Shown piece after piece: positions 1-64,000 of a DNA stretch of 64,000 bases. The stretch is from an uncultured virus (IMG/VR IMGVR_UViG_3300032086_001957). Its lineage: Duplodnaviria; Heunggongvirae; Uroviricota; Caudoviricetes. The stretch lies in IMG/VR virus record IMGVR_UViG_3300032086_001957. One strand, written 5' to 3'. Below the pieces are notes generated by a model. It searched no databases and was not told the origin of the DNA. It saw only the letters and a list, made by a program, of their open reading frames with translations. Position numbers and translations under genes: made by a program. The stretch's first letter is position 1, and each line of letters opens with the position of its first letter.

Positions 1-388
1 TTAAAATATCTACATTGAGATTCTGAATCATTTTATGTTTGATGTGTTGTTGTTTTTTCTCTTTCTGTATTCTACGAACAAATGCATAATATATGATTTG
101 TGTAAAATAAGCAAAAGGATTCTTTGATTTTTCAGGATTGAAATTACTTGCATATTGTAGACAATTTTCTATACCATCAGAAATCATCTCATCACGATAT
201 GTGTAATTTATAAAGTTTGGTTTGTAAGATAAATGATTTGCAATTTTAAGAAAACATTCACCAATATAATTTGTTACTGGTGGTAAACCTTCATCTTCTT
301 TTGCATTATTACACTTCTCTTTCCACTCTATCATAGCTTGTAGAAATTCTTTATTATCTACATAATGTTTTGTATCTTTAGTTGTCAT
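1..388 (-). CDS. gp55: T4-like late transcription sigma factor gp55 (5' part, runs off window)
   Basis: Manual translation MTTKDTKHYVDNKEFLQAM...YIGECFLKIANHLSYKPNFINYTYRDEMISDGIENCLQY...NPFAYFTQIIYYAFVRRIQKEKKQ; GAGGAAG RBS upstream. Confidence 0.93.
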   Translation of the reverse strand, partial: MTTKDTKHYVDNKEFLQAMIEWKEKCNNAKEDEGLPPVTNYIGECFLKIANHLSYKPNFINYTYRDEMISDGIENCLQYASNFNPEKSKNPFAYFTQIIYYAFVRRIQKEKKQQHIKHKMIQNLNVDIL

Positions 389-413
389 TGTTCTTCCTCA
401 CTTGCATTGTCAT

Positions 414-442
414 ATTATATACTTTTATAATAAAAGTGTCAA
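414..442 (-). promoter_or_regulatory. Consensus sigma70 promoter for gp55
   Basis: TTGACA (442-437), 17 nt spacer, TATAAT (419-414); spacer overlaps palindrome ACTTTTAT-A-ATAAAAGT (421-437). Confidence 0.85.
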
Positions 443-468
443 GTAACTAAAAAAATATTTAAATTTAC

Positions 469-497
469 TTGACACGACTTGACATTTATGATACTAT
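469..497 (+). promoter_or_regulatory. Divergent sigma70-like promoter, antisense to the uvsW operon
   Basis: TTGACA (469-474), 17 nt, TACTAT (492-497) with extended -10 TG; second TTGACA at 479-484. Confidence 0.6.
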
Positions 498-520
498 TCT
501 GTGTCGGTTTTGATAAAGTA

Positions 521-949
521 TTAGTGTAATAATTTACTTGGTGATAATAACGATCTAAACTTTTCTACGAGTTCATCTTCTATTTCATCAAGTTCTTTGT
601 CAGTAGGTTCTTCAACATCTTCTAGGAAATCTTCATCTCTGTTTTTAAATTCAGTATTATATTTATTTAATTTATTTAAACAATATTCATAAAATTGAGA
701 TAAACCCTTTTCAGGTTTTGTAATTACTAATATTTTACTAACATCTATTTTGAAAGATTCATCTTCACAGAAATGAATCCATTTAGAAAAAGAAATTCTT
801 TCTTCAAGAATACCTCTTTTATCACTTGGAATACTAACTAATTTTAAAGGATTAATAATTTTTATATAATTTTTTTCTTCATTAGTTGTAATATCACAAA
901 CGATTTCTTCACCACTTGTAAGTTTGAGTAGTCTATGTTTATCTATCAT
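521..949 (-). CDS. Conserved T4-like hypothetical protein (Sm-like N-terminus) next to gp55
   Basis: LLKLTSGEEIVC motif, acidic C-terminus, position between uvsW and gp55. Confidence 0.7.
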   Translation of the reverse strand: MIDKHRLLKLTSGEEIVCDITTNEEKNYIKIINPLKLVSIPSDKRGILEERISFSKWIHFCEDESFKIDVSKILVITKPEKGLSQFYEYCLNKLNKYNTEFKNRDEDFLEDVEEPTDKELDEIEDELVEKFRSLLSPSKLLH

Positions 950-1125
950 TCATCAGCCTCTGCTATTGTTAATTCACCTGCTTCTACTTGACGCATGATT
1001 TCTCTATAAATCCAATTGTCATCTGATATTGAAACAAAAGTAGTTACACCATCTATATCTACTATTACTTTGTCATTTTCTCCTGTAACTTGATGAGCTT
1101 CATATCTTGCATTAGTAAAAATCAT
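946..1125 (-). CDS. Small fibre-associated chaperone-like protein (59 aa, not in ORF track)
   Basis: MIFTNARYEAHQ...YREIMRQVEAGELTIAEADE; GGAG RBS; paralog of 33643-33813 and 35858-36040. Confidence 0.8.
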   Translation of the reverse strand: MIFTNARYEAHQVTGENDKVIVDIDGVTTFVSISDDNWIYREIMRQVEAGELTIAEADE

Positions 1126-1136
1126 TTTTAATTCTC

Positions 1137-2423
1137 CTATAATTCACAATCAACTGCATAATGAATAGCACCATAAGCACGATTATTTAGATTAAAACCA
1201 TTGTTCTGACCTTCTGTAGAAACACTAGTAAAAGTATATCTTGTATTACCAATATTGTAATTCCTGTTTGCCCCATTGTCATATACATACATTTGTCCTG
1301 ATGTGCCAGTATTTGGATTGTAAATTACAATAGAGGTTGGCGATCTTGTTCTTTTACGAACACCATAATGTGCTTGAATACGAGGATAATTTGTTCCACC
1401 TACTTCATCATAGTAAGCACCATTAAATGTGACTGTGCCAGGTGCTGTGTCATATTCATAACTCTTTTCATAATACCTTTGACACTTTCTTAATGTAGTT
1501 TCAAATGGTTCAAACTCGAATCCTGTTGCAACATCTCCTATTTCTAATTGACAACCTGTGAAACTAATATTTCCTTCGACACCTTGAAAAAAATTCGAGT
1601 CAGCAAGAGGTACATCAGTTGAAGTCGCATGATACATGACAGGAGAGATCACTATTGGAGAATAATCATACCAAGTATTTAACTGATAATGTGTAACTGA
1701 TGTGCCTGTTATTATTGAGAAGTATACACCTATACCTTGTCCGTTATCATTGTTAATAGTTTTATCTGTTTGGCCAGGAATAGTAATTATTTTTTTCTCC
1801 CATGTATCAGTTGCATTAATTTCCACAGTTGTAGCATAAAGGTATTGAGCATCAAAAAGTTGAAACCCAACAACTAATTTTTTAGCTTGTGACGATTTAA
1901 CCCAAAATGAAAATGTGAAAGGCTTAGCATCACTTGTTCCCCACATTAAGTGACAACAATTTTGTGCTTCTATTATGTGACGCATAACAAATTGTGTTAC
2001 CCTTCCAGAATCTCCAAAATTATTTTGATTGTAAGTGCCTGATTCACCAGTACCTGTTTTTGTAATTTTTGTTGAATATGAAAATCCTTGTCCAGCAGGA
2101 ACATCTGTTGACCGTTCAGAAAAAAGGTTTCCTGATTGAATACCAGACTGGTTTCCATCATTAAAACCAAATGACCATCTGTCTTGTGTATCAAATGCAA
2201 AACCAGCTTCTATTCCTGCACCACCAGATTGAGTTATTTGTGTACTTGCACTAGCTCTCTGCCAAATATTCATACCACCGTTAATTATTAAATTTCTCTC
2301 CCCAACCCTTGAAACACCTTTACCATCACTTAAACTTGAACCTTCAACTAAATCTCTTATGTTTTCATCCATTTCCTCATAAGTCAATGCTGAACCTTTA
2401 ACACTTCTTTTAGTAATTGTCAT
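1137..2423 (-). CDS. Putative fibre/receptor-binding protein with carbohydrate-binding-like domain
   Basis: NLIINGGMNIWQR...QLEIGDVATGFEFEPFETTLRKCQRYY...CEL shared with 33822-34973 and 36043-37092. Confidence 0.7.
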   Translation of the reverse strand: MTITKRSVKGSALTYEEMDENIRDLVEGSSLSDGKGVSRVGERNLIINGGMNIWQRASASTQITQSGGAGIEAGFAFDTQDRWSFGFNDGNQSGIQSGNLFSERSTDVPAGQGFSYSTKITKTGTGESGTYNQNNFGDSGRVTQFVMRHIIEAQNCCHLMWGTSDAKPFTFSFWVKSSQAKKLVVGFQLFDAQYLYATTVEINATDTWEKKIITIPGQTDKTINNDNGQGIGVYFSIITGTSVTHYQLNTWYDYSPIVISPVMYHATSTDVPLADSNFFQGVEGNISFTGCQLEIGDVATGFEFEPFETTLRKCQRYYEKSYEYDTAPGTVTFNGAYYDEVGGTNYPRIQAHYGVRKRTRSPTSIVIYNPNTGTSGQMYVYDNGANRNYNIGNTRYTFTSVSTEGQNNGFNLNNRAYGAIHYAVDCEL

Positions 2424-2659
2424 TTGAAATAAACTCCCACAAAACTTTTAGCTTTTAAAACTCCGTCATCAAGAAAAGACTCTGTTGCACTTGGATTGTC
2501 TACAAAATAATCACTATTAATATAACCAAACAAATCTTTTTCTTCATTTGTTAATGGTTCTGTAAAAACATAACATTGGTCTATCAGTTGCTGTTTAACA
2601 ACAGGGTCTGTTTCTACTGATATTTGACCTAGTAATGTTGCATAGTCTGGTTTAGCCAT
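2420..2659 (-). CDS. Hypothetical protein, possibly virion-associated
   Basis: 79 aa ORF overlapping both neighbours (TAATG and ATGA junctions). Confidence 0.65.
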   Translation of the reverse strand: MAKPDYATLLGQISVETDPVVKQQLIDQCYVFTEPLTNEEKDLFGYINSDYFVDNPSATESFLDDGVLKAKSFVGVYFK

Positions 2660-4128
2660 TATTTTATTTTTATCCTTTGTAACTCGTAATTAAATTTTTC
2701 ATCTGCGTAAATATTTATGCGTTCCAAAAAATGACCTAATGTATAATTTCTTTTACTTTTATATCTTAAATCATCAGCAATATCATAAAGTACAGCTTGT
2801 TCTTTTTGTTCACTCTTTCTTAAACCACGACCAATAGATTGTAATGTTCTGATTCTACTCTTTGATGGTGATGCAAAAACTATGTTATGTAAATTACGAA
2901 TATTAATACCAGTAGAAAATGTTCCATATGAAGCGATTATGATTGCATCTTTTTCTTCTTCAGTAATTTCTCTAATCTGTTCTCTTGTCTGTGTATCAGT
3001 TCCACCATAAACAAAAAATATTTTTCTCTTTGTATCACTCTTAATTAAATCATAAAGTTGTTTACCATGTTTTTCTACAAACTGAAATAATATTAAAGTA
3101 TTTCTATGTAAAACAAATGCAAGATTTTTTATGAATTCATTTCGTTTTGTATTCGTAACAATAAAATCTATTTCATCTTGGTACTTCATATCTTTTACAA
3201 GTTTACAAACTTCTTCAGGATATGATAAAACTAAACATCTTATTTTAAAATCAGATAATGTTTTCTTATCAATTAATTCTTTTGTAGAAACTACTTTGTT
3301 TAGAGAACCAAATAATCCTTCTAATACTAATCTATGTGTTTGTGTACCATCAATAGTTCCAGTTAAACCAAAACGATATTTACATAAATGCAACTTTGTC
3401 ATTATTGATGTTAAAGATTTTGCTTTGAATAAATGAGCTTCATCACCAAATACACAACCAAATTGTTCAAAGTATTTTTTAGGCATTTTATAGATTGATT
3501 GCCAAGTTGATATTACAATATCTTTTTCTACTTTCTTATCATGTCCTTGATAAATCTTTTGCATATGATATTCTAACCAACCATAGTCTAAAAAGTCAGA
3601 ATACATTTGTTCTACTAGAGATGTTGTTGGAACAAGTATTAGTATCTTTTTGTTTTCATCTCTTAATAATAAATTATAATATCTTACTAACGAATAGATG
3701 ATTAACGATTTACCACTAGCAGTAGGACTAAGCAATAATGCACGATTGTTTCTGATACCATAGTCAATGGCGTCAATCTGATAATCTCTAACTGTAATAC
3801 TTTTTCCTTGAGATTTGATTTTAAGACTTTTAATAAATTTTGATAAGTTTTCTTTAGATAAATCATTGTTAACTTGTAGACTGTCATCAAGTTCATATTC
3901 TTCCCCATATTCTTTTGCCCATTTTAATAAGTAAGATAAAAGTCCAACATAAAGTTCTCCTGTTGTTACAGAAAACAATCGTATCTTACCATCCCAAATT
4001 CTATTTCTATATGCTGGCATAAAACGAGCGCCAGGTACTTCAAATGTAAAATAATCTGAAAGTGCCATTGCAGTTGATCTCTCACAATCAACTCTCATGT
4101 ATACTTCATTTATTTTTTCTATTTTCAT
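2659..4128 (-). CDS. uvsW: UvsW RNA-DNA/DNA helicase (start probably MKIEK at 4128)
   Basis: SPTASGKS Walker A, DEAH box, LQSIGRGLR; ATGA overlap with upstream gene. Confidence 0.96.
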   Translation of the reverse strand: MKIEKINEVYMRVDCERSTAMALSDYFTFEVPGARFMPAYRNRIWDGKIRLFSVTTGELYVGLLSYLLKWAKEYGEEYELDDSLQVNNDLSKENLSKFIKSLKIKSQGKSITVRDYQIDAIDYGIRNNRALLLSPTASGKSLIIYSLVRYYNLLLRDENKKILILVPTTSLVEQMYSDFLDYGWLEYHMQKIYQGHDKKVEKDIVISTWQSIYKMPKKYFEQFGCVFGDEAHLFKAKSLTSIMTKLHLCKYRFGLTGTIDGTQTHRLVLEGLFGSLNKVVSTKELIDKKTLSDFKIRCLVLSYPEEVCKLVKDMKYQDEIDFIVTNTKRNEFIKNLAFVLHRNTLILFQFVEKHGKQLYDLIKSDTKRKIFFVYGGTDTQTREQIREITEEEKDAIIIASYGTFSTGINIRNLHNIVFASPSKSRIRTLQSIGRGLRKSEQKEQAVLYDIADDLRYKSKRNYTLGHFLERINIYADEKFNYELQRIKIK

Positions 4129-4700
4129 ACAAACTGTGGGCCACGAATCCAACCAACTAAACTTTTTCTAACACCTTTTGTTATTGGTCTTACTCTGTGC
4201 CACAAATTAGACCTGAAACAAACCATTTCATTTTTTTCTAAAACAATAGTTTCAAATCTTTTACCTTTTATATTAGGGCCGTGTATTTCTATATCAAGTT
4301 CACCACCCTCATATTCATTTGGGTCATTTAGTCCAATAGAAAAACTTAATTTTCTTACATCAAGTGTAGGTAAGTGATTAGAATCTGTATGCCAATTATA
4401 ATATTGACCAACATCATAAACTGTGTATTGTAAATCTTCTAACTTTGTTAAATTGTATTTCCAGTTACCTTGTAAATTTAAATACTTTATAGTAGAAAAT
4501 AAATTTTGCATTAACACAGCATCATTGATAAATTTTATTTTTGAATCTCTACTTTTTAAATTTATTTCAGTTTGTTCAGTTGTTGCATTACCACCTTTAC
4601 CAATTTCTGCACTTTGAAATTCTGTATGTGTTCCATAAATGTTTTGCAACATCATTTCATCTAATTGATAAATCAAATAATGTGATATAAGTTTACTCAT
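4125..4700 (-). CDS. 2OG-Fe(II) oxygenase, prolyl-hydroxylase-like (start probably MSKLI at 4700)
   Basis: YNWHTD, RKLSFSI.LNDP.EYEGGEL, WHRVRPITKGVRKSLVGW. Confidence 0.88.
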   Translation of the reverse strand: MSKLISHYLIYQLDEMMLQNIYGTHTEFQSAEIGKGGNATTEQTEINLKSRDSKIKFINDAVLMQNLFSTIKYLNLQGNWKYNLTKLEDLQYTVYDVGQYYNWHTDSNHLPTLDVRKLSFSIGLNDPNEYEGGELDIEIHGPNIKGKRFETIVLEKNEMVCFRSNLWHRVRPITKGVRKSLVGWIRGPQFV

Positions 4701-5136
4701 CCATACCCTCCATAAATCTTCTCCAATTAATAATATTTTTAATTTCAAAACTTCTACTATTAATTGTTTTCAAAACTTCTTCACAATAATCTTTACAAGT
4801 TTCAAAGTATTCTTTTTTCTGTAATAGAGTATTTAATTCTTCATCGGCTTCTAGATAGATTGGAATATCACCACGAAGAATTTTGTGGTCGAATGGTTTA
4901 TCTCTATATACTTCAGGACTTGCTTTACCAGCGTAGTATTCCCATTTTTCTTTTTTCAAAGTTAAATAATCAAAATGATGTTTTCTTTCTTGTAATCTAT
5001 ATTTTGAGAATAGTCTTAAGTATTTTATTTTAAGTGCATGAGTACGAACGGTTTCTTTATCACATTCGATATCATCTATTGTTATGTCTTTTTCTGATTG
5101 TATTTTCAATTCTTCGAGGGTCATAGTGAGTTCCAT
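4693..5136 (-). CDS. uvsY: UvsY recombination mediator
   Basis: KWEYYAGKA, YLEADEEL, INSRSFEIKNII.WRRF; synteny gp3-uvsY-uvsW. Confidence 0.9.
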   Translation of the reverse strand: MELTMTLEELKIQSEKDITIDDIECDKETVRTHALKIKYLRLFSKYRLQERKHHFDYLTLKKEKWEYYAGKASPEVYRDKPFDHKILRGDIPIYLEADEELNTLLQKKEYFETCKDYCEEVLKTINSRSFEIKNIINWRRFMEGMDE

Positions 5137-5140
5137 AATT

Positions 5141-5246
5141 TAAAAAGAGAGTGAGCAGTTTGGTTTGCAACTTGCAGTTTCTATATTATCTATTGAAAGA
5201 CTGAAAGGTTGTCAAATGTTCAAGCCAACCTTAAACTGCTCATAAT
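5141..5246 (-). ncRNA. Candidate structured RNA (unassigned) between gp3 and uvsY
   Basis: 10-bp closing stem TGAGCAGTTT/AAACTGCTCA, internal 7-bp hairpin, starts just after a late promoter, ends in a pyrimidine/U run. Confidence 0.55.
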
Positions 5247-5254
5247 TATTTATA
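5247..5254 (-). promoter_or_regulatory. T4 late promoter TATAAATA
   Basis: Exact consensus overlapping the gp3 stop codon. Confidence 0.8.
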
Positions 5255-5843
5255 AAGTTTCAAATTCATAGATTGAATATTTGAAAGTTACTGTAGCTGT
5301 TAATGGTGTAGTTGTTGTAGATTGAACATCATACTCAACACCAGTAAGTGCAGATGGATATAAACTTTTAAAATTAACTCTGACTGTTGGATTATTTTTA
5401 TTTGTCAAAATAGTTAATGTCGCATCACTTTCCAATGCAGATATATTTGCAACTCTTGAACTTGTGTTTGTTCTACTAACATCACCACCTGCGTTTGGTT
5501 TTAATCCAGCTTCACCAGATGCAATTGCGTTTGCAAATTGTGTTGTACTTTGTGGAAAACCTATACCAATAATCCAATCATGTACTTCAATATAATTTGC
5601 AAAATTTTCTTGTACAATAAAAGTAAGATTCAAATCTTCATAATTTACAACTTCACCCATTGCAGGTATTCTTTTAAATCTTGTTGTATATTCTGCATTA
5701 CCATCAAACGATAAGCCTGGTATGTTTGCTCGTATAACATTATACTGAACATTAGGTAATTTCATTATATCAAATCTAAACTGTGTATTATTTGCATAGT
5801 CTATATTTGATGGTTGTCTTGCAAGTGGGTTAAAATCTACCAT
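5250..5843 (-). CDS. gp3: Tail completion / tube terminator gp3
   Basis: FRFDIMKLPNVQY..RANIPG, YEDLNLTFIVQENF.NY.EVHDWI, SDATLTILTNKNNP; follows gp23. Confidence 0.88.
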   Translation of the reverse strand: MVDFNPLARQPSNIDYANNTQFRFDIMKLPNVQYNVIRANIPGLSFDGNAEYTTRFKRIPAMGEVVNYEDLNLTFIVQENFANYIEVHDWIIGIGFPQSTTQFANAIASGEAGLKPNAGGDVSRTNTSSRVANISALESDATLTILTNKNNPTVRVNFKSLYPSALTGVEYDVQSTTTTPLTATVTFKYSIYEFETL

Positions 5844-5864
5844 AGTATTTTCCTTATATGATAC

Positions 5865-5872
5865 TATTTATA
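5865..5872 (-). promoter_or_regulatory. T4 late promoter for gp3
   Basis: TATAAATA about 20 nt before ATG. Confidence 0.8.
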
Positions 5873-5875
5873 CAC

Positions 5876-5910
5876 AAAAAAAAAAGACCCACTTTTTAGG
5901 GTGGGTCTTT
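5876..5910 (-). terminator. Rho-independent terminator after gp23
   Basis: AAAGACCCAC/GTGGGTCTTT stem followed by a long U tract on the minus strand. Confidence 0.9.
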
Positions 5911-5948
5911 AGTGCGAGGTATATTATTTTATTATTATAAAATTACTA

Positions 5949-7235
5949 TTATACTAAATTAGTAACCTTTACTCTACGATAGTAGACATTAGCATTTGCA
6001 GTCATTGTTCCGTCTGTAATTGCTGTGCTACCTCTAGAGAATGGATTCATTGCAAGACCGTATCTTGTTTTGAAACCAATTTTTGGTTGGAAAGTGTTTT
6101 CACCAACTGCACGAACCATTTGCAATGGAACATATGGGCAGTAGTAAAGACCTGCATCATAAGGTGAAGAACCCTTATATCCAACAACGAAGAACTGGTC
6201 AGCAGAACCGTTAGCAGAATATGGGTCAATATACACTTTGTACTTACCATTGATTGTACCAGCAAAAGTATTACCAGTATCGTCAACATTTAAGTTAGTG
6301 TTTAATGCAGGAGCATAGTCAAGAACACCAGCCATTGAAAGTGCAGAAGCAACATCTGAAGAACAGATAACTATGTTACCTTTTCCTCTACGAGTTTCTT
6401 GTGCAACAACATTTGCATCTCTTTCAACTTGGAATAATAGTCCTTTGAATTTCTCAACAGACCATCTACCATTTGAATCTGCATCTAAATCGAATGTACC
6501 TTGTGTAGTTGTATCTACAGCAGCACCTTCTTTTGCAGTAATGTAAATGTTTCTAACAACTTCTCTATTGATTTCAGCAAGAATCTCACTAGAAAGAATG
6601 TTAGCAAGTTCTGTTTCTGCGTCTAAACCGTGAATTGCTTTTAAGTCTTGAGCAAGTTCCATTGTGTACTCAGCTTTTAAAGCTCTTGATCTTGCAGTAA
6701 CAGTTTGCTTGTCAATTGAGAACGCCATTTGTGCAAAAGCGTTTGTTGCAGAATCACCTTTTGCTTCAGCAGCCGATGTTTGCATTGCAACACCAGTTAC
6801 ATAAGAACCAGCAGGGTCATCATTAAGAACAGAAGGGTTAGTACCTTGCATTTGAGCAGCACCACCAGAAAAGTCGTTATCTGCTTCGTTGTAGAAAGCT
6901 TCAGTACCACTTTGTGATGAATACTTAGCTCTCATTGCAAAGATAAGACCTGTTGGGCCTGTCATAGGTTGTACACCACAAACATCATATGCAATTAAGT
7001 TAGGCATTGATCTTCTAACTAAAGAAATTAGGATTGGATCCCAATTTCCTACACCAGCAGTTGAGTTTGTAGGTGCAGCCTCTGAAAGAAATGCGGCATC
7101 TTCTTTGAGGGCTTTTTCTTGGTTTTCTAGGATAACTGTGGTTACAGCTTTTCTATAAGAGTCTTTGATTTCAGGTAAATCTTTATGCTCTAATACTGGC
7201 TGCCACTTTTCCTGTAAATGTTCAGTTTGAAACAT
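5949..7235 (-). CDS. gp23: Major capsid protein gp23
   Basis: LVRRSMPNLIAYDVCGVQPMTGPTGLIFAMR, ELAQDLKAIHGLDAE, FQPKIGFKTRYG. Confidence 0.99.
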   Translation of the reverse strand: MFQTEHLQEKWQPVLEHKDLPEIKDSYRKAVTTVILENQEKALKEDAAFLSEAAPTNSTAGVGNWDPILISLVRRSMPNLIAYDVCGVQPMTGPTGLIFAMRAKYSSQSGTEAFYNEADNDFSGGAAQMQGTNPSVLNDDPAGSYVTGVAMQTSAAEAKGDSATNAFAQMAFSIDKQTVTARSRALKAEYTMELAQDLKAIHGLDAETELANILSSEILAEINREVVRNIYITAKEGAAVDTTTQGTFDLDADSNGRWSVEKFKGLLFQVERDANVVAQETRRGKGNIVICSSDVASALSMAGVLDYAPALNTNLNVDDTGNTFAGTINGKYKVYIDPYSANGSADQFFVVGYKGSSPYDAGLYYCPYVPLQMVRAVGENTFQPKIGFKTRYGLAMNPFSRGSTAITDGTMTANANVYYRRVKVTNLV

Positions 7236-7296
7236 TTGTATTTCTCCTTTTACAGTTTGTTAATATTATTTATTAAATTTTAAGTTTTTACACTTA

Positions 7297-8346
7297 TCAC
7301 TTTTTTGTTTTAGTGATTGCAGCCAAGTAACTTGCCATTGAACCACTAACTTCCTTCGATTCTACCTCTGATGAATCAGATTCAGAATCTACAGATTCAC
7401 TAACTACTTTCTTCTTTGGGAAATAACTTTCTTTCAATGTTTCAAGCTTTTCCTTAAAAGATTCTTCCGTAGTAAATTCAGCATCTTTTGCTAATTCTTT
7501 AAACTTCTCAACTTCTGTGTCTGCTAAATCAGCAGAAACTTCAGCGATTAAAGAATCACGAACCATTCCAGATACTTTACCGTTTAACTCGGCATTTTTC
7601 TCGACTTGTTCGTTCAATTTCTTCTCTAACTCGTCAATCTTTTCAGATTGTGATTCGAGAACATCATACTTCTCATTTGGTACATCAATATAATGCTCTT
7701 CAAAAAGAGTTTTAAGACCAGAAATGAAATCTTCAGCAATTTCACCCTTTAATCCTCTTTCGATAGCTAATTCATTATCTTTTAACCATTGTTCTACAAC
7801 ATAGTTTAGATAGTTATCAACTTTTTCAGTTAAATCGGATTTAAAAGATTCCATTTGAGTTTCTGTTTCTTTTTTGCTTTCTTCTTCAATTCTTTCAACT
7901 TCTGAACGAATTTTAGATTTTACAGCAGCTTCAAAGATTGTTTTTGCTTTGTTTTTGAATTCTTCAGACAATTCTTGTCCATTCATTAACGCATCAACAT
8001 CTTCAGAAACATCAATAGATGCTAAACGACTATCAAGAGTAGATTCCTCTTTCTCATCTTTCTCAACATCTTCTTTTTGTTCATCTGCTTTCATGTTGTA
8101 ACCAGCAGCAACTTTTTTGGCTTTTGGATCAGCGGCTTTCTTGATTTTATCTCCAGCTTTTGCAGAACCAGTATCTTTATCTTGTGGTTCGTCAACAGCA
8201 GGGCCTAAATCTTGAACTTCTCCATCAACCTTCTTCATTGAATCACCTTTAGCAGCTCCTTTTTTCGCAACATCAGCTTGTGCTTCTTCTAATTCTTGCG
8301 ATACTTCTGCCTCAAGTTCCTCAATTGTCTTATCTATTTCTGACAT
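7297..8346 (-). CDS. gp22: Prohead core scaffold gp22
   Basis: ELSEEFKNKAKTIFEAAV, VDNYLNYVVEQW, coiled-coil; between gp21 and gp23. Confidence 0.95.
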   Translation of the reverse strand: MSEIDKTIEELEAEVSQELEEAQADVAKKGAAKGDSMKKVDGEVQDLGPAVDEPQDKDTGSAKAGDKIKKAADPKAKKVAAGYNMKADEQKEDVEKDEKEESTLDSRLASIDVSEDVDALMNGQELSEEFKNKAKTIFEAAVKSKIRSEVERIEEESKKETETQMESFKSDLTEKVDNYLNYVVEQWLKDNELAIERGLKGEIAEDFISGLKTLFEEHYIDVPNEKYDVLESQSEKIDELEKKLNEQVEKNAELNGKVSGMVRDSLIAEVSADLADTEVEKFKELAKDAEFTTEESFKEKLETLKESYFPKKKVVSESVDSESDSSEVESKEVSGSMASYLAAITKTKK

Positions 8347-8382
8347 TGGGATTTCTCCTTTGGTTGTTGTTTTGTCATATTA

Positions 8383-8390
8383 TATTTATA
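8383..8390 (-). promoter_or_regulatory. T4 late promoter for gp22
   Basis: TATAAATA in intergenic gap. Confidence 0.8.
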
Positions 8391-8393
8391 ATT

Positions 8394-9038
8394 TTAAAGT
8401 TTTTTAAGGAACTTTGCAAACGCAAGCGCTTCAAAATTGTAAGTTTTTTTACGCACATCTGCTTCGATATCTTCCTTAATTTGTTCGACTTCTACCTCTT
8501 TAAGAATACCATTGTACCAAATCCACTCTTTACCCTCCATAATACCTTGAACAAAGGCTTTGGGTGCAGATGGGTCTGCAACGATATCAGCAGCGGTTGC
8601 CAAATAAAAGTCATTTTTCACATAATTTGCACCATTTCTAGTTTCTAGTGAACCCATGCCTCTAGATGAAACACCAAGTTTACCACCGTCTTTAATAAGT
8701 GCTTTCGCAATGTTCCCCATAGGAGTGGACAATAATTTTGCCTCACCAATGAAGTTCTTTCCATCAGGCTCTAATTTCGTAACCATGTGTGAAACTCTGT
8801 CAAGATTGACAGTAGGCCCATCTGGGTGTCCTAGTTCACCATAAGCACGACCTTCAGCCACAAATTCTTTGTTGTATCTATCTACTTCTTTTTGTAAAAC
8901 TTGCATAGGATAGACACGACCATTTCTGTTTTTAATGTCTGCTTGCATGAAGATTCCACGAATCTTCATTTGTTTTTCGCCGTCTTTTTCTTCAACAATA
9001 TATTCTACATCATTGATTTCTTCTGCGATTAATTTCAT
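8394..9038 (-). CDS. gp21: Prohead protease gp21
   Basis: KNRNGRVYP, GELGHPDGPTVNLDRVSH, GVSSRGMGSL, DIVADPSAP. Confidence 0.97.
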   Translation of the reverse strand: MKLIAEEINDVEYIVEEKDGEKQMKIRGIFMQADIKNRNGRVYPMQVLQKEVDRYNKEFVAEGRAYGELGHPDGPTVNLDRVSHMVTKLEPDGKNFIGEAKLLSTPMGNIAKALIKDGGKLGVSSRGMGSLETRNGANYVKNDFYLATAADIVADPSAPKAFVQGIMEGKEWIWYNGILKEVEVEQIKEDIEADVRKKTYNFEALAFAKFLKKL

Positions 9039-9049
9039 AGTTATTTCCT

Positions 9050-9328
9050 TTAAATTGATAACATTTCTTTTTCAAAATAACTCATAATGTTCTTTTCAGG
9101 TACATTATGTTTCTTTGAAACTTGTTTTATTGTTTTTTCAAAAGTATTTATAAAATCTGACGGCTTTTTATCCATAATTGTAAAAATTTCATCAACAGCC
9201 TTCTTCATTTTAGGTGTTAATTTCTTATACTGTTGCGTCATTTTGTGTTCATCTTTTTCAGGCAACTGTTTTCTAAAATTTTCAAACGATTTAATCACTA
9301 CTTTCTTCCTCTGGTGTTTCTGGAACAT
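9050..9328 (-). CDS. Small head-module protein (gp68 position; start uncertain)
   Basis: Lys-rich ORF between gp67-like gene and gp21. Confidence 0.55.
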   Translation of the reverse strand: MFQKHQRKKVVIKSFENFRKQLPEKDEHKMTQQYKKLTPKMKKAVDEIFTIMDKKPSDFINTFEKTIKQVSKKHNVPEKNIMSYFEKEMLSI

Positions 9329-9476
9329 GATTCTTAATCATTGACTGTGAAACTTCTTGTCTTTTAACTGCAAGAGCATCACCAACTTTATTTGTTATAA
9401 TAGAGTTGAAATGTGTTTCTGCTGAAACATTGTCACCACCAGATAGTGAATCTACAAAATCTTTAATATCACTCAT
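9291..9476 (-). CDS. Prohead core protein gp67-like
   Basis: Small acidic ORF directly after portal, GGAG RBS. Confidence 0.65.
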   Translation of the reverse strand: MSDIKDFVDSLSGGDNVSAETHFNSIITNKVGDALAVKRQEVSQSMIKNHVPETPEEESSD

Positions 9477-9487
9477 AATTTATCTCC

Positions 9488-10987
9488 TTAATTTTCATCA
9501 TCTACTGGTTCTTCATCACCAGCATCTTCAGATTCGTTTTCAATTTGTTTGTTAATATCTTCTATTTCTTCGTCATTCATTCTTAAAATATTTTTCTTAA
9601 TATACTCTTTAGAAAAATACTGTCCAACATAAGGTTCTATTTGACTTAACATTTCAAGTCTTTCTCTCATAACTTCTGCGTTTTTGAGTTCTGTAAAATG
9701 ACCATCTTGTAAAAAGTCAAACTGAATGTTTTCTTTAAATAGAGGCCATTCATCAATTGCAATAATACCTTTTAACACTAATTGTGTTTTTAACATATCA
9801 GTAAACAAAACTGTAAACTTCTTACGAAGTTTCTGAACAAATTTTGTAAACTTCAATTCATCTCTTGTTATGTTATCAGAACGACCTATCTGAAATCCTG
9901 TTTCTTCTGCAAGTCTTGTTACTGGAACATTTAATGAACGATATAATTTTCTTTGAAAATATTTAATATCATCTATCTCACCAAGATTAGAACCGCCTGG
10001 TAATGTTGTGATCTCTGTACCACGACCACCCTCTCTACGAGGCAACCAAAAATCTTCTAACATTGACATATGATTTCTATCGTCACGAATCTCACCTGTA
10101 CTTGCATCATAAACAAGTTTGTTTCTATAACGATTCATTACATCTTTAAGATAAGCTTCTGCTTTAATTTTTGGTAAATTACCAACATCAATGTAAAAAA
10201 TTCTTCTTTCAGGAGCTCTTGAAATACGATAGATAACTAAAGAATCTTCAATCATTCTTAATTGATTGACTGGTTTGATTGCTTTGTGTAAATGTGATAG
10301 AACAGTACCTTTGTGCATATCTACCAAACCAGATGGACAATATGAAACTGAATCAGGTGATATCTTCAATCCTTGTGAAGTTGATTTACCATTACCTGAA
10401 GCATTAAATAGATAATATTCTTGTGTTCTTTTTGTTAAATCAAGACCAGTTCTTCTGTCTTTGTCAACAATTTGTTCTCTTACTTTTTTTATTTTTCTAG
10501 GGTCAATATATCTTACTTCTTGAATACCCTTTCTTGGTGATTTTTCATCAATAATTTTATGATAAAATAATCTACCGTCAACATACCATCTTCTAAAGAT
10601 GTCATGTCCTTTTGCATTAAAATCTAATAAACGCAAAACTTCGTCAAATTCCTCACGAATTTTTTGTTTAATTGTTTGTGAAATATCGAATTTATCTAAC
10701 GATAACGATACTGACTGTCCTCTTTCATCAGATACTATGGCTTCATTTGTGATGTCCTCTATTGCACTATCACATTCAGCTTGTTGTGCAATATCACGAT
10801 ATCTTCTAATGAGGTCTAGTTCAGTTGCATCTCGACCGTCAGTCGATAAAACTGAAGAATAAAAACCACCACCTGCGATATCTATCGTTCCGTCATCAGC
10901 AGAAGGTGGTGCAACACTCTGTGCTACACCACTTGTCTGTTTGTCATTTTTCGCCCTAGTAATTCTGAAACCGAATAACTCTGCCAT
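9488..10987 (-). CDS. gp20: Portal protein gp20
   Basis: YRISRAPERRIFYIDVGNLPK, EDFWLPRREGGRGTEITTLPGG. Confidence 0.99.
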   Translation of the reverse strand: MAELFGFRITRAKNDKQTSGVAQSVAPPSADDGTIDIAGGGFYSSVLSTDGRDATELDLIRRYRDIAQQAECDSAIEDITNEAIVSDERGQSVSLSLDKFDISQTIKQKIREEFDEVLRLLDFNAKGHDIFRRWYVDGRLFYHKIIDEKSPRKGIQEVRYIDPRKIKKVREQIVDKDRRTGLDLTKRTQEYYLFNASGNGKSTSQGLKISPDSVSYCPSGLVDMHKGTVLSHLHKAIKPVNQLRMIEDSLVIYRISRAPERRIFYIDVGNLPKIKAEAYLKDVMNRYRNKLVYDASTGEIRDDRNHMSMLEDFWLPRREGGRGTEITTLPGGSNLGEIDDIKYFQRKLYRSLNVPVTRLAEETGFQIGRSDNITRDELKFTKFVQKLRKKFTVLFTDMLKTQLVLKGIIAIDEWPLFKENIQFDFLQDGHFTELKNAEVMRERLEMLSQIEPYVGQYFSKEYIKKNILRMNDEEIEDINKQIENESEDAGDEEPVDDEN

Positions 10988-11030
10988 TCTATAATTCTCC
11001 TATTCTTTCTACTTATTTAGTATACTTGAA

Positions 11031-11555
11031 TTAGACACTACTTGCAGAGAATGAAGTATATCTCCATGTTACATCAAAAGTTTCAATATCACTAACTGTA
11101 TCATATGATAACTCGATAGGTGCTAGAATTGTAGGCCAACAATTTGTTAACACATATGATTTCAATAAGTTGTCATCTCTGTCTAACTGTTCAACTGTTA
11201 CTTGAGCAGTATAGTCTGCAACATTATTAAGACCAACATTAGTTTCTAAATCGTTGATTCCAGACATCCATCTTTCTATTGCGTTTCTAACCATAAAGTC
11301 TGTGTCGTTAAGTACAGTAGTAGTCCATGTTTCAAATGTCCTATCACCAGCAATAAACAACTGTCTACCTCTGAAATTTACAGTAATTTCAGGAATAGTT
11401 TGACCAGGCAATGAAGTCGCTTTTACTAAAAATTGAGTTCTATTAGAATCAAGACCTGTTGCAATTGCACCAGGCGTTGTCATTATCACCCTATACTGAT
11501 TAGCTCTAGCACCACCACCGATTAGGTTAGATTTAAAATCGTCAATACTTGCCAT
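11031..11555 (-). CDS. gp19: Tail tube protein gp19
   Basis: GGGARANQY, FRGRQLFIAGDRTFETWTTTVLND. Confidence 0.96.
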   Translation of the reverse strand: MASIDDFKSNLIGGGARANQYRVIMTTPGAIATGLDSNRTQFLVKATSLPGQTIPEITVNFRGRQLFIAGDRTFETWTTTVLNDTDFMVRNAIERWMSGINDLETNVGLNNVADYTAQVTVEQLDRDDNLLKSYVLTNCWPTILAPIELSYDTVSDIETFDVTWRYTSFSASSV

Positions 11556-11569
11556 TTTTTATCTCCCTA

Positions 11570-13522
11570 TTAACCGCCAACTTCGCTAAATGAAACACCA
11601 GTTCTCACAGCGATAAAGTTTAATGTTATAAAGTTAATTGAACGAGCAGGTTTGATGAATATATCTGCAACAAACTCATTTCTATCAATTACTTCTCCTG
11701 TATTATTTGTTTCGTCACAGACAACAGAAAAGTCTGTAATACCTCTACGACCTTGAACATCTCTCAAGAAAGGTTCTACTAAATTTCTAAATTGTGCTCT
11801 TGAGAATACATCATTAAACTCAAAGAGTTGATATTTAGCTGCTGTTGCAATCGCTTTTTCAAGAACCAAGAATAATCTTCTAACATTGATTCTATCAAAT
11901 GCACTTGGTTTTGCAAGAGCAGTTTTATCACCAAACAAGACTGTACCTTGGCCTGGGAATGTGCAGACAGGATTAATTCTTGCAGGATAAAGTATATCTC
12001 TTTCTGATTTAGTAGGATTAAATGCAAGTTTAACTGCACCACGAATCTGACCTCTGTTGTAACCACCTGGCGAGAACCAAGGGTCTGCAACATTATCTGT
12101 ATTTGCGGCTAGTCCTGCAATATCACCATTCAATGGTACATATCTGTAGACATCATTGTATTTGTCGTACATATACTTGTAACCAGAATCGAATACTGCA
12201 TAAGAGGAACTTGATAATGAATCAAAGAATCCTTTGACATTACCAGTCTGTGCAAATCCAGTAGTTACACCAACAACATCAGCTCTTCTTGGTGATATGA
12301 AACCAACACAATCTTTTCTTGATTCACATAAATCAATAATCATTGTTGCGTGTGTAATACCGTCAGTTGATGCTGGTGAAGTACCTGCCATAACTAAATT
12401 TACATCTACTGTATCAACATCTGCAAATTTGTCATATGCAAGTTCTAACTCACCAATTGTAGGTGTGTCATCAGTTCCACCACCAAGAGTGTCTTTTAAA
12501 ACACCTGCTTTACCAGCAGTTGATGCAAATGTAGTTCCTGATGCTGGGTCTGTTCCTGCATTTGTTAGTGATGCATCATGATCCATCCATCTAACATAAC
12601 TAGAACCAACATTTACTACATTTTTATAGAAGTTTGTTCCACCTTGAGGTGTTTTACTACTTAATGCTTGTGATACAAATGGGAATGTTTCTAATACTGC
12701 GTTTGTTCTTTGACCAGCTAAATCTGTATCAAATCCAGTAATACCACCTGTGTAATCAAAAACAACAATGTGCATCTCATCAGATGAAAGACCTCTATCA
12801 GTTGCATATTGTGATGTGCCAGGAGCACCATCAAATAAATCGTAGTATTGCCATCTTCTGCGAATAGCAGTATTATCTGCAATTGCAGATTTTAAACCAC
12901 CACCGTTTGCATTGTCTAATTGTCTAACAGTTAAATCGTTTGTTGCGATTGCAGTAACTTCATACTGTTGTCCAGTAGTTTCTTGAAAGTAAACAATGTC
13001 ACCAACATTAAATTCAGTTCCATCATCTACTGTAATAGTTGTATCACCAGCGGCAACATCTGCTTGGTCAACAAGTGAAGTTGTTGTTTGTTCGTATGCA
13101 GTTGCATTTGAACATATTGATACACCTAACGCATTACCCCAAGTGCCTGGGAATCTTGCAGCCCATTCACCACTAGAACCAGAACCATCTTCGTAATTAT
13201 TTTCGTAATCATCATCATTTTTAATTTTTAGACCAACACCGTCTGCTGTAGCATTAACAGCGGCTGTATCTGCACGAACAACACGCAAAGCGTTGCCGTA
13301 TTGTAAAAAATTGGCGGCGGTAAAAAATGTTTCAAAATTATCTGAATTAGGTTTACCAAAAATTTGAACGAGTTCTTCCTCTGAACCAATTGGAACAATT
13401 TCTTCTACTGGCCCTTTTGGGAATCCAGCAGCAATTGCACCGATTGATGTAGCAACAGCAGGAACAACATTCGTTAAATCAATCTCTTTTACGAGAACGC
13501 CAGGGGATACTTGAAATGCCAT
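11570..13522 (-). CDS. gp18: Tail sheath protein gp18
   Basis: MAFQVSPGVLVKEID, PWFSPGGYNRG, FDRINVRRLF, IKPARSINFITLNF. Confidence 0.98.
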   Translation of the reverse strand: MAFQVSPGVLVKEIDLTNVVPAVATSIGAIAAGFPKGPVEEIVPIGSEEELVQIFGKPNSDNFETFFTAANFLQYGNALRVVRADTAAVNATADGVGLKIKNDDDYENNYEDGSGSSGEWAARFPGTWGNALGVSICSNATAYEQTTTSLVDQADVAAGDTTITVDDGTEFNVGDIVYFQETTGQQYEVTAIATNDLTVRQLDNANGGGLKSAIADNTAIRRRWQYYDLFDGAPGTSQYATDRGLSSDEMHIVVFDYTGGITGFDTDLAGQRTNAVLETFPFVSQALSSKTPQGGTNFYKNVVNVGSSYVRWMDHDASLTNAGTDPASGTTFASTAGKAGVLKDTLGGGTDDTPTIGELELAYDKFADVDTVDVNLVMAGTSPASTDGITHATMIIDLCESRKDCVGFISPRRADVVGVTTGFAQTGNVKGFFDSLSSSSYAVFDSGYKYMYDKYNDVYRYVPLNGDIAGLAANTDNVADPWFSPGGYNRGQIRGAVKLAFNPTKSERDILYPARINPVCTFPGQGTVLFGDKTALAKPSAFDRINVRRLFLVLEKAIATAAKYQLFEFNDVFSRAQFRNLVEPFLRDVQGRRGITDFSVVCDETNNTGEVIDRNEFVADIFIKPARSINFITLNFIAVRTGVSFSEVGG

Positions 13523-13577
13523 CTCTGTTTCTCCTTATGGATTATATAATATAAATTTCAATTTTTTCATTTAATTA

Positions 13578-13585
13578 TATTTATA
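13578..13585 (-). promoter_or_regulatory. T4 late promoter for gp18
   Basis: TATAAATA. Confidence 0.8.
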
Positions 13586-13628
13586 AAAAAGACTATCTTA
13601 AAAACACATTTTTATAGAACAACTGACA

Positions 13629-13636
13629 TATAAATA
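13629..13636 (+). promoter_or_regulatory. T4 late promoter for the plus-strand HNH-like gene
   Basis: TATAAATA 5 nt before ATG at 13642. Confidence 0.7.
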
Positions 13637-13641
13637 TATTC

Positions 13642-13947
13642 ATGTCAAGTCATTACGAAAAATATAAAGAAACAATCAAAAGAGTTTTCAAAAGAAACTA
13701 CAGAAAAAGAACGATTTGGGTAAATGAATATTTGTCTGATAAGTTTTGTACATACTGTGGTGAATCTGAAAATGCGTGTTTACAATTTCACCCACATGAG
13801 AAAGAAATTAGAAGAACAACACGAAAGAAAGGTTTGAACGAAGAAGCTAGGAGAGATATTCTAAAACTTATGAAAACATCTAAAATTGTTTGTGCGAATT
13901 GTTATTTAAAGTTAGAGAATGAAATTATTGAAGATTTACCAATCTGA
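13642..13947 (+). CDS. HNH-derived zinc-binding protein, catalytic motif degenerate
   Basis: CTYCG...LQFHP...VCANCY; the only credible plus-strand gene in the window. Confidence 0.7.
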   Translation: MSSHYEKYKETIKRVFKRNYRKRTIWVNEYLSDKFCTYCGESENACLQFHPHEKEIRRTTRKKGLNEEARRDILKLMKTSKIVCANCYLKLENEIIEDLPI

Positions 13948-15579
13948 ATCATGCGTTCTTACAACTGGTGACCATACTGTTCCATATTCATCAGTCATCT
14001 TTTCACCATAATTATCTAAACCATCATCAATAAAACCAAAAGGCGCCATGTCTTGTTCTAGTTGATTTTGTTGTTCTGCATACATTCTTGCACGAATATC
14101 ATCATCAGTTAACTCTTTAAAGTATGTTTGTTGTACTAACCATGAAAATAATACACAGCACATAATTAAATCATCTGTATGACCTTCTTCAGCCTCGTAA
14201 GATTGACCTCTTAATGAAAATGTAGAAAATTCATTGATTAAATTGTAATCTTGTATGATAAGTTTATCAGTTTCTACAATCTGTTTTAAATTAGAACAAC
14301 CCATCTTTTTGACTGCTTTTGTTGTTCTGACACCTAATTGTGAACGACCACCAGAGAAACCTGCACCTACTATTTGACCTGCACGACCTCTCATAGATGA
14401 CATTATCATATTTTCATATTCTAAATCAAATTGTAGTGCATTTGCAACTTGGTCACCTATATCATTGATTTCAACTAAAATATGTGCAAGATTATAGTTT
14501 GTTGCAACTTGTTTAATAATATTTGGGAACAATAAAGGTTTTATCTCATTATTTCTATATGTTGCAACAATTGTATATGGTATTTGTGTAACATCAAATA
14601 CAACAAATGCAGAATAATCGTTTTGAATACCTCTTGCAACATCAGCTACTAAAACATATTGATGACCATTTACTTTTTGTTTGTAAATAGAAAGACCTGC
14701 ATTTTTTGTTAATGGTTCTGCATATGTCATTGATTTAATCTTATGTGGTGCAACTAATGTGTTTGTAGAACCTAAAAACTCACATTCAAACTCTCTTTTG
14801 AATTGTTCTTCAGATGTATTTGCAATAGTTTCTTGTTTCCACTTCTCATCTCTACCAGGCACTTCACTCCAATGCACATCAATAATATTATAAGAGTTTC
14901 TTTTGTTTTCTGCATCAGTCCATAGTTTGTAATACAGATTCATACCATTAGGTGTTGATACAATAATAACTTTTGTAGATTTACCAGATGATATTGTAGG
15001 ATATACAGATGAAAAGAAATCTTCTGCAACATTATTAGGAACAAATGCGAACTCATCTAAAAATATCATATTGTATGAACCACCACGAACTGCACTTGAT
15101 GATGTAGATGATGCAACTACCCTAGAACCATTTTCTAATTCTAATGAACCTTTATTCCATGACATTACACCTTGTTGTAACCATTTTGGTAAATTTTCAT
15201 ATGCAAGTTGTAATCGAGAAAGAATATCTCTTGCAGTAGAAGCTTTGTTTGCAAGTATCGCTACATTCATATTTGAATTGAAAACAACATAATGTAATAT
15301 GTAAGATACTAATGTTGTAGATTTACCTGACTGTCGAGGTAGTTTGCAGATTGTAAAACGATTGTTATGAATTGTATCAACCATTTCTTTTTGAAACTGA
15401 AACATATCAAATGGAACTAAACCGTGGTCTAGTGATACAATCTTTATGTAGTTTTCAATAAAGTGTAAAGGACTTTCCATACACTTTTGAAACTCGATAA
15501 TTTGTTCTTCTGTCCATTCGACAGAAACATTTGCTTTCTTTAGTAGGGGATTACCGAGATAATGGTCAATATTTTGCAT
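13936..15579 (-). CDS. gp17: Terminase large subunit gp17
   Basis: PRQSGKST, IFLDEFAF, STPNG, DVARG...DYSAF, HTDDL. Confidence 0.98.
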   Translation of the reverse strand: MQNIDHYLGNPLLKKANVSVEWTEEQIIEFQKCMESPLHFIENYIKIVSLDHGLVPFDMFQFQKEMVDTIHNNRFTICKLPRQSGKSTTLVSYILHYVVFNSNMNVAILANKASTARDILSRLQLAYENLPKWLQQGVMSWNKGSLELENGSRVVASSTSSSAVRGGSYNMIFLDEFAFVPNNVAEDFFSSVYPTISSGKSTKVIIVSTPNGMNLYYKLWTDAENKRNSYNIIDVHWSEVPGRDEKWKQETIANTSEEQFKREFECEFLGSTNTLVAPHKIKSMTYAEPLTKNAGLSIYKQKVNGHQYVLVADVARGIQNDYSAFVVFDVTQIPYTIVATYRNNEIKPLLFPNIIKQVATNYNLAHILVEINDIGDQVANALQFDLEYENMIMSSMRGRAGQIVGAGFSGGRSQLGVRTTKAVKKMGCSNLKQIVETDKLIIQDYNLINEFSTFSLRGQSYEAEEGHTDDLIMCCVLFSWLVQQTYFKELTDDDIRARMYAEQQNQLEQDMAPFGFIDDGLDNYGEKMTDEYGTVWSPVVRTHDSDW

Positions 15580-15588
15580 AACATATTT

Positions 15589-16170
15589 TTATCCAATTAA
15601 GTAAAGATAAAATGATGATACAGTAAAAGTACCTGAATCACCATAATAACTAACATTATTTTCTGACATAAGGCGTACATTATCATTAGCAGCTAGAGGT
15701 ATTATTGCATTACCAGAAGGATTTGACCAAGTTTCACCAGTAGCTTGATTTCCATACCCAAGTCTAAATTGAACTACATCATTAATTTTTAAATATATTC
15801 CTGAATTACCTTGATGAATCATTGAAATACCAACCTGATATAATCCAGCTACAGGTACATTTAATACACCTAATGGTGTATGAGTAATACCATTTGAACT
15901 ATATGTTCTCCATTGTGTAATAGTTGCATTAGCGGCATATGTTGTAGTGGAATCATGTAATAGTTGAATATATGGAATATTACCTCTAAACGATCTACCA
16001 CTTGAATCAACTTGAATACTATTGGCAGTAGCACTTGCATCAATATTCAAAGGATAATTTGCACCAGAACCAACAACTGTACCTGATGCAGTTGGAACTG
16101 TTAGGTTTTTAAGATTAGTAGCATCTACAGTTGTGGTAGTTACTCCTGTACTTGTAATGGTTGTTGGCAT
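15589..16170 (-). CDS. C1q/TNF-like domain fibre protein inserted between terminase genes
   Basis: VPVAGLYQV, LAANDNVRL, FYLYLIG end; N-terminal segment shared with 37975-38544. Confidence 0.7.
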   Translation of the reverse strand: MPTTITSTGVTTTTVDATNLKNLTVPTASGTVVGSGANYPLNIDASATANSIQVDSSGRSFRGNIPYIQLLHDSTTTYAANATITQWRTYSSNGITHTPLGVLNVPVAGLYQVGISMIHQGNSGIYLKINDVVQFRLGYGNQATGETWSNPSGNAIIPLAANDNVRLMSENNVSYYGDSGTFTVSSFYLYLIG

Positions 16171-16590
16171 TTATTTCTTTCCTTTTAACAATTTTTGTAA
16201 TTCGGCTGTTGAACCTACAAAAAGTGCATTAGTTACATTCTTTGGTGCATTACTAGGAACATCTTTCAGTTTTTTCATCTTCTCTTGTAAATCACCAAGT
16301 TTCTCTGTCACTTCTGCAACTTGTTTTATTAAGTTACCTGCAACCTCATATGTTCTTGGGTGTTCAGATTCTCTTGCAAGCTCTAAAATACCATCTATTG
16401 CGTCTTGACCTCTTTCGACTAGATTATAAAAGTTTTCTCTTTGATACTTATAATCATTGTCAATGTCATCATTATTTGTTTTAACAACAACTGGTTTCTT
16501 TACTACTTCTTTTGTAGTAGTAGACATTGCATTATCTACAACATCAGTTATACCTAATACTCCGTCTAGAACTTCAGTTGACTTACTCAT
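16171..16590 (-). CDS. gp16: Terminase small subunit gp16
   Basis: ESEHPRTYEVAGNLIK, NALFVGSTAELQKLLK. Confidence 0.95.
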   Translation of the reverse strand: MSKSTEVLDGVLGITDVVDNAMSTTTKEVVKKPVVVKTNNDDIDNDYKYQRENFYNLVERGQDAIDGILELARESEHPRTYEVAGNLIKQVAEVTEKLGDLQEKMKKLKDVPSNAPKNVTNALFVGSTAELQKLLKGKK

Positions 16591-17407
16591 CTTCGTCAGT
16601 TACTGGATTGTATGTTTTTGCATCTTCAAAGAATGATGCAGTTTCATTAAATCCAAAGTTATCATCATCATTAGGATCAAACACAGCAGGTGAAACATTT
16701 GCTGGGTCTGGTGCAACTGTATATCTCTGTTCTCTCTTTGGAGAATTAACAGGCATATCTGTATACTGGTCAACTTGAACACTACGAATAACATTTGTAG
16801 AAGTGATTGGGCCGTATAGAAAATACTTTGCAGTAAAACTCATTGTATAAATTATAGCTCTTCTACTTGTAAATTCACCCTCGTAATTATCTTCATAGTT
16901 GATACTGTTTAATACAATAGGAACATCTCTGATAATATCTAACTCTGGAACTTCTCTCATTGTTACAGTATATTCTGGTTGAAAATATGGTAGTATTTGT
17001 TCTACGATTTGTAGTGCATCATCAGATTGTTTTGCCATTACATATAATTCAAAATTAATATTATAAGGAACAGGCATAAATCCTGACTTTAATTGGTCAT
17101 AATCAACACCATCAACTTTTTTCTTGACTTTGATTATTTTATTTAATTTTCTTGCAGTATCATATTCAATACCAGATATTTCAAAACCTAATCTTGGTAA
17201 TGTTACTGCAACTTTTTTATTTAAATTTGGATCTTCCTGTAGTCTTGATAACCATTTTTGTTTAGGCCCATATGCTAATGGAACTTTCATAGTCTGGGTT
17301 ACATTACCAGAACTATCTTTCTTTGCAATTTGCACTCTGTTAAAAAGTGTTCCAAATGCAACTACTACATTTCTTGTCGCTTCGTTATAAAAATATTGTC
17401 CTATCAT
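16583..17407 (-). CDS. gp15: Tail sheath stabiliser gp15
   Basis: VPLAYGPKQK, LPRLGFEI, PVPYNINFEL, QIVEQILPYFQP. Confidence 0.96.
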   Translation of the reverse strand: MIGQYFYNEATRNVVVAFGTLFNRVQIAKKDSSGNVTQTMKVPLAYGPKQKWLSRLQEDPNLNKKVAVTLPRLGFEISGIEYDTARKLNKIIKVKKKVDGVDYDQLKSGFMPVPYNINFELYVMAKQSDDALQIVEQILPYFQPEYTVTMREVPELDIIRDVPIVLNSINYEDNYEGEFTSRRAIIYTMSFTAKYFLYGPITSTNVIRSVQVDQYTDMPVNSPKREQRYTVAPDPANVSPAVFDPNDDDNFGFNETASFFEDAKTYNPVTDEDE

Positions 17408-17408
17408 A

Positions 17409-18275
17409 TCAATCTATCCCTGCATCTCCAAATGGGTTTGTTTCAGAAAAATCTAAAACATTATCATCTAATGTTGAATATAAATCATTTTGTGCTCTTT
17501 CATCTATTGAATCAAGAACATAAGATTCTAATATTATATATGATGCGTCTGCACCCTCTACTGGATTTTCTAATAATAAAGAACCATTATGTGTTTGTGT
17601 TTCTGTAATTAAATTATCACCTTCATCTGCATCTGCTGGATTTGTTCCATCTAATACAAGTAAACCTTCTCCACTTTCTAATCTAAATCCTTCAGTAAAT
17701 GTTGTTTGTTCTAATGTTACTTGATGTGCAAGTTGGTCTAAACTATTATCAGTTTCTATTGCATCAACTTCTGCAATACCAGTATCAATCTGTTCAGAAC
17801 CATATTCAAATGTCTTACACTTTAATTTATATGTTGGTAAGTTATGTACTTGGTAAAATGGATCATCATGATCTACAAAAGTAATCTCAAACATTTTTGA
17901 GGCTTTGGGAAAATAAATTAAATCACCTTCGTTTGGTCTTGAAGATACAATTAAATTATTATCAACTGAAACGAATTGTTCCCATCTTCTTCTTGCAACA
18001 ACAAATGTTGCATCATCTTTTATGTCTAAACCAAATTTAGACATTAATTCTTTTTCACCCTCATAACCATCTATGTTTTCCATGTACATTTCAATCAGGT
18101 ATGCGTCATCAAATGAAGATGATTCATCTTCACCAAATATTTTATCTTCGCTATTCATGTTTCTAGGAATATAGTAGACATCTTGCCCATAGATACGAAG
18201 CTGTTCTATGATTAAATCTTCATAGAGTGCTTGTTCTGGTTTTGTACCTGTGTCGAAATATACATTAGTAGGCAT
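17409..18275 (-). CDS. gp14: Neck protein gp14
   Basis: YGQDVYYIPR, RPNEGDLIYFP, DFSETNPFG. Confidence 0.95.
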   Translation of the reverse strand: MPTNVYFDTGTKPEQALYEDLIIEQLRIYGQDVYYIPRNMNSEDKIFGEDESSSFDDAYLIEMYMENIDGYEGEKELMSKFGLDIKDDATFVVARRRWEQFVSVDNNLIVSSRPNEGDLIYFPKASKMFEITFVDHDDPFYQVHNLPTYKLKCKTFEYGSEQIDTGIAEVDAIETDNSLDQLAHQVTLEQTTFTEGFRLESGEGLLVLDGTNPADADEGDNLITETQTHNGSLLLENPVEGADASYIILESYVLDSIDERAQNDLYSTLDDNVLDFSETNPFGDAGID

Positions 18276-18279
18276 TTAA

Positions 18280-19092
18280 TTATCCAATCATGTGCATTGG
18301 TGGTAACTCATATGCGAGTTGCATTTGTTCTTCTAGTTTATTTAATTCTTCTTGAGCTTGAGTATAAATCTGTTCACCGTTCAGAACAACACCACCTAAC
18401 ATTTGCACACCTTGGAATTTAGATAAGTTTGCACCCCATTGTTTTTTAATTAATTGAGTTGCATACTTCTTTAAGAAAATATCATTCCATACATCTGTGT
18501 ATGTAGCAGGGTCTAAATTTCTATAACATTCTATTACAATGTATTCATCAGCAGATACTGTCTGCCAATCCATGTCAAGATATAATCTGTTTTGATGTTG
18601 ATTATGTCTTATTGGTATTTCACCTACTAGAATATGGTCTAAAAAATCTAAATGTTGCATTGTCATCTGATAGTGTAAAACAGATGTCGAACTGAAATCA
18701 TATAAATCATTTAATCTTAATTGATATCTAACATCAAATAAGTTTTGCATACCTTTATCTGTAAAAGGAAAAACTTTTATAACAGACATAACTGATGTTG
18801 GAATAGGTATATAATTTTTTGCTTCTTTCCATGTTGCAGTTGTTGAACTATCAACATCAGTAACTTGAGTTAAGTTGTTATTAGAACGAGCTCGAGTAAT
18901 GTCAGCAGATGTTATTTGATATTTAAGATACATTCTCTCAATACCATCATAGTGATATTGTGCAAAGTATTGTAGTGCTTCGTCTATTCTATCGTCTATC
19001 TGATCTGGGTCTACATTTATTTCAATTACAGGTTTCCCTAATGCTCTTAAACAATATTCTTTAAATGTATCTCTTGTATTTGGAGTAGCCAT
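18280..19092 (-). CDS. gp13: Neck protein gp13
   Basis: YCLRALGKPVIEINVD, QWGANLSKF.GVQMLGGV.LNG. Confidence 0.96.
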   Translation of the reverse strand: MATPNTRDTFKEYCLRALGKPVIEINVDPDQIDDRIDEALQYFAQYHYDGIERMYLKYQITSADITRARSNNNLTQVTDVDSSTTATWKEAKNYIPIPTSVMSVIKVFPFTDKGMQNLFDVRYQLRLNDLYDFSSTSVLHYQMTMQHLDFLDHILVGEIPIRHNQHQNRLYLDMDWQTVSADEYIVIECYRNLDPATYTDVWNDIFLKKYATQLIKKQWGANLSKFQGVQMLGGVVLNGEQIYTQAQEELNKLEEQMQLAYELPPMHMIG

Positions 19093-19124
19093 TTAATTTT
19101 CCCTTTTAATTCTATTTATGTTAA

Positions 19125-19664
19125 TTAGAACTGCATCTCTGTAGTTTCTACTTTTGCAACCCAACGAATTGTCGTAGACGCTTGACCTGTACAAGTTAAT
19201 TTTAATGCACCTAGTGTTGTATCAGCACTTACATCTGCATCCCATGTTGATGCACCTGAATCTTGTGCTACAATTGTTTTAGTAACAGTTCCTACTAATG
19301 ATGTTGCAGCTGCATTTGCACCTCTCTTTATTAAACCCTCAAATGTAAATGCTTTTGAATCTCCACCAGCAGTTACTCCTGCAATTAATTCAATTCTAAA
19401 AAAATATGCACCATTGTTGTCTAATACTGGAATATTATCTGCGGCTACAGTAGTTGTGTTTTTTGTTGTTGGTGTAGTTGCAGTTGCATCAGTTGTTTGA
19501 CAGAATAATGTAAAATATCTTTGTTGTGCATTACCAGTTGTAATACCTGCATTTCCGTGTCCTGTTAATACGGCTGCACCTTCTACATCTCTGTCATCAC
19601 CGACTACACCAGCGATAACATCAAATATTTTTTTTACTATGTCTTTACTTTTAGTTTCTGCCAT
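19125..19664 (-). CDS. Putative virion structural protein
   Basis: Thr/Ala-rich beta protein; MAETKSK N-terminus resembles the two upstream genes. Confidence 0.6.
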   Translation of the reverse strand: MAETKSKDIVKKIFDVIAGVVGDDRDVEGAAVLTGHGNAGITTGNAQQRYFTLFCQTTDATATTPTTKNTTTVAADNIPVLDNNGAYFFRIELIAGVTAGGDSKAFTFEGLIKRGANAAATSLVGTVTKTIVAQDSGASTWDADVSADTTLGALKLTCTGQASTTIRWVAKVETTEMQF

Positions 19665-19674
19665 TATTAATTCC

Positions 19675-20541
19675 TTATACTACAACCCATGATGAGCCTG
19701 TTGGTACGGTTACACTACCACCAGATTCTACTGTGATAGGCCCAGCACTCATTGCATTGTTACCAGATGTTATTGAATACGCTGAGTTAATTGAATTTGC
19801 GTGTTCATATAAAACATTTGTTGTTACATTGGTAATTGTCGTTTGTGATGTTTCTACAAAGGCTGCAATTATTATAATATCATTTAACTCTGCACCTGTT
19901 ATTAAAACAACACTATTTCCACTTGATGCAGTATAGTCTAAAACTGGAGTTAACAAAATACCATTTTGATAAACTAAAAGTTTTCCAGCAGTATATGATA
20001 GTGTATTACCATTATCATCACTACCAGTAAAACTTGTTTGATTGGCAGTTGCAGTATATTGAAATGGTGTAGTGTTTGCGGCTGAACCCCAAGTTGTTAC
20101 ACCATTACCATCTGTTTTTAAAACTTGTCCACTTGTTCCATTATTTGGTGGTAGTTGAAAAGTTACATTACCACTATAATCTGCATGAGGTGGTGGTTTA
20201 ATTGTAACTTTATGTGCATTACTAACTTCACAATACATATCAATAGCCGCAACACTACCAGTAGATGTTCGCATTTCAATAAGACCATCTGTTACACTAA
20301 TACCACTTGCACTTCCATCACCATCTAAATTTATTTTACCTGAACTATGTGGTAATATATCAATGTTTCCACCAGCAAGAGAAATAATATCGTTACCATT
20401 AATATCTAGATTACCACCAAGTTGAGGTGTTGTATCAGAATCTAAATCACCACCAGCAATATTACCAGCAGTATCTATCTCTCCTAGAACTAATGCATTA
20501 CTTATAGCTTTTACTATACTTTTATTTCTTGTTTCTGCCAT
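19675..20541 (-). CDS. Modular fibre/adaptor protein
   Basis: DTTPQLGGNLD motif, TATANQTSF Ig-like module, C-terminal NAMSAGPITV...WVVV. Confidence 0.7.
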   Translation of the reverse strand: MAETRNKSIVKAISNALVLGEIDTAGNIAGGDLDSDTTPQLGGNLDINGNDIISLAGGNIDILPHSSGKINLDGDGSASGISVTDGLIEMRTSTGSVAAIDMYCEVSNAHKVTIKPPPHADYSGNVTFQLPPNNGTSGQVLKTDGNGVTTWGSAANTTPFQYTATANQTSFTGSDDNGNTLSYTAGKLLVYQNGILLTPVLDYTASSGNSVVLITGAELNDIIIIAAFVETSQTTITNVTTNVLYEHANSINSAYSITSGNNAMSAGPITVESGGSVTVPTGSSWVVV

Positions 20542-20544
20542 TTA

Positions 20545-23500
20545 TTAATTCCTTCTTCCAGGCGGTTCTGTTGGAACACTAAACGCTGAAGTGTATCTTG
20601 CAACACCTGTTGTTATTCTAAATCCAAAGATTTCTCCTATAAGACCTCTAGTAAAACCATCATGCCAATGACTGAAGTGCATACCACCATTCCAGTCAGT
20701 TATAGTTCCAGTAAATGTAAATGTTTCTGCAAGGACACCGTTGACAAATTGATAACCAGTTGTTCCTGTTCTTACAACTGCATAATGTGTCCATTTATTT
20801 AAACCAACTTGAACACTACCATATGTATCGCCTGGGTCTGTTCCTACTTTTGTCCAACTTGGACTAACTGTATTTTTATAAGACACACCTGTATAACCTG
20901 ATGGGTTGATTGCAAGTGCAAGTGCATTTACTCCAGTAACATTACAAATAAATGTATCACCATATGTTCCACTATTAACTGCATCTCGTTTGAACCAGAA
21001 ATCAATAGTAAAATCTTGATCTCTTAAATTCATTGCTTCATGATTTGTAACAGTTATATAATCTGTATCACCTCTAAATTTTAAAGTTCCACTAACATCA
21101 TTAGGAAATGTCATGTTTGTATGATGGTCAACTTCTTTTGTTAAACTTACAGTACCATTAGCAGTTACATTAGCTGCATTTGAACTTGCATCTGCAACAG
21201 TAGATGCAGAACTTGTTATTAACATTTGAGTACCACTTATAGCAGTTAATGCTGAAGTTGGTGGTGTAAATGCAGATGTATAAACTGCTGTTCCTACAAC
21301 AACTCTAAAATCTGATAGATATCCATTTAAAGGATAACCGTTGATTGCTTGTCCAAGATATACTGTATTATCATTTAATGCTTGTGTATCAGCAACAGAA
21401 CCAACTTGAACACCATCTTGCCACAAATAAACTGTTCCACTACTTCTTGTAACTGCAAGATGATGCCATTTATGTTGAGTTAAAGTTGTTGATGAATTTA
21501 CTGCTACAGCATTTTGAGAACCTAATTGAAATTGCCATGATTGTGCAGTATTATTTAATCTAAAGAAATAATCTTCATCATCAGCAACATTAGCATAAGT
21601 TACTGCAAAGTGACCATATTGTGTAAATGCATTTATTTTTACCCATGCTTCTATAGTAAAATCTTGATTGGTAGCTATTGCACGATTAGCATTACTTGAT
21701 ACTGTATGATAATCACCACTACCATCATAAAAAGAAGCATATCTTAAATGTACATAATTTGCATCAGTAATTTCTGAATTACCATTGAAAGTAGTAAGAT
21801 ACTCTTTACTTGTTCTTTCAAATAAAGAATAATTTGCAAAACTTAACAATAAAGATGTATTTGAAATTGCAGTTAGTTTTGAAGTTGGTGGTGTAAATGC
21901 AGATGTGTATACAGCAGTTCCTTTTACAAATCTATAATCTGAAATATAACCGTGTGTTGGTTGACCTACTGGAGCACCGTTTTCTCCAATACCTAACGAA
22001 GTTGTTGTATTTGAAATTGTTGTTGGACAAGTTGCAGATGCAGTTGCATTTCCAGCTGCACCATTTACCCAAAAATATAATGTACCAGAATTATTAGTTA
22101 CTGCAATGTGTGTCCATTCATCTACTGGTATAGCATTGTGAATATTAATCCATGATGTTCCAGTCCACATTTCAAGTCTACCAGCAGGTTGACCACTTCT
22201 TCCAACTGAAAGGGCAAAACCATTATATGGATTACCATTAGTATAATTACCAGTTATAAAATTAGCAGTATTTGATTTTAAGTGACACCAGAATTCAATT
22301 GTAAAATCATCACTATTTGTAATTTGTATTGGTGCGGCTGTAGTAACTTGTATATAATCACCTGAATTATCAAAATATGCAGAACCACCTTTAGTGCTTG
22401 GTTGATATTCTGTAGTGTTCGCAGTAAAATCATCAGGATAATAATTTCTTACTTGAGGAATACTAGTAACTGTAAGTGAGTATGCGTTACTACTATTATC
22501 TTTTTTCTCATTTGATTGACAAGTTAATAGTAATGTATTTCCATCTGAAGTAAATGGTGATGTTGGAACTGTATATGTAGTACCACTATATCTTGCAATA
22601 TCACTACTTCTTAAATTTGAAATATGACCTTTGAATAAAGAATCAGCATCTGCTACACCATAACCTCTACCTATAAACATAGTTTCACCACCAGAAGCAG
22701 TACCCCATGCAACACCAGCATAACTAGTTATTGTTGTAGCATCTCTTGATCCATTAATATAAAAATATATGGTAGTTCCATCTCTCACTAATGCAATATG
22801 ATTCCATGTGTTTGGAGTTAATGTAGTTGTAGAATCTGAATATTGTGCAGAACCAGTATAGTAATAGTATCTTAATTTATGAGCATTTGTAACACCGAAG
22901 TTTAAGTATGTACCACCAATACAACCAAAAGAGGCCACAGTATATACTTGTGATGGTGTTGGTTGATTACCATCTAATTTAACAAATAATTCATAAGTAC
23001 CATAATCACTTGCACCATCTAACCATTCCATAGGTTGAGGTATAACACCTGAAGATACATATCTTAAATCATCATCAGCACCATCAAAATATACAGATTT
23101 ATAACCATCTGCATAATAATACGGACTAAATGATATTTGTCTAGTATTACCTGATACAGTTAAGTTTGATGTGTAACTGTTAGGGCCACTATCTACAAAT
23201 GTAGTATTGTCACCAGCAACACCACTACCATCATAAAGTGCAACAACACTTGCAAAGTTTGTATCAGTAAATGCAAATGCTAAAGTAAATGAACCAGTTG
23301 AGGTTGCTGTGTTAACACCATCACTTGCAGTAAATGTTAATGAAAATGTTCCTGCATAAGCTTCTGTAGTTGTTGGTGTTATTGTAAATACATTGTTTGA
23401 TTGAGTAACTGTTGCAGTCGCACCACCATTATTTGTTAAACTGCCTGATGTAACTGCAAAACTCCAAGTAATTGGAACTTCTTCAGGATCAGTTGCAACT

Positions 23501-24465
23501 AAAGTTAATACTGTTGCAGTACCGTCTGTGTTTAATGTAACTGTACCAGGCGAACCTGTTGTAATTGTTGGACTGTTATTTACAAGTGCAATGTTATACC
23601 AACCAGTTCCAGTAAATAGATATAATCTATTTGTTGCAGAAACAAATGCAGTTGTTCCAGCACTAACACCAGTTAAAGGTAAATCACTTGCGTTTGTATA
23701 TGATGCAGTTGATGGTGTTGAATTATCACTATTAGCTGCACTTTGAAAATCAGAACTAGAAACTGAACCACCAGTAGTATCTACTGGTTTTAATTTACCA
23801 TCTTGTGATAAAACAATTCCTTTTGGATTAGGAACACTTGCAGTTGCTTTAGGAATAAATGCAATCGCACCAGTTGTTGGGTCTGTTTGCATACGAGCAC
23901 CACCAAGAAAGAATGTACCACCTGCTAAATGTAATTCTGCCCATTGTTTTGATGAAGAACCTAAATCGTAAGTATTATCTACATCTGGTATAATGTCTTG
24001 TGCAACTGCACTTAAATCAACAGAACCACCTCCTCCACCAGAACCAGATGTCATTGAAATAATTTGAACTGTATCGTTTACCAATGCACCTGATTGTAAT
24101 TGAATAGATGAACCGTTTGTTGCAGTATAGTCATCTGTATCTGCAAGTAAAACACCATTTTGAAAAACTAAAATATTTCCAGCAGTATATGTTAATGTAT
24201 CACCGTTATCATCAGAACCAGAAAATGTAGATTGATTTGCAGTTGCAGTAAAAACAAACTGTGTACTATTTCCTGCAAGTGAACCACTAATACTAATATT
24301 ACCAGTTCCAGTAATATTAAAACCATTTAAGTCTAGATTACCACCAAGTTGAGGTGTTGTATCTAAAACAATATTAGGTACTAAATCACCATCTTCTTCT
24401 ATTTGATTGTCGAGAAACGAATTTCTCAACGACCTCATTAATTTTTTATTTCTAGACTCTGCCAT
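20545..24465 (-). CDS. Large fibre protein with about four LamG/concanavalin-A-like domains
   Basis: Repeated DFTIEFW...WxHxAVxR...ISDxR...YTSAFTPPT units. Confidence 0.82.
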   Translation of the reverse strand: MAESRNKKLMRSLRNSFLDNQIEEDGDLVPNIVLDTTPQLGGNLDLNGFNITGTGNISISGSLAGNSTQFVFTATANQSTFSGSDDNGDTLTYTAGNILVFQNGVLLADTDDYTATNGSSIQLQSGALVNDTVQIISMTSGSGGGGGSVDLSAVAQDIIPDVDNTYDLGSSSKQWAELHLAGGTFFLGGARMQTDPTTGAIAFIPKATASVPNPKGIVLSQDGKLKPVDTTGGSVSSSDFQSAANSDNSTPSTASYTNASDLPLTGVSAGTTAFVSATNRLYLFTGTGWYNIALVNNSPTITTGSPGTVTLNTDGTATVLTLVATDPEEVPITWSFAVTSGSLTNNGGATATVTQSNNVFTITPTTTEAYAGTFSLTFTASDGVNTATSTGSFTLAFAFTDTNFASVVALYDGSGVAGDNTTFVDSGPNSYTSNLTVSGNTRQISFSPYYYADGYKSVYFDGADDDLRYVSSGVIPQPMEWLDGASDYGTYELFVKLDGNQPTPSQVYTVASFGCIGGTYLNFGVTNAHKLRYYYYTGSAQYSDSTTTLTPNTWNHIALVRDGTTIYFYINGSRDATTITSYAGVAWGTASGGETMFIGRGYGVADADSLFKGHISNLRSSDIARYSGTTYTVPTSPFTSDGNTLLLTCQSNEKKDNSSNAYSLTVTSIPQVRNYYPDDFTANTTEYQPSTKGGSAYFDNSGDYIQVTTAAPIQITNSDDFTIEFWCHLKSNTANFITGNYTNGNPYNGFALSVGRSGQPAGRLEMWTGTSWINIHNAIPVDEWTHIAVTNNSGTLYFWVNGAAGNATASATCPTTISNTTTSLGIGENGAPVGQPTHGYISDYRFVKGTAVYTSAFTPPTSKLTAISNTSLLLSFANYSLFERTSKEYLTTFNGNSEITDANYVHLRYASFYDGSGDYHTVSSNANRAIATNQDFTIEAWVKINAFTQYGHFAVTYANVADDEDYFFRLNNTAQSWQFQLGSQNAVAVNSSTTLTQHKWHHLAVTRSSGTVYLWQDGVQVGSVADTQALNDNTVYLGQAINGYPLNGYLSDFRVVVGTAVYTSAFTPPTSALTAISGTQMLITSSASTVADASSNAANVTANGTVSLTKEVDHHTNMTFPNDVSGTLKFRGDTDYITVTNHEAMNLRDQDFTIDFWFKRDAVNSGTYGDTFICNVTGVNALALAINPSGYTGVSYKNTVSPSWTKVGTDPGDTYGSVQVGLNKWTHYAVVRTGTTGYQFVNGVLAETFTFTGTITDWNGGMHFSHWHDGFTRGLIGEIFGFRITTGVARYTSAFSVPTEPPGRRN

Positions 24466-24483
24466 TAATATTCCTAATAATTA

Positions 24484-27400
24484 TTATGCTTGTGATTCTG
24501 ACCATGTAATACGACCTGAAGCATTAAACGGATTTGTAGAACTAACTGTTGTAGTATCTAAAATACGAACTGCAACACTCAATACATCTGGGCCATTAGG
24601 GAATGTTCCATCACCACCAAGAATTGCATTACCCAAGTCAATTACTTGTTGTAGTGTAAAGTCTGATGCGTTTGAACTATTGACACCATTATTATCAGTT
24701 ACACCACCAGCTGCTCTAAATGAAAATACTTCTGCACCACCACTAATTATTTCACCTATTTCGTGTTTTATTAATTGTGAAAGTGAAGGTGAACCTACTT
24801 GTACATAATTTGTGTTACTTAAGTTACCATTTAAAATTAATACGACCTCACAGTCATGCGAGAGAATTACACCAACTTCGTTTAGTTTCAATTGCATACG
24901 ATTGATAATATCTCTCTGACCTAAATTTCCAGGCAAGTTACTATCAACTGATGGTGATAGTCTTAAAGATACTAAAGGTATTAAATCAATACCTAAATTT
25001 ACATCAGCTTCTGCGGCACTACCACCAATAGTAACAACGGTAGAAGTTGGAACACTAATATTTGGTGTTGAATAACCACTAGTTAAAAATATTTCAACAA
25101 CAAAACTTGAACCAGAGTAAAATGTAGATTCTACTTTAGAACCTTCATAAATTCCTAGTGCATTAGTTCCTGTTGTTAAAATTGCACCAACAGTAAATTT
25201 ACTTGCATCAGCAGTAGGAAACTTTAATTGTAAATAATAGTAACTGAAATTTCCAAAAACTTTTTGTCGTCTTATACTTGAAGTTGCATTAGTTGTTGAT
25301 GTATTTGACTGACCAGCAGTAAATGATAAATTATCTGAAGTTGCAGTAAATAGATATGCTTCATCTTCGTCAAACCTACCATCCATAATTATAGATGTAC
25401 CCCAATGGAATAATGTAGGTGCATATGTTGGATTTGCACTATTTATAATTTCATACTTACCAGGCAAGTTACCAGAACGCATATATGCTTCATCTAATCT
25501 GTTGTTATGTAAGAATTCATGACAATATCTTACATGACCTCTTATGTCTTTAAATCCAAAACGAATCTTACCAGCACCATACCATGAATAATCCATGTAT
25601 GCCATTTGTATTTTATCAATATCAAGATTGAATCCATATGGGCCTTGACCATCTGCTTTATCAAGATTCCATTCTGTTTGTGGAACTTTTAAATCTTCTG
25701 TTTTTGTAACAATTACATCTGTTCCAGATTCACCAATATATTCAGGTTGTATGTACAATAAAGTGTTAGAACTTATACTTGTTACTCTAAATGATAATCC
25801 ACGAATAACAATAAAATCTCCAGCAGTAAGTTGACCAGTAAAGTTTGTATTTGTTCCAACTATTCTATTTGAACCTTTTGTTGCAGAAACAATTCCAGAT
25901 AATTGTGTTGTTGTTGATCTACGAACTGCATATAAAGTGCTACCGTCATATTCAAAAAAGAATCCATTCTGTTGGTCAAACATACCAGAACGAACAGCTG
26001 CACCTGAATACCCATTAACATTGTATTTTATAATTCCTGATGGATTTGTTGTAGTAGGTGTACTTGGTAATGTATATGTAAATGTAAACTCATCAACTTT
26101 TGTAATATCAAAAGTACCATTGTAAACTGTATCTGAAGCATCTTTAACTTTAATACTTTGTCCAGTAGATAATCTATGAGGATATCTAGTTGTAGCAGTT
26201 GCAGTTGTAGAACTTGATGTTAATGTTTCAATAATTACTGGAGGATTAAAATTAAGTGCTAAAGATGTTTGAATACCCTTACCAGATTGATATCTAAAAT
26301 ATTTACGAGTTTGTCTAATAATTTGTGAATATGGTGCAGTACCAGCTGCAATTTCAACACCACCATCATATGGTCTATGAACTGCATAACCATCTGGTCT
26401 TGCATAAACTTTTGTTGTTGTAAATGCTTTTGCAGTTGCATCTGCTACTGTGGTAGCATCTTGTATTTCTAATTGTGTATCAGTTGCAATTGCAGTAATT
26501 GTTGTTGTATAGTATTCGCCTGGTGCTGAACCAATTAAAAATGTTATTGGGTCATTAACTTTAAAAAATCTTTTAAAAAGAGTATTTGTTCCAACAACAG
26601 TCTTTTCACCAACTACAAGATTACAAGTTCCAACTGTTTCAACTAATCCAGATATCTGTTGTGATTGTAATTGATGAGTTCCAGTACCTGTCGCTGTTAA
26701 ATCTATTACATTACCAGCTTGTGCATCAGATAAACTAGATGCAAGTTTAATATATTTGTCAGTAATAGGAACTGTGTAATAAGTATAACCATCAGTTAAT
26801 CCACTAATATCTGTATTTCCATTATTACTATAGACAACAGTAGAACCAGTCTGATAATGTGTTGAAGTTGTAAACACAATTGCGTCTAAAGCTGTATCAA
26901 TAGTTGTACTATCAAAATCATATGTAACTGGAGTAATTTGAGAACCACTTGGTAGTGTAAAGGAGTTTGTAGTTACAGCATCTGCTGTATATCCACCATC
27001 AGCAATACCACCAGTTGCTTCTGTTGTAAATGTAATTGGTGATGTTCCGTTATTTGTTATATCAACTGGAATACCATTTTTTGATAATGAAAATCTATTT
27101 GTTGATAAATTATTAACAGTAAATAAATCAGTTTCATTTAATGCAGGTGTTCTCCAATTTGCATCTAAAGCACCTACTATACCTTCCATAAATGGTATAA
27201 CTTGAGTGCTGGTTAAACTAGTTGCATCATCATACTGAACTATAAAACCACCCAAAAGATCACCTGCATAGGTTCTAGTACCAGAATTATAACCTTCAGC
27301 ATAATTAGCACCTGTTGAAAAGATATGAGAAGATGATACATCACTTTGTGTATCACTCAAATATCTAGGTCTAATTTTAAATGTAAGGAATAAAAGATTA

Positions 27401-30063
27401 TTATCACTTCTCTGTAATTCGGCATGACCAGCAGTCCAATACCAGTTATTATTTGAACCAGTATATGCGTTTTGTTGATCATTTGCCCAGTTAGACCTAG
27501 TTGGATCAGTTGACCAAGTTATTCTAGGGGAATATTGTCGAAAATTAGTATATGTTGAGGTGGTTGCATAATCTTCCCAATCTCCACCTATAACATAAAA
27601 ATAATATGGAACAGTTGTATTGTTTATTAAATCAGTTCCTACGGCAGTAATTAATTTTCCTGCATGAACATTATCATTAGCAAAAGGTTGATAACCACCA
27701 ACCTGTGACATTTTATCTGGTTCAAGTCTGGTGTTTGTATTTTGACCAGTAGAGGTATTACTAACTGTATCATAAAGGGTCATATTGTTAGTGAAAGCTG
27801 CACCATTTTGAGCTGCACTTAAAGTTTGTGCAGGCATGACTGTTCTTGTATCTGTCATTTGATCTAAAGTAGGAACATTATAAGAAACAGGTGTAACGCC
27901 ACCAACCATATTATTTGTTATATAATTGTTAATAATATCAAATGCAGCTACAGTAGAAACATCACCATCAACTGTAACTTCTGTATCTGCTGTTGTTGGT
28001 AATACTCCAGAACCTGGCGTGTCAAGTGTTATTCTTTGACCAGTAGTTAAATCATGGTTACTAATAAAGAAACTGTTTTTAAATGCATTATCTTTATTAC
28101 CTGAAAGAGTGTATGTTCCAGTAACATCATAAATTCTATAATCAGTAGTACCATTATTCAATCTAAATCTATCATTAGTTATTTTTGATATTTTTACACT
28201 AGCAGGTGATGTTAAAACTCCAGTTCTGGTAACAGTACCTGTTTGATATTTTACATCAGTTCCAGAGTTTGTTGTTAGTGTTGCACTTTGTCCTGTTTCT
28301 AATCCATGATTTTGAATAAAAAGAGTATCTGCTTCAGGGTCTTTTATCAGAGGCACCCAAAATTGTGAAGTGCCTTGAGTATATGTTGGATAACTACCAT
28401 AGTATACACCATGATAAACATAAATTTCACCGTTAGTACCATAAACATATCCAGAATTTGCATTTGTAGAATAAGTAACTGTTGAAATACCAAATCTACC
28501 AAAATCTTCAACAAAATTTCTAGCATCTGGTATTGTATTATTATCAGGTTGTACTATATTTGCATCCCAAGATGTACTAAAGTAATAACCATATCTACCA
28601 ATATAACCATAACCTAACTGATACAAATTAGTATTTGATGGACTCATAAATAAAGATTTATTATAATAGTTATAATCTCCAACATTTGCTTTACCATAAG
28701 TTGCATTACCAGATGCTACTACTCCTAAATCCCAACCAGAACCTGTTGTTCTACCATTAACAAAATATCGTGTTCTCGCATATGTCTGTCTGTAAGGGCC
28801 TCGAAGATAATATTGTCTTAATTCATAAACAAGTCCTAACATACCTCTACCATAAGTGTATGTTCCAGTAGAAGAAAGTGCAACAGATGTTCCACCATAA
28901 GTTGTAGAAAGTTGAATAGTATTTGCATCAACAACTATAACATAATAAATTCCCATACTATTTAAACCACCTATACCAGTATCACCAGAAGGTTTTACAT
29001 ATAATAAACAGTCATCATCTCTTAAATCATGTGCAGTCCAAGTAATAGAATTAGAAACTATATTAACATCACTTGCAACTATTTTTGTATGATATGCAGG
29101 AACATATTCTTTTGTTTCAGTTTGTGTTAAATCTAACGAACTTGAAAATGGAATTGTATTATCTGGTTCTACTACTTCAAAATTATCTGAAGCTGTAGAT
29201 GATGTAGATGTTCCTGAATCTATTGTAACAATTTTATTTGCAACAGTATTTGTTAAATAAAAATTAGAATTTACTTCAAATCCATGTGGGTTTTCTGTAG
29301 TAACTGTTATATCACTTGGAACAGCAGAATCTGTTGTTATTCCAGTTGAACCAGTATATGTAATTTGTGATGATTGAAAGAAACTTCCAGGCGCTATTGT
29401 TGTATACACACCAGAAATATCTCCAGTAACTGTTTGATTTCCAGATGCTTGATAGGTGATTGTAGTATCAGTTACAAATTTAATTAAGAATTTACCTTCT
29501 GCTGTTCTAGATGATAAACCTCTAACATCAATAGGAGTACCAACAGCAAGTCCATGAGATGCTGAAGTTGTAATAACAACTTCACTAGTTCCACTAGTTG
29601 TAGTTACTGATTGAATATCTGAAATGTAACCATCACCATCATCAGTATAAAAAGATGGTATGTTATTTGATAATTCTACTGTTTCCCATTTTGTTGGTTG
29701 AAGTCCATATTCAAAGTCAGTATCAATCAAGTTTTGTGGTGTTGAAACTCTTAATTTATGAACAGGGTCTAATAAAGAATCGGAAATATCTATAACTGTT
29801 TCTGGTACATCAATAAAGATTTGAAACTTATCAGAATCAGCTGCACCTGTGGCTGTGAAGTCTAAAGTTATAGAAGTTTTTTCAGTAGTTGCATCAAAAC
29901 TAACTGTTGCACCTTTTGATGTACTTGCAAAATTATAAACTATTTGATTTCTAGTTAAATTAGTAATAACAAGTAATTCTTCTAATTTTACAAATTGGTC
30001 TACAACTAAAACATTCGTAGATGCAGTATATGTGTAATATGATTGAACTAATTTTTTTGCCAT
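24484..30063 (-). CDS. Large virion structural protein (1859 aa)
   Basis: KLRVSTPQNLIDTDFEYGLQPTKWE, RQTRKYFRYQSGKG, YSWYGAGKIRFG motifs typical of T4-like marine phage virion proteins. Confidence 0.75.
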   Translation of the reverse strand: MAKKLVQSYYTYTASTNVLVVDQFVKLEELLVITNLTRNQIVYNFASTSKGATVSFDATTEKTSITLDFTATGAADSDKFQIFIDVPETVIDISDSLLDPVHKLRVSTPQNLIDTDFEYGLQPTKWETVELSNNIPSFYTDDGDGYISDIQSVTTTSGTSEVVITTSASHGLAVGTPIDVRGLSSRTAEGKFLIKFVTDTTITYQASGNQTVTGDISGVYTTIAPGSFFQSSQITYTGSTGITTDSAVPSDITVTTENPHGFEVNSNFYLTNTVANKIVTIDSGTSTSSTASDNFEVVEPDNTIPFSSSLDLTQTETKEYVPAYHTKIVASDVNIVSNSITWTAHDLRDDDCLLYVKPSGDTGIGGLNSMGIYYVIVVDANTIQLSTTYGGTSVALSSTGTYTYGRGMLGLVYELRQYYLRGPYRQTYARTRYFVNGRTTGSGWDLGVVASGNATYGKANVGDYNYYNKSLFMSPSNTNLYQLGYGYIGRYGYYFSTSWDANIVQPDNNTIPDARNFVEDFGRFGISTVTYSTNANSGYVYGTNGEIYVYHGVYYGSYPTYTQGTSQFWVPLIKDPEADTLFIQNHGLETGQSATLTTNSGTDVKYQTGTVTRTGVLTSPASVKISKITNDRFRLNNGTTDYRIYDVTGTYTLSGNKDNAFKNSFFISNHDLTTGQRITLDTPGSGVLPTTADTEVTVDGDVSTVAAFDIINNYITNNMVGGVTPVSYNVPTLDQMTDTRTVMPAQTLSAAQNGAAFTNNMTLYDTVSNTSTGQNTNTRLEPDKMSQVGGYQPFANDNVHAGKLITAVGTDLINNTTVPYYFYVIGGDWEDYATTSTYTNFRQYSPRITWSTDPTRSNWANDQQNAYTGSNNNWYWTAGHAELQRSDNNLLFLTFKIRPRYLSDTQSDVSSSHIFSTGANYAEGYNSGTRTYAGDLLGGFIVQYDDATSLTSTQVIPFMEGIVGALDANWRTPALNETDLFTVNNLSTNRFSLSKNGIPVDITNNGTSPITFTTEATGGIADGGYTADAVTTNSFTLPSGSQITPVTYDFDSTTIDTALDAIVFTTSTHYQTGSTVVYSNNGNTDISGLTDGYTYYTVPITDKYIKLASSLSDAQAGNVIDLTATGTGTHQLQSQQISGLVETVGTCNLVVGEKTVVGTNTLFKRFFKVNDPITFLIGSAPGEYYTTTITAIATDTQLEIQDATTVADATAKAFTTTKVYARPDGYAVHRPYDGGVEIAAGTAPYSQIIRQTRKYFRYQSGKGIQTSLALNFNPPVIIETLTSSSTTATATTRYPHRLSTGQSIKVKDASDTVYNGTFDITKVDEFTFTYTLPSTPTTTNPSGIIKYNVNGYSGAAVRSGMFDQQNGFFFEYDGSTLYAVRRSTTTQLSGIVSATKGSNRIVGTNTNFTGQLTAGDFIVIRGLSFRVTSISSNTLLYIQPEYIGESGTDVIVTKTEDLKVPQTEWNLDKADGQGPYGFNLDIDKIQMAYMDYSWYGAGKIRFGFKDIRGHVRYCHEFLHNNRLDEAYMRSGNLPGKYEIINSANPTYAPTLFHWGTSIIMDGRFDEDEAYLFTATSDNLSFTAGQSNTSTTNATSSIRRQKVFGNFSYYYLQLKFPTADASKFTVGAILTTGTNALGIYEGSKVESTFYSGSSFVVEIFLTSGYSTPNISVPTSTVVTIGGSAAEADVNLGIDLIPLVSLRLSPSVDSNLPGNLGQRDIINRMQLKLNEVGVILSHDCEVVLILNGNLSNTNYVQVGSPSLSQLIKHEIGEIISGGAEVFSFRAAGGVTDNNGVNSSNASDFTLQQVIDLGNAILGGDGTFPNGPDVLSVAVRILDTTTVSSTNPFNASGRITWSESQA

Positions 30064-30085
30064 GTTGTATAAACCTTAATAATAA

Positions 30086-30535
30086 TTATCCTAAAGCTGT
30101 TGAAAATGCAATAATAGTTTCTTGATTTGTTTCATTAAAATCTTCAATATCACCATTTGCTAAAGAGATAATTTGAATAATATCATTTGTTACTGCACCA
30201 GTTTGTAAAATTACATCTGTTCCGTTTGTTGCAGTATAGTCATCAGTAGGTTTCAATAAGATACCATTCTGAAAAACCATTATTTGTCCTGCAAGATAAT
30301 TTAGAGTATTTGAAGAATCATCATTACCAGTAAAAGTTGTTTGTGATGATGTTGCTGTGTAGATAAATTCAGATACACCAGAAGCTGCGTTTGCAATTTC
30401 TACAACGCCAGTAGAAGAGCGAACATACATTCTTTTATCAGTAGTATTTACTGCAACTTCACCAACAGTTAAATCACTCGTTGTTGGTACTGCACTTGCA
30501 GTTTCAGACCTTTTTAATTTTATTACTGTTGCCAT
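30086..30535 (-). CDS. Short fibre/adaptor protein
   Basis: MATVIKLKRS...GEVAVN N-domain plus TATSSQTTF module; ends IAFSTALG. Confidence 0.68.
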   Translation of the reverse strand: MATVIKLKRSETASAVPTTSDLTVGEVAVNTTDKRMYVRSSTGVVEIANAASGVSEFIYTATSSQTTFTGNDDSSNTLNYLAGQIMVFQNGILLKPTDDYTATNGTDVILQTGAVTNDIIQIISLANGDIEDFNETNQETIIAFSTALG

Positions 30536-30563
30536 GATAATTATTTATCCATGTTAAATTTAA

Positions 30564-32183
30564 TTAAAATGTGCCGCCATCTATATCGCCATATAATATA
30601 TCCGTTCCATCTGATTGAAGAATTTTACCATTTGCACCAAGTGCTAATTTTGCAAGAGTATTAGCTGCACTTGCATAAACTATATCACCTTGTGCATAAG
30701 ATGTTTGACCAGTACCACCATAATTATATGCAATAGTATCACCGTTCCATGTACCAGTAGCAATTGTTCCTAATGTTGTTATACTTGTTTGTCCAACATA
30801 AGTTGATGCAATTGTAATTGCATTTGCACTAACAGTAATTTTATCTGCTGTACCAACTGCATCAATTGTGTTTCCATTTTTTGTTAAACCATTTCCAGCA
30901 GTAATTTGTCCTGCACCAGAAAATTGTTCAAAGATAATATTACTTGTTCCAATTGCAGTTGTTGTTTCTGTTTGAACAAAACCATTTGCTTCGTTTACAG
31001 TTCCTTCTTCTACAAATAAAAAGTCACCAGAAGCAACTTCAGCAACTGTATCAAAGTCTGTTGCTCTTGTAAATACAGTTGATGATGTTCTAGTATATAT
31101 ACCGTTATGAGCTTGATTGGTTTCGTTCTTAATTAAGATTCTATCACCATTTACAAGTGTATATCCATCAAGTGTTGAAATACCAGTAGAAAGTGTCAAT
31201 GTTGCACCAACACCTGAAGTACCATTGTTGTATGTTACTGTGTCACCACTTTCAGTTGCCAAGTTTTGTGTTGTTGCGGCCTTTACAGAAGCATGAACAT
31301 GAAGTCCTTCAGCAATTGCATCAACATAAGATTTTGGTACAAGTGATTGGTCAGTAAAACCTGCTCTGTTTTCATAACCAGATGGAACAATAACTGTTGC
31401 TGTTCCGTTTGGTGATAAAACTAAATCACCATTTGCATTTGTAGTAGAAATTGTATTTGCATCTAAACTTATATTATCAACTTTAAGAACTGTTACAGGA
31501 GTTGCATCACCAATAGTACCACCTTCGATTGTTGCAGTATTAATATCTGGTGATGTTAAAGTTTTATTTGTTAATGTCTGTGTACCTGTTAAGGTTGCAA
31601 CTGTACTATCAATTGCGATAGAAATTTGATTATTAGTAACAGTTGTATCAACACCAGTTCCACCTGCGAAAGTTAAAGTTTCACCAGTATTAAATGTATC
31701 TGTTGTTCCTGAATCAGCGTCTATATCAAATGAAGAAGTAATTGAACCCCAACTCAAATCACCACTACTATTTGTAGTTAAGTAATTTCCAGCAGTTGGT
31801 GTTGCAGGCAATGTGTATATTGTATTTGCAGATAGAGCATTTGGTGACTTAAGCGCAATATAGTTTGTACCATTAGTAGTTCCTTCATTAAGTTTTAAAC
31901 TACCACCAGTTGTAGAATGATTTCCTACATAGAAATCATCTATTGCACTATTTGAATCGACAAGAAGTGCTGAACTTGCAGTTAATGTACCATGAACATG
32001 ATCCATTAAGTTTACAAAATATTCACCACCAATTACATTTACACTAGAACCATCACCAATAAAAAGTCTGTCACCATTGTCTGCTTGAGTACCTGCACCG
32101 TGGGTGTATGCTAATTCACCATCACTTAATGTATTTGGTGCAGTAGTACCAGTAGAGCGTTTTATTTGAATTATTGTAGCCAT
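30564..32183 (-). CDS. Tail fibre protein
   Basis: MATIIQIKRS..GELAY, TQTLTNKTL, GDRILIKNET..HNGIY. Confidence 0.78.
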   Translation of the reverse strand: MATIIQIKRSTGTTAPNTLSDGELAYTHGAGTQADNGDRLFIGDGSSVNVIGGEYFVNLMDHVHGTLTASSALLVDSNSAIDDFYVGNHSTTGGSLKLNEGTTNGTNYIALKSPNALSANTIYTLPATPTAGNYLTTNSSGDLSWGSITSSFDIDADSGTTDTFNTGETLTFAGGTGVDTTVTNNQISIAIDSTVATLTGTQTLTNKTLTSPDINTATIEGGTIGDATPVTVLKVDNISLDANTISTTNANGDLVLSPNGTATVIVPSGYENRAGFTDQSLVPKSYVDAIAEGLHVHASVKAATTQNLATESGDTVTYNNGTSGVGATLTLSTGISTLDGYTLVNGDRILIKNETNQAHNGIYTRTSSTVFTRATDFDTVAEVASGDFLFVEEGTVNEANGFVQTETTTAIGTSNIIFEQFSGAGQITAGNGLTKNGNTIDAVGTADKITVSANAITIASTYVGQTSITTLGTIATGTWNGDTIAYNYGGTGQTSYAQGDIVYASAANTLAKLALGANGKILQSDGTDILYGDIDGGTF

Positions 32184-32197
32184 GTTTTATTTTCCCT

Positions 32198-32485
32198 TTA
32201 AAAACTTCCTGCATTTAGACGAAGTGAATTATTCTCACTTGTATCTAATTCGTTTCTTGCAACCCATTTACTTGAAGCGGTACTGTATTGTAACAAAGCA
32301 CCATCTGCTAGACCTGAAGCATCAACATTACCGATATCATTTATGCTAAGACTTTCAGATGAAGCTTGAGCGCCTGTGTCACCTTTAGGGCCTGGAACAG
32401 TAACTCTCGTTACTTGTGGTTGATTCCCTTGTGATACAGAACCTACGACTGTTCTTGTTGTGTTAACTGTTGCTGTTATTGCCAT
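32198..32485 (-). CDS. Small virion protein with short collagen-like GPKGDTG
   Basis: GPKGDTG; DGALLQY...KW motif; ends LNAGSF. Confidence 0.62.
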   Translation of the reverse strand: MAITATVNTTRTVVGSVSQGNQPQVTRVTVPGPKGDTGAQASSESLSINDIGNVDASGLADGALLQYSTASSKWVARNELDTSENNSLRLNAGSF

Positions 32486-32491
32486 AGTAGT

Positions 32492-32830
32492 TTAACTCCT
32501 AGAAACGCTTGGATTGACAGTTGCAATACCTTCAACTACTCTTGTTTTTACATCAGAACTATCTGTTATGAGAACATCATAAACATATCTTCCTGATTCA
32601 AGACTAGCTGTTTGTGTATCTGTTAATGAGATTGTGATTTGACCTGTGGTTCTATCAGATGCAAAGGTAGATGTAAAACTTGTAGATGTTGTAGATGCAT
32701 AAGTTTTACGAATTTGAGCAAGTGCAGTATAACCAGTTAGATCAAGAGCAGAGCCCGTTGAATCATTAATAGTTACTGTAGTTGTGAATGTTGCACCTTG
32801 ATCAATGAATATATTTGAAACAGTTGCCAT
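32492..32830 (-). CDS. Conserved virion structural protein (start probably MATVS)
   Basis: IDQGATF, LDLTGYT, GRYVYDV, RVVEG...PSV; GGAG RBS. Confidence 0.72.
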   Translation of the reverse strand: MATVSNIFIDQGATFTTTVTINDSTGSALDLTGYTALAQIRKTYASTTSTSFTSTFASDRTTGQITISLTDTQTASLESGRYVYDVLITDSSDVKTRVVEGIATVNPSVSRS

Positions 32831-32853
32831 TAAATACAATCTCCTTTATCATC

Positions 32854-32871
32854 TATTTATAATTATTTATA
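32854..32871 (-). promoter_or_regulatory. Tandem T4 late promoters
   Basis: TATAAATA at 32854-32861 and 32864-32871. Confidence 0.8.
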
Positions 32872-32921
32872 ACTGAATGATAAAAAAGATTGGTATTATT
32901 ATGAAGCGTCAGTTTACTCTC

Positions 32922-33608
32922 TTAAAATTTTATACAATGTAGTAATGTTGCATTAAATGGAAATGTTGTACCACCTCTAGTTAAATTATTACCAGAATTA
33001 CCACCAGCGGCATTGTCACGCAATGCATTACCATCATTATCAATTCTATCTACTCTTAAACCCCATTCATTCCAACCACCAGTCCAACCATTAACCCACA
33101 TATTACCAAAAAATGTCAGATTATTTCCACTTCCCTGTGTAGGTTCATTTGGATTCACAGGTGGGTTTTGAGAATTGGTTGCTCTAAACATACCTCTTGT
33201 AGAAGTACCTCTAGTTGCATATGTTGGGCCTGTGTTTTCGTGTCTAAATCTGTGTCCGTGATCTTTAATTGTGTCTGTTGTTCTTGTTCCTACTGTTCCA
33301 CCATCATGTGTTCTAGTGTATGTTTGTGAACCTGCACCACGAAGAAAACCACCTCTTAAGTCTGGGAGATTAAATGTTGTAGAACCATCACCTGAACCCC
33401 AAGTATCTCCAATTGCAGTATATAAATCTGCATAAGTTGTTCGACTTACTGCTGAACCATCACATGAAAGAAAACCACTAGGTGCAGCTGAACTTGCAAA
33501 AGAAATAACCATTCCAGTAAGAATAGGAGACTCACCACTATTATCAGCAAGTTTTCTTCTTCTGTTTGCAGTAATAGTTGTTCTGTCTATTGTAAATACA
33601 TTTGCCAT
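32922..33608 (-). CDS. Tail-collar domain fibre protein (paralog of 49668-50372)
   Basis: PSGFLSCDGSAVSRTTYADLY..IG.TWG.GDGSTTFNLPDLRG; ends CIKF. Confidence 0.85.
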   Translation of the reverse strand: MANVFTIDRTTITANRRRKLADNSGESPILTGMVISFASSAAPSGFLSCDGSAVSRTTYADLYTAIGDTWGSGDGSTTFNLPDLRGGFLRGAGSQTYTRTHDGGTVGTRTTDTIKDHGHRFRHENTGPTYATRGTSTRGMFRATNSQNPPVNPNEPTQGSGNNLTFFGNMWVNGWTGGWNEWGLRVDRIDNDGNALRDNAAGGNSGNNLTRGGTTFPFNATLLHCIKF

Positions 33609-33630
33609 CTATGTTCTCTAGTTTTTAAAC

Positions 33631-33638
33631 TATTTATA
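33631..33638 (-). promoter_or_regulatory. T4 late promoter
   Basis: TATAAATA upstream of collar gene. Confidence 0.78.
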
Positions 33639-33642
33639 ATCT

Positions 33643-33813
33643 TTAGTCTGCATCTGCGATTGTTAATTCACCTGCATCTACTTGTCGCATGATTTCATCA
33701 TAAAATCTATTACCTTCTACTAATGGAACTGACCATTCTACACCATCTATTGTTGCATTAATACAAGTAATTTCATCATTCCATTGTTTATATTGTGCGT
33801 TAGTTATTTCCAT
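33643..33813 (-). CDS. Small chaperone-like protein (56 aa, not in ORF track)
   Basis: MEITNAQYKQW...GNRFYDEIMRQVDAGELTIADAD. Confidence 0.8.
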   Translation of the reverse strand: MEITNAQYKQWNDEITCINATIDGVEWSVPLVEGNRFYDEIMRQVDAGELTIADAD

Positions 33814-33821
33814 TTTTAATC

Positions 33822-34973
33822 CTATAATTCTGCATCATATTTCATAGTTACACCTCTTATATCACAGCCTCTTCCAACCACACTTGGTGTTCCAGATGTA
33901 TTTCTATTAAATAAAACTCTACAACTAAATGGGTTTGCATTTTGCGTTGAATTTTGACTTGAAATACTAGAATCATATTGTCCATCAGAAACAGTACCAC
34001 CTGATATCCAAGAAACTGCTGGTGCTTGACACATCCTCACAGGGAATTGTATGATAGAAAGAGGTATATTAGCACTACCCCCACCCATAGTACCTGCATA
34101 TGCAAAAACATCCTGTACAAAATATCTATGACATTTTCTTAATACAGTTTCATATGGCTCAAACTCGAATCCTGAAGCGTTTCCACCGATCTCAAGTTGC
34201 ACTCCTGTTATGAAAAATTGATTTGGATTACCATTACCGCTGTTTACACTATTAAAGTACATATTAGATGAACTAACTCTATTAGCAGTACCTACAGCAG
34301 CCCAAGCTGATTCATTTAAAGTACCACTTGTATAATCAGTACCTGCAAAAAGCCACCAATTAACTTGTAAACTAGCGTTATTATCATTATCAAATGCACC
34401 AGTTGTATCAGCAGGGAATGTAATAGTATATTTAGTCCACGAAGTTGATGAGGTAAGTGCTTTTGATATTTGTCTATTATTGTCTATATCAAGTAATTCA
34501 ACCGTAAAAGTAAGGTCTGCCGTACTAAACTTAGCCCAAAAACTTAATGTTAATTCTTTAGCATTGGAAGTGCCTTTACATAGATGCTGGAGGTTTTGAC
34601 CTTCAATTTTTTGTGAAAATATGTTTTTATTACCTGTACTTGGATTTGGAGCTAAACTATCTGAAGGCCCAGAGCGGTGAATTTTATAAGCGTTACTAAA
34701 CCCATATCCTGATGGTACATCAGTTACAATCTCATGTGTTAATCCACCTGCACCATTTAAGTCAACCTCAAATCTATCTGCGAGATGATATCCACCCAAA
34801 AGTATGCCAGAAACGCTTGACGCTCTTTGATAAACATTCATGCCGCCATTAATGATTAAATTTTTATTAACAATATTATTATTAGTAAAAGCAACATTAC
34901 CAGATGAATCTATCTTTATATCATCACTATCTGAACTTAATCCTCTAAATGCACCTGTCTTTACAAAACTCAT
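33822..34973 (-). CDS. Putative receptor-binding protein, carbohydrate-binding-like domain
   Basis: NLIINGGMNVYQR...QLEIG...FEFEPYETVLRKCHRYF...DAEL. Confidence 0.72.
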   Translation of the reverse strand: MSFVKTGAFRGLSSDSDDIKIDSSGNVAFTNNNIVNKNLIINGGMNVYQRASSVSGILLGGYHLADRFEVDLNGAGGLTHEIVTDVPSGYGFSNAYKIHRSGPSDSLAPNPSTGNKNIFSQKIEGQNLQHLCKGTSNAKELTLSFWAKFSTADLTFTVELLDIDNNRQISKALTSSTSWTKYTITFPADTTGAFDNDNNASLQVNWWLFAGTDYTSGTLNESAWAAVGTANRVSSSNMYFNSVNSGNGNPNQFFITGVQLEIGGNASGFEFEPYETVLRKCHRYFVQDVFAYAGTMGGGSANIPLSIIQFPVRMCQAPAVSWISGGTVSDGQYDSSISSQNSTQNANPFSCRVLFNRNTSGTPSVVGRGCDIRGVTMKYDAEL

Positions 34974-34976
34974 AAT

Positions 34977-35291
34977 TTATTCCTTTGGATACTTATCTTT
35001 TACTGCTTGAATTTTTGCTGTCATCTCTGTTGAAAATGCACCAGCTTTGAATAAGTCATCTAACTGGTCACCTATGTCTGGATATTCTTCTTTTCTATTC
35101 CTTGCATACAGAGCATTATTATATTCTGTTTTTAGTCTAGTTATTTCAGTTTCTATCTCTGTATCAGTAGGTTGTGTCTGATTTGTATCATGCCATATTA
35201 TAGTATTACCTTTCATAGAAAATTCTGCGTTAGGTCTTAATGATTGTATAGCCTGTCCTTTTATAACACTTTCGTCATTATACTCAATCAT
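34977..35291 (-). CDS. XkdW-like/tail-fibre chaperone (start probably MIEYN)
   Basis: AIQSLRPNAEF, QPTDTEI, YARNRKEEYPDIGDQLD, VKDKYPK. Confidence 0.7.
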   Translation of the reverse strand: MIEYNDESVIKGQAIQSLRPNAEFSMKGNTIIWHDTNQTQPTDTEIETEITRLKTEYNNALYARNRKEEYPDIGDQLDDLFKAGAFSTEMTAKIQAVKDKYPKE

Positions 35292-35854
35292 ACTTGTATC
35301 TCCCAAGCTCTTAACATTGGTGGGCCATTATAATATCCTGTTCCATCAACACCGTATAAAAAATGAATAGTGCCACTACCATTTGTTTCGTTTCTACATT
35401 GTAGTTTATAAGTTATCTGACTTGTAGTGCCTGGTATATCTACAACTTCATATATTCCATTAAAAGCAATAGCACCGCCAGTATTCCAATTACCTCTTGT
35501 TTCATGTATCTCTGTAGAATCTCTTAAAAATCTTATTCTATTTTCTCTACTTGCTGTCGTTTGATACATTCTTGCTGTAAATTGTAGTAATACTTTATTG
35601 GTTGCTTTTGTTGGTGTAAAAGTAAAAGAATACGCATCTTGGTATGTTGATGAAGATGTAGAAAATGCAGAGTTAAATGCTTCATGTTTAAATTGTACAA
35701 GACTTCCAGCAGGGTAATCTGCTGTACTTCCATTAGTTAATACAGTTCCTGTATTATCAGGTATGTTTAATGTTCGATCTGTGTTGGTATTTGGAGCCTG
35801 AAAGGTTAGTGTTCCTGACCCTGAAGCGTTTCCTTGAATTCGTACATTGCTCAC
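35288..35854 (-). CDS. Short fibre/receptor-binding protein
   Basis: N-terminus GNASGSGTLTFQAPNTNTDRTLNIPD shared with 37105-37698; C-terminal beta domain. Confidence 0.66.
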   Translation of the reverse strand: MSNVRIQGNASGSGTLTFQAPNTNTDRTLNIPDNTGTVLTNGSTADYPAGSLVQFKHEAFNSAFSTSSSTYQDAYSFTFTPTKATNKVLLQFTARMYQTTASRENRIRFLRDSTEIHETRGNWNTGGAIAFNGIYEVVDIPGTTSQITYKLQCRNETNGSGTIHFLYGVDGTGYYNGPPMLRAWEIQV

Positions 35855-35857
35855 TTG

Positions 35858-36040
35858 TTACTCTGCCTCTGCGATTGTGAGTGTACCTGCATCAACTTGA
35901 CGCATGATTTCGTTGTAGTGTCTGTTTCCAACTTTTAATGGAACACACATTTCTTCTCCATCTACTAAACATTTAATACCTATATTTGTTTCAGTATCTG
36001 TAAAAGAATCTCTGTAATATTGTGCATTTGTAATATTCAT
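35858..36040 (-). CDS. Small chaperone-like protein (60 aa)
   Basis: GNRHYNEIMRQVDAGTLTIAEAE; third paralog. Confidence 0.8.
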   Translation of the reverse strand: MNITNAQYYRDSFTDTETNIGIKCLVDGEEMCVPLKVGNRHYNEIMRQVDAGTLTIAEAE

Positions 36041-36042
36041 TT

Positions 36043-37092
36043 TTATAACTCCGAATCAAATAATATAAAAGATAATCCAACATTATATTGTCTTAATATG
36101 CCAGGTCTACCAGCAGTTAATCCAGAAGCCGATGCAGTAGCAGATATTGAATGTGGAGTTATGTGACTAGCACTTATACTGGTTACTACATAACTAGATA
36201 CTCCATCAATGATTTGAAATCTACCAGCAGTTTGAAAAGAAACAGATGGGTCATCTCTCAATACAACTGGAGGTCTAACAACAGCATTGCAGGCAGAAGC
36301 TGAAGTAGTTCCAGAACCATAAGGGGCAAAATCCTCATTAGTGGAAAACATATAGCAATACCTTTGACAATCTAATAATTGCTGACCATAACTTTTTCTT
36401 TCAAAGGTTGAATTAGTTGGCGATTTTTCAAGTTGGACATCTGTAATGTAAAGAAACTCACCAGCACTAGTCGTAGTTACATCACTCCAAATGAACACCA
36501 CTACATTCTTTGCACCTGATGTGTCAATCGTAGCAGTTGTAGTATAAGTAGCATAACTAGTTGTTAAGTTTAAATTCGCTGGAGTGTTTTCATAGGTGTA
36601 ATTTGTAGCAAGTGTTGGGTCAGTTCCCTCTGCACCCCAAGCAGATATTATATCATCTGTAAGAGTATCAGCAGTTCCGTCCCATGCAATAATGGCACAC
36701 TTAACATTATCTAAATTAGTAGTGCTAGATACTTTTGCTTTGAAAGATAAAGTAACTTCTTGACCAATTAAATCAACACAATTTATCTGCTCAATCTTTT
36801 GTGCAATACCAAACTTTTTATTAGCTGTTTCTACATCTAGTGCAATGGCATACAGTTGATTGGTTGGAACAGTTGTTGTTTCTTGAGTTATATCTACTAC
36901 ATCATTACCATCACTAAATAACTGCCATCTGTCTAAAGTATATTTAGTATCATTGTTTTTACTATCAGTAGAGGTATATGTGGATGACCTTTGATTCACA
37001 GAAAAATCTCCATTAATGACTTTGTTTCTTTCAGAGAGAATATATTCTGTTCCATTTCTGTGTTGTAATGTATCTACTTTTAATGTACTCAT
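36043..37092 (-). CDS. Putative receptor-binding protein, carbohydrate-binding-like domain
   Basis: MSTLKVDTLQ; NKVINGDF.VNQR...VQLE...LLDCQRY...DSEL. Confidence 0.7.
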   Translation of the reverse strand: MSTLKVDTLQHRNGTEYILSERNKVINGDFSVNQRSSTYTSTDSKNNDTKYTLDRWQLFSDGNDVVDITQETTTVPTNQLYAIALDVETANKKFGIAQKIEQINCVDLIGQEVTLSFKAKVSSTTNLDNVKCAIIAWDGTADTLTDDIISAWGAEGTDPTLATNYTYENTPANLNLTTSYATYTTTATIDTSGAKNVVVFIWSDVTTTSAGEFLYITDVQLEKSPTNSTFERKSYGQQLLDCQRYCYMFSTNEDFAPYGSGTTSASACNAVVRPPVVLRDDPSVSFQTAGRFQIIDGVSSYVVTSISASHITPHSISATASASGLTAGRPGILRQYNVGLSFILFDSEL

Positions 37093-37104
37093 TTATTATC
37101 CTTT

Positions 37105-37698
37105 TTATCCTAGCAACCAACCAGACCAAACTGATGTTCCAGAATTGATATCTATTTGACTACCACCTACTGAAGATGCTATTTGACAATATAACTCATC
37201 AGCAGCAGTTAGTAAAAAAACACCAGAAAAAACTATTTGGTTATAATCTGAATCTCCTGATTCATTAGAAATTGTATTAAGAACCTCATGGATTTGACCA
37301 CTTTGATTGTATAGTCTTAATCTCATATATCTACCACTATCAGAAGATGATGTAGAATAAGTAGTATTTGCCATCATATAATATCCAGTAACAGGCACAA
37401 CAAATTTATAAGTTGTTGTATTAAAATTATTTCCTAAATCAAATCTAGTTCCACTATTGGTAGCACTTCCACTATCATTTGCATAAGGAATAGTATAATC
37501 TGTGGCTGCATCTACAATAGTAAGAGCATCATTACTAACTCTAAAACCTACTTTTGTTGTTGATGGAGTTTCGTGAACATAATTTAAATCTTTATCAGAA
37601 TCTGATAGTGTTAATGTTCGATTAGTGTTACTATTTGGAGCATCTATCGTGAACACCCCTGTGCCACTAGCGTTTGGACTCAATTTTATTTGTGACAT
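37105..37698 (-). CDS. C1q-like domain fibre protein
   Basis: FNTTTYKFVVPVTGYY, LTAADEL, WSGWLLG end. Confidence 0.72.
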   Translation of the reverse strand: MSQIKLSPNASGTGVFTIDAPNSNTNRTLTLSDSDKDLNYVHETPSTTKVGFRVSNDALTIVDAATDYTIPYANDSGSATNSGTRFDLGNNFNTTTYKFVVPVTGYYMMANTTYSTSSSDSGRYMRLRLYNQSGQIHEVLNTISNESGDSDYNQIVFSGVFLLTAADELYCQIASSVGGSQIDINSGTSVWSGWLLG

Positions 37699-37701
37699 AC
37701 T

Positions 37702-37962
37702 TTATTCCTCATCTTCTGCTTCTATTCTTGCTTGTCTTTGAGCAGCAGTTTCAAGGTTAGCAGCCATAACTATTTCATCATCAGTACCTGATACAGTTCC
37801 TCCTTCTGCTCTTATTCTTGTTATTTCACTATCAACAACTCTTTTTATAACCTTTTTACATTTGACTTTAACAGCGTTTTCAATCCATTGTTGTGGTGAA
37901 ATACATTCATATGCTAATGCTTTATTTTCAGCATCTGTTAATGTGATTGTATAATCTGTCAT
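37702..37962 (-). CDS. Small helical protein, probable fibre chaperone
   Basis: MTDYTITLTDAENKALAY...QWIENAV; follows a C1q gene. Confidence 0.6.
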   Translation of the reverse strand: MTDYTITLTDAENKALAYECISPQQWIENAVKVKCKKVIKRVVDSEITRIRAEGGTVSGTDDEIVMAANLETAAQRQARIEAEDEE

Positions 37963-37974
37963 AATATTTCCTTT

Positions 37975-38544
37975 CTATCCTATTAAGGCAACTGCAAAAT
38001 GACCGAGACCTGAAGATAATAAAGTTCCCATTTGAATAGTGCCTGAATTTACAAGAACTTCAACATAATCATTTGCGTCCATGTAAACAACAGCACAGGA
38101 TGTAAATCTATTGCTATAACTTTCAGACCCTTCTCTACCTACTCTTGAAACTCTACCTACACCATTGACATTTATATCTACCACTCCTGATGTATTCTGC
38201 TCAGTACCAAATTGAAAAGTAATAACATAAAAACCATCAACAGGTGCAGTAAATATTCCCGCTGATAAATCACCTCCAGCATCTCGTACTACATTAGTAT
38301 AAAAGCCTGATATATTTCCGCTAGTATAATTTGTTCTAGTGCCAGATGGTAAATTTGCGAAACATCCAGTTTGATTAGGTTTTAAAACATTTCCTGAACT
38401 ATCAATATGAATACTATTTGCTGTAGCACTTGAATCAATGTTCAAAGGATAATTTGTGCCTGAACCTACTACAGCACCAGATGCAGTTGGAACTGTGAGA
38501 TTGTTTATACTTCCATTTCCTGTTCCACTTAATGATAGTGCCAT
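37975..38544 (-). CDS. C1q-like domain fibre protein
   Basis: FTAPVDGFYVITF, MDANDYVEV, ends ALIG. Confidence 0.72.
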   Translation of the reverse strand: MALSLSGTGNGSINNLTVPTASGAVVGSGTNYPLNIDSSATANSIHIDSSGNVLKPNQTGCFANLPSGTRTNYTSGNISGFYTNVVRDAGGDLSAGIFTAPVDGFYVITFQFGTEQNTSGVVDINVNGVGRVSRVGREGSESYSNRFTSCAVVYMDANDYVEVLVNSGTIQMGTLLSSGLGHFAVALIG

Positions 38545-38557
38545 TTATTTTTCCCCT

Positions 38558-39307
38558 TTAAACTATTGTCCATACTGAGCCAGCAGGTATTGTTACAGTA
38601 ACACCTGAATTTACTGTGATGGGCCCAGCACTCATTGCATTTCTATTTGTTGTAATTGTGTAATCACCAGTAACATTTTGGTCATTTTCATAGAATACAG
38701 GATTTCCAGCAGCTCCTGTAGCACCGCCACCAACTGCACCCCATGCCGTTCCATCATAACCTTCAAAAACATTATCATCTGTATTAAATCTAAATTTACC
38801 TGAAACACCTGTTCCTCTATCTGAAGTTCCACCTTTTGGAACTGTAACTGAATCTGTTCCAGGCAATACTATGTTATCTTCTAACTTTGCAGAAGTAACA
38901 TTTGAATCTGCAATTTTAACTGTAGTAACATTTGAGTCTGCGATTTTATCAGTAGTAACATTTAAATTTGCAATTTTAGCAGTGGTAACATTTGAATCTG
39001 CAATTTTAACAGTAGTTACTGCACCATTTTCAAGTATAGCAGTTGCATTTAAACTATCTAATGGTCTACCAAGATAAAGAATAAAAATTCTAGACGCATT
39101 TGCAGGAGCACTTGCAAATGTAATATTTAAACCAGAAACTGTATAAGAATATTCTGGTTCTTGAATAATCGCATCTAAAGAAACTAAAATTTGAGATGCA
39201 ATAGCAATAGTATAATCTAGTGCGAAAGTGGTTGTACTTCCATCACCAGTAATAACTTGTCTGTGATATGCACCGTAACTTGGTTGATTTCCTAAATAAT
39301 TACTCAT
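38558..39307 (-). CDS. Modular fibre/adaptor protein
   Basis: MSNYLGNQP, GDGSTTTF module, VTTAKIAD repeats, RFNTD...FEGY, C-terminal NAMSAGPITV...WTIV. Confidence 0.72.
   Translation of the reverse strand: MSNYLGNQPSYGAYHRQVITGDGSTTTFALDYTIAIASQILVSLDAIIQEPEYSYTVSGLNITFASAPANASRIFILYLGRPLDSLNATAILENGAVTTVKIADSNVTTAKIANLNVTTDKIADSNVTTVKIADSNVTSAKLEDNIVLPGTDSVTVPKGGTSDRGTGVSGKFRFNTDDNVFEGYDGTAWGAVGGGATGAAGNPVFYENDQNVTGDYTITTNRNAMSAGPITVNSGVTVTIPAGSVWTIV
38881..39023 (-). repeat. About five 30-nt tandem coding repeats (NVTTxKIADS)
   Basis: gtaacatttgaatctgcaatttt recurs with 30-nt period. Confidence 0.88.
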
Positions 39308-39328
39308 TAATTTTTATTCCTTTAATTT

Positions 39329-39336
39329 TATTTATA
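39329..39336 (-). promoter_or_regulatory. T4 late promoter
   Basis: TATAAATA overlapping the stop of 39332-40132. Confidence 0.72.
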
Positions 39337-40132
39337 ACTGGTATCTAACCATAATGTCTGAATTGTTTAACGGTGTAAATGTAAATGTTAATACTGCACC
39401 AGATATTGTATAGTCATCAGTAGGTTGCATACAAGTACCATTATAATATACAAAAGCATTATTTGTTGTTACTGCATTTGATAATGTAAAAATAGATGTT
39501 GAACCATTACCACTAAAAGTATCTAACTGATAATCTGGGCCTCTACGAAGAACACCTCTAACACCTAAATGTTTTACTAAAATAACAGCTGCAGATGCAG
39601 GTGCAGATGTAAATGTTAATGTTGCACTTGATAATGAAAAATCTGTGGTTGATTGTTGAACAGAACCATTAACTGAAACTAAAATTGAATTTGCATTAGG
39701 TGGAGTTTCTGAAAGAGTAAACGCAGTTGTTGAAGCATCACCTGTAAAACTATCTGTTGTAAATGATTTTAAATTTGCAGATAATGCTGTATCAGTAACA
39801 GAACCAGTTGGTGGTGTATTACTTACATTTGCATAACCTCTATGAATCACATAAATTGATGCACTACCACTTGGTGCAGATGCAAATTTTAAAATTTTAG
39901 GTTGTGCGTCTGCTGTTTGATGAATAGTATAATCAGCAGTAGGTTCTTGTACTACATTATCAACTACTACTAATAAACCTGTTGCAACTGAACCAGGCAC
40001 AGCTAAATCTAAAACTTTAGAATTTGCATGACCGTTGTTTGTACCAAGTGCAGAACCTAGAAAATCTTCTTTTTTGAAAGTGGGTGCAAGTTGATTAACA
40101 TATGGTACACCCATATATGATTCATTTGACAT
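39332..40132 (-). CDS. Virion protein with three Ig-like GDxSTTxFTL modules
   Basis: Repeats of FxGxxSTxxFTLS...V.VNG..Q.P..DY..SG..LTF. Confidence 0.7.
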   Translation of the reverse strand: MSNESYMGVPYVNQLAPTFKKEDFLGSALGTNNGHANSKVLDLAVPGSVATGLLVVVDNVVQEPTADYTIHQTADAQPKILKFASAPSGSASIYVIHRGYANVSNTPPTGSVTDTALSANLKSFTTDSFTGDASTTAFTLSETPPNANSILVSVNGSVQQSTTDFSLSSATLTFTSAPASAAVILVKHLGVRGVLRRGPDYQLDTFSGNGSTSIFTLSNAVTTNNAFVYYNGTCMQPTDDYTISGAVLTFTFTPLNNSDIMVRYQL

Positions 40133-40142
40133 TTAAATTTCC

Positions 40143-40487
40143 TTATGTAACATCTTCTAAAACTGAAGCAACTACATCAACTGTAGCCGCAGAAGCATAA
40201 ATTTGAACTTTATCATCACCATTTAAAACAATCTTTTGTCCAGATACAACTTTTAATGTTGAACCAACAGGTATAATTGCGTCTTTAACAATATGATAAC
40301 TATTTGTTGAACTACTATCATATATTAAAACAGTTGCAGTAATAGAAGAAGTGCCAGTATTTGCAACATCTAATTCAATCAGAATAGAGTTTACTGTGCT
40401 ACCATTATTTGCAGTATAAATGTCTGTTGGTGAACCTGAACTTGTAGAAACACTTGTTGCAAATGCGTTTTTAAAATTATTAGCCAT
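40143..40487 (-). CDS. Small virion structural protein
   Basis: MANNFKN...IYTA...KIVLNGDDKV; follows an ...ALG-ending gene. Confidence 0.65.
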   Translation of the reverse strand: MANNFKNAFATSVSTSSGSPTDIYTANNGSTVNSILIELDVANTGTSSITATVLIYDSSSTNSYHIVKDAIIPVGSTLKVVSGQKIVLNGDDKVQIYASAATVDVVASVLEDVT

Positions 40488-40505
40488 TGTTTATTTCTTT
40501 CCTTA

Positions 40506-41039
40506 TTATCCTAATGCAATAGAAACTGCGATTGCAAAACCCTCTGTTCCAATGAAACCACCAGCTGTTGGAAATGCTAAATTACCTGTCATAGTACCAC
40601 TACCATCAACTATGTTTCCTGTAATCGAAACACCTGTGTTTGTTGCTTCTATTTTTGTTGAATTATTATACTTAATTGTAACACCTGAAGCACCATCTAT
40701 ATCAATACTATTATTACCATCAAGTAATAAATCACCTGTGCCGTTATGTGTAATGTAACTGTTTGAACCATCATGATACATTTGTAAATCGTCATCAGTA
40801 CCAAATTTAATTCTTTCACTTGCAACTCCTGTTGAATCGTCAAAGTCAATAACAGTTGGTAATAAGACTGAACTTAAACCTGATTCTAATGCTTGAATTG
40901 CTTCGATAACATCTGTTACTGCTCCACCGTTTATCGTTGATGGTAAGTTTGCAATATCACCTACATCAGTTGCAAGTTCATTGAACTCTGTTCTCCATTG
41001 TTCAAAAGTAAAGGTTGCTGGTGTGTTTCTATCTGCCAT
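40506..41039 (-). CDS. Virion structural/fibre anchor protein
   Basis: TFEQWRTEFN, FGTDDDLQMYHDGSNSYI, ends IAVSIALG. Confidence 0.65.
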   Translation of the reverse strand: MADRNTPATFTFEQWRTEFNELATDVGDIANLPSTINGGAVTDVIEAIQALESGLSSVLLPTVIDFDDSTGVASERIKFGTDDDLQMYHDGSNSYITHNGTGDLLLDGNNSIDIDGASGVTIKYNNSTKIEATNTGVSITGNIVDGSGTMTGNLAFPTAGGFIGTEGFAIAVSIALG

Positions 41040-41266
41040 TATTCTTTATCCACTAATTTTAGTAAAAGAGATTTTATTTCATGCATCTCACATTTTAAAT
41101 TATTTATATCTCGTACACAATCTCTTAATTCGTCTTTTTGTTTTTTAAATGCTTTTGATTTTGCAACTGCGGCTTGATATGCGTTCATATCAGTATTAAC
41201 AACTCCTCTAGAATTTACATCTCTAGCAAGTTTTGGATAGTTTTCTACTTTAAGATATTCAGTCAT
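41039..41266 (-). CDS. Conserved small coiled-coil protein following the VrlC-like gene
   Basis: LARDVNSRGVVNTD...EIKSLLLKL. Confidence 0.65.
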   Translation of the reverse strand: MTEYLKVENYPKLARDVNSRGVVNTDMNAYQAAVAKSKAFKKQKDELRDCVRDINNLKCEMHEIKSLLLKLVDKE

Positions 41267-41267
41267 A

Positions 41268-44200
41268 TTATGTCGCTAATGCAATCGCTCTTATGTTTTT
41301 AATTCTTGGTGGTTCAGTAGAATTTGTTCCTTGCATACGAATCTTAATTGCAAAAGAAATAAATTCCGATAAATCGTTTGCAGTAAATTCTCTTTCAACA
41401 AAATCGTAAAGATTTGCTGATGAGTTTACTGTTGTATCTGAAACACCAGTAGTATTAAAATAATTCCAACCTAATTCATCAAAATCTGAAGCATCATCTG
41501 AACGAAGTATTTTATACATCACTTGAATTTCTGCACTATTGAATTTAACTGCATCAAATAAAACTTTAATTGCAGTTGCAGGATTCTTTAATGTAACTTT
41601 TCTTGTACAATAAATTGCTTCGTTCTTATCACCATCTGGTTCTTCAGGGCCGATATACTCATCTGTTGGGAAATAATTTGCTGAACTATCAACATTATCT
41701 AATCTGTTTGCAACACAAATTGCAACTTTTCTATCTAAATCAATAACTGGTGATAAGTTATCTTTAGTTGATGTCATAGTAAATGTTGAGAAGAATGATT
41801 TAGAACCTGATAATTCATTTGTTTCATTGATTGTTGAACAAACCATTCTTGGATTTTCAAAATAATAATTATCATTTATTGGAACTGTTTCTGCACTTGC
41901 AGATGCAGCTAACTGGAATGATGTTTGAGAACCACTAACAGATGTTGAACTTGTTGTACGAAGTTTACAAGTCAATGTTGTATCTGGGAATTCAATAGTA
42001 GGAACTGCCATTTGAATACTATCAATCTGTGCATTTTCTGTTGCAGTAACACTTGAACCACCAACTGTTCCAGCTGAAGTAGCTGATGTTGTAGTTGTAA
42101 TAGTATAATAATCAATACCAATATTACCTATTGCAGTATGTGTCTTATTAATTTCTGATAAAGGAACTCCTTTGACTTGATGTAATTCAACAGTAGCACC
42201 ATCATCATGAGCAGAAGCAGTAGCTGAAGGACTACTTAAAGTGAAAGTTGTGTTACCAGAGAGAGTACCTAACAATACTTCATCATTAATTTTTATCTCC
42301 ATAGCACCATTTACAAAATCAGCTGTTGAATTTATTGTTAATGATGTAGCACCTATTGATACAGCACCATTTAATGTTGTTGTAATACCTTCAGAAACAA
42401 CACCAGAAATTGTAACATTATTTGTTATTGAGTGCATATTATGATCTCTGTGATTTATCTTAACCACAGTAGGTTGACTTGAATCTGCTAACATTCTAAT
42501 TGGATTTGTTTCTAGTGTTTTAACAGGTAGTGCATCATTTGTTAATGTGATACTTGCTTGTTTTGATGTATCAAACTTTGCACGATATAAGTTAAACTTC
42601 AAATCTTCTAAATCGTATGCACTCCATGTTGTATTGTTCTGTGACTTAAACAATACACCAAGATATGGTTGTTCTGAAACTAATCTACTACCACCAACAT
42701 CTAATTCACCCATTCTAGAAATCCATGCAAGATATTTTACTGAATCTGTAAATAATACAATACAATGTTCTACACCATTTTTTACATAGACTGGTTCGTC
42801 AAATGTAAATGTTGTAGCTACAGTTGCATCACTAGATGTACTAACATCAGCAGGTAATAAAGTTTTACTTCCATTTGGAACAACTTTAGTTGTTGGATAA
42901 CCATTTTGCATTTCACGAATCTGACAAGTAACTGGAATGTTCTCATCTTTTTGTGAGAAGAAAATATCAACTTTAGTTAAGAACTCACCACCTTCTTGTT
43001 GAGGCATGAATGATTGTGCAAGCGGATCCCACCATCCAACGATTCTATCTCTAGTTACATTTCTATTTACATTTCTTCTTTCTGTAACTCGTCTAACTTC
43101 AATTCTTGCATTTCTTGTTGCAACAATAGATTCTTGAATTGTATTTAAAATACCAGTTGCAGAGAAAATTGCTTGTGCAAATGTTTCAGGGTCTGGAACT
43201 TGAACATTAGTTTGTGAAGATGTTAATCTAAAGTTTCTTTCTCCTGTTCTAAATTTAGGATTACCAGAAACTTTAGGGTCTGGTAATGCAAATGTTCCTG
43301 ATACTGAACCAGCTGCATCTGTAACTAAATCTCCACCAAGTGAACCACCAGTAGGTGTAACATATGCACTAATTGCTTGTTTATCAAAGAAAGGATAAAC
43401 TTTTGTAAGAGGTTTCATACCAGTTGCACTAAATGAAATATTTACTGCACGACAGAATGGTATTAATGCACGAGCAATAATTCTATCACCTAATGATTCA
43501 TAATCTATTTGAGTAACGATTGCAGTTTCAATACCTGAACGAGTTCTTCTACCAGTTTCTGTTCCAATACTTCTTTCAATTACTGGTCTAAATGGAACTT
43601 GGGGTCTTGCTCTTGCCCAACTCTTTTCTCTAAATTTCGTTGTACTTGTTGCATGAAATCCTGTCCATTGTGTTTGCCATGCGTTCCAAACTGTTCCAAG
43701 TGAGTTTCTATTCTCTGCAAGAACAGTATCAAAGTTACCTTCTTTATTGATAATTAAATCAGGAGCTCTTTCAGTTTCAAACCAACTATCACCTGATGGT
43801 GTTAGTTTACAAATACCAGTCCATGCAAATGATAAAACAGGATTTAAGTTTTCAACTCTAGTTGCATAAACTTGTGATGCAGTAATTGTATGAGTATAAG
43901 GTAATGTTAGAATATCACCAGTCTTTTGGTAATTATCATTTGTTCTATCTGCATCAGTTAAGTTTTCTTCTGATAATGAAATACCTTTCATGAAATACTT
44001 CGGTCGCATTTCTTTGTTTTCCATATCCATTGCAACACGATAGTCAGGGTGTTTCACATCACCAGTATTGTGACCTGCACAATTATCAACTAAAAATCCA
44101 GACTTGAATCTATCAAGACCATTTGAATCTTGTATCTGTAAAGATTCTGCATCTTTCTCTAAAAGATTTAATGCAGTATAATATTCCATATTATTAATTC

Positions 44201-47200
44201 TTGATTCAAGATTACCAATGTCTTTCATAGTATATCGTTTATTATTAAATGTAGTATGAGAAGCATCAGATAATTGAACCACATATGGATTTAAATTTAT
44301 TTTTGCTAATGTCATAGCAGTATCTAATGTTTTTGGTGGCTCTGGTTGTTCAGCAGGAGCACCTTGTACAACTTTGAAATCACCCTCTGGTGTTAAGAAT
44401 AAGAAATCAATTCTTGCAAGATAGTTTTCAAAGTCATACTGAAAACTAGAATTATCTTTTGGAATGTTTACAGTAGATGAACCATTTCCTGTATAACTTC
44501 TTGCTGTAAAGTTAAATGAATAATCTGTTACAGTATATGTTGTTTGATTTTGTATTGCAAGTGTTGTTGAAGTTATATCAGCAACTCTTGGTCTAAAGTC
44601 AACTGTATCTCTTAAATCATATTCACCACTTGGTTGTGGTGCTTCAGGGTCAATACGAGTTGCACTATAAACTGGAATCTCTTTATAATCAATAGCTGCA
44701 TAAGAATCTACTGTAAAGAAATCACCAGCACCATGTGAGAAATAATCACATACAATTAATAATCTACCTATTGGTACAGTTGCAGTTGGTTTTCTTGTTA
44801 ATCTCGCAATATCGTAAAAGTTATCTCTTTGTCCTGTATCAAGAACAAAATCATTTGTAATATTTCTAGAACCTTCTGTAAATGTTCCAAGTGTTGCAGT
44901 TGCACCACTCTCTGCACCAGTAATTGTTTCACCAGAACTAAATGCAGTTTCATTTAAAGTAATAAAAGTAATTGGTGATGTTGGATTAATAATTGTTGCA
45001 ATTGCACCAGATGTACCACCAGTAATCTTTTCACCTTTTGTAAATGTTCCAACAATACCTGTAACAGTCCATTGAGGTAAAACAGGGTCTGCTGTTGATA
45101 AAGAATCAAATACACCGTGTAATTTATAAACATCAGCAACACCTAGTGAAATATCTTTATGATGTGCAGATGTTCCGTATTCTTCACCACCACCAACACC
45201 AGCATTTATTACTCTAGTGATGTGCATACGATTTCTAGTTTTTGTTTTTTCACTAACAGATGTTCTTGTTAATGTTGCAATAATATTTACTACTGCACCA
45301 TTTCCAAATATAGATGCACTTGTTAAAGTTAAAGAATTTGAACCTACACCTGTAACAGTAAGATTATCAACATTAACAATATCACCAGCAGCACCAGTAG
45401 GAGTACCAGACACAGATTGAATTGCAACAACATAATCAGTATTTGTTACTGAATTAAATGTTTCATTTGCACCTGCTGTTATTGTTAATTCACCAGATGC
45501 GTTTGATGTTTGTGTAAACCCTCTCCTTACAACTACTGTTGTATCAGAAATACCAGTATTAGCTTCTGTCTTTAATGTTTTAATAGTATTCTTTTGTAAT
45601 TTTCTTAAAAGAATATTTCTATTCTGGTCATTAATCTTTGAACGCTTTCTTGTTACAGGAACTGATGTTACAGCTGTAGCAGTTGTAGTCAAGGTAAGAG
45701 TATCATCATCTGTTATTGTAGCAATTACTCTATCACCAACACCAGAAATATTGATAATATCTCCTACACGAAGCTCTGTTAAGAATGATGTACCAAAACC
45801 ACTAACATTTATTGTTCCATCAGTTGTTAATGATCCAGTAAGTGAAAATTCATTTTCTAAAACTAAATCTGCTGTAAAGGCTGTATCAGTATCAGAAGAA
45901 AATAACTGTTTTACTTTACTAAAGTCTTGTGTAACTACACTACTAACTGTTAAATCTGTACTACCACTATCTTCTATAAGTTCATCACTTCTAGTAACTC
46001 CAGTTGATTTAAGATTTTCTCCAGAAGAAAAATTACCAACAACTGATGTTAATTGTAATGTTGTACCACTTGCAGATTTAACAAATCCATATGCACCAGT
46101 ATTTACACCTGTAACTTTAGCACCTTCTGGAACATCTGCACCAACAACTGTTCCTGATAAAGTAATAGTTGTAAACATACGAAGGTCAAAAAGATAAACC
46201 TTAAATTGTGTGTCTGTCGTAGATGCTGATGCAAGTATGTCTAAACCTGTATTACCAGAATGATGTTCTATTGCTCTTGCACGAGCAACACCAATTTGTG
46301 TTCCGTTTGAAGAACCTTGAGCTGCATTTAAAGTATCAAATAATCCAATCTCTTTATATGGGTTATCTATTTGTCCAGATATTTCAGGTGAAGTTTCTGG
46401 TATGTTATTCATGTTTGTTGCAAGAACATAATTACCAACTTCAACTGGAGTTACAGCTGCATTATGAGATTCTACTTCTCTAGGTTTAGGAACATCAATA
46501 AATGTAGGGCCGACTGTTTCTATTTCATAACCTTTAACATATGCTTTACCAGGCGATAATTCTACTGTTAGAAAATCATCTGATGCAGTATTACCACTAT
46601 CAGTTGTTATACCTGTATTGTAAACACCATCATTTAATCCGTCATTTAATGTTTCTCTAATTCTAACACCAAATTCTTTTACTGTGTAATCACCAGATTC
46701 ATCATATGTTCTTCTTGCAAGAGTTTCACCAAGAACAGAATATTCTGTGTTTCTTGCTTTCTCTTGTAATACACCATTACTAATTCTCATTAATTCAACA
46801 AAGTTTTCATCAGCAGTTGAATCTAAAGCAAGTTTTGCTAAAGTTAAAGTCATCTTTAATCTATGAGCACCCTTTGCATTTTCGTTTGTAGAACCAGCTG
46901 CATTGTCTAACAATGAACTATCTTGTTCTGGTGTTTCTAAAGTTTCTGAAATTGATAAACCAACTCGATAAGATGGAGTGTTTGTGTACTTGTCTAAAAT
47001 AAGTCTTTGTTCTGCAACTCTAACAAAATTACCACGAACAAAATAAACACCCTCTTGAATGTTTGCAGATGAACCAGTTGCAGTAGCATCTGATGCTTGT
47101 AGAACTGCACTATCAATATTTGCACCAAAAGAACTAATAGTACCATCTGCTGATATATTTTCTCCATCTGCAAATACTGTTGTGACATTATCACTACCAG

Positions 47201-47591
47201 TTGAAACATATTTTACATATAAAGTAATTGGGTCATCAGTTGTAGCAGCAACTGCTTGAATGACTTGTGCTTTTACACCAGATGAAGTACCAGTAATAAT
47301 TTTACCAACATACTGACTAATGTATCCTGATATATCATTTGATTGATATTGTGATTGTAATTTTACAGCATAGTAATCATCTGTAAAACCAATAGCGCCA
47401 GGTATTACTAATGTGCCTTCTTTGAAAACATGACGACCATGTCTTTCAATTTGATTCTGTAATATACTTTGGAGTTGTGTTAACTCTCTTGCTTGAACAG
47501 AAAAGCCTGGTCTGAATAAAACTCTATGAAAGTCTTTACTTTCTGTAAAGTCATCATAGTATGGGGATACATTTAAGTTTGTCTTTTGCAT
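41268..47591 (-). CDS. VrlC-like (DUF4815) baseplate/virion protein
   Basis: TNLNVSPYYDDF...VLFRPG..VQARELTQLQSILQNQ, LARRTYDESGDY, DPLAQSF. Confidence 0.88.
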   Translation of the reverse strand: MQKTNLNVSPYYDDFTESKDFHRVLFRPGFSVQARELTQLQSILQNQIERHGRHVFKEGTLVIPGAIGFTDDYYAVKLQSQYQSNDISGYISQYVGKIITGTSSGVKAQVIQAVAATTDDPITLYVKYVSTGSDNVTTVFADGENISADGTISSFGANIDSAVLQASDATATGSSANIQEGVYFVRGNFVRVAEQRLILDKYTNTPSYRVGLSISETLETPEQDSSLLDNAAGSTNENAKGAHRLKMTLTLAKLALDSTADENFVELMRISNGVLQEKARNTEYSVLGETLARRTYDESGDYTVKEFGVRIRETLNDGLNDGVYNTGITTDSGNTASDDFLTVELSPGKAYVKGYEIETVGPTFIDVPKPREVESHNAAVTPVEVGNYVLATNMNNIPETSPEISGQIDNPYKEIGLFDTLNAAQGSSNGTQIGVARARAIEHHSGNTGLDILASASTTDTQFKVYLFDLRMFTTITLSGTVVGADVPEGAKVTGVNTGAYGFVKSASGTTLQLTSVVGNFSSGENLKSTGVTRSDELIEDSGSTDLTVSSVVTQDFSKVKQLFSSDTDTAFTADLVLENEFSLTGSLTTDGTINVSGFGTSFLTELRVGDIINISGVGDRVIATITDDDTLTLTTTATAVTSVPVTRKRSKINDQNRNILLRKLQKNTIKTLKTEANTGISDTTVVVRRGFTQTSNASGELTITAGANETFNSVTNTDYVVAIQSVSGTPTGAAGDIVNVDNLTVTGVGSNSLTLTSASIFGNGAVVNIIATLTRTSVSEKTKTRNRMHITRVINAGVGGGEEYGTSAHHKDISLGVADVYKLHGVFDSLSTADPVLPQWTVTGIVGTFTKGEKITGGTSGAIATIINPTSPITFITLNETAFSSGETITGAESGATATLGTFTEGSRNITNDFVLDTGQRDNFYDIARLTRKPTATVPIGRLLIVCDYFSHGAGDFFTVDSYAAIDYKEIPVYSATRIDPEAPQPSGEYDLRDTVDFRPRVADITSTTLAIQNQTTYTVTDYSFNFTARSYTGNGSSTVNIPKDNSSFQYDFENYLARIDFLFLTPEGDFKVVQGAPAEQPEPPKTLDTAMTLAKINLNPYVVQLSDASHTTFNNKRYTMKDIGNLESRINNMEYYTALNLLEKDAESLQIQDSNGLDRFKSGFLVDNCAGHNTGDVKHPDYRVAMDMENKEMRPKYFMKGISLSEENLTDADRTNDNYQKTGDILTLPYTHTITASQVYATRVENLNPVLSFAWTGICKLTPSGDSWFETERAPDLIINKEGNFDTVLAENRNSLGTVWNAWQTQWTGFHATSTTKFREKSWARARPQVPFRPVIERSIGTETGRRTRSGIETAIVTQIDYESLGDRIIARALIPFCRAVNISFSATGMKPLTKVYPFFDKQAISAYVTPTGGSLGGDLVTDAAGSVSGTFALPDPKVSGNPKFRTGERNFRLTSSQTNVQVPDPETFAQAIFSATGILNTIQESIVATRNARIEVRRVTERRNVNRNVTRDRIVGWWDPLAQSFMPQQEGGEFLTKVDIFFSQKDENIPVTCQIREMQNGYPTTKVVPNGSKTLLPADVSTSSDATVATTFTFDEPVYVKNGVEHCIVLFTDSVKYLAWISRMGELDVGGSRLVSEQPYLGVLFKSQNNTTWSAYDLEDLKFNLYRAKFDTSKQASITLTNDALPVKTLETNPIRMLADSSQPTVVKINHRDHNMHSITNNVTISGVVSEGITTTLNGAVSIGATSLTINSTADFVNGAMEIKINDEVLLGTLSGNTTFTLSSPSATASAHDDGATVELHQVKGVPLSEINKTHTAIGNIGIDYYTITTTTSATSAGTVGGSSVTATENAQIDSIQMAVPTIEFPDTTLTCKLRTTSSTSVSGSQTSFQLAASASAETVPINDNYYFENPRMVCSTINETNELSGSKSFFSTFTMTSTKDNLSPVIDLDRKVAICVANRLDNVDSSANYFPTDEYIGPEEPDGDKNEAIYCTRKVTLKNPATAIKVLFDAVKFNSAEIQVMYKILRSDDASDFDELGWNYFNTTGVSDTTVNSSANLYDFVEREFTANDLSEFISFAIKIRMQGTNSTEPPRIKNIRAIALAT

Positions 47592-47594
47592 TTT

Positions 47595-49067
47595 TTAAAA
47601 TTCCACTATTACTTTAATATCTTCGGTTTGGTCTGAAGCTCTTGCTATTGGTCTACGATTTTCAACATATAACATCTTACCACTATCAGGTTCTAATTCT
47701 GGGTTTGCATATCCTGTATTAAATGTTATTGTTGAACCACCTGCAAGTGATACTACTTCAGATGCAGTTGATTGTGGTGTTCCTGTTGCAGTAGAATCTG
47801 CACCAGTAATTACATTTGCACCACTAAACGCAGTTTGATTACCTTCACTATCAATACCATAGTTTGCATATCTTTCTTGTGTATAGTAAATGATATTTCT
47901 TGTTGCATCAAATTCAACAACTCTACCAACTGCACCAGTTGTTGATTGTGTTATCTTTTCATCTGCATCATATGGTTGACTAGGTGCAAATGCAAGTTTT
48001 ACTGCATAAGTTTGTCTTATAGTAGAGGCTGTTGCAACTGTTGTTGTTCCAAAATTATATGGGTCTTTAACAATACCAAGATGTCTAAACTCATTTTCAG
48101 TTGTTAAGTCATCACCTTCTGCTTGTTCTAATTTAATGTTCATCATAACATAGTGACCACCTAATTCTCTAACAGCATCTTTACCATGACCGCCTGGTGG
48201 GGAAATAATAGGATCAACTACACCATTTGTTCCAGCACCCATAGTTGTTGCAGTTGTTAATCCACTATCACTATAAACATTAGTTAAATCTACTGATCCA
48301 AATGTATAACCTGAACCAGCTGCAAAAACTTCTGTTGCACTTCCACCACTACCAAAAGATGCAATTGCATTAGCAGATACATGAATTTTTACGATACCAC
48401 CTGTACCATCACCATCAATTGGTGAATAGTATGTTCCATCTGTGTAACCAGCACCAGCTGTAATTCTTACAACATCTACTGAACCATTTACGGCAGCTGC
48501 AGAAACAGTAGAATCTGTTGATACATGAAGAAAGTCTGTTGTTAAAAACTTGTCAATCTCTGATACAGTTAAACTGTACATATATTGTAAGTAATAACCA
48601 CCAAGAAAGAAAGGTGTTGGTGAGGTAGAAGTTGGTTCTGCACCTGAATATGCAGTACCACCATTGTTATCTAAAACTTTATAAACTCTATAATCTGATG
48701 TTACAAAATAGAATGTAGAATTATATAAGTTAGTTGCACCTGATGTTGCAGTATTTGATGCACTAACATCATGTTCGTACATATCAAAGGTAGTTGCGTT
48801 TGCCCAGTTTCTTCTAGGAATTGTGAACGAAACATCTGAAGCTGCAATTGCGTTTGCACCAGTCATTGCATCCCAATAGTAATAATCATTTGTCACCATG
48901 TCTGCTGGGGATGGTGGTGCAGTATCTGTTCCACCTGAAGTGCTAGATGTAAAAGGTGTTGATTTACCTATAAACATATAATACTGTGATGGTGATGCTT
49001 CAGAGAACGATTCATGAAACTGTTCTGCATTATGTTGTCTAAAATTTTCAGTTATAATAGCTGCCAT
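47595..49067 (-). CDS. gp8: Baseplate wedge gp8
   Basis: MAAIITENFR, YRVYKVLDN, PPGGHGKDAVRELG, YVENRRPI.RA.DQTEDIKVIVEF. Confidence 0.92.
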   Translation of the reverse strand: MAAIITENFRQHNAEQFHESFSEASPSQYYMFIGKSTPFTSSTSGGTDTAPPSPADMVTNDYYYWDAMTGANAIAASDVSFTIPRRNWANATTFDMYEHDVSASNTATSGATNLYNSTFYFVTSDYRVYKVLDNNGGTAYSGAEPTSTSPTPFFLGGYYLQYMYSLTVSEIDKFLTTDFLHVSTDSTVSAAAVNGSVDVVRITAGAGYTDGTYYSPIDGDGTGGIVKIHVSANAIASFGSGGSATEVFAAGSGYTFGSVDLTNVYSDSGLTTATTMGAGTNGVVDPIISPPGGHGKDAVRELGGHYVMMNIKLEQAEGDDLTTENEFRHLGIVKDPYNFGTTTVATASTIRQTYAVKLAFAPSQPYDADEKITQSTTGAVGRVVEFDATRNIIYYTQERYANYGIDSEGNQTAFSGANVITGADSTATGTPQSTASEVVSLAGGSTITFNTGYANPELEPDSGKMLYVENRRPIARASDQTEDIKVIVEF

Positions 49068-49127
49068 TTTTTATTTTCCAGTTTTTTAATTAAATTGTTT
49101 CAACTTATTTATTAAGAAACAATATCG

Positions 49128-49649
49128 TTATTCTTTAGGATATAGTGCTTTAATTCTTGCAACTTCTTCTCGCCACGCATCTAATCCATTTTCTGTAATA
49201 TATTCTATTTGAAACTGAACTTCACCATAATCTGCCATTCTTCTTTCTCTATAAGTTATTGGTGGTTCAGTATCATCAATCATATAATCTGGTGGATTAC
49301 AAATAGACACGCAAGTAGGACTATCTACTCCACCAATTTCTTCTATCTTTGCATTTATAGCATCAGTATCACTTTCATCCATTTCATAGAATTTTGCAAC
49401 TTTTTGTTGAGTAGTTAAACTACGAAAGTTTAAAGGAATACCTTGATTGTTATGAGTTGGAGCAGGTTTATCTGTAACAACCCATGCACCATCTGTAAAT
49501 TCTCTTGTTTGTGTATCTGCATCATAAGTTGGTGGTGGTAATGATGTTGAGTTTGCTGGGTGTAAATACACACCAGGCTCTAATGGAGATTCAAAAGCTT
49601 TAACTTGTTCTCCAGTTACTTTATCATAACACACTATAAAATTAGACAT
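49128..49649 (-). CDS. Tail fibre assembly chaperone-like protein
   Basis: SPLEPGVYLHPANST..PP...W; C-terminal YRERR..DY...IKALYPK; follows a collar gene. Confidence 0.65.
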   Translation of the reverse strand: MSNFIVCYDKVTGEQVKAFESPLEPGVYLHPANSTSLPPPTYDADTQTREFTDGAWVVTDKPAPTHNNQGIPLNFRSLTTQQKVAKFYEMDESDTDAINAKIEEIGGVDSPTCVSICNPPDYMIDDTEPPITYRERRMADYGEVQFQIEYITENGLDAWREEVARIKALYPKE

Positions 49650-49667
49650 AATTATTTTTACCTTTCA

Positions 49668-50372
49668 TTAAAATTTTATACAATACAAACAGGTGGCATT
49701 AAATGGAAATGTTTGACCACCTCTAGTTAAATCATTACCTGCAACACCACCAGCGGCATTGTCACGCAAAGCGAGAGCATCTGTATCAATACGATCTATT
49801 CTTAAACCGTACTCGTTCCAACCACCAATCCAACCATTAACCCACATATTACCAAAAAATGTTAAATTATTTCCACTTGCTTGTGAAGGTTCATTTGGGT
49901 TTACTGGAGGATTTTGGGAATTATCATTCTTAAACATACCTCTTGTAGCAGTACCTCTAGTATATCTAGATTGAGGATAGTTTGGGCCTCCTACATTTTC
50001 CATTCTAAATCTATGACCGTGGTCTTTGATAGTATCAACAGTTTTAGTACCCACACTACCACCATCATATGTTCTTGTATATGTTTGAGAACCTGCACCT
50101 CTTACAAAACCACCTCTTAAGTCTGGAAGATTAAATGTTGTAGCACCATCTCCAGTTCCCCAAGTAGTGCTGATTACAGCATACAATTCAGAATAAGTTG
50201 TTCTACTTATTGCAGAACCATCACATGAAAGAAATCCAGCAGGTGGTGAAGTTTCTCCATGAGAAATTACAGTTCCTATTGCAACACCAGCACCGTTAGG
50301 TATTGCGTCAGTATTGATTGTTGAACTATTGTTCATCAATTCTGCGATTAATTTTGAATTACTTGGAGCCAT
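49668..50372 (-). CDS. Tail-collar domain short fibre protein
   Basis: PAGFLSCDGSAISRTTYSELY...FNLPDLRG; ends CIKF. Confidence 0.85.
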   Translation of the reverse strand: MAPSNSKLIAELMNNSSTINTDAIPNGAGVAIGTVISHGETSPPAGFLSCDGSAISRTTYSELYAVISTTWGTGDGATTFNLPDLRGGFVRGAGSQTYTRTYDGGSVGTKTVDTIKDHGHRFRMENVGGPNYPQSRYTRGTATRGMFKNDNSQNPPVNPNEPSQASGNNLTFFGNMWVNGWIGGWNEYGLRIDRIDTDALALRDNAAGGVAGNDLTRGGQTFPFNATCLYCIKF

Positions 50373-50393
50373 TTTTCTTTATCCTATATTATG

Positions 50394-51194
50394 TTATGCA
50401 CCTAATGTTGGTAAGTCAATTCCAACTACATTCCAATCGTTACCATTCCAAATAAAAGTTGCATTGTCACCAACATCTTCCCAAATGAGTGAAACTGGAA
50501 CATTTGCAGAACTTAAATTACCACCTGATTGTGTCATTGTTACATTACCACCGTCAACGGTCATAATAATAATTTTTCTTTGACCAACAAATCGACCAGT
50601 ACCCATTGTTATTGTCATTGCACCAGCAGTTGAATCTAAAAGACTAACTTCTGTATCAACATCTACTGCACCAGCAGTTGTAATATTTTCTGTTGAAGAG
50701 CCTTGTAATGTTGAAGTTTTGTTTGGTAATGTTACTACTTCATTACCACCACTAAAAACTGAATGTGCAGGCGCTTGTAATGATACATAATGTGCGTTTG
50801 CACTTTCACAATATAATCTTATTTGTGATGCATTACCATCATTTTTTATATCTATTATACCAGACTCAAAAGTAATTCTATCATTACCACCTATTTTTAT
50901 ATCAATCTGGTCATCTGTATCACAAGTTATACTTGTGTCAGCATCTGCATCTAAAATTAATTCTGTACCATTCATATCAAATGAAGTAGCAACAATAGCA
51001 GATGTTAAAGTTTTATTTGTAAGTGTTTGTGTTGCAGTATTTAATGTTATTGTGTCAGATGATAATGTTGTACCATCACCAAGTAATGTATAAACCTCTG
51101 CAAAGTTAGCATTAACTTTTGTAGCACCATCTCGTAAATTATCACCAGTACCATCATTTGCTGTTGTTCCTATATCAATATCTTGTTTTGACAT
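50394..51194 (-). CDS. gp9: Baseplate wedge tail-fibre connector gp9-like
   Basis: IDIGTTANDGTGDNLRDGATKVNANFAEVY. Confidence 0.8.
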   Translation of the reverse strand: MSKQDIDIGTTANDGTGDNLRDGATKVNANFAEVYTLLGDGTTLSSDTITLNTATQTLTNKTLTSAIVATSFDMNGTELILDADADTSITCDTDDQIDIKIGGNDRITFESGIIDIKNDGNASQIRLYCESANAHYVSLQAPAHSVFSGGNEVVTLPNKTSTLQGSSTENITTAGAVDVDTEVSLLDSTAGAMTITMGTGRFVGQRKIIIMTVDGGNVTMTQSGGNLSSANVPVSLIWEDVGDNATFIWNGNDWNVVGIDLPTLGA

Positions 51195-51221
51195 TATTTA
51201 ATATCCTTTTTAACTTAATAT

Positions 51222-51229
51222 TATTTATA
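51222..51229 (-). promoter_or_regulatory. T4 late promoter for gp9
   Basis: TATAAATA. Confidence 0.78.
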
Positions 51230-51236
51230 ATAGTTT

Positions 51237-53861
51237 TTAAACTTCATCAAAAGTTTCTACATTAGAATCGAATCCTTCTGTAGTTGCATCAAAAGTAAAT
51301 GTACCACTTGTAGATTTTATAATAATTTCAGATGCAGGTGGAACACTTGTTTTTGTTTGATATGCAGAAAGAGGTATACTACCATCAGATGCACTTACTT
51401 GATTAATTCTAACATCACCAAACTGTTCTATTGTAAAATAAGTTGAATCACTAGCTTCACTTCGTATTGTTCTGTATATGCCTGGGTAGTTTGGTATGAC
51501 ACCTTGAGATCCATCTACTGTTTGAGGTGGTAAACTAAATGCATACATTGGTAACAAATCTAAAGTTGGGCCGAGAACAAGTCCTTTTAAAGTATTACCA
51601 ATAGAAGTATCAATTCTTACTTGTAAAGTGGTTTCTCTAGTGTTATCTGCAAAATCTGTATGTGTTTCTTCACCAGTTATAGGATTAACAGTATTAACAC
51701 TTGTACCATCTGTTGATGTTCCCAATCTTCTTCTAAATACAGTTTTGAAGATAGTCTTAAATGTTGTTGCAAGTTCTGGAGTAAATGTTCTTTCACCAGT
51801 ATAATCTACCACATCACCAGCAGTAGGTGTATTCATTGATGCACTTATTAATGTTGAGAATGATACTTCTCCAAAAACATTCCAACCAGCAGGGTGAATG
51901 GTTTGTCTAATACTTTCACGCCATAAATTAATTGATTGACCAACACGAACCACATAAGAATAATCTTGATAATATCTACTATCTTGTATTCTCATTGTTA
52001 TATTAGATACTTTACCTCTATCATTATTGAATGAACCTACTGAAGTTCCAATTGTTCCTACTGATGTTGTACCAACACCAACATCTGATTGATGAATTGT
52101 TGCAGTTGCACCAGTTATAGCTGTTATTGTATCACCTCGAATAAAATCTACTTGTGTACTTAATTCTAATATTTTTCTATTTGCGTCATAATCAACAACA
52201 GTTGCAGTATGACTTGTTAATGTATCACCTGCACTAAATGAGCCTACAACATCTTTTACGATAATGTTTCTATTGAAAAATAAATCTGGTGGTGTCGAAT
52301 AGTTAAGACCAAAGTTTGTAATTGATATTGTTTTTGCATGACCAATTCTTGGTGACTTTGTTGATAGTGCATGAAGGTTTGCACCAGTACCTGAAGATGT
52401 TACTGTAATAGTAGGTGTCTTTTTATAACCTTGACCACTATCAATCATTTTAACTTTTGTAATTTCACCTATCTCACTTGAAACACCCAAATCATTGAAA
52501 GTTTCTTCTTCAATAATTATTTGACTACCATCTTCTAAAGTTAAATAATCAGAATCACCAACAGTTTGTTCATGTTGCATAAATTCATTATCTTCATATC
52601 GAATAAAATCATTTGTCTGTAATAACATATGATTAGGTGATGTTAAATTTTCTAATAAGAATCCACCACCAACAACAGCAATTTTTGCAGAAGCACCAAT
52701 ACCATCAGTTGTTGTATTATTAAATACTATACTATCTCCAACTGAATAACCTGAACCACCACCATCAATAAGAATCTCATCAACAGTACCAGGCCCAATA
52801 CTTTCAATAATTGCAGTAACTTCATTATTACCACCAGTTCCAAATGCAACAGGATCGTTTATATTGTAATATGAACCACCGTCAGATATTGATGTATCTG
52901 TTACTACACCTTTTATTATACCTGATATTTCTACATCTAATGTTGTGTCAACTGATTCTACACTTTCACCAATTGTGAAAGAACCTATAATAGAATCTTC
53001 ATCTAAAGTAATCTCTGTTACTGTTTCTGCACCTTCTCTAAAATTAATAACTGTTTGTATACGACCTTTTGCACCTGATGTAACACCAGTAACAATTTGT
53101 CCTATTGCATTTGAAAAATCAGATAAACCACTCTGTACAATACGAATAACTTTATTGACTAACCAAATACCATCTGATGGTCTTAATAGGTTATCTTTTG
53201 GATAAACTATTGTTGGTGTTTCGTCAAATAAAATTCTAAAGAATAATTTGTGACCATCTCTTGTACCCTTAGCCGCATACATATCTTTAATACTTTTAAG
53301 AAGTTTTCTTTTTGATATGTCTGATGCAAGTGTATTTGGTAAAGATTCCATAAATGATGCTTTGAACTTATCAAGAAAATCATATACAGTTCCGTCTACA
53401 TCTGCATAGTCTAGTAATTGTTGAATATTCTGAACTGGGTTTGCACGATATGAGGATATAGTTGAAGTGGCACCTGAAGTATTACCAGTAATTGTTTCAC
53501 CAGTAATAAATTGTTGTTGTGCAGTAATGAATAATCTATTGTTATCATCAAAGTCATCAACTAAAATTGTTGCAGTAGCTTTTGATATTGAACCTGTAAT
53601 TGTTTCGCCAGCAGTAAACTTTCCAACTGATTCTTCTAAAACTATCTTCTCATTCTGTTGGTCTAAAATATAATTCTTTGTAAGTGTTTCTTCTATAAGA
53701 TACTCATTTGAACCAGTTAAAATTAACTCACCTGCTTCTAAAAACTGATAGTAATGTTTTAAGAACAACGCAAAAGTTGGATGGTCAGCCTTTACATACT
53801 CTGGTAATTGAGTTTGTATATGAGATGATACTTTATTTTTTAATGTTGGATTATATGCCAT
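51237..53861 (-). CDS. gp7: Baseplate wedge initiator gp7-like
   Basis: QLPEYV...F..FLKHYYQFLE, YAAKGT, IQDSRYYQDYSYV, IHPAGW.VFG; follows gp6. Confidence 0.82.
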   Translation of the reverse strand: MAYNPTLKNKVSSHIQTQLPEYVKADHPTFALFLKHYYQFLEAGELILTGSNEYLIEETLTKNYILDQQNEKIVLEESVGKFTAGETITGSISKATATILVDDFDDNNRLFITAQQQFITGETITGNTSGATSTISSYRANPVQNIQQLLDYADVDGTVYDFLDKFKASFMESLPNTLASDISKRKLLKSIKDMYAAKGTRDGHKLFFRILFDETPTIVYPKDNLLRPSDGIWLVNKVIRIVQSGLSDFSNAIGQIVTGVTSGAKGRIQTVINFREGAETVTEITLDEDSIIGSFTIGESVESVDTTLDVEISGIIKGVVTDTSISDGGSYYNINDPVAFGTGGNNEVTAIIESIGPGTVDEILIDGGGSGYSVGDSIVFNNTTTDGIGASAKIAVVGGGFLLENLTSPNHMLLQTNDFIRYEDNEFMQHEQTVGDSDYLTLEDGSQIIIEEETFNDLGVSSEIGEITKVKMIDSGQGYKKTPTITVTSSGTGANLHALSTKSPRIGHAKTISITNFGLNYSTPPDLFFNRNIIVKDVVGSFSAGDTLTSHTATVVDYDANRKILELSTQVDFIRGDTITAITGATATIHQSDVGVGTTSVGTIGTSVGSFNNDRGKVSNITMRIQDSRYYQDYSYVVRVGQSINLWRESIRQTIHPAGWNVFGEVSFSTLISASMNTPTAGDVVDYTGERTFTPELATTFKTIFKTVFRRRLGTSTDGTSVNTVNPITGEETHTDFADNTRETTLQVRIDTSIGNTLKGLVLGPTLDLLPMYAFSLPPQTVDGSQGVIPNYPGIYRTIRSEASDSTYFTIEQFGDVRINQVSASDGSIPLSAYQTKTSVPPASEIIIKSTSGTFTFDATTEGFDSNVETFDEV

Positions 53862-53862
53862 A

Positions 53863-55707
53863 CTAGTATGATGTATTTGTTACATATGATGTTCCTGCTG
53901 AAGAACCACCAGATTCTATTGTATCTACTCCACCATTTATTGTTATGTTATCAAAGTCAATTTCTAATAATTGATTTCTAACAGAAACAATATCATTTGA
54001 ACTAGGTATAACTGTAACACTTATTGTTCCATCTGTGTTAGTTGTTTCAGTAACATTTAAAGATTCAGCAGTTACTAAACCTGTTGCATAATTAATACTA
54101 CCTGCGGCTGAATCAACATATGTTCTTGTTGTTCCTGCAACTAGATAATAAACTCTAACATTACCGTTACCATCATCATCAAGAAATAATTCATTATTAT
54201 TACCAACTATTTTGAATCCAGTTGAAACTATAATACCACCACCAGCATTATTGTGACCAGTATGTGGATTGTAAAGTGCGTTTGCAAAATCAAATTCATA
54301 TTTCTTTGTTGTATTTAAAGTTGCAGTTACTGACTTCTTAATTTTTACTGTGGTAATATTAGAAAGAATTGAAACATCTGTTGCATCAATTAATCTAGAA
54401 AGTTTTGAGAATCTAAAAATCTTATCGAACTTTGATAAATCAGATGTGTTGTAATTTGTAATTGTTGTTAAAACATTTGTTGACAAATCACTTGCAGTTT
54501 TTGTTGTTGCATTTGAACTAAATTTAAAATTAACATTTAATAATATCTTAATAGTTTCTGGGTCTACAATTGTTGGTCGAACAGATGCAACATTATATTT
54601 GTTAAGTGATTCTTCTATTACAAGTTTTTGAGCTTGCGTTAGATTAATACCTGAAGTTGTTTTAATTGAAATATATACTTGACCAAATCTTGGTGGGTCA
54701 TTATCTTCACCACCCCAAACTTGAACTGAATTTGTATCTGCAAAAACTTGTGGTATAATAACTTTGTAATCATCAGTTGTTACTGCACGACCTTGTGATG
54801 CAAAATCTAATGGTGCATTATATTTTATTGAAGAAATAGATTCTGGTTCTGCACCACCAGCTGCACTTACAACTGTTGCAATTGTTAAATTAGTTTCACC
54901 ACCAACTGATGTTCCAGAAAATGATGATGCACTATTCGCTTTACCTTTGTTGGTTACAATGTATTCTAAAATAACAATGTTACCATCTGATACATCTTTA
55001 CCAACAACATTATCACCAAAGTAAACTTCAAACTTACCATCTTCTACTTCTTGTAAGAAATAAACATTTGATGCGTCAGTTAATTGTGTGATATCTGTTG
55101 CAAGTGTAAATGTTGTAGTTGTTAAATCAGATACAGAATTTTGAACAGAAACTTTTAATGTTGTTGTGTCTGCACGATTATCTGTAAGTAAATATCTTTT
55201 CTCTAAATTACTTTTATCAACTGTATATTTTACAGTTGAAAGTGTTCCTTCATAAACTGGAGTGTTTATAAATCTTAAAACTCCATTCTCTCTGTTTGCA
55301 GTTAGTGCTTCATTTACAACAAAATTATAATTCACATCATCTATCTGTGTTGTGAATGATGTTCCTTTTGCCATAGTGACTGATGTTGGTATAGGATTAT
55401 TAATTGTAATGTCAAGATAAGCAACTGGTGCTCTTGCAGAACGAGGTGTATAACCTAAAGTCTTTGCATGAGATACAACTGATGAACGAACTGTTGCAGT
55501 ATCAAGATATGCTTCATTCAAAGCCATGTTTGCGTTCATACCAAGATAGTGTGTATTGTATGCAAGTAAATCTATGAGAACAGAAAGACCTGAACCCTCA
55601 AAATCATAATCAGAAAACTCTGTCTGATTTTTCATAAATGTTTTTAAGTTTGTTTTGATATCGTCAAAATCTAATTCTGTAACTTGAAGTTTTTTTGGAG
55701 TTGCCAT
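53863..55707 (-). CDS. gp6: Baseplate wedge gp6
   Basis: LDFDDIK.NLK, DYDFEGSGLS.LID.LAYNTHY, QGRAVT..DY. Confidence 0.96.
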   Translation of the reverse strand: MATPKKLQVTELDFDDIKTNLKTFMKNQTEFSDYDFEGSGLSVLIDLLAYNTHYLGMNANMALNEAYLDTATVRSSVVSHAKTLGYTPRSARAPVAYLDITINNPIPTSVTMAKGTSFTTQIDDVNYNFVVNEALTANRENGVLRFINTPVYEGTLSTVKYTVDKSNLEKRYLLTDNRADTTTLKVSVQNSVSDLTTTTFTLATDITQLTDASNVYFLQEVEDGKFEVYFGDNVVGKDVSDGNIVILEYIVTNKGKANSASSFSGTSVGGETNLTIATVVSAAGGAEPESISSIKYNAPLDFASQGRAVTTDDYKVIIPQVFADTNSVQVWGGEDNDPPRFGQVYISIKTTSGINLTQAQKLVIEESLNKYNVASVRPTIVDPETIKILLNVNFKFSSNATTKTASDLSTNVLTTITNYNTSDLSKFDKIFRFSKLSRLIDATDVSILSNITTVKIKKSVTATLNTTKKYEFDFANALYNPHTGHNNAGGGIIVSTGFKIVGNNNELFLDDDGNGNVRVYYLVAGTTRTYVDSAAGSINYATGLVTAESLNVTETTNTDGTISVTVIPSSNDIVSVRNQLLEIDFDNITINGGVDTIESGGSSAGTSYVTNTSY

Positions 55708-55708
55708 A

Positions 55709-56152
55709 TTATCTTAATCTCTCTAAAAATATACTTGTTGTCTGTAAGTCTGATGATACATTCTGTAAATAAAATTCTATAACAACTTCATATGCGTTGC
55801 TGTCAATGTTTCCTATACAAATAACATTTGATAATTCTACTCTAGGTTCAAAGTTTTTTATAACATCTTCAACATATCGACCTAGAAGATTTGCTGTGGG
55901 TTCAGAAACTGGTTCAAATAATGCTCTACGAACATCTGAACCTATTTCTGGGTGAAAAGGTTTCTCATAAAAGTTAGTATTAACTAGATTTCTTACACTT
56001 CTCTTGACAGCTTCGACATCAGTTAATGTTGCAATATCTTTTGTTACTGGATGTTTTGCAAAACTTAAATTGATATCTTTGTATGTTCTTGAACTTCTAC
56101 CAGAATTATTCGTAGCAGATGCGTCATAAAATGCAGATGGGTTAACACTCAT
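55709..56152 (-). CDS. gp25: Baseplate wedge/sheath initiator gp25
   Basis: AVKRSVRNLV.TNFYEKPF.PEIGS, NFEPRV. Confidence 0.94.
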   Translation of the reverse strand: MSVNPSAFYDASATNNSGRSSRTYKDINLSFAKHPVTKDIATLTDVEAVKRSVRNLVNTNFYEKPFHPEIGSDVRRALFEPVSEPTANLLGRYVEDVIKNFEPRVELSNVICIGNIDSNAYEVVIEFYLQNVSSDLQTTSIFLERLR

Positions 56153-56171
56153 TTATTTCTCCTGTGTATTC

Positions 56172-56179
56172 TATTTATA
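56172..56179 (-). promoter_or_regulatory. T4 late promoter for gp25-gp6-gp7
   Basis: TATAAATA. Confidence 0.8.
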
Positions 56180-56189
56180 ACGAAAACAC

Positions 56190-57161
56190 TTATGCAAGTA
56201 CATCTAATGCCCAACCATATTGAGATGTTCTAGAACCATTAGGGCCCCAATGTCTTTCACCACCAATATCTACATGAAAGAACTCTCCACCATCTTTTGA
56301 TGGAAAATAACACCCAACACCTTTAATACCTTTATCTTTTAATATTTTTAAGAACCTTGATCTATCTTCTACACTAGAATTACTAAATCTAATATCTGTT
56401 GCAATACCTTCTGTATGAGTGCTTTTCTTAGCTCCACCAACTTTTTTATTATATTCTGGTGCTCTAAATGCACTTGTAATTGTTAAAGGACTACCCCATT
56501 CTTTAGACACTTCTTCTAATATAGTTTTTAGTCTAGGGTCTATTCTTGAATCTGTGTGTGAAAGAAAATTTAAATAGATACTACCTTTTGCTTCAGGAAA
56601 TAAGTTACCATCAAACTTTACATTTGCAGTTGGTGTATCTATACTACCTGTTTCTTGTGTTACTGGTGATCTACCACCAAGGCCACCATCACCATATTCT
56701 AAACCTTCATTTGTATCAACATCAATTCCTAGATCACCATCAAATGTTCTACCATTAAGAATACCAGTTGCATGAGTTGAACTGATGTTTAATGTTGGTA
56801 CATCATATGCAGTCTTTACTGCATCAACTGAATCTGCAACTTGTTCTAATAACAAAACACTTGAACCACTATTTGCAATTACATTTCCTGAAGCACTACC
56901 AGCCGCATTGGGCACCCATGAACCATGACCACCTGTAGCATCTGACAATCTATGAACACCAATATTGTTCACAATAACATCTCCTGAACCAACTACTGCT
57001 GGATCACCACAACTTGTTTTATCACCAATTCTAACAGCTGATGCACTATTTACAAAAACATTAGGTGAACCTTGTGCATATGATGTTGAGTGAAATGGAT
57101 TTGGTGTAGGTGATGCGTGTCCTACATGAGAGTCTGTTCCTTTTCTTACTATTCCTGGCAT
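56190..57161 (-). CDS. PAAR spike-tip protein (gp5.4-like) fused to a peptidase M15 domain
   Basis: N-terminal ~97 aa PAAR (GSPNVFVN..AVRIGD..CG, VHRLSD..GHG); C-terminal ITSAFR...STH..GIATDI...FHVD. Confidence 0.86.
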   Translation of the reverse strand: MPGIVRKGTDSHVGHASPTPNPFHSTSYAQGSPNVFVNSASAVRIGDKTSCGDPAVVGSGDVIVNNIGVHRLSDATGGHGSWVPNAAGSASGNVIANSGSSVLLLEQVADSVDAVKTAYDVPTLNISSTHATGILNGRTFDGDLGIDVDTNEGLEYGDGGLGGRSPVTQETGSIDTPTANVKFDGNLFPEAKGSIYLNFLSHTDSRIDPRLKTILEEVSKEWGSPLTITSAFRAPEYNKKVGGAKKSTHTEGIATDIRFSNSSVEDRSRFLKILKDKGIKGVGCYFPSKDGGEFFHVDIGGERHWGPNGSRTSQYGWALDVLA

Positions 57162-57170
57162 ATATTATTC

Positions 57171-58124
57171 CTAGTTTAAATTAATAACTTTAGAATCAAC
57201 ATCTACTTCTGTTGAAGCATCAATATCAAGTGTACCAGTAATATTTGTTTGTTGATCTGCAAGATATGTTTCAGTAACTTTCTTTGTTACAGTTTCTGTT
57301 TTCGTTCCTAGAATATTAATATCAACATCACCATCAACTTTAATATTCCAGTTTTGTTTGATGTAAGTATTACAACTTCCATCTATTGTTAGATTGACTG
57401 TTCCTTTTACATAAGCATAATCAGAACCTGCAACGATACAATAATTATCACCAACAACTTTAGTAACTTTATTACCACCACCATCAATCTCGTAGAATGT
57501 TCCTGATGTGTGTTGTTCGTTTATTCTTTCGTTGTTTGGTGTGTCATCAAATTCTTTTATGTGACCTGATTCAGATTCAAAGACATGATTGTATGGATAT
57601 TCAGGTTGGAATGGTGGAGCAGGTTGAGCCCAAGGTGTACCAGATGCAGTATCAACTTCTGTATAGTTTGCTTGGTCTTTAAGTTTCTCTTGATACTTTA
57701 CATGATTTGTATCACCTCTTGCAAGTCTATTGACATCACTTTCATTTAGTAAATCTGATTTAGGATATTTACCATTGGGATCGTTGAAACCTTTAGATGT
57801 ATCTGCAACATTTCTAGGTATGCCTGGAATACTTCCCATGATAATACTTTCTTGCATAGTATCTGCATCACGAAAAAATCCAACAACCCAAGTGCCTTCA
57901 ACTAGTAGTGGTGGTGTTGTTCCTATACCACCAACAGCACTTGTCGATACTGGAAACATTGGTAAACTCCACGGCAAATCTTCCGTAGGCAATTTAGTTT
58001 TATCTTCTGTATGATAGCCGTATATTCTTACTTTTAAACGACCAAGTTTTTCAGGGTCTTTTCTATCTTCAACTACACCGATAAACCAATAGAATCCATC
58101 ACGACCTAAAAAATGATTTTCCAT
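57171..58124 (-). CDS. gp5: Baseplate hub spike gp5 (OB-fold plus beta-helix, no lysozyme domain)
   Basis: WFIGVVEDRKDPEKLGRLKVRI.G.H, YPYNHV.ESESGHI.EFDDTP..ERI. Confidence 0.92.
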   Translation of the reverse strand: MENHFLGRDGFYWFIGVVEDRKDPEKLGRLKVRIYGYHTEDKTKLPTEDLPWSLPMFPVSTSAVGGIGTTPPLLVEGTWVVGFFRDADTMQESIIMGSIPGIPRNVADTSKGFNDPNGKYPKSDLLNESDVNRLARGDTNHVKYQEKLKDQANYTEVDTASGTPWAQPAPPFQPEYPYNHVFESESGHIKEFDDTPNNERINEQHTSGTFYEIDGGGNKVTKVVGDNYCIVAGSDYAYVKGTVNLTIDGSCNTYIKQNWNIKVDGDVDINILGTKTETVTKKVTETYLADQQTNITGTLDIDASTEVDVDSKVINLN

Positions 58125-58130
58125 AAAAAA

Positions 58131-58162
58131 ATTCCTCTTTACAAGTATTTATAAAGAGGAAT
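58131..58162 (-). promoter_or_regulatory. 11-bp hairpin containing the late promoter and gp5 RBS
   Basis: ATTCCTCTTTA/TAAAGAGGAAT; TATAAATA at 58146-58153; U7 then ATG. Confidence 0.8.
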
Positions 58163-58191
58163 CAGAGGGAGTTAAAATGAATAACTTTGTT

Positions 58192-58461
58192 TTAATAACA
58201 AACTAATTGATATTTTGGAATACCTTGTCCGTTATAAACTGGTGAACTCCAACACTTTGTGAACTTACCTCGTTCAATAGCTGTGTCAGTATGAATGTGA
58301 GAATTCTTGAATCGTACTGTTGAATCAATTGTTCTCTTTAAAATGTTCTTACCAACATTGGTTAGAATTGAATCTGCGAATCTGTCAAAACCACTTTCAA
58401 ATTCAAATGCGTTAGTATTGAAACTAACTGTTAATAATATAATTGTAAATAACTTTCTCAT
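58192..58461 (-). CDS. Hypothetical protein with signal-peptide-like N-terminus
   Basis: MRKLFTIILLTVSFNTNA. Confidence 0.65.
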   Translation of the reverse strand: MRKLFTIILLTVSFNTNAFEFESGFDRFADSILTNVGKNILKRTIDSTVRFKNSHIHTDTAIERGKFTKCWSSPVYNGQGIPKYQLVCY

Positions 58462-58464
58462 AAT

Positions 58465-58626
58465 TTATTCTCCTTGTTTATCTAAACAAAACTCATTCCA
58501 GATTAATTCTAAATCTGAATCTACATACCCACTATCTTTAAATGCTTTTGCAACTTTATCTTTCAACTCTTGTAAAGTTTCGCAATCAGGTAATACATAA
58601 TCAATATATTCATCTGGTGTAATCAT
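58465..58626 (-). CDS. Small early hypothetical protein (start MITP or in-frame ATG at 58653)
   Basis: Downstream of consensus promoter; GAGAG RBS-like. Confidence 0.6.
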   Translation of the reverse strand: MITPDEYIDYVLPDCETLQELKDKVAKAFKDSGYVDSDLELIWNEFCLDKQGE

Positions 58627-58642
58627 AAATTTTCTCTCTATT

Positions 58643-58733
58643 TTGTTAATCATTAAGTATATTATATGACAAATATGACTTGTTGTCAATACAAAATGCA
58701 AAAAAAGATTTCTTTAAAATCAAGGACTTACAA
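58643..58733 (-). promoter_or_regulatory. Early promoter copy 1 with IHF-consensus site
   Basis: TTGACA-17-TATAAT; AATCAAGGACTTA at 58718-58730. Confidence 0.85.
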
Positions 58734-58862
58734 GATAGACAATATATATGCAAGAATTATATACGGTAGTGCGAAGAAAAAGCCTATCATTAATAAGACA
58801 TTGAATAGAAAATAGAAAGAAATTATTCCATCAATCTTTTTATATTTAAGTCTTTTTTTCAT
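58728..58862 (-). CDS. Small membrane protein (44 aa, not in ORF track)
   Basis: MKKRLKYKKIDGIISFYFLFNVLLMIGFFFALPYIILAYILSIL. Confidence 0.55.
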   Translation of the reverse strand: MKKRLKYKKIDGIISFYFLFNVLLMIGFFFALPYIILAYILSIL

Positions 58863-58867
58863 AGTAA

Positions 58868-59470
58868 TTATTTATTATGTTCAAAAATTAAATTACCTGC
58901 AACACTTGTTCTGATAACATTAGATTTAAATGGTGATACTGTATGATTTAACTCACTAGGAAAAATAAACATATGACCTGACTCTGGAATAAAACTATAA
59001 CTACCTATAAAGTGTTTTGGTAGATAATGACTAATTACAAATTCAATTGAACCAGGCCCATCAGTTGTACCTTCATGTTCTCGTTCTTCTTGAAGTAATT
59101 TTTCAGGAACATCTATATACAAAACAAAAGAAACATCAGCATTAGTATGATTATGTGGTGGATTGAAATCACCACTTTTCATATAATTTATCCACAATGA
59201 ATTTACTTCATATTTTCCTTTTATAAGAGTATTATCATTTGTATGAACTGCAAGATTATTTTTGTAATTATTAAATATAGGTTGCATCTGTTCTTCAAAC
59301 CATTTTATTGTATCTTCTTCATAAGACCATTGACTTTTTAGATGTCCTGCTAAAGAAGAATTTGCACTCGTTTTTAATGTACTACCAATAACATTTAAAC
59401 GATACAAAATACTCTTGTCAATTTTATATGACATGAATAACGGCCCAAAGTAATGTTTTTTACTTTGCAT
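58868..59470 (-). CDS. 2OG-Fe(II) oxygenase (TIGR02466-like)
   Basis: WINYM..GDFNPPHNH...SFVLYI...IFPS.L.H.V.P...R.SVAGN. Confidence 0.85.
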   Translation of the reverse strand: MQSKKHYFGPLFMSYKIDKSILYRLNVIGSTLKTSANSSLAGHLKSQWSYEEDTIKWFEEQMQPIFNNYKNNLAVHTNDNTLIKGKYEVNSLWINYMKSGDFNPPHNHTNADVSFVLYIDVPEKLLQEEREHEGTTDGPGSIEFVISHYLPKHFIGSYSFIPESGHMFIFPSELNHTVSPFKSNVIRTSVAGNLIFEHNK

Positions 59471-59684
59471 AATCTACAATACCAGTTGCATAATTCTCTG
59501 CACAATCTTCTGCATATCGTAATGAGTGTTCTGATACATCTATACTAAAAAGAACTTCATTATCTTTATCTTTAATATCAACATGGAAACCTTTGTTTCT
59601 TAAGTAACCAGTTTCTTCTTTTACAATAACTGCAACTCTACCTGATTCGTCATCATAATAATATTCACTTATTTCTTCATGCAT
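59460..59684 (-). CDS. Hypothetical protein
   Basis: HSLRYAEDCAENY; GGAG RBS. Confidence 0.65.
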   Translation of the reverse strand: MHEEISEYYYDDESGRVAVIVKEETGYLRNKGFHVDIKDKDNEVLFSIDVSEHSLRYAEDCAENYATGIVDYAK

Positions 59685-59695
59685 AATATATTCTC

Positions 59696-60298
59696 CTATA
59701 ATTTAATATTAAAAGTAACACTAATTCTTTCACCATCACTTTTGTTTTTTGATACCATGTGATCCAAGTATCCAGGCCACAATATCATTCTTCCAACTAC
59801 TGGTAAATACGATACTTCACTATCAATTTCATTTGTAAGAAATGTTAATTTATGATATAAAACATTAGGTGCTGGATTTTTAAAAAATATTTTACCAGAA
59901 TCTTTTACTGCGTTGATATAAAAGACACCAGAAATATCTGTATCAGAGTGCATATGATATTCTTGAAACATACCTTTAGTTGAATAGTTAATCCAAGATG
60001 ATACGATTCTTACATTGTAGTTTTTATTTGGATCAACATTTAAATTTTCATAAAGATATTCATCTACACTTTTATGAATATGTTCTAATAACAACGGACA
60101 ACTAAACTGTAAAACATTACACTCGACACTATCATCATAGTTAAAAGTAGATGACATATTACCATACCAAGTTAGTTCTGATTTATGTCTTTCAATCTCT
60201 GCAACTGTTTTAATTTCTGCAAGAATATTCTTTGGACAATTATCTATAACCTTTATAGGTACTCCAAATACTTTATGCACTAATATTCCATTTCCCAA
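59696..60298 (-). CDS. 2OG-Fe(II) oxygenase (TIGR02466-like)
   Basis: SWINY...QEYHMH...ISGVFY...WPGYLDH.V..N....RISVTFN. Confidence 0.85.
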   Translation of the reverse strand: MGNGILVHKVFGVPIKVIDNCPKNILAEIKTVAEIERHKSELTWYGNMSSTFNYDDSVECNVLQFSCPLLLEHIHKSVDEYLYENLNVDPNKNYNVRIVSSWINYSTKGMFQEYHMHSDTDISGVFYINAVKDSGKIFFKNPAPNVLYHKLTFLTNEIDSEVSYLPVVGRMILWPGYLDHMVSKNKSDGERISVTFNIKL

Positions 60299-60567
60299 TA
60301 GTTAAATAAATTCTCAAATGCAATCTTGTAGAATGAATACTCGTTGTTTACTAGTAAATCATTATGATAATAATCTAGTAATTCTTTTCTCTGATCTTCA
60401 GTTAAGTCATCAGAGTGTGGTACACCATAGAACTCTTGAATCACATAATCCAATTGTTCACCTATATGGTTTTCAAGTAATTCTTCGTACTTGTGTATTC
60501 TAGGCCATTCAAATTTTTTAGAAGTCATGTTCAATCCTTTTCTCAAATAATTCATATTGTAAGTCAT
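60280..60567 (-). CDS. Hypothetical protein (start may be MTSKK at 60528)
   Basis: Acidic ORF packed in early cluster. Confidence 0.55.
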   Translation of the reverse strand: MTYNMNYLRKGLNMTSKKFEWPRIHKYEELLENHIGEQLDYVIQEFYGVPHSDDLTEDQRKELLDYYHNDLLVNNEYSFYKIAFENLFNYWEMEY

Positions 60568-60796
60568 TAATATTTTCGTTCATGTAGAAAACCTCAAAGT
60601 CACTATCTAATCTTTCTTGATATACAACTCCTTTGAAATTTATTATTTCTGTATGTCTGTGTATTGAACCATCAGCTAACTGATAGTGCCAAATTTTGTA
60701 ACACTTTAATACTTTTGTATTCCATAAATCAGGTACTCCTTTCTCGTCAGGGTCATTTAAATGATCTTCAATTTCTGGTACGACTACTCCACTCAT
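60518..60796 (-). CDS. Hypothetical protein
   Basis: AAGGA RBS; packed minus-strand cluster. Confidence 0.6.
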   Translation of the reverse strand: MSGVVVPEIEDHLNDPDEKGVPDLWNTKVLKCYKIWHYQLADGSIHRHTEIINFKGVVYQERLDSDFEVFYMNENINDLQYELFEKRIEHDF

Positions 60797-60945
60797 TTCT
60801 TTCCTTTAATTGTTTCAATATAATTATCACCTTCAAAAATGTTTGCATGATATCCAGTTTTCTTTACACACTCTCTTGCATCTTCTAGTGTCTTAAAAGT
60901 AACATCATGAAAACAATCTGTTTCAAAAAAATAAACTCTAAACAT
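60793..60945 (-). CDS. Small hypothetical protein (50 aa, not in ORF track)
   Basis: MFRVYFFETDCFHDVTFKTLEDAREC...; ATGA overlap with next gene. Confidence 0.55.
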   Translation of the reverse strand: MFRVYFFETDCFHDVTFKTLEDARECVKKTGYHANIFEGDNYIETIKGKK

Positions 60946-60950
60946 ATCTT

Positions 60951-61538
60951 CTAGCCCCAACCACCAATACCTAACATATCTCGAACGACTTTGTGATACA
61001 TACTATGTTCTAATGCATGAACTTGTTGTTCAACTTCTTTGTAAGTATATCGTACTTGATTCGTATGATGTGCATTGTGATTTAAAATAGTATTCACAAT
61101 CCAAAGAGGTTCTTGTGCAATGATTTCACCTTCATCAACTTTCTCATTCACATAATGAATGGTAACTCCCATTACTTTACAACCATAATCGTAAGCTCTA
61201 CGAATTGCATCTGTACCTTTAAATGCAGGTAGTAAACTTGGATGTATGTTAATAATCTTTTTAGGATACTTCTTTACGAACTCTTTTGATAACACTCGCA
61301 TGAATCCTGCAAGAACTAAAAACTCAACCTCTTGCATAAATGTTTCGTCAAGTAATCTTTCTAACTCTTTAATCTTGGGTTCAACAAATGTATGAATATG
61401 TTTCTTGTGTGCAAAATCTAATCCCTTTGCATCAGGGTTATTACTTCCTACCCACGCAATTGGAACTAGTGCATCAACCAAGGCTTTCAAATTCGTACCA
61501 GTACCAGAAATCAATACACCAACTTTTTTCTCTTTCAT
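60951..61538 (-). CDS. purN: Phosphoribosylglycinamide formyltransferase (auxiliary metabolic gene)
   Basis: GVLISGTGTNL.AL, LAGFMRVL, INIHPSLLPAFKG, GVTIHYV...VD.G.II.Q, LEH. Confidence 0.92.
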   Translation of the reverse strand: MKEKKVGVLISGTGTNLKALVDALVPIAWVGSNNPDAKGLDFAHKKHIHTFVEPKIKELERLLDETFMQEVEFLVLAGFMRVLSKEFVKKYPKKIINIHPSLLPAFKGTDAIRRAYDYGCKVMGVTIHYVNEKVDEGEIIAQEPLWIVNTILNHNAHHTNQVRYTYKEVEQQVHALEHSMYHKVVRDMLGIGGWG

Positions 61539-61612
61539 TTTCTATTACTCGTTAAGATTATTAAGATAATTATGAGTATTAATGGTACTAAACTGATTAT
61601 AAAGTTAGTCAT
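61535..61612 (-). CDS. 25-aa hydrophobic peptide coupled to purN
   Basis: MTNFIISLVPLILIIILIILTSNRK; ATGA overlap with purN. Confidence 0.4.
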   Translation of the reverse strand: MTNFIISLVPLILIIILIILTSNRK

Positions 61613-61618
61613 ATTTTT

Positions 61619-61882
61619 CTACCATCTTCTCTCTTTCACATCTCTTGGACAACCACCTTTACCAGGCGTGTTCAATCGCATACCATTCTCACACTCGTAC
61701 GAACACATATAGATTTGTTCTTGTTCATTAATGGGTACATAACTTGTAAACATACACCACATCTTGTCTTTACCCAACGCAGGTAAATCATATTCAGACC
61801 AGTCAATGTCACTAGTGACATCACTCGCAAATAATAATAGAATTAATAAAAATAAGTTTCTCATAATAACGGATAGATACAC
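61619..61882 (-). CDS. Secreted-type Cys-rich hypothetical protein
   Basis: MRNLFLLILLLFA signal-like segment; four Cys. Confidence 0.6.
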   Translation of the reverse strand: MYLSVIMRNLFLLILLLFASDVTSDIDWSEYDLPALGKDKMWCMFTSYVPINEQEQIYMCSYECENGMRLNTPGKGGCPRDVKERRW

Positions 61883-61957
61883 ACATAGAAAAAAACTACA
61901 TGAAGTATCACAGATAGTAAAATGGGTTTTAAAAGGGTTTTATGCGTCTTTAAAAAA

Positions 61958-62191
61958 TCAATCATCAAATCTATCTCCTTTAGTTAATTGATTCATTTTC
62001 TCAACTAATATATTGGTAGACAAACACAAATTAGAAATGGTTTCAATTTGTTTTGATAACGAATCTTCAATAGACAGAATGGAAGTTTCCAACTCTGTCA
62101 TTCTTCTCTTGTGATAGTCGAACTGTTTCTCAAGTAAATCTAGTTGAGATTTCAATTCTTCTATCACTTTTTGTTCATGGTAATCAAACAT
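61958..62191 (-). CDS. Coiled-coil hypothetical protein
   Basis: Heptad Leu pattern. Confidence 0.6.
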   Translation of the reverse strand: MFDYHEQKVIEELKSQLDLLEKQFDYHKRRMTELETSILSIEDSLSKQIETISNLCLSTNILVEKMNQLTKGDRFDD

Positions 62192-62192
62192 A

Positions 62193-62588
62193 CTAATTAC
62201 TTATGGTTCTTGAATAGTTGTGTGGAAGTCTTGCACCACAACCAACAACTGGACAAGTGTCATACGACCTATCGTCATAGTCAGGTATGTCTTTCTCACG
62301 ATAGATACCACCGTCCATCTCAACAATAATATCTCTGATATGTTTGATTTGTGTATTGATGTCAAACTGCGAATCAGAACTAATGTTCCATTGTTTCTGC
62401 ATAATCTCAATAGCTCGCAATACAACAGAATCGTGAACTCCATGCATTGGAAAACAAACTCCGTTCGCACCAAAATGATGTAAGAACTCGTCAACGAATT
62501 CAAATTTAGAAACGAAATGGGGTTGCGACCAACTAGGTGTCAAGTTACCCATTCTCTCGTCATGTAACACTTTACTTAATGATTTCAT
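62193..62588 (-). CDS. Hypothetical protein, possible C-terminal CxxxxC...H metal site
   Basis: GAGGG RBS; CPVVGC...H. Confidence 0.6.
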   Translation of the reverse strand: MKSLSKVLHDERMGNLTPSWSQPHFVSKFEFVDEFLHHFGANGVCFPMHGVHDSVVLRAIEIMQKQWNISSDSQFDINTQIKHIRDIIVEMDGGIYREKDIPDYDDRSYDTCPVVGCGARLPHNYSRTISN

Positions 62589-62655
62589 AATTTCCCTCTT
62601 ATAATAATGTATATTAAAACAAAAAAACTAATTGTATAAAGAATATCTAGAACTA

Positions 62656-62886
62656 TCATCTTGGTACTGGATAAACTGAAAAACCAATTGCATCTCTTTT
62701 ATTGCAATGTGATGCAAAAGTGTCATATCTAGGGCCACGATACCTAATGCGATACTTGACACCAGTAATACTAGTAGACTTTGCAAGACAGTCTTTTACA
62801 AACTCTAGGTACATCATTGGAACATTCTTCCAAATAGACCTTTCAGTTTCTCTAGATTCGTATGGGGTTAAATCACCTTTAATCAT
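62656..62886 (-). CDS. Early hypothetical protein (start MIKG or in-frame ATG at 62916)
   Basis: GAGAGGA RBS; YRIRYRGPR. Confidence 0.65.
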   Translation of the reverse strand: MIKGDLTPYESRETERSIWKNVPMMYLEFVKDCLAKSTSITGVKYRIRYRGPRYDTFASHCNKRDAIGFSVYPVPR

Positions 62887-62905
62887 AATGTTTCCTCTCT
62901 CAAAA

Positions 62906-62996
62906 TTGTTAATCATTAAGTATATGTTATCAAAACAATCTTCATTTGTCAATAGTTTTTGGAAAAAAAGATTCCTTTAAAATCAACTACTTACAA
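62906..62996 (-). promoter_or_regulatory. Early promoter copy 2 with IHF-consensus site
   Basis: TTGACA-17-TAACAT; AATCAACTACTTA at 62981-62993; collinear with copy 1. Confidence 0.82.
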
Positions 62997-63029
62997 ATGA
63001 ATTGTTGTCAGTTTTGATGGGGGGTCATA

Positions 63030-63179
63030 TTACTTCAAGTGCATTACACATAATATGAAGATTGCAAGACATAAAAAGAATATTGCGTTCAACATATTAC
63101 CTGTAAATGATGCAACGATTGATAATACGAATGTTGCAAATAAAAGTCCAAGTCCAAAAGATTGTACATATTTTTTCAT
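63030..63179 (-). CDS. Small two-TM membrane protein (49 aa, not in ORF track)
   Basis: MKKYVQSFGLGLLFATFVLSIVASFTGNMLNAIFFLCLAIFILCVMHLK; AAGGA RBS. Confidence 0.62.
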   Translation of the reverse strand: MKKYVQSFGLGLLFATFVLSIVASFTGNMLNAIFFLCLAIFILCVMHLK

Positions 63180-63266
63180 AGTTGTTTCCTTTCTTTGTTA
63201 GGTGCAGAATAAAGTTGTATCTTTATATTGCATTTATAGATTACGAATTACCTTTCAGTCTTAAGG

Positions 63267-63327
63267 GGTACTAGGTGCATTGCAGGATACCTTCCATTGA
63301 GGAGCCTTGGTGCAATACACCCATACC
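63267..63327 (-). other. GC-rich intergenic stem-loop, candidate structured RNA
   Basis: GGUAU-GGGUGUAUUGCA ... UGCAAUGCACCU-A-GUACC; G-U pairs favour the minus strand. Confidence 0.55.
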
Positions 63328-63341
63328 ACAGAGAGAGAAAG

Positions 63342-63659
63342 TTAAATCTTATTATTCAGTAACAGTTGCATCATCTCTGAAAACCCTGATGAATACTGGA
63401 TTCTACGACATATCTCTTGTCGTGCGTGAGGTTTTAACTTCATCAGTTTATTATAGAGATACTTCACCTGTTGTATTGACAACTTATATGACTTATTGTC
63501 ATCTGTTCTTACCTCTGTCAGTTCGATTGGATTGTCCTCACTATCCATAATCTCTGCGAACTGCACTAATACTTGTGGCTGTCGATAGTCTTTGTCATAC
63601 TCTGGGAGTTTTTCTCTCGCATATCCCTCTGTATCAAATGTAACCATAGTTGTTCTCAT
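63342..63659 (-). CDS. Hypothetical protein
   Basis: GGAG RBS; ATGA overlap with upstream ORF. Confidence 0.62.
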   Translation of the reverse strand: MRTTMVTFDTEGYAREKLPEYDKDYRQPQVLVQFAEIMDSEDNPIELTEVRTDDNKSYKLSIQQVKYLYNKLMKLKPHARQEICRRIQYSSGFSEMMQLLLNNKI

Positions 63660-63883
63660 ACATTCATCTCCTGTTTTAATAAGTCTATATCTTCTTGTAA
63701 CTGCGAAACCATCTCTGATAGTCTGTCGAACTGCAACTCTTGTTTCATTACTTCCAACTCGTCATACATACCATCAATCTTATCTAACATCTGTTTCTGT
63801 TGTTTTAATAACATCTTCTGCATATCTTCCATTTGTTTCTGTGGATATACTAGATTCCCTAATGATTCATTTACTTTACTCAT
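63656..63883 (-). CDS. Coiled-coil hypothetical protein
   Basis: GAGAGGA RBS; Q/E/L/M-rich. Confidence 0.6.
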   Translation of the reverse strand: MSKVNESLGNLVYPQKQMEDMQKMLLKQQKQMLDKIDGMYDELEVMKQELQFDRLSEMVSQLQEDIDLLKQEMNV

Positions 63884-64000
63884 GTACTAATCCTCTCTCT
63901 ATAAAAACTAAATTCTCTACGAAAACTGTATGCCAGTCCTCACCCTTGTTTCTGTGATATACGAACTCACCATCAAGTAAGTTGTCTTTTGCATACATCA

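Follow-up and report, generated by a model that had tools for sequence, protein, structure and literature searches.

A conserved RNA structure that probably opens the late uvsY transcript of Melnitz-like marine T4-type myophages

Bacteriophage T4 provides systems with which the element reported here can be compared. In T4, the gene 32 and gene 43 proteins each use a folded element upstream of the RBS to repress translation of their own gene; in the gene 32 operator the folded element is followed by an A+U-rich, unstructured tract (PMC3014915). In its passages on the subject, the same 2010 review names only gp32 and gp43 as T4 self-repressors of this type, and it notes that functional characterisation of a riboswitch or of a trans-acting small RNA was still lacking for T4 (PMC3014915).

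Here we describe, in Melnitz-like marine T4-type myophages, an element of ~90 nt that is probably an undescribed, gene-specific structured RNA with which the late uvsY(-2OG oxygenase)-uvsW transcript begins. Like the T4 gene 32 operator, as the review describes it, it appears to be a folded 5' leader domain of a T4-type recombination/replication gene that is followed by an A/U-rich RBS stretch (PMC3014915), and it is likewise gene-specific and single-copy. It differs from that operator in having no sequence or model relationship to it, in belonging to uvsY, and in that protein binding is only proposed here. Moreover, the compact H-type pseudoknot of gene 32 contrasts with the three to four helices of the present element, which is larger and more intricate than both the gene 32 and the gene 43 operators of T4. 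With the riboswitch aptamers used by relatives, such as the glutamine riboswitch reported in Melnitz and Mosig (PMC9004378), the element shares a conserved junction, invariant nucleotides, a variable peripheral hairpin and long-range pairing, as well as occurrence in phages of streamlined marine hosts. Unlike these aptamers, it comes without an Rfam riboswitch match, an evident platform or a ligand suggested by gene context.

The ompA-type stem-loops that stabilise the 5' ends of some bacterial and phage mRNAs are simple hairpins and have neither conserved loops nor long-range pairs. The present element resembles them in a helix that would bury the first transcribed nucleotides, given the start proposed below, but differs from them in its conserved loops and long-range pairs. 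T4 oriF, or ori(uvsY), as outlined in PMC3016281, resembles this locus in its location at uvsY (by oriF's name), in its promoter with a downstream A/T-rich region and in its functional link to uvsW. However, the T4 origin combines a middle-mode promoter with an unwinding element that tolerates replacement (PMC3016281), whereas the locus described here carries a late-type TATAAATA box and a strongly conserved, covarying RNA structure.

The gp3-uvsY gap and its late-promoter box

The window (the whole 64-kb stretch of DNA that was analysed) comes from a marine T4-type myophage. Its capsid protein shares 79.5% identity with the Melnitz (Methylophilales phage) protein and ~71% with those of the Pelagibacter phages HTVC008M and Mosig. 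At the position of the gp3-like gene, HTVC008M has a gene annotated as tail completion protein, and Mosig has one annotated as putative tail tube protein. Every gene around the element (capsid, gp3-like, UvsY, oxygenase and UvsW-type helicase) is carried on the minus strand, in the following arrangement:

5949-7235, minus strand: major capsid protein
5250..5843, minus strand: gp3-like tail tube/tail completion gene, the upstream neighbour (phrog_45 'tail tube', E = 1.7e-28)
5247..5254, minus strand: TATAAATA box of late-promoter type, overlapping the stop codon of the gp3-like gene
5151..5243, minus strand: structured RNA element (covariance model R1, 73.2 bits, E = 3.1e-16)
4693..5124 (probable; ORF start listed at 5136), minus strand: uvsY, a UvsY-like recombination mediator (phrog_231, E = 1.3e-40)
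4125-4748 and 2659-4152, minus strand: ORFs of the 2OG-Fe(II) oxygenase and the UvsW-type helicase

The true uvsY start is probably the ATG at 5124 rather than the one at 5136, because UvsY homologues begin MTL(D/E)EL. The 5136 ATG falls in the SD region, and the GGA of the 5136 codon region would serve as SD. The oxygenase and UvsW ORFs, as listed, overlap their upstream neighbours, an arrangement compatible with translational coupling; in Melnitz, the oxygenase is absent between uvsY and a helicase-sized gene.

The initial annotation of this locus had drawn attention to a gap of ~110 nt between gp3 and uvsY, to a late-promoter box at 5254-5247 on the minus strand and to a perfect 10-bp helix between 5242-5233 and 5161-5152. 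All three are present. The gap measures 113 nt (between the listed ORF ends, 5250 and 5136), and a terminator scan of 4600-6100 found nothing within it, its sole terminator-like site being at 5910-5883, after the capsid gene. That site (5883-5910, minus strand) is a strong terminator-like hairpin with a U-run, and it is what the weak Rfam matches STnc370 (E = 0.088) and csRNA (E = 2) correspond to; a TATAAATA box follows it at 5865-5872 (minus strand), 21 nt before the gp3-like gene. A small ORF within the gap was considered and judged to be non-coding, because the frames differ in length and start codon among lineages.

The T4 late promoter is described as a TATA box of 8 bp that precedes the start by about one helical turn (PMC2988020), and if this spacing is applied to the box at the end of the gp3-like gene, late transcription would begin ~6 nt after the box, at about 5241, on the first bases of the outer helix P1. 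With such a start, the 5' end of the RNA would be buried in that helix. The box-to-P1 distance is 4-5 nt in every homologue. The window contains 15 copies of TATAAATA against 10.45 +/- 3.16 expected, so that the total count is unremarkable, while the strand bias is marked by 14 of the 15 lying on the minus (gene) strand; 12 of these 14 are intergenic or at a gene 3' end. Nine of these 12 stand 19-36 nt before the next ORF and two stand 55-61 nt before it; the strand bias and the mostly short distances are what a set of late promoters serving the structural genes would show. No late leader of the window is longer than that of uvsY, whose box is 110 nt away from the listed ORF. No copy of the element follows any of the other 11 intergenic minus-strand boxes of the 64-kb window.

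Model R1 matches the window once, at the uvsY leader only, 4-5 nt after TATAAATA and ~27 nt before the likely uvsY start. The parts of the element, from its 5' to its 3' end, are:

5233..5242, minus strand: 5' strand of P1, pairing with 5152-5161 (perfect 10 bp)
5227..5230, minus strand: 5' strand (GGUU) of the long-range helix H_G, pairing with AACC at 5162-5165
5221..5225, minus strand: 5' strand (GCUUG, consensus ACUUK) of the long-range helix H_L
5188..5201, minus strand: P3 hairpin, GUCU-UUCAAU-AGAU, with stems at 5198-5201 and 5188-5191
5170..5174, minus strand: 3' strand of H_L (CAAGU, consensus MAAGU, within the conserved GNAAGUU)
5162..5165, minus strand: 3' strand of H_G (AACC; coordinates from the window sequence)
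5152..5161, minus strand: 3' strand of P1, pairing with 5233-5242
5125..5150, minus strand: U/A-rich spacer with an SD-like GGA, from P1 to the start codon, unpaired with the element in every model

A perfect stem of at least 10 bp arose in 38 of 3000 dinucleotide-preserving shuffles of 5137-5249. The window sequence folds with an MFE of -24.1 kcal/mol (z = -2.37), and four of 200 shuffles fold equally well. By these shuffle tests the window alone is mildly unusual, and the weight of the case therefore comes from the homologues.

Homologues and covariation of the helices

At least 53 distinct homologues were found, in uncultured marine phage contigs and in the cultured Methylophilales phage Melnitz. 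Every homologue collected lies between the gp3-like gene and uvsY, as one copy per genome, and orientation and distance to the uvsY start are constant. The search patterns required TATAAATA, AGAKAA or GATAA, and GNAAGUU, and the scripts required a P1 of at least 5-6 bp; the invariance of these motifs, together with part of the P1 percentage given below, was thus imposed by the patterns and filters. Two sources are free of this bias. A search with the UvsY protein alone yielded 79 viral contigs, and among the 75 whose upstream DNA was examined the element was present in complete form at 21 loci and in partial form at one (L007); the UvsY of all 22 carrier loci is 45-100% identical to that of the window, and TATAAATA is also present upstream at 21 loci found in this way. 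The Melnitz copy was located through synteny, without any RNA pattern, between genes 210 and 211 (uvsY) (64.2 bits, E = 8.3e-15), and it is the single copy of the complete Melnitz genome, upstream of uvsY. These unbiased sets (the 21 protein-found loci and Melnitz) have the same architecture as the remainder. Melnitz deviates from the members collected before it at just those positions on which the first patterns were strict, and more divergent members probably exist.

In one set from the pattern scans, all 20 distinct sequences with all three motifs had a P1 of at least 6 bp. In the one scan that did not require TATAAATA, the box stood directly upstream in 31 of 31 true matches among the 116 matches listed, the other 85 being, by reading, unrelated coding DNA. 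A metagenome scan added at least three new variants, and a scan of bacterial and archaeal genomes gave no true match among the 120 matches listed, the one that passed the filters being read as chance.

The element was not found across the whole genomes of HTVC008M and Mosig. In HTVC008M (L750, 1177-1659) a DNA endonuclease V gene lies between the tail completion gene and uvsY, and a 100-nt gap with a TATAAAT box, without a match to the model, precedes uvsY. At L020 and at loci still further away in sequence, there is either no gap, or the place of the element is taken by a hairpin with a sigma-70-like TTTAC/TTGAC-N17-TATAAT promoter; in L024-L054, which are without the element, a short hairpin overlaps such a promoter before uvsY, so that uvsY appears to have an early-type promoter in one clade, while in another it is preceded by a late-type promoter and the structured leader. 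No match was found in the nearest record (G001, 27 kb), which at its completeness of 19% is uninformative.

Downstream of the element, an SD and a start codon follow within ~20-35 nt in all homologues, and AGGA or UGGA precedes the ATG by ~10 nt; this SD, 8-16 nt past the end of P1, stays unpaired in the folds. The U-run behind P1 is not a conserved feature, since L131-, L413- and L764-type lineages lack it. Mean identity is 73.3% in the element vs 66.8% and 71.7% in the flanking coding DNA, and 22 of its columns are invariant; 38 reach a conservation of at least 90%, and many of these columns belong to no helix of the model.

Comparison of the orthologous gaps, which the initial annotation had put forward as one way to check its proposal, revealed conserved structure and covariation (n = 53): P1, P3 and H_L covary, and the element is conserved by matching base changes. 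In A4, the alignment of 53 distinct sequences fitted to model R1, 92.9% of cells are paired vs 35.2-46.1% with partners slid. Changes on both sides are seen at 11 pairs, and none of 500 shuffles reached the covariation score of 0.207 (0.105 in shuffles). P1 is kept in all 53 homologues, with 95.5% of cells paired (partly through the filters) and compensatory double changes at five of eight pairs, and its sequence types include GAGCAG, GAGUAG, GUGCAG, GUGAACAGGG and GUGGACAGGG. P3 (GUCUC...GAGAU) is paired in 93.6% of cells on A4 and 98.1% on A5; its closing pair is GU in 36-40 sequences, UA in seven and AU in four, and its loop ranges from ~3 to 14 nt in length.

The strongest signal comes from H_L (ACUUK with MAAGU), in which every cell (100%) is paired across all 53 homologues. 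Its innermost pair, columns 25-81, is GC in 29 sequences, AU in 13 and UA in 11, and is unpaired in none of the 53; this correlation was not built in, because the 5' base was free in the scans that found the loci. When the state of this pair is placed on a tree made from flanking DNA only, eight changes are needed, and well-supported branches force at least four, three and two changes for the three states. This history is one of repeated double substitutions or of whole-element exchange, and the pair is kept either way. RNAalifold predicts P1 and H_L, on an alignment that was fitted to that fold. Support for H_G, GGU(U/G):(C/A)ACC, which lies outside H_L, is moderate: 80.3% of its cells are paired (n=53), and its pair 19-90 is UA in 24 sequences, CG in three, GC in two, UG in one and other in 16. 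The antisense strand scores ~22 bits vs ~85 bits for the sense strand and G-U pairs are frequent, from which it follows that the folded strand is the sense strand.

The types of the element do not track the gp3/uvsY flank tree, which is built on 53 loci and 435 columns only. For example, L446, with an element of the G-C type, adjoins L343 and L413, with A-U types, in that tree. Such a distribution suggests that the leader module may have been exchanged between phages.

Alternative inner folds and known families

Within P1, the long-range helix is not the only way to draw the interior. The GGUUG strand can alternatively pair locally around the ACUUK loop (in the window, GGUU at 5227-5230 with 5205-5211), and GNAAGUU can sit in a local hairpin of its own, such as GUAAC-GCAA-GUUAC or AGAAC-AGCAA-GUUCU. 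Such local hairpins give a cloverleaf, and the covarying pair 25-81 would then be a loop-loop contact. An alignment fitted to the cloverleaf is 85.4% paired overall (local P2 63.9%, P4 77.7%), and in these models the long-range fold is better supported than the cloverleaf. The two are mutually exclusive and near-isoenergetic, ~0.6 kcal/mol apart on average: the mean energy is -25.2 kcal/mol with the long-range helix enforced vs -24.6 with its 5' strand single. The mean MFE is -26.6, and the long-range helix is fully in the MFE structure of 11 of the 53 sequences. Both alternative folds lie within an unchanged P1. The element may nevertheless be bistable, or a cloverleaf in which the covarying pair makes a tertiary contact.

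Two mutually exclusive inner folds had also been proposed in the initial annotation, and this idea holds in another form, that of local hairpins against a long-range helix, while the particular folds were not supported by the comparison. The first of them, a 7-bp hairpin (AAGGUUG/CAACCUU) that includes the local pairing of GGUU given above, has 54.7% of cells paired column for column vs 33.3-56.7% in slid controls and, as drawn, is specific to the lineage of the window. The second, a bulged rod, can be drawn in the window, with 44.2% of cells paired vs 21.5-50.9% in slid controls. Two further candidates were rejected by eye. A third fold, ACUUGRAC with the conserved GUUUGAGU, is broken in L109, in L171/L167/L189, in the window type and in most Melnitz-type sequences, and a pairing of J3/4 AUAAUAU with the start-codon region occurs in some lineages only and was judged to be A/U-rich chance.

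The view that this RNA is neither a tRNA nor a known ribozyme or riboswitch is borne out by the family searches. Rfam 15 gave no matches in the whole window at gathering thresholds; with E up to 10, over 4000-6500, the gap was touched only by CRISPR-DR61 (19 bits, E = 8.4) and SNORD79 (E = 7.9), and with E up to 1, nothing was found on the element at ten homologous loci. ARAGORN found no tRNA or tmRNA genes in window positions 4900-5500, and no anticodon loop is kept, since the P3 loop is so variable in length. The layout of the gene 32 type (a folded element, then an A/U-rich RBS tract) is present, though A/U richness is not distinctive in an A/T-rich genome, and a UUAAA-type repeat pattern was not found in all lineages of the spacer. 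Full-text literature searches found no description of such a motif. We file the element as a new RNA family of a known kind, the structured cis-acting mRNA leader.

Function of the leader

The domain would act in cis on the mRNA that follows. We read it as a cis-acting leader rather than a free sRNA because it is single-copy, tied to uvsY and without a terminator, and because a spacer with SD and start follows it. The initial annotation had left the choice between a discrete late phage sRNA of ~95 nt and a leader of the uvsY-oxygenase-uvsW operon. The leader fits best, given a gap without a terminator and the SD and start close behind the element, and the sRNA is very unlikely. Window-type sequences do have a run of five U residues 5 nt after P1, but the combination of a G+C-rich hairpin and a U-run at the 3' end, which would mark the intrinsic terminator of an sRNA, was not found in the gap, the U-run is absent in several lineages, and an SD and a start codon always come next, at a constant distance and orientation. 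Logan metatranscriptome contigs cover the region, with one contig of 534 nt ending at 5233 and a contig from another study ending at 5240; these ends hint weakly at a boundary close to the predicted start and are silent on the 3' end. Two contigs bridge the promoter (X1 record 2, X2 record 6), and two run from the element into uvsY (X1 record 1, X2 record 6), contrary to what a discrete sRNA would predict. Logan contigs are assemblies in which starts, ends and strand are not readable and DNA carry-over is possible, and we do not count them as expression evidence.

As the mechanism of the leader we prefer, tentatively and with modest confidence, a protein-binding translational operator, because the layout recalls that of the T4 gene 32 operator. 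The folded domain would be a nucleation site, placed next to an unstructured A/U-rich stretch with the SD and the AUG, over which an excess of a single-strand-binding recombination protein (UvsY or a gp32 homologue) would spread, and this spreading would repress translation as in the autoregulation of T4 gene 32. UvsY is not known to regulate itself in T4. Since the element leaves the SD free, the platform of a classic riboswitch is missing.

The same architecture invites comparison with riboswitches, and in one such model a small molecule would be bound at the junction of the long-range helix and P3, the two folds would be the ligand-free and ligand-bound states, and late uvsY/uvsW would be tuned in this way. 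The covarying helices expected of a conserved aptamer are indeed there (the paired cells and double-change pairs of A4), as are the invariant columns, many of them outside the helices, the variable P3 loop with a long-range or pseudoknot-like helix, and two exclusive folds of nearly equal energy; moreover, a glutamine riboswitch has been reported for the relatives Melnitz and Mosig, as described in PMC9004378. Yet no expression platform was found, the SD being unpaired and outside the element and the gap having neither a terminator nor a U-run common to all lineages; both folds lie inside an unchanged P1, so that nothing evident is left for a switch to expose; and the recombination genes suggest no obvious metabolite, nor does Rfam give a riboswitch match. 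On balance, we regard this model as unlikely. A broader form, a riboswitch-like sensor in which a small molecule or the state of replication and recombination would select the fold and so gate late synthesis of UvsY and UvsW, seems distinctly improbable. A 5'-terminal stability or processing domain without a trans partner, whose paired 5' end would shield the late uvsY mRNA from 5'-end-dependent decay, is, like the riboswitch, unlikely. P1 begins so close behind TATAAATA in all homologues that, with the T4 late-promoter spacing outlined in PMC2988020, transcription would start at its first bases. In addition, there is no terminator between gp3 and uvsY, and read-through transcripts from the gp3 promoter should therefore also carry the element, where it would mark a processing or barrier site. 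A simple hairpin would suffice for 5' protection, however, and the size of the element (ninety nucleotides), its 22 invariant positions and its covarying long-range pair point to more specific constraints than stability; nor is the element repeated behind the other late-type boxes of the window. Least probable of all is the primer RNA of an origin, a counterpart of T4 oriF/ori(uvsY) in which the folded 5' domain would help a persistent R-loop to form in the downstream A/T-rich stretch, with UvsW removing it later. An A/T-rich spacer does follow the element and uvsW is in the operon, T4 oriF is named for uvsY and has a promoter with a downstream A+T-rich unwinding element, UvsW unwinds R-loops, and a late-mode promoter may matter for T4 oriC, according to the account in PMC3016281. 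This reading is weakened because T4 ori(uvsY), in the same account, relies on a middle promoter together with an unwinding element whose sequence does not matter (PMC3016281). No such pair of features, a middle-mode MotA promoter and a sequence-independent unwinding element, was found at the locus described here, where the box is of the late type and the RNA is constrained, its tight conservation of sequence and structure being the opposite of the T4 element.

Whether the leader is a protein-binding operator, as we prefer, or a sensor, the element merits entry as a new RNA family. Since Melnitz is in culture, on OM43 strain H5P1, the element is directly testable. If UvsY or gp32 binds the element, autogenous translational control would extend to the recombination mediator; if a metabolite binds it, it would be a new riboswitch class, and if the sensor reading is true, no ligand-sensing RNA would have been linked to recombination genes of T4-type phages before it. 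What we see is a well-supported, family-level RNA structure on one recombination gene of abundant marine phages.
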